Shown: piece by piece, positions 1 to 6,549 of the stretch | Position numbering within the stretch: position 1 is the first letter of the stretch | Layout of the letters: the number at the start of each line of letters is the position of its first letter | Assembly (NCBI GenBank): GCA_035387745.1 | Contig: DAOOON010000016.1 | Location: 10,021-16,569 of the forward strand | DNA from: an archaeon | GTDB taxonomy: Archaea; Iainarchaeota; Iainarchaeia; Iainarchaeales; CSSED10-239 | Direction of reading: 5' to 3' | Length of the DNA: 6,549 bases | Translations under genes and position numbers: made by a program | The notes under the pieces: generated by a model | The model's database searches: none | What the model was told of the DNA's origin: nothing | The model's input: only the letters and a program-made list of their open reading frames with translations

Positions 1-4
1 CCAA

Positions 5-50
5 GAGCTTTTCTTCAAAAGAAAGCCTCGGAAAAGAACGAGGTGTTTTT
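5..50 (+). repeat. Copy A of an imperfect structured intergenic element of about 45 nt (partner at 6372-6410)
   Basis: It is collinear with 6372-6410: GAGC, a T-run, an exact 8-mer TTCAAAAG (14-21 vs 6380-6387), CCTCGG vs CCGCGG, an A-run, ACG, GGT and a T-run. About 70% identity with a few gaps, aligned by eye. Two hairpins are possible: 7-26 (8 bp with one bulge, 3-nt loop) and CCTCG(26-30)/CGAGG(39-43), followed by TGTTTTT. Confidence 0.45.
40..45 (+). promoter_or_regulatory. Shine-Dalgarno-like site GAGGTG for the exonuclease gene
   Basis: GAGGTG lies 5 nt upstream of ATG 51. The same hexamer precedes gene 2. It lies within the 3' arm of the 26-43 hairpin. Confidence 0.6.
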
Positions 51-644
51 ATGAACTACTTATATTTAGATATCGAAACTTGTCCTATAGACAAAGAACT
101 TTATGATTCTTTAGAAGATGAAGAAGCAAAGCTAAAATTACTTAACCCTATTGATTCAAGAGTTGTTGCTATAGGCCTAAAATACTCAGACAGCAAAGAT
201 ACAATTATCCTTCAAGACGATAACGAGAAAAAGATTCTTGAAGACATGTGGCAGACCATTTCAAAATTAAGAGGAAACGGTACAAGCTTAAGAATTGTTG
301 GCTTTAATATTTTAAATTTTGATATGCCTTTTATTATAGCAAGATGCTTTATTAATAAAGTTTCAGTTCTTCCAATTTCTGGTAACGAAATTATTGATTT
401 AAGAGATCTTGTTTCTTTTTTTAGAACAGGAAAGACTAGAGGCGGGCTAAAAGACTTTGGAAAAGCCATGGGAATAGAGCTAGACGAAAATGATGGCGGA
501 GATATAGCAAGGCTTTGCTTTCAAGAGGATAAGGAAGATGGCAAAAAGCAAATAGCAAAATATCTTCGTAAAGACATAGAGCTAACTGAAAGTATGCATA
601 AGCAAATAATGTCTCTTGGTATAGATAAGCTCAGAAGATACTAA
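51..644 (+). CDS. DEDDy-type 3'-5' exonuclease, RNase H-like fold, resembling the stand-alone PolB-exonuclease-domain-like family (Pfam DNA_pol_B_exo2 / COG3298 type)
   Basis: 197-aa ORF with an SD. ExoI motif: YLDIETCP (D7, E9). ExoII motif: GFNILNFDMPFI (N86, D91). ExoIII motif: YLRKD (Y171, D175). The size of about 200 aa and the DIET-x-P start are typical of this family. Assigned by eye from motifs only. Confidence 0.75.
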   Translation: MNYLYLDIETCPIDKELYDSLEDEEAKLKLLNPIDSRVVAIGLKYSDSKDTIILQDDNEKKILEDMWQTISKLRGNGTSLRIVGFNILNFDMPFIIARCFINKVSVLPISGNEIIDLRDLVSFFRTGKTRGGLKDFGKAMGIELDENDGGDIARLCFQEDKEDGKKQIAKYLRKDIELTESMHKQIMSLGIDKLRRY

Positions 645-653
645 TATTAACTG

Positions 654-662
654 TTTTTAAAT
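654..662 (+). promoter_or_regulatory. TATA-like box TTTTTAAAT; candidate promoter for gene 2, and its T5 run may also terminate gene 1
   Basis: An AT box sits about 55 nt upstream of ATG 715. A transcription start about 26 nt downstream would give a roughly 30-nt leader containing the SD. The AT-rich background makes this weak. Confidence 0.3.
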
Positions 663-699
663 GTTTGGTAATTTCTTTTTATTGTTGATATTAATTTTT

Positions 700-705
700 G
701 AGGTG
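700..705 (+). promoter_or_regulatory. Shine-Dalgarno-like site GAGGTG for the surface-protein gene
   Basis: GAGGTG lies 9 nt upstream of ATG 715. Confidence 0.55.
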
Positions 706-714
706 TAAAATAAA

Positions 715-777
715 ATGAAATTAACTAAAATACTAATATTTGTTTTTATATTGCTTTTTATGCAAAACCTTTTTGCA
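715..777 (+). other. Signal peptide (MKLTKILIFVFILLFMQNLFA)
   Basis: Basic N-terminus (K2, K5), a hydrophobic core of about 11 residues, then NLFA before FNP. Confidence 0.7.
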
Positions 778-3234
778 TTTAATCCTACGTTTTATGTAGG
801 AGATGGAGTTTCTGGAACAGACCCAAATTGTCAAAATCCAAATTATTCTTCTATTCAGGCAGCCGCTAATAGCATAAAAAACGACGCAATACAAAATGCA
901 ATAATCATTGTTTGCCAAGGCACATATACAGAAAACATAAATCTAACAGATTTTGAAAATTTATCAATTATTGGAGAGAATGACGAAGTAATTATAAAAT
1001 CTCCAGCAACAGAAGTTAGTCCATTACAAGTATTTTTTTCAACAAATATAGGTCTTAAGAATTTAAAAATAATAGAGCCGAATTTAAAAGGCGTTGTTCT
1101 CAATAATGTTATAGATGTAATTTTAGAAGACATAAGCGTATCAGAAATTAAAGGGATAGCACAAGGAGAATATAGTTTAGCTGGGATATATATTTCTGGT
1201 TCTGATAACGTGACTCTTAAAGGAGACATAAAAATTGAAGACGTAGATGCCAGTATAAAATATACAAACGGTATTGAAATCCGGAATTCTGAAGGCATTG
1301 TTTTTGATACAGATTTATTAGTTGTTTATAATATAAAATCCAGTAACAATGCAACAGATTCATTATTAACTGGAATTTTAATAAATAACTCAGATATAGA
1401 AATAAAATCAAACGTTACAATTAGTGAACTTAACGGAAGAAAAGACGTTATTGGTTTTTTAGCAGAAAATGACTCAGTAGTAACTAACGAAAACGAAATA
1501 AATATGGGGGTTACTCAATCAAGGTCTTTGTCTGTAATTAAGGGATTTGCAATAGAGAATTCTAGAATTAATCTTAATGACAATACTCGCACAAATTTTT
1601 TCAGTATTGGCGGATTTCAAGCAGACACTTATGCATTTTACTTAGATAATGCGCAAGTTTCATGGTTAGGGGAATTAGAATTTATAAGGGTTATTGGAGA
1701 AGATAAGAGTTATGGACTATATATAAATAATTCAGATAATTTTATAGTTTCAAAAATAGATACAGACAATACTCAAATTGAAGGAGAGGTGAGATTAATA
1801 TATATAAAAGACTCTGATTCTGGTCAAATTAAAAACATTACAAACGGCAATGAAGAAATTATGATTACTACAAATGATTTTAGAGTTTTAAATATAATTA
1901 ATTCTTCTGTTAAGGTAAATAAAATGAGAATAACCTCTAATAGAGATTTGCCAAACTGTATAGTTGCAGAAAATAATTCAAATATCGAGTTAGAAGATAT
2001 TGATTTAACAAATTGTTCTGGAAATTATATTAAAAATAATAATTCAGAGATATCAATTAAAAATTCTCCTACAATCAATCTTGCAAAAATACAGTATGAT
2101 CAAAGTCAAAATTCAATTGTAGAAGTTTATAAGCCAGTAAAATTATTACCCTATAAAGATGGAAGAGATTTAAAATTAGACGAATTATACATTTATCACG
2201 ATTCAAAATATTTCTCAAATATATTTAATCCAGAAACAGAAATAGAATATGATTTATTATATTTTACAAAAGGCTATAAAAATGGAGTATTAGATTCTAG
2301 TTTCTATAATGATTATTATTTTACTGGAATAAAGTCTAGAGTTAATGAAAAAAAAGAAAAAATCACAATTAATGATTTTTCTTTTCAAGAAATATATATT
2401 GAATTTTTTATTGTGCCTAACGAGTTTTTAGAACAAACCGCAAAAGCAGGGGTTACCACCAAAAATTCAGACCATTTTTCTGTCACAGATAAAACTTGTT
2501 CAAAAACACTTGATAAAAGTTATGGTTGTTTTGATATAAAATTGTCTTTAGCTTTAGAAGACACAGAAAATGAGAGTTATACTCTTAAATTTAAATTGCC
2601 TGTTTCTTGGTTAACACAAAAGAATCTAAAGAAAGACGAAATTGTACTTTATCATTTAGAAAATAACAAATATGTTGAACAAAAAACCACTCCTTTAACA
2701 ATAGTTGATAATTATCAGATATTCATTTCTGAAGTAGATTCTTTCTCAGAATTTCAAATTGCAGAAAAGAAAGACGTTTCTGATGTTGATGTCCCAAAGA
2801 ATGATACACCCCCAGAGACAACACCCCCAGTAACAGAACCGCCAGCAGATTCAAATCAAACAAATCCAAATTGTAATATTAAATGTACAGAGAACCAAAT
2901 TTTAGATTATATCAACTGTAAATGTATAGACAAACAGACAGGAGTCTGTGATTTAGTTTGCGATTCAAACGAATATTTAGATACAGAGTTATGTCAATGT
3001 TTTGATTTAGCAAATGCCGGTTGTAGAGGTGCTTGTAATGTTGGAGAAACAATGAATTTAACAACCTGTACTTGCGTTCCTGTTGTTCTTGACGGCATGC
3101 CAATTTCTCAAGCAAACAATTTCTGGAGTTTTGTTCTTATAGTTTTAGTAATAGTAATTGCAATTATAGTTTTCTTAATAATTAGGAAAAACAGAAAAAA
3201 TAAGTTAAAAAAGCAATCAAAGAAAAAGAAATAA
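715..3234 (+). CDS. Secreted, C-terminally membrane-anchored surface (glyco)protein: parallel beta-helix repeats, PGF-pre-PGF-like domain, Pro/Thr linker, 3 Cys-rich repeats, TM helix and basic tail
   Basis: 839-aa ORF with an SD. It has an N-terminal signal peptide. The SIQAAANSI...IIIVCQGTYTENINLTDFENLSIIGE motif is typical of the first turn of right-handed beta-helix proteins. A dozen repeats of about 22-25 aa follow, of the form G(I/F)x(I/L)xNS-x-h-x-h. I counted 18 N-x-S/T sequons by eye. There is a C-terminal TM helix followed by a Lys/Arg tail. Confidence 0.85.
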   Translation: MKLTKILIFVFILLFMQNLFAFNPTFYVGDGVSGTDPNCQNPNYSSIQAAANSIKNDAIQNAIIIVCQGTYTENINLTDFENLSIIGENDEVIIKSPATEVSPLQVFFSTNIGLKNLKIIEPNLKGVVLNNVIDVILEDISVSEIKGIAQGEYSLAGIYISGSDNVTLKGDIKIEDVDASIKYTNGIEIRNSEGIVFDTDLLVVYNIKSSNNATDSLLTGILINNSDIEIKSNVTISELNGRKDVIGFLAENDSVVTNENEINMGVTQSRSLSVIKGFAIENSRINLNDNTRTNFFSIGGFQADTYAFYLDNAQVSWLGELEFIRVIGEDKSYGLYINNSDNFIVSKIDTDNTQIEGEVRLIYIKDSDSGQIKNITNGNEEIMITTNDFRVLNIINSSVKVNKMRITSNRDLPNCIVAENNSNIELEDIDLTNCSGNYIKNNNSEISIKNSPTINLAKIQYDQSQNSIVEVYKPVKLLPYKDGRDLKLDELYIYHDSKYFSNIFNPETEIEYDLLYFTKGYKNGVLDSSFYNDYYFTGIKSRVNEKKEKITINDFSFQEIYIEFFIVPNEFLEQTAKAGVTTKNSDHFSVTDKTCSKTLDKSYGCFDIKLSLALEDTENESYTLKFKLPVSWLTQKNLKKDEIVLYHLENNKYVEQKTTPLTIVDNYQIFISEVDSFSEFQIAEKKDVSDVDVPKNDTPPETTPPVTEPPADSNQTNPNCNIKCTENQILDYINCKCIDKQTGVCDLVCDSNEYLDTELCQCFDLANAGCRGACNVGETMNLTTCTCVPVVLDGMPISQANNFWSFVLIVLVIVIAIIVFLIIRKNRKNKLKKQSKKKK
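787..2079 (+). other. Right-handed parallel beta-helix (PbH1-like) repeat region
   Basis: Recurrent segments include GIYISGSDNVTLKGDIKI, NGIEIRNSEGIVFDTD, TGILINNSDIEIKSNVTI, KGFAIENSRINLNDN, YGLYINNSDNFIVSKI and NCIVAENNSNIELEDIDLTNCSG. Boundaries are approximate. Confidence 0.6.
2437..2772 (+). other. PGF-pre-PGF-like archaeal surface-protein domain (approximate boundaries)
   Basis: YTLKFKLPVSWLTQKNLKKDEIVLYHLENNKYVEQKTTPLTIVDNYQIFISEVDSFSEFQIAE follows the pattern F-x-V-x-K-x-W-L...h-x-L-Y-R...W-x-x-L-x-T...Y-x-x-x-A-x-T-x-x-F-S-x-F-A-I that I recall for TIGR04213-type domains. Confidence 0.45.
2791..2871 (+). other. Pro/Thr-rich linker (VPKNDTPPETTPPVTEPPADSNQTNPN)
   Basis: Low-complexity P/T segment containing two N-x-T sequons. 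This is typical of an O- or N-glycosylated stalk in archaeal surface proteins. Confidence 0.6.
2872..3075 (+). repeat. Three tandem 25-aa-period Cys-rich protein repeats, C-x3-C-x10-C-x-C
   Basis: CNIKCTENQILDYINCKC, CDLVCDSNEYLDTELCQC and CRGACNVGETMNLTTCTC have identical Cys spacing, with 7 residues between units. The nucleotide sequences have diverged. Confidence 0.8.
3121..3231 (+). other. C-terminal transmembrane anchor (FWSFVLIVLVIVIAIIVFLII) plus basic cytoplasmic tail (RKNRKNKLKKQSKKKK)
   Basis: A 21-residue uncharged hydrophobic stretch is followed by 16 residues, of which 11 are K or R (positive-inside topology). Confidence 0.8.
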
Positions 3235-3251
3235 TTTTCTTTCTTTTTCTT
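3220..3251 (+). terminator. A/U-rich hairpin spanning the stop codon, plus a T-rich tract
   Basis: AAGAAAAAGAAA (3220-3231) is the perfect reverse complement of TTTCTTTTTCTT (3240-3251), with an 8-nt loop that contains the TAA stop. The T-rich run 3235-3251 would act as an archaeal oligo-T terminator. Confidence 0.4.
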
Positions 3252-3260
3252 AATCCAAAT

Positions 3261-3306
3261 CTTTAAAAACCCTAATATATTATATTTCTTTAGTTTCTTA
3301 TATTAT
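3261..3306 (+). promoter_or_regulatory. Promoter region for the ATPase gene with two TATA-like boxes
   Basis: CTTTAAAAACC (3261-3271) closely matches the box upstream of the tRNA (6251-6262). TTATATTA (3298-3305) lies about 20-24 nt upstream of ATG 3322, which fits a leaderless mRNA. No SD is visible upstream of 3322. Confidence 0.3.
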
Positions 3307-3321
3307 TAGATATTGATAAAT

Positions 3322-5943
3322 ATGGCTATAGAAAAAACCAAAAGCGATGGGACAGATCCTTTTGAAAAGATAGAGAAAGGTAAAAACGACAAAAGTATCT
3401 ATGAGTCCGTTCCAGAAGAAGAAAAAGCAGATGAAAAGAAAACCAAAACCACTGCGCGCGAGCCCGAGCGAAACCGGCTCAAAGAGATTACACCAAAACT
3501 TGAATTTTTAACAGATCCAGAAGATGAAACAATAGTCTATATCGGAAGAAAAAAATCAGTTCTAAAAGAACATGGCTCAAAGTCTTGTGCGTTTTTAGGT
3601 AAAGTCTATGAAGATGATTGCAGAGACAAGAAAGTTTATTTAGATGGTCTTAACCCACACGTAGTATTTATTGATGGTTCAAGAGGTTCAGGAAAAAGCT
3701 ATGGCCTTGGAGTTATTGCTGAAGAGCTAACTACAAACAACCCATATATCGGCCAGATAGTTGTTGATCCAGTTGGAGTCTTTTGGTCAATGAAATACCC
3801 AAATCAAGAAAAAAAAGAACTTGAGGAATTAAAAAAATGGGATTTACAAGCAAAAGGCCTAAATAATATTAAAGTCTTTGTGCCTGAAGGAGTGGTTGGC
3901 AAAGTCTCTAAAGAAACATATGACGAAACCTTTTCTATGTATCCTTCAATGCTTCTTGCAGACGACTGGTGCCTAACTTTTGGAATTGATAGATTTAATC
4001 CAACAGGGTTATTATTAGAAAAAACTTTATCTTTTGTTAAGCACGGTTATAAATCAGGAGACCCAAGCGAGCAAGAAAAAACAACAGAACAGATTCCTGC
4101 AAAAGGCAATCTCTATAATCTTGACGATATAGTTTTTTGTTTACAAAATGCTTATGAATTTAAGTCTTCTTCTTCTGGTTACAAGCAAGACTCTATTAGA
4201 GCATTAGTTTCTAGATTTGAAGCCGCAAAGTCTTGGGGCATCTTTAGTGATCATGGAACTCCCCTTTCAAAACTTTCAAAAGAAAAGCAACTAACAATTC
4301 TTGATACTAGTTTTTTAGATGATAATATTACTGCTCTTGTTATTGGTATACTAGCACGAAGAATACTTTCTGCAAGAAAGCTTGTGACTAGACAAGACGC
4401 AATTAAAAAGTTTGATTCAAATTCAGAAAGCCCAGACGAGCTACTTGAAATTTCAATTCCCCCAACCTGGGTATATATTGATGAAGCCCACACTCTTATT
4501 CCTTCAGGAAACACCATAACTCCTGCAACTAATGCCATAATTGAATATGTTAAGCAAGGAAGAAGACCTGGCTGTTCAATGGTTCTAGCTACTCAACAAC
4601 CTTCAGCAATAAATTCTAAAGTATTATCTCAAGTTGATATTTTCTTAAGCCACAAATTAGTATTTAACGACGATATTCATGCTGTCCAGAAAAGAATGCC
4701 AGCAATTATTCCTGAAGCCTACAAGGACCCAAATTTTATTAAAACTCTTCCAGTCGGTGTGGCTTTAACAGGAGACAGAGGCGAAGAAACCAAAAGAGCT
4801 TTTATTCTTAAGATTAAACCAAGATTAAGTCAGCATGAAGGCAGAGACGCAGAAACCATTAGAGAGGTTCCAACTCTTTCCAAGAAGGAAATAATCAATT
4901 TCTGCTCAGACATGATCTACAAAAAATTATTGTCTTCAAAAACTCTTAAGACTAGTGATGCTAAAGACATTCTTGATGTTGTTAATTCTAAATATAATAG
5001 CGATGTTGTTTTTGATGAGATTTTAGTATCTCTAAGCAAGATGGGAATTTCTGAAAAAGACAACATTTTGTATTTTGAAAATAAAAACACTAAACAAAAA
5101 ACAGAAATCCCTAAAGATGAAATTCAAGATATCAATCGCGCAATTGAAAAATCAAATGAGCTTTCAGAAATATCAGAAGATATGCCATTAACTCCAGAAG
5201 AAATTGTGCCAGACAGCCTGCCAGTAATCCCTTCAAGAATCTCAAGAGACATAGCAATAAATATTGCAAACAGCACAAATAAGAAAAAGTTTTTATTTTT
5301 AAGAGAAGAAGGAATTATTTCTCAAGTTACTATGATTTATAGAAAAGTTTACAAGATTAATTTTAATATCTTTGATGAAGACGAAAACTATAAAACTTCA
5401 ACTTGCTTTATTGATTCTGTGTCTGGAGAGTTTATACATTTTGATGGCAGAAACTTTAAAGCTTCAAACGGCTTTAAGTTAGTTGAAGAGCTAAGCGTTG
5501 ACGATATTGTTCTTTTAGATAGTATCTTTGCTTGGAAAACCCCTGAAGAATTATCTGAGATTTTAGGATTTGATGCAAGAGAAATAAAACAAGACTTGAT
5601 TTCTTTAGTTGATAGAAACCTTGCTGACGTTGATATTATTAATAAAAAAGAAAGCTTTAGAATAAAGAGAAGAATAGATTTGCCATTCCACCCAGGATAT
5701 GATATTCTTACTTCAATAAACCATTTACCATTAAAGAAACAATTAATTTCTAAATCTGATATTCAAGAAGAAATATCCGAAGAAATCATTGTTAGCAGAT
5801 TAGAAAAATTATGGCCAGACATCGAGATAACGGAAATCTCTGAGATCTTCTGGCCTCTTTGGGAAATTATCTCAAAAGACAAGAGAGCAAATCAAAGAGC
5901 AATTATTGTTGATGCAGTTATTGGTCAAATCATTGATGCATAA
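3322..5943 (+). CDS. HerA/FtsK-clade P-loop ATPase (COG0433/DUF87-like core) with a charged N-terminal tail and a roughly 360-aa C-terminal extension containing a wHTH-like segment
   Basis: Motifs are collinear with HerA: VYLDGLNPHVVFIDGSRGSGKS (Walker A), VVDPVGVFW, LTILDTSFL...ALVIGILARRI, WVYIDEAHTLIP (Walker B), QGRRPGCSMVLATQQPSAI..VLSQVD, LPVGVALTG and KPRLSQHEGRD. The ORF track opens at TTG 3313; I prefer ATG 3322 (MAIEK...). Stop is TAA 5941-5943. Confidence 0.85.
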   Translation: MAIEKTKSDGTDPFEKIEKGKNDKSIYESVPEEEKADEKKTKTTAREPERNRLKEITPKLEFLTDPEDETIVYIGRKKSVLKEHGSKSCAFLGKVYEDDCRDKKVYLDGLNPHVVFIDGSRGSGKSYGLGVIAEELTTNNPYIGQIVVDPVGVFWSMKYPNQEKKELEELKKWDLQAKGLNNIKVFVPEGVVGKVSKETYDETFSMYPSMLLADDWCLTFGIDRFNPTGLLLEKTLSFVKHGYKSGDPSEQEKTTEQIPAKGNLYNLDDIVFCLQNAYEFKSSSSGYKQDSIRALVSRFEAAKSWGIFSDHGTPLSKLSKEKQLTILDTSFLDDNITALVIGILARRILSARKLVTRQDAIKKFDSNSESPDELLEISIPPTWVYIDEAHTLIPSGNTITPATNAIIEYVKQGRRPGCSMVLATQQPSAINSKVLSQVDIFLSHKLVFNDDIHAVQKRMPAIIPEAYKDPNFIKTLPVGVALTGDRGEETKRAFILKIKPRLSQHEGRDAETIREVPTLSKKEIINFCSDMIYKKLLSSKTLKTSDAKDILDVVNSKYNSDVVFDEILVSLSKMGISEKDNILYFENKNTKQKTEIPKDEIQDINRAIEKSNELSEISEDMPLTPEEIVPDSLPVIPSRISRDIAINIANSTNKKKFLFLREEGIISQVTMIYRKVYKINFNIFDEDENYKTSTCFIDSVSGEFIHFDGRNFKASNGFKLVEELSVDDIVLLDSIFAWKTPEELSEILGFDAREIKQDLISLVDRNLADVDIINKKESFRIKRRIDLPFHPGYDILTSINHLPLKKQLISKSDIQEEISEEIIVSRLEKLWPDIEITEISEIFWPLWEIISKDKRANQRAIIVDAVIGQIIDA
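3676..3699 (+). other. Walker A / P-loop (GSRGSGKS)
   Basis: G-x4-GK-S, read directly in frame. Confidence 0.9.
4468..4488 (+). other. Walker B (WVYIDEAH)
   Basis: A hydrophobic strand followed by DE. HerA proteins typically show h-h-h-h-EEAH at this position. Confidence 0.85.
5476..5670 (+). other. Winged-helix-turn-helix-like segment in the ATPase C-terminal extension (approximate)
   Basis: LSVDDIVLLDSIFAWKTPEELSEILGFDAREIKQDLISLVDRNLADVDIINKKESFRIKRR has the helix / helix-turn-helix / beta-wing pattern of MarR/TrmB-type wHTH domains. By-eye call only. Confidence 0.4.
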
Positions 5944-5956
5944 AAGTGAAATAATC

Positions 5957-6292
5957 ATGTTAGATCTACTTAAGAAAAAAGAAGAAAAATCTTTAAGCAT
6001 TGATTCTTTTATTTTAGATAGCTGTAAAGCAACGCCAGGTTTTGAGTTCTTTCCAAAAAAGCCAATAAAGATTGATTTAGAAAAATTATTAATGAAACTA
6101 AGAACTAAAAATTACTATATAGAAAAAGATAATTCTCCGTTTTTAATAATTTTAAAAACAAAAAAAGGCACAGTAACTATCTTTTCATCTCTAAAGATAA
6201 TTATCAGAGACACCACTCAGGAAAAAGTTGCTAAAGTCATTTTAACAGATCTTTTAAAAACCATAAACGAATTTTTATATAAGCAAGGGTGA
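5957..6292 (+). CDS. Small hypothetical protein (about 111 aa); C-terminal half resembles a single TBP-fold repeat
   Basis: The ORF is open from 5906. ATG 5957 is the first start after the upstream stop and is preceded by AAGTGA 8 nt upstream. ATG 5936 would overlap the ATPase stop by 8 nt and is an alternative. KIDLEKLL...GTVTIFSSLKIIIRDTTQEKVAKVILTDLLKTI resembles the LDLEKV...ALLIFSSGKLVVTGAKS-helix pattern of archaeal TBP repeats. TGA stop is at 6290-6292. Confidence 0.6.
   Translation: MLDLLKKKEEKSLSIDSFILDSCKATPGFEFFPKKPIKIDLEKLLMKLRTKNYYIEKDNSPFLIILKTKKGTVTIFSSLKIIIRDTTQEKVAKVILTDLLKTINEFLYKQG
6251..6262 (+). promoter_or_regulatory. TATA-like box CTTTTAAAAACC, candidate tRNA-Ser promoter, embedded in the 3' end of the small CDS
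   Basis: It is centred about 26-27 nt upstream of the tRNA 5' end (6283), the canonical archaeal TATA-to-start distance. A near-identical box lies at 3261-3271. Confidence 0.4.
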
Positions 6293-6371
6293 CTGAGTCT
6301 GGTTGAAGGTGCTAGTCTCGAAAACTAGATGCGTGTAACAGCGCACATGGGTTCAAATCCCATCCCTTGCG
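6283..6371 (+). tRNA. tRNA-Ser (anticodon CGA), class II with long variable arm, no encoded CCA
   Basis: Acceptor stem GCAAGGG (6283-6289) pairs with CCCTTGC (6364-6370), with discriminator G6371. The D stem is 3 bp, ACT/GGT, with a GG-containing loop. Anticodon stem CTAGT (6312-6316)/ACTAG (6324-6328) has loop CTCGAAA, giving anticodon CGA (6319-6321). Variable arm is TGCG(6330-6333)/CGCA(6342-6345). T arm is ATGGG/CCCAT with loop TTCAAAT. Confidence 0.92.
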
Positions 6372-6410
6372 GAGCCTTTTTCAAAAGCCGCGGGAAAAAC
6401 GTGGTTTTAC
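6372..6410 (+). repeat. Copy B of the structured element of about 45 nt (partner at 5-50), forming the tRNA trailer
   Basis: See copy A. GAGCCTTTTTCAAAAG-CCGCGGGAAAAACGTGG-TTTT. Confidence 0.45.
6377..6408 (+). terminator. tRNA trailer terminator candidates: a T5 tract, then a 5-bp hairpin followed by T4
   Basis: TTTTT (6377-6381) starts 6 nt after the tRNA. CCGCG (6388-6392) pairs with CGTGG (6400-6404), including one G-U pair and a 7-nt loop, and is followed by TTTT (6405-6408). Confidence 0.45.
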
Positions 6411-6491
6411 TAGACTTGCGTGCAATGGTTAATTACTTTGTGTTTAAAGAAAAAAAAATTCTAAGGCAAAAACCTAATTAAAAGAAAGTAG

Positions 6492-6500
6492 TTATATAAA
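6492..6500 (+). promoter_or_regulatory. TATA-like box TTATATAAA, candidate promoter for the downstream gene
   Basis: It lies about 45 nt upstream of ATG 6542. A start about 26 nt downstream would leave a roughly 20-nt leader containing the SD. Confidence 0.3.
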
Positions 6501-6531
6501 GCTATTGTCCTAATTATTTATATAAATTTAA

Positions 6532-6538
6532 AGGTGAT
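6532..6538 (+). promoter_or_regulatory. Shine-Dalgarno site AGGTGAT
   Basis: It is a 7-nt match to the complement of the conserved 16S rRNA 3' end and lies 3 nt upstream of ATG 6542. Confidence 0.55.
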
Positions 6539-6541
6539 TAA

Positions 6542-6549
6542 ATGAATAA
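6542..6549 (+). CDS. 5' end of a downstream gene (partial, runs off the window)
   Basis: ATG AAT AA... sits immediately after a strong SD. Only 2.7 codons are visible, so the product is unknown. Confidence 0.35.

What the first reader, a model, noticed from the sequence alone, without database searches (positions are those of the whole stretch)
3322..5943. HerA/FtsK-clade ATPase with a roughly 360-aa C-terminal extension (wHTH-like segment plus two similar beta-hairpin modules) and no NurA partner
Seen in sequence: residues about 60-515 carry the full collinear HerA motif set (Walker A GSRGSGKS, DPVG, ILDTS, VYIDEAH, QGRRPG..ATQQPS, LPVGVALTG). The protein then continues for about 360 more residues. 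That extension contains a wHTH-like stretch (TPEELSEILGFDAREIKQDLISLVDRNLA). It also contains two segments ending in a shared motif h-h-D-x-V-x-G-x-h-I (CFIDSVSGEFIHF at about residue 698 and IIVDAVIGQIIDA at the C-terminus), each preceded by a helix and a beta-hairpin-like stretch. The first 60 residues or so are a highly charged, probably disordered tail instead of a full HAS barrel. Established knowledge: canonical HerA is about 500 aa and is usually operonic with NurA (plus Mre11/Rad50). FtsK uses a C-terminal wHTH (gamma domain) to read DNA polarity signals. HerA-like ATPases also power archaeal DNA transfer (CedB) and some defence systems. Inference: this could be a sequence-directed or partner-directed DNA translocase of an undescribed subfamily.
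Basis: partly seen in the sequence, partly recalled or inferred. Interest (0 to 1): 0.7.

Follow-up and report, generated by a model that had tools for sequence, protein, structure and literature searches.

The report
HerA-type ATPase with wHTH/PepSY-like tail
This gene encodes a ring-motor ATPase of the HerA (DNA-pumping) type that lacks the usual nuclease partner and instead carries its own tail of two winged-helix and two PepSY-like domains; it belongs to a conserved but unstudied family of DPANN and some other archaea.

Summary
ORF 3322-5943 (+) encodes an 873-aa protein. Residues 59-515 are a HerA-clade ATPase: Pfam DUF87, and all 50 best Foldseek PDB matches are HerA. Residues 516-873 are a conserved tail: winged helix 1, an acidic disordered linker, PepSY-like module 1, a MarR/TrmB/MecI-type wHTH, and PepSY-like module 2. 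The two "beta-hairpin modules" are homologous to each other (hhalign E 4e-6). Module 2 passes Pfam's PepSY threshold in three orthologues.

The whole architecture is conserved in Iainarchaeota (261 species genomes). The PepSY-wHTH-PepSY tail also ends shorter or longer HerA-like ATPases in Micrarchaeota, Nanoarchaeia and Theionarchaea. No NurA, Mre11, Rad50 or defence effector was recognised in the gene clusters recurring within 6 kb across 87 loci. One distant relative coexists with a separate NurA-HerA pair. The context is chromosomal and housekeeping, with no viral relatives.

In about a third of loci, including the window (5957-6292), a small single-TBP-domain protein is encoded immediately downstream.

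Most likely this is a NurA-independent hexameric DNA translocase, targeted by its own tail. That function is inferred, not shown. I rate it a new variant of a known kind, of moderate interest.

The parts
3322..5943 (+). Gene for the 873-aa HerA-clade ATPase with the C-terminal tail (stop codon included)
   Evidence: ORF list. Identical protein P0001 is found on three assemblies. Family alignment.
3322..3495 (+). Residues 1-58: disordered, highly charged N-terminal tail
   Evidence: pLDDT is below 50 for residues 1-53. 50% of residues are D/E/K/R. The tail is 42-314 aa long and acidic in orthologues.
3496..3657 (+). Residues 59-112: small conserved beta-rich domain in the position of HerA's HAS barrel
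   Evidence: AF2 predicts strands 71-74, 89-95 and 104-108 plus one helix, with pLDDT above 80. Mean column conservation is 0.62.
3658..4866 (+). Residues 113-515: RecA-like HerA motor. Walker A is at nt 3676-3699, Walker B at 4471-4491, QGRRPG..ATQQPS at 4555-4605 and the invariant SQHEGRD at 4828-4848.
   Evidence: Pfam DUF87. HerA PDB hits. Invariant columns. Motif coordinates.
4870..5079 (+). Residues 517-586: winged-helix-like domain 1 (three helices plus a beta hairpin), with invariant N555 and conserved K557/Y558
   Evidence: AF2 topology in both models, pLDDT 81-94. Conservation. No sequence-family hit, so the assignment is structural only.
5080..5208 (+). Residues 587-629: acidic disordered linker
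   Evidence: pLDDT is below 50. Median net charge is -7 and length is 29-65 aa across the family.
5209..5469 (+). Residues 630-716: PepSY-like module 1 (helix plus a long beta hairpin sheet; motif DSxTGEFxHF...FxESxG)
   Evidence: AF2 pLDDT is above 90. hhalign to module 2 gives E 4e-6. E703, S715 and G717 are invariant.
5470..5676 (+). Residues 717-785: winged helix-turn-helix 2 (MarR/TrmB/ArsR/MecI type)
   Evidence: Pfam TrmB hits 15 of 31 members; HTH_27, IclR and MarR also hit. The tail profile matches MecI at E 6e-5, and also Lrs14, AdcR and SmtB. Foldseek finds wHTH proteins.
5677..5940 (+). Residues 786-873: linker helix plus PepSY-like module 2 (core 816-873; motif WPxW...R..hhDAhxGxhh)
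   Evidence: Pfam PepSY is above the gathering score on the aligned segment of orthologues P0091 (29.1 bits), P0049 (34.4) and P0112 (24.9). The window copy is not detected by Pfam directly.
5957..6292 (+). Co-directional small gene (111 aa from ATG 5957, 13 nt after the HerA stop, with GTGA 8 nt upstream): a single TBP-domain-like protein and candidate partner
   Evidence: Pfam TBP scores 24.5 bits against a cut-off of 22.9. A non-circular family HMM hits both repeats of the genome's own TBP, E 5.7e-4. The gene is directly downstream in about 29 of 87 loci and within 6 kb in 4 more. The family has 40 clusters, many with precomputed PF00352.

Best explanation
The gene encodes a cytoplasmic ring ATPase of the HerA clade of the FtsK-HerA superfamily. 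It belongs to a chromosomally encoded family that is conserved full-length across Iainarchaeota (DPANN archaea). More distant versions occur in Micrarchaeota, Nanoarchaeia and Theionarchaea.

Shown:
- The motor fold and an intact set of ATPase motifs.
- The domain order of the tail: wH1, acidic linker, PepSY-like 1, wHTH2, PepSY-like 2.
- Homology between the two PepSY-like modules.
- No NurA or effector gene recognised among the recurring neighbours.
- The recurrent downstream single-TBP-domain gene.

Inferred:
- The motor forms a hexamer that uses ATP to pump double-stranded DNA through its pore, as HerA does.
- Instead of docking a NurA nuclease on a full HAS barrel, each subunit carries its own flexible targeting arm.
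- The winged helices bind DNA or a DNA-bound partner and so load or orient the motor. This is functionally analogous to the gamma domain of FtsK or the wHTH of Streptomyces TraB.
- The PepSY-like sheets provide protein-protein contacts, between arms or with the small TBP-fold protein.
- The TBP-fold protein acts as an accessory duplex binder where it is present.
- The cellular role is most likely housekeeping chromosome handling (segregation, resolution or repair) rather than defence, conjugation or virus packaging.
For: HerA identity: Pfam DUF87; only HerA-clade chains appear in PDB sequence searches; the top 50 Foldseek hits are all HerA.

Active-site integrity: G119, R121, G122, G124, K125, S126, D387, E388, A389, H390, Q425, Q426 and several Arg residues are invariant.

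Tail architecture: the AF2 tail model has pLDDT 86.7. The wHTH is supported. PepSY is above threshold in orthologues. Module 1 and module 2 are related.

Tail and motor are evolutionarily coupled: the tail profile finds 373 representative proteins, and 46 of the 60 longer distant ones I scanned carry DUF87. Some relatives add a SAP DNA-binding motif.

Housekeeping character: 261 species genomes carry it. Flanks hold ribosomal-protein, tRNA-synthetase and sugar-nucleotide genes. Inteins sit in or next to the ATPase domain of Micrarchaeota relatives. There is no viral relative.

NurA independence: no NurA, Mre11 or Rad50 was recognised among the gene clusters recurring within 6 kb across 87 loci. 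In L091 a family member coexists with a separate NurA + DUF87 pair.

Other points: the protein has no TM segment. The recognition-helix and wing region of wHTH2 and PepSY-like 1 are basic, with median pI 9.4. The TBP-domain partner is in an operon-like position.
Against: - No biochemical or genetic data exist. Hexamer formation, DNA translocation and DNA binding by the tail are all inferred.
- The wHTH2 domain of the window copy is acidic overall (net -4). The recognition helix is poorly conserved (column conservation about 0.4), which fits protein binding as well as DNA binding.
- PepSY domains are normally extracytoplasmic, and their role here is unknown.
- The window's own module 2 is not detected by Pfam PepSY.
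- The TBP-domain gene is adjacent in only about a third of loci and is absent next to distant relatives.
- I could not check whether Iainarchaeota genomes encode NurA elsewhere.
- Neighbourhood hints to chromosome biology are anecdotal: an SMC-type gene 3.6-5.7 kb away in 11 loci and in L091, SepF in L096, a PRC-barrel gene in L094.
Confidence: 0.45

Rival explanations
1. It is the lineage's ordinary HerA. It works with an unlinked NurA (and Mre11-Rad50) in DNA end resection, and the tail is only a lineage-specific decoration.
For: The best structural matches include T. kodakarensis HerA-NurA and Sulfolobus HerA. A distant family member lies 2 kb from a NurA gene and next to an XPD-type helicase gene. 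The family has a housekeeping distribution.
Against: No NurA, Mre11 or Rad50 was recognised among the gene clusters recurring within 6 kb across 87 loci. The NurA in L091 has its own adjacent DUF87 gene, so the family member there is a paralogue. The HAS region that docks NurA is reduced to about 54 aa. NCBIfam HerA equivalogs score 23-38 bits against cut-offs of 800-970.
Confidence: 0.15
2. It is a transcription or chromatin factor. In this reading an ATP-driven remodeller uses TrmB/TFE-like winged helices and a half-TBP partner to act on promoter or nucleoid complexes, loosely like Mot1 acting on TBP.
For: The operonic partner has a TBP domain. wHTH2 matches TrmB, MarR and TFE-alpha/TFIIE-alpha. 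Some relatives carry SAP motifs.
Against: No HerA-clade ATPase is known to act in transcription (my knowledge). The TBP-domain partner is missing from most loci and from distant relatives. wHTH family matches are generic. TBP-fold domains also simply bind duplex nucleic acid, as in RNase HIII (PMC3597702, PMC4132731).
Confidence: 0.15
3. It is the cytoplasmic motor of a DNA or protein transfer device at the cell envelope (CedB-, TraB- or VirB4-like). Such a device could be relevant to DPANN cell-cell contact.
For: FtsK-HerA ATPases commonly power such devices (established knowledge). In the window the gene follows a large surface protein gene. The TrwB_AAD_bind Pfam model hits 14 of 60 distant relatives.
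Against: The protein has no TM segment. The surface protein is found only in this genome. No conserved membrane partner appears among the neighbourhood clusters. The family sits in housekeeping contexts.
Confidence: 0.1
4. It is the ATPase of an anti-virus defence system of the HerA-effector type.
For: The best PDB sequence hit and the PADLOC hits are to anti-phage HerA proteins and to mad8.
Against: These hits are local and weak (28-61 bits). No Sir2, DUF4297 or nuclease effector is adjacent. The gene keeps a conserved position among housekeeping genes across a phylum. That is unlike defence islands.
Confidence: 0.05

Closest known systems
Archaeal/bacterial HerA of the HerA-NurA end-resection complex (e.g. 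PDB 4d2i, 9x1m, 7wrw)
   Same: The RecA-like motor has a helical insertion and the same Walker A/B and sensor motifs. These are the best structural matches (E about 1e-13). A ring DNA translocase mechanism is presumed.
   Different: Sequence identity is 11-20%. No NurA neighbour was recognised. The HAS barrel is reduced to about 54 aa behind a disordered charged tail. A 358-aa tail of wH, PepSY-like, wHTH and PepSY-like domains is added. The protein fails all NCBIfam HerA equivalog cut-offs.
FtsK/SpoIIIE and Streptomyces TraB
   Same: The design principle is shared: a hexameric pump of the same superfamily followed by a linker and a C-terminal winged helix that directs the motor on DNA (established knowledge).
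   Different: It belongs to a different clade, with no FtsK or TraB among the PDB or Foldseek matches listed. It has no N-terminal membrane domain. It has two wH domains interleaved with PepSY-like modules. No recognition sequence is known.
Anti-phage HerA ATPases (Sir2-HerA/Nezha, DUF4297-HerA, TdpAB, MADS mad8)
   Same: They share the HerA-clade core. They give the best sequence-level PDB hit (8xau, E 1.8e-8), and PADLOC mad8 aligns over the whole core.
   Different: There is no effector partner. The gene has a conserved housekeeping context and a phylum-wide distribution. These proteins do not have this tail.
PepSY domain (Pfam PF03413)
   Same: The topology (helix plus three strands) and the terminal motif h-h-D-a-x-t-G-x-h are shared. 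Orthologues score above the gathering threshold.
   Different: The context is cytoplasmic and fused to an ATPase. Module 1 and the window's own module 2 are too divergent for Pfam. No PDB fold match was returned for the modules.
Monopartite TBP-domain proteins of Thermococcales (Brindefalk et al. 2013, PMC3597702)
   Same: The small partner gene encodes a protein of about 100 aa consisting of one TBP-type domain. It is distinct from the genome's two-repeat TBP.
   Different: Direct homology to the Thermococcales group was not tested. Linkage to a HerA-like ATPase is not among the points made in the section of that paper that I read.

Membership tests
HerA clade of the FtsK-HerA superfamily | RecA-like P-loop core with HerA-type Walker A, Walker B (hhhhDEAH) and sensor/arginine motifs | tested here: met
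   Pfam DUF87 E 7.6e-10. Motifs located and invariant in the family.
HerA clade of the FtsK-HerA superfamily | Closer to HerA than to FtsK, VirB4/TrbE or KaiC in sequence and fold | tested here: met
   The top 50 Foldseek PDB hits are all HerA-type. PDB sequence and profile hits are to HerA and TdpA only.
Canonical HerA (HerA-NurA end resection) | N-terminal HAS barrel that docks NurA | tested here: inconclusive
   Only a 54-aa beta-rich domain (59-112) follows a disordered tail. Residue-level superposition on the HAS barrel is not available.
Canonical HerA (HerA-NurA end resection) | NurA (often Mre11-Rad50) encoded in the same operon or neighbourhood | tested here: not met
   None was recognised among the gene clusters recurring within 6 kb across 87 loci. 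The SMC_N gene nearby is SMC-type, not Rad50. Whole genomes were not searched.
Canonical HerA (HerA-NurA end resection) | Score above the NCBIfam equivalog cut-off (NF040819, NF040937) | tested here: not met
   23-24 bits against cut-offs of 970 and 800.
Canonical HerA (HerA-NurA end resection) | Hexameric ring that translocates dsDNA | not testable with these tools
   No multimer modelling or biochemistry is available.
FtsK/SpoIIIE/TraB | FtsK_SpoIIIE motor domain | tested here: not met
   No hit in the window protein. Only 4 of 31 members hit weakly, best E 0.0078.
FtsK/SpoIIIE/TraB | N-terminal membrane anchor | tested here: not met
   The maximum 19-residue Kyte-Doolittle hydropathy is 1.34, so there is no TM segment.
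FtsK/SpoIIIE/TraB | C-terminal winged helix that reads DNA motifs | tested here: inconclusive
   Winged helices are present after the motor, but DNA binding and sequence specificity are untested.
Anti-phage HerA systems | Adjacent effector (Sir2, DUF4297, nuclease, TdpB) and a variable island context | tested here: not met
   Recurring neighbours are housekeeping or sugar-metabolism genes. PADLOC hits are local only.
PepSY domain (PF03413) | Pfam score above the gathering threshold (24 bits) | tested here: inconclusive
   Met in orthologues P0091, P0049 and P0112 on the segment aligned to window residues 816-873. Not detected in the window protein itself. Module 1 is linked only through hhalign to module 2.
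TBP-domain superfamily (small partner, 5957-6292) | Match to the Pfam TBP repeat above the gathering threshold | tested here: met
   24.5 bits against 22.9. Precomputed PF00352 in many orthologues. The family HMM hits both repeats of the genome's TBP.
TBP proper | Two tandem TBP repeats of about 180 aa | tested here: not met
   The small protein has a single repeat and is about 98-111 aa. The genuine 213-aa TBP lies 7.7 kb downstream on the same contig.

The most novel reading that the evidence does not exclude
This family is an archaeal functional counterpart of FtsK. It would be a NurA-independent HerA-type chromosome pump that is loaded or oriented on DNA by its built-in winged-helix/PepSY-like arms, and in Iainarchaeota by a half-TBP accessory protein. 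It would handle chromosome segregation or resolution in DPANN archaea, Theionarchaea and relatives, where no such motor has been identified.
Probability: 0.2. Interest if true: 0.8.

Novelty: new variant of a known kind. Interest (0 to 1): 0.55.

Why it matters
HerA-clade motors are known as partners of a nuclease (NurA) or of defence effectors. A phylum-wide, housekeeping HerA-type motor with neither partner would be a third way of deploying this engine. This one carries its own DNA-binding-type domains and cytoplasmic PepSY-like modules, and is often paired with a half-TBP protein. How most archaea move and resolve their chromosomes at division is still poorly understood, and DPANN archaea have minimal genomes in which retained genes tend to be important. 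The family gives a concrete, testable candidate. It also gives a first cellular context for monopartite TBP-domain proteins and for PepSY-like domains inside the cytoplasm.

Tried and rejected
1. VirB4, KaiC or FtsK identity of the core: rejected, because only HerA-type matches appear.

2. A routinely fused, well-described C-terminal domain. The tail as a unit matches nothing in PDB or BFVD beyond generic wHTH hits (E about 0.03). It has no Pfam or NCBIfam model.

3. Viral or mobile origin: rejected. One irrelevant P-loop hit turned up in 2.9 million viral contigs. PHROGs gave only local ATPase hits.

4. The upstream surface protein as a partner: rejected, because it is found only in this genome.

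5. "Rad50 nearby". The SMC_N gene 3.6-5.7 kb downstream in 11 loci carries a CPxC hook-like motif, but its heads are SMC-type. It is not evidence for an Mre11-Rad50-HerA cluster.

6. My first iterative HMM for the small protein was circular, because it had absorbed the TBPs (E 1e-27). I redid it without them and got E 5.7e-4.

7. wH1 versus wH2 homology: not supported by hhalign, probability 9%.

8. Literature searches (HerA+DPANN, HerA+PepSY, DUF87+winged helix, Diapherotrites+NurA/Rad50) found nothing on this family. Iyer et al. 2004 is not held.

Full report
**1. The observation**

The window has about 30% G+C. It carries a long + strand ORF, 3313/3322-5943. Orthologues start MA/MP-(I/V)EK, so ATG 3322 is the start and the product is 873 aa.
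- Walker A GSRGSGKS 119-126
- DPVG 149-152
- ILDTS 326-330
- Walker B VYIDEAH 384-390
- QGRRPG 412-417
- ATQQPS 423-428
- LPVGVALTG 476-484

The identical protein occurs on three independent assemblies. The gene sits on an archaeal chromosome fragment among housekeeping genes: L21e, Rpb4, TBP, AglB/STT3, BacA and thioredoxin.

**2. The motor is HerA-clade**

Several searches agree on this:
- Pfam gives DUF87/HerA central domain, E 7.6e-10.
- NCBIfam gives only local hits to HerA equivalogs, 23-38 bits against cut-offs of 800-970.
- A sequence search of the PDB finds only HerA-type chains (8xau, 9c1m, 8yho, 8wiv, 8ziq, 8j4u, TdpA, 9x1l).
- A profile of the family does the same and adds only wHTH proteins.
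- An AlphaFold2 model built on a 31-sequence family alignment has mean pLDDT 75.7. Its 50 best Foldseek matches in the PDB are all HerA, at E about 1e-13. They include T. kodakarensis HerA-NurA, Sulfolobus HerA 4d2i, Deinococcus HerA, Sir2-HerA, DUF4297-HerA and TdpAB.

In the family alignment the catalytic residues are invariant (G119, R121, G122, G124, K125, S126; D387, E388, A389, H390; Q425, Q426). So are a basic stretch (R346, R347, R352, K353, R357) and the segment P500, R501, S503-R508 (consensus PRxSQHEGR) that closes the core. The enzyme is therefore very probably active.

**3. The N-terminus**

Residues 1-53 are predicted disordered (pLDDT below 50). Half of the first 58 residues are charged. 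In orthologues this tail varies from 42 to 314 residues and is acidic. Residues 59-112 form a small, well-conserved beta-rich domain: three strands and a helix, pLDDT above 80, column conservation 0.62. The HAS barrel is therefore reduced, not simply replaced by disorder. I could not superpose it residue by residue.

**4. The tail**

A model of residues 516-873 alone, with a 22-sequence alignment, reaches pLDDT 86.7. It shows five pieces.

N555 is invariant and K557/Y558 are nearly so.

(ii) Residues 587-629 are an acidic disordered linker.

(iii) Residues 630-716 have a helix and a long hairpin sheet ending in DSxTGEFxHF...FxESxG.

(iv) Residues 717-785 are a canonical wHTH.

(v) Residues 786-873 have helices and a second hairpin sheet ending in WPxW...R..hhDAhxGxhh.

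The wHTH (iv) is supported independently by three results. Pfam TrmB hits 15 of 31 members, and HTH_27, IclR and MarR also hit. The tail profile hits MecI (E 6e-5), Lrs14-like, AdcR and SmtB in the PDB. Foldseek returns MarR/ArsR/TFE-alpha-type domains.

The two hairpin modules are related to each other. hhalign gives probability 87% and E 4e-6 over 39 columns, while module-versus-wH controls give below 1%. They are PepSY-like. The Pfam PepSY model scores above its gathering threshold on module 2 of orthologues P0091 (29.1 bits, full model), P0049 (34.4) and P0112 (24.9), and 5 of 31 members hit overall. The window's own copy is too divergent for Pfam.

As a unit, the tail has no counterpart in the PDB or in predicted viral structures.

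**5. The family**

The word-indexed search returned 898 proteins. The 120 best are 797-1121 aa long; one covers 63% of the query and the others 87-100%. They are named only 'DUF87 domain-containing', 'ATP-binding protein' or 'HerA-like ATPase/predicted transcriptional regulator', and come from Iainarchaeota/Diapherotrites MAGs. A scan of one genome per GTDB species found 261 genomes with a relative. The 80 loci kept are overwhelmingly labelled Iainarchaeum, Forterrea, AR10 or 'archaeon'.

An exhaustive HMMER search of 1.84 billion representatives with the tail profile found 373 proteins at E<=1e-3, 177 at E<=1e-10 and 46 at E<=1e-30. The weaker hits match only the PepSY-wHTH-PepSY part, and they match it at the C-terminus of proteins of 500-1490 aa.

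I scanned 60 such proteins, chosen from the distant hits longer than about 400 aa, against Pfam (details):
- 46 carry DUF87.
- 32 carry HerA_C.
- 12 carry an extra DUF835 domain.
- 6 carry a SAP motif.
- 3 carry an intein homing-endonuclease (LAGLIDADG) domain. In the two inspected in detail the intein lies in or next to the ATPase domain.

Named sources include Micrarchaeota, Nanoarchaeia, Theionarchaea and a 'Euryarchaeota archaeon'. The tail is therefore the signature of a wider, unnamed branch of archaeal HerA-like ATPases. The window protein represents its long Iainarchaeota form.

**6. Neighbourhood**

I called ORFs in 87 loci and clustered them. The only neighbour that recurs on the same strand, immediately downstream, is a small protein of about 98-111 aa. 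It lies directly after the stop codon in about 29 loci. These include all close relatives and several at 42-47% identity. It lies within 6 kb in four more loci.

In the window the small gene most likely starts at ATG 5957. That is 13 nt after the HerA stop, with GTGA 8 nt upstream. It ends at 6292, overlapping a tRNA-Ser(CGA) gene at 6283-6371.

This protein matches Pfam TBP above threshold (24.5 against 22.9 bits). Many orthologues carry precomputed PF00352. A family HMM built without any TBP hits both repeats of the genome's own TBP at E 5.7e-4. An earlier E of 1e-27 was circular and is discarded. Monopartite TBP-domain proteins of similar size have been described in Thermococcales, without a known function (PMC3597702). 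I did not test direct homology to them.

Other recurrent neighbours are convergent sugar-nucleotide genes: a GlmU-like hexapeptide transferase, PGM and GlmS. No NurA, Mre11 or Rad50 was recognised among the recurring clusters. The large surface protein upstream of the window gene is found only in this genome.

Distant relatives also sit among housekeeping genes. In one of them (L091) the family member lies 2 kb from a NurA gene. That NurA is immediately followed by its own DUF87 gene, so the tailed ATPase is a paralogue of the NurA-associated HerA there.

**7. Mechanism**

Shown: a HerA-fold motor with intact catalytic residues; two winged helices and two PepSY-like modules on a flexible arm; no TM segment; a housekeeping, non-viral, non-island distribution; and frequent operonic pairing with a TBP-fold protein.

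Inferred: a hexameric ring pumps dsDNA. The arms bind DNA or a DNA-bound partner, and so load, orient or anchor the motor, as the gamma domain does for FtsK and the wHTH does for TraB. The PepSY-like sheets make protein contacts. The TBP-fold protein is an accessory duplex binder.

Four findings are compatible with this:
- The recognition-helix and wing region of wHTH2 and PepSY-like 1 are basic, with median pI 9.4.
- Some relatives carry SAP motifs.
- Some relatives carry inteins, which in my experience tend to sit in conserved, important genes.
- SMC-type genes lie a few kb away in two distant lineages.

The last point, and the SepF and PRC-barrel neighbours, are anecdotal.

I put about 0.45 on 'NurA-independent DNA translocase targeted by its own tail, housekeeping role'. 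The rivals are ordinary HerA with an unlinked NurA (0.15), a transcription or chromatin remodeller with the half-TBP (0.15), an envelope transfer motor (0.10) and defence (0.05).

**8. Comparison and novelty**

The protein works like HerA (motor) and, by design analogy, like FtsK or TraB (motor plus C-terminal winged helix). It is not a member of the canonical HerA-NurA family: no NurA neighbour was recognised, the equivalog cut-offs are failed, and the HAS barrel is reduced. It is not an FtsK either: there is no FtsK domain and no membrane anchor.

I found no description of the family or of its tail in Pfam, NCBIfam, PADLOC, PHROGs or the searchable literature. It is best called a new variant of a known kind.

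Interest is moderate (0.55). A specialist would find the architecture and the half-TBP pairing unexpected. The function is unproven, and automated annotation already flags the protein as HerA-like.

Noticed in passing
window 5957-6292 (+): The small gene directly after the ATPase encodes a single TBP-repeat-like protein of about 111 aa. The genuine two-repeat TBP is 7.7 kb further on the same contig. Monopartite TBP-domain proteins are known from Thermococcales, with unknown function (PMC3597702).
   Followed up: partly
window 6283-6371 (+): A tRNA-Ser(CGA) gene overlaps the last 10 nt of the small TBP-like ORF (ARAGORN and Rfam, 53.6 bits). The 50-aa ORF at 6329-6481 in the mechanical list is therefore spurious.
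   Followed up: yes
L088:18286-21252 and L089:16929-19886 (relatives' loci): These are SMC-type ATPases of about 985 aa. Their halves match SMC_prok_A positions 2-496 and 693-1170 (E 9e-165), but the hinge is missing and a single CPxC, like a Rad50 zinc hook, sits at the coiled-coil apex. The gene lies 3.6-5.7 kb downstream of the HerA-like gene in 11 of 87 loci.
   Followed up: partly
window 715-3234 (+): An 839-aa predicted surface protein with a signal-like N-terminus, a PGF-pre-PGF domain (TIGR04213, 31.6 bits), a Cys-rich stretch, a C-terminal TM helix and a KKK tail. It is found only in this genome among the loci compared.
   Followed up: partly
window 51-644 (+): A stand-alone 197-aa RNase H-fold / PolB-exonuclease-like protein (Pfam RNase_H_2 E 6e-8, DNA_pol_B_exo2 E 1e-5). 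It is conserved upstream of the ATPase gene in the closest relatives: 9 loci counting the window, of which four (L001-L003 and the window) are the same genome.
   Followed up: partly
P0213 (L092:8854-12975), P0214 (L093:4752-8345): Micrarchaeota-type relatives of the ATPase carry a LAGLIDADG intein in or next to the ATPase domain.
   Followed up: no
P0227 (L090:657-4283), P0236, P0294: Longer relatives insert a DUF835 domain, sometimes with a SAP DNA-binding motif, between the HerA-like motor and the PepSY-wHTH-PepSY tail.
   Followed up: no
L096:7043-10304: In one relative the gene appears split into a 312-aa DUF87 ORF followed 20 nt later by a 767-aa ORF carrying the tail. SepF lies 5 kb downstream.
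   Followed up: no
L032, L056, L063 (record titles): Contigs carrying this archaeal gene are deposited under bacterial MAG names (Chloroflexi, Falkowbacteria, Peregrinibacteria). L063 is nearly the same contig as the archaeal L064, which suggests mis-binning.
   Followed up: no

Follow-up and report, generated by a model that had tools for sequence, protein, structure and literature searches.

The window, a 6,549-nt stretch of DNA from an archaeon of the DPANN phylum Iainarchaeota (Diapherotrites), carries on its forward strand a small open reading frame (ORF) of 111 aa (5957..6292; ATG 5957, stop TGA 6290-6292), which follows the gene of an 873-aa HerA/FtsK-superfamily P-loop ATPase (3322..5943) and runs into a tRNA-Ser(CGA) gene (6283..6371, ARAGORN). 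The earlier note on this DNA had placed the ORF at 5957-6292, and both the coordinates and the peptide that it quoted are correct. The ORF starts 13 nt past the ATPase stop codon TAA (5941-5943), and the spacer contains a Shine-Dalgarno (SD)-like AAGTGA (5945..5950, forward strand) 6 nt before ATG 5957. The relatives L001, L005 and L011 keep this site as TAAAAGTGA...ATG, and L008 has AAGTGT instead; GAGGTG or GGTGA serve as the SD sites before other genes of the window. The alternative start ATG 5936 is indeed in frame and overlaps the ATPase stop codon, but ATG 5957 is better supported, because most homologues start with MLDLL or MLNLL and the AAGTGA is conserved 6 nt upstream.

The dN/dS ratio of the small gene ranges from 0.04 to 0.14 (seven gap-free relatives compared, computable for six), which indicates a real gene under purifying selection. 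Its 3' end is shared with the tRNA: the stop codon TGA corresponds to nucleotides 8-10 of tRNA-Ser(CGA), and the last two codons fall on the 5' strand of the acceptor stem, GCAAGGG. The overlap is kept in 12 of 12 clade-A loci, and the C-termini of the small proteins vary and are set by the overlapping tRNA. The encoded protein is basic, with a pI of 9.57. A high pI is in itself weak evidence of nucleic-acid binding, as lysine-richness is expected at 30% GC.

The upstream ATPase matches Pfam DUF87 (E=7.6e-10) and HerA in the PDB (E=1.8e-8), and PADLOC assigned it to HerA (1.6e-17) and mad8 (4.5e-15). ATG 3322 is its likely start rather than TTG 3313, and the homologues begin with MAIEK or MAVEK. 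Residues about 60-510 form the conserved core, which harbors the Walker A motif GSRGSGKS (3676..3699) and the Walker B motif WVYIDEAH (4468-4491), both located by script on the forward strand and invariant in alignment A3, and a C-terminal extension takes up residues about 510-873. Two winged helix-turn-helix domains are predicted in the extension by AF2. The first (4882..5076, forward strand; model residues 24-88) has a pLDDT of about 90, and a Foldseek search with it returned the winged helices of ArsR, MarR and TFE-alpha. The second, TrmB/MarR-like domain (5473..5664, forward strand; model residues 221-284) lies where the orthologues match Pfam TrmB/HTH_27/HTH_IclR above cut-off. As judged from the AF2 secondary structure, the protein closes with a beta-rich, PepSY-like module (5698..5940, forward strand) that ends in IIVDAVIGQIIDA. 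The orthologues match Pfam PepSY at their extreme C-termini with 24.9-34.4 bits (cut-off 24), and the window ATPase itself is below Pfam significance for PepSY. A second PepSY-like module, with the motif FIDSVSGEFIHF, is situated between the two winged helices. A TBP-like module in the extension was also considered and rejected: the weak HMM matches all fall on a single helix in the first winged-helix domain, and the hhalign probability was 0.5%. No such module was detected in the ATPase, and the heterodimeric saddle that it would have suggested was dropped. Upstream of the ATPase lies an AT-rich intergenic region (3235..3321, forward strand) with TATA-like runs and without an SD site, in contrast to the GAGGTG sites before other genes of the window. 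This region probably holds the promoter for a transcript spanning the ATPase and the small gene.

Profile searches with the small protein and its family revealed a clear relationship to TBP. The small protein matches Pfam TBP with 25.0 bits (cut-off 22.9, E=1.7e-5), and 25 of 30 family members match this model independently. When the family profile (alignment A2) was searched against the PDB, all the top matches were TBPs (35 sequences), led by M. jannaschii TBP with an E-value of 1.3e-10, and the first non-TBP appeared at E=0.24. Comparison of A2 with the canonical TBPs of related genomes using hhalign gave 95.9% (E=5.7e-9) over 70 columns. At the sequence level, the TBP-like pattern is far beyond chance. 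The scores against the NCBIfam TBP models are 17.1 and 15.1 bits, with cut-offs of 181 and 278, respectively.

The AF2 model of the small protein has a pLDDT of 89.7 and a pTM of 0.81, and TBPs lead the Foldseek search of this model against the PDB (1ais, probability 1.00, RMSD of 2.6 Å over 81 columns), with RNase H3 ranking below them. The predicted topology is beta-beta-alpha-beta4-alpha, with strands at residues 18-22 and 28-33, a helix at 41-50, four more strands and a second helix at 89-109. The model contains the S1-H1-S2-S3-S4-S5-H2 lobe of TBP plus one additional N-terminal strand, which is predicted to pack beside the S1-equivalent strand, at the edge where the two repeats of TBP meet. 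The homology to TBP spans helix H1 to helix H2. With Pfam, hhalign, the profile search and the confident monomer model all in agreement, the earlier proposal of a divergent TBP-fold domain is confirmed at the level of profiles and prediction: the small protein is a stand-alone single TBP lobe, distinct from the two-repeat TBP.

The window protein represents type 1 of a family of small archaeal TBP-lobe proteins of about 86-111 aa found in dozens of species, and the identity between types is about 25-30%. The motif reading of the earlier note holds as well: the window protein contains FSSLK, and the TGA turn of TBP is replaced by K/R-D/E/N. The wider family keeps F/Y-x-SGK, the Gly of which is replaced by Leu in the type of the window. 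The two phenylalanines with which a TBP repeat kinks DNA have equivalents in F62 and F76. Some homologues bear the public labels “ribonuclease HIII” (JGI), “TATA-box binding protein” or “ArsR family metal-binding transcriptional regulator” (JGI). The first of these is a domain-level mislabel, because the window protein has no further domain and its match to Pfam DUF3378 (E=0.055) is below the cut-off.

Orthologous loci were gathered with the ATPase alignment, and gene neighborhoods were counted in species-level Iainarchaeota genomes, all loci coming from one phylum. Two deeply separated ATPase clades have the small gene next to the ATPase gene and in the same orientation in 26 of their 27 loci, with spacers of 11-37 nt (clade A) and 14-81 nt (clade B). 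Across these linked loci the identity of the ATPase to that of the window drops to 37-45%, and the immediate flanks differ, comprising PCNA, unknown membrane proteins, CAP/Band_7 or a convergent class-III-signal protein. The tree of the small proteins mirrors the ATPase clades, and the spacers between the two genes are the shortest in the window. In the lineage of the window, the small gene and that of the HerA-like ATPase very probably share one transcript, because the 13-nt spacer holds an SD-like site and no room for a promoter, and the region upstream of the ATPase is AT-rich and SD-less. Tight spacing is generally weak evidence of coupling in DPANN genomes, which are compact and syntenic.

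The linkage is confined to these two clades. Roughly half of the orthologous ATPase loci, about 24 for which 1 kb or more of downstream sequence was available, have no small gene beside the ATPase. The two genes lie 4 kb apart in L040 and L059, separated by a convergent cluster of three genes (a hexapeptide-repeat transferase, a phosphoglucosamine-mutase-like and a GlmS-like protein). The coupling to the ATPase claimed in the earlier note is thus partly supported, by the two linked clades, and the adjacency of the pair does not extend to the other clades. The type-3 members of the family (L012-L015) lie away from any ATPase of this kind, so that in many genomes the family works without the ATPase. 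Moreover, the synteny of clade A is partly conserved more widely, including tRNA-Ser genes, tRNA_bind, KTSC, BacA and Glycos_trans_3N, so that adjacency within this clade is not fully independent evidence. A Rosetta-stone fusion of the ATPase and a TBP lobe was found in none of the ATPase sequences of the examined loci, and the long proteins in the family profile search look like low-complexity matches. The Yip1/DUF4013 and M50 protease genes, considered as shared downstream genes of type-1 and type-3 loci, were rejected as such, with no such domains downstream in clade A.

These observations could be explained if the small protein were an independent, general nucleic-acid-binding or chromatin/transcription-associated factor, the adjacency of which to the ATPase reflects inherited gene order in a compact genome, with no physical or functional tie between the two. 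The members without ATPase adjacency, the orthologous ATPase loci lacking the small gene, the separated pairs of L040 and L059, the wider synteny of clade A and the lack of a fusion are all in favor of this explanation. It fits poorly with the pairing in two deeply separated clades amid differing flanks, the short spacers with their conserved SD-like site and the matching trees, and we regard it as possible but unlikely.

The explanation that we favor, and hold to be moderately probable as a whole, is that the small protein is a conserved stand-alone single TBP lobe that acts as an accessory to the co-transcribed HerA/FtsK-superfamily ATPase. We propose that the two genes share one transcript, the SD-less ATPase cistron lying nearest the promoter and the small gene following as an internal cistron with its own SD-like site. 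By analogy with other TBP lobes, the basic small protein would bind duplex nucleic acid via the face of its beta-sheet. It might assist the ring ATPase as an accessory subunit that binds or selects DNA; the ATPase, according to the predicted model, may itself touch DNA via its winged helices.

Single TBP lobes such as the N-domain of RNase HIII bind duplex nucleic acid alone (PMC7221094, PMC3597702); on this analogy, the dimerization into a saddle proposed in the earlier note would not be required for duplex binding, and the extra strand predicted at the edge where the repeats of TBP meet weakens the case for it further. The small lobe may act alone, in the manner of the RNase HIII N-domain, or pair with itself into a saddle like that of TBP. 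In a bolder version of the second mode, the homodimeric TBP-like saddle would sit on AT-rich DNA and be loaded, moved or stripped by the co-transcribed winged-helix HerA-like ATPase. We consider this version improbable. If true, the pair would be an unprecedented two-gene DNA-handling machine, functionally reminiscent of TBP-Mot1, and the saddle a living example of the postulated pre-duplication homodimeric ancestor of TBP.

The N-terminus of the small protein raises a different question. Across 30 diverse family members, Cys23 is the only invariant column, and the N-terminal 36 residues, including this Cys, have no counterpart in TBP alignments, which points to a property that TBP does not have. 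The type-2 proteins add a conserved C-terminal N-x-C-P-S, which provides a second conserved Cys. The invariant Cys might accordingly be the mark of a TBP-like fold that does not bind DNA and either depends on thiol, metal or redox chemistry or works as an adaptor between proteins. Such roles are documented for TBP-like domains in adaptins, COPG and the C-termini of E1-like enzymes (PMC3597702, PMC2948915), and the ArsR family metal-binding label on several members is in line with them. However, one cysteine alone cannot form a metal site, and the origin of the label could not be traced in NCBIfam, Pfam or the literature searched, the two databases giving TBP only. Furthermore, the Phe of F-x-SGK is kept in the family, as are the basic residues on the strands that characterize TBP lobes binding DNA. 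A kinship with the ubiquitin-like TBP-fold proteins that have a GG terminus (PMC2948915) was rejected, since the C-termini of the family are varied and without a conserved GG. Altogether, a role apart from DNA is very improbable in our judgment. One further reading, in which the small ORF is one half of a canonical TBP gene (truncated or misannotated) or what remains of a pseudogene, is suggested by the fact that most single-domain “TBP” database entries are misannotated full TBPs (Brindefalk et al., PMC3597702), but refuted by the lack of room for a second repeat between the ATPase stop codon 13 nt upstream and the overlapping tRNA gene, the conserved length of the family, the low dN/dS and the identity of only about 21% to canonical TBPs encoded nearby in relatives.

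Free proteins with a single TBP domain were known before: Brindefalk et al. (2013, NAR 41:2832; PMC3597702) described monopartite TBP-domain proteins from archaea, including the Thermococcales proteins of 82-136 aa (for example, P. furiosus NP_578195) and the haloarchaeal TbpA. The window protein resembles them in that it is stand-alone, of about 100 aa, found via Pfam PF00352 and not truncated; it is shorter than 150 aa, has exactly one TBP domain and is not part of a larger ORF. It also diverges clearly from the TBP of its own lineage, with about 21% identity over 70 columns to the TBPs of L011 and L008, which are 180-183 aa long and encoded about 7 kb downstream of the respective loci. In addition, the argument that a single lobe works alone applies to both, the likeness being drawn from the published description of the Thermococcales group. 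In contrast to those proteins of Euryarchaeota, the present family belongs to DPANN (Iainarchaeota) and differs in the extra N-terminal strand with its invariant Cys, in the change of SGK to SLK in the type of the window, in the operon-like linkage to a HerA-like/winged-helix ATPase and in the overlap with tRNA-Ser. Neither this linkage nor the tRNA-Ser overlap of single TBP lobes was found in the literature searched.

Compared to canonical archaeal TBP, which consists of two tandem repeats in about 180 aa, the small protein comprises one lobe in 111 aa. The two share the same alpha/beta lobe fold, the homology from H1 to H2, the Phe of the F-x-SGK strand and the Phe at the start of S2, but the TGA turn is replaced in the small protein, and TBP has neither its N-terminal hairpin nor its Cys. 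The N-domain of RNase HIII (Pfam DUF3378) is likewise a single TBP lobe, with weak Pfam and Foldseek similarity to the small protein. That domain is bacterial and in every case joined to a catalytic RNase H domain, whereas the small protein is free-standing, lacks an RNase H domain and is closer to TBP proper.

Two-gene modules of HerA are known from HerA-NurA in repair and from HerA with effectors in anti-phage systems, and FtsK possesses a C-terminal winged-helix gamma domain. The present pair is similar to these modules in combining a HerA/FtsK-superfamily P-loop ATPase with a small co-oriented partner gene, and to FtsK in having a motor with C-terminal winged-helix domains. It differs in that the partner is a TBP lobe rather than an effector of the NurA, Sir2 or DUF4297 type (no PADLOC match), and in that the ATPase falls far below the cut-offs of the NCBIfam HerA equivalogs (22-38 bits; cut-offs 800-970), has PepSY-like modules and lies in no defense island. 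The locus context is chromosomal housekeeping, with PCNA, tRNA genes, ribosomal protein genes and TBP. A defense-system or viral origin was rejected in view of this context, the missing PADLOC match of the small protein and the viral fold matches, among which only giant-virus TBP-like proteins bear relevant names.

Stand-alone TBP lobes were proposed as a stepping stone from a single nucleic-acid-binding domain to the duplicated TBP of archaea and eukaryotes, and the bearing of single-domain proteins on the origin of this duplication was already published in 2013 (PMC3597702). The point made in the earlier note, that a free protein with one repeat would bear on this origin, was therefore already in print and is not new. 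For the family, the analysis corrects the public labels ribonuclease HIII, TATA-box binding protein and ArsR family metal-binding regulator. To our knowledge, no stand-alone TBP lobe has a known function or partner. The HerA/FtsK-type winged-helix ATPase would be the first conserved genomic partner of such a lobe, and this linkage, together with the family-specific invariant cysteine, leads to concrete hypotheses on binding, oligomeric state and dependence on the ATPase.

The window has a GC content of 30% and contains a tRNA gene as well as four genes that share one orientation. The first encodes a 197-aa RNase H-fold protein (51-644) that is PolB-exonuclease-like, being kin to the 3'-5' exonuclease domain of family B DNA polymerases (PF13482, PF10108); in the related locus L011, this gene adjoins the ATPase directly upstream. 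The product of the second (715-3234) is 839 aa long; its N-terminus resembles a signal peptide, it matches the PGF-pre-PGF domain (TIGR04213, E=1.4e-7), and Cys-rich repeats near the C-terminus precede a transmembrane segment and a tail rich in Lys. This is probably a surface protein, and relatives such as L011 have no gene for it at the equivalent position. The large P-loop ATPase runs from TTG 3313 or, preferred, ATG 3322 to 5943, and its stop TAA (5941-5943) is separated by a 13-nt spacer from ATG 5957 of the small ORF (5957-6292, 111 aa). The tRNA-Ser(CGA) gene (6283-6371) completes the set.

The coordinates, spacer and peptide of the small ORF were read correctly in the earlier note, and the alternative ATG 5936 is indeed in frame. 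Nevertheless, ATG 5957 is preferred, because the overwhelming majority of homologues start at MLDLL or MLNLL and this ATG is preceded at 6 nt by a conserved AAGTGA; other window genes use GAGGTG or GGTGA. Codon-level comparison with seven gap-free aligned relatives, six of which gave a usable value, yielded a dN/dS of 0.04-0.14; the small ORF is thus translated, and purifying selection acts on it.

The proposal that this gene encodes a TBP-fold domain is supported by concordant sequence, profile and fold evidence. The single sequence matches Pfam TBP with 25.0 bits (E=1.7e-5; gathering threshold 22.9 bits), residues 37-106 aligning to profile positions 15-85, in addition to a weak second match to DUF3378, the RNase HIII N-domain family. 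Pfam TBP is matched independently by 25 of 30 diverse family members. When the family profile was searched against all PDB sequences, the top 35 matches were all TBP, the best being that of M. jannaschii (PDB 2z8u, E=1.3e-10), and the first non-TBP match appeared at E=0.24. Profile-profile comparison with the canonical two-repeat TBPs of related genomes gave a probability of 95.9% (E=5.7e-9) over 70 columns, spanning H1-H2. The AlphaFold2 model, built from a 22-sequence alignment (pLDDT 89.7, pTM 0.81), has the order β(18-22), β(28-33), α(41-50), four strands and α(89-109). Foldseek against the PDB placed TBPs on top (1ais, probability 1.00, RMSD 2.6 Å over 81 columns), with RNase H3 lower, and the relevantly named matches among viral models were giant-virus TBP-like proteins.

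Compared to TBP, the small protein adds two features that are not TBP-like, both within residues 1-36, which do not align to TBP: a predicted extra N-terminal strand paired with the S1-equivalent strand, and Cys23, the sole invariant residue across the whole family. The replacement of SGK by SLK, pointed out previously, is correct for the subtype of the window, and the wider family keeps F/Y-x-SGK-I-x-V-K. Three sequence types can be distinguished among Iainarchaeota loci: type 1, that of the window (FILDSCKATPGFEF ... FSSLKIIIR); type 2 (LCDSNLSYEF ... YPSGKILVKN ... LNxCPS), with a second conserved cysteine; and type 3 (PCxSRTxxEFxPKK ... FKSGKIxVK).

A word-indexed search retrieved 40 close homologues, from DPANN MAGs (“archaeon”, “Candidatus ainarchaeum”). 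When 1.84 billion representatives were searched exhaustively with a profile, 67 proteins came back, nearly all stand-alone and of 81-123 aa, with two canonical TBPs among the weakest matches. Where a source is named, it is a Diapherotrites/Iainarchaeota, Thermoplasmata or “Euryarchaeota” MAG, and the public labels are inconsistent, including “ribonuclease HIII”, “TATA-box binding protein”, “ArsR family metal-binding transcriptional regulator” and “hypothetical”. The 123-aa forms in public gene calls (P0002, P0003, P0030 and others, of the kind in locus L002), which end in ...KQGWLSPVEGASLEN, are a spurious annotation artefact in which the TGA stop is read as Trp and translation continues into the tRNA gene.

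The TGA stop of the small ORF forms nucleotides 8-10 of tRNA-Ser(CGA), and its final two codons form the 5' strand of the acceptor stem (GCAAGGG|TGA|CTGAGT). This overlap of 10-11 nt, with the acceptor-stem 5' strand GCAAG(G/A)G, is kept in 12/12 loci examined from clade A, the ATPase clade that includes the window (L001, L005, L008, L011, L016, L018-L023 and L070, besides the window), and the C-terminal residues vary (QG, QE, QR). The overlap implies either co-transcription of mRNA and tRNA, with RNase P cleavage removing the stop codon, or a tRNA promoter within the ORF. Six loci of the second ATPase clade, B, carry tRNA-Ser(CGA) on the other strand, 0.4-2.4 kb downstream. Its proximity to the pair in both clades argues for a single ancestral arrangement.

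The suggested operon-like coupling to the ATPase is supported for the lineage of the window, but not as a general rule. A scan with the ATPase alignment, in which a single genome represented each GTDB species, gave 62 loci, nearly all of them from Iainarchaeota. According to the family HMM on six-frame ORFs, 23 of these have the small gene as the co-oriented next neighbour downstream of the ATPase, and in three others it lies 2.8-4 kb downstream. When ATPase cores were arranged by neighbour joining, adjacency was limited to clade A (15/15 loci) and clade B (11/12), and the small-protein tree ran parallel, clade A having type 1 and clade B type 2. Flanking genes vary from one of these clades to the other as well as inside each. 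All close relatives of the window keep the pair, with spacers of 11-37 nt and a conserved TAAAAGTGA..ATG junction. In archaea, a promoter-proximal first cistron is usually followed by an SD-bearing internal cistron. Upstream of the ATPase, the DNA is rich in A and T, contains TATA-like runs and lacks an SD, and the small gene has an SD-like site; we infer from these sequences that the two genes would be the first and internal cistrons, respectively.

By contrast, the small gene is missing at about 24 ATPase loci with at least 1 kb of downstream sequence. In other ATPase clades, a convergent cluster usually follows the ATPase, read from ORF translations as hexapeptide-repeat transferase, phosphoglucosamine-mutase-like and GlmS-like genes; a type-3 gene comes after it in loci L040 and L059, and contig L014 carries the same three Pfam families. 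None of the type-3 genes located via the protein itself lies near such an ATPase. Two of them, on unrelated contigs (L013 6001-8311 and L014 6001-8157), are followed on the same strand by genes for a Yip1/DUF4013 membrane protein and a Peptidase_M50 (site-2 protease), possibly a second conserved context of the family. Altogether, the linkage is real and old, yet clade-restricted, and is suggestive of a functional partnership rather than proof of one.

The ATPase matches Pfam DUF87 (E=7.6e-10), HerA in the PDB (E=1.8e-8) and the PADLOC models HerA (1.6e-17) and mad8 (4.5e-15), and falls far under all NCBIfam HerA equivalog cut-offs; judged by these matches, it is a distant member of the HerA/FtsK superfamily. 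Both Walker motifs, A (GSRGSGKS) and B (WVYIDEAH), are intact. Within the clade, residues ~60-510 are 80-98% conserved, compared to just 18-60% for the 360-aa C-terminal extension (4813-5940). AlphaFold2 models this extension (pLDDT 83.9) as a winged helix, a β-rich module, a second winged helix and a C-terminal β-rich module, the winged helices being ArsR/MarR/TFE-alpha-like in Foldseek. Orthologues have Pfam matches above cut-off in two places: to TrmB/HTH_27/HTH_IclR where the second winged helix lies, and to PepSY at the very C-terminal end. The window ATPase contains two copies of the motif h-h-D-x-V-x-G-x-h-I (FIDSVSGEFI and IVDAVIGQII). The predicted architecture is thus winged helix, PepSY-like module, winged helix and PepSY. 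PepSY modules are unusual in a cytoplasmic HerA-like ATPase. No TBP-like module is detectable in the ATPase. In clade-A ATPases, the N-terminal tail is acidic and variable apart from a short conserved motif, KSDGxDPF (3340-3363), which may serve in docking. In L051, L059, L061 and L066, ATPase ORFs of 1405-1543 aa are ~400-500 aa longer than other orthologues, and their tblastn matches span additional sequence that may represent insertions such as inteins.

Ravarani et al. 2020 (PMC7221094) regard a single TBP lobe as the simple unit of double-stranded nucleic-acid binding. The small protein is basic (pI 9.57), keeps F76, the nearly invariant Phe of the F-x-SGK strand, and F62 at the start of S2, and has conserved lysines on sheet strands (K67, K69 and K80). 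By analogy with TBP and RNase HIII, we propose that it would bind duplex nucleic acid via the sheet face. Given the probable operon, it may work with the ring ATPase as an accessory for selecting or holding DNA, the ATPase contributing its own predicted winged-helix DNA-binding domains. Dimerisation, which the earlier note considered necessary, is not a necessity; in the model, the extra N-terminal strand flanks the S1-equivalent strand, the edge joining the two repeats of TBP, and could thus either block a TBP-like dimer or extend it. A minority alternative is a thiol-, metal- or redox-dependent role, or an adaptor role, which the invariant cysteine favours.

A stand-alone TBP-lobe protein is not new as a kind. 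Monopartite TBP-domain proteins are already known in Archaea, namely haloarchaeal TbpA and a distinct Thermococcales group of 82-136 aa detected via PF00352, and were shown not to be truncated TBPs (Brindefalk et al. 2013, PMC3597702). The present family and the Thermococcales group are both monopartite TBP-domain proteins, a likeness by description. The same authors argued that a free single lobe makes a monomeric TBP ancestor more credible (PMC3597702), so the bearing on the duplication origin of TBP, raised earlier, stands as a point but not as a novelty. Our literature search found no paper on monopartite TBP proteins in DPANN, and none linking such proteins to HerA-like ATPases. The main value of the present pair is that it offers the first candidate partner for a stand-alone TBP lobe.
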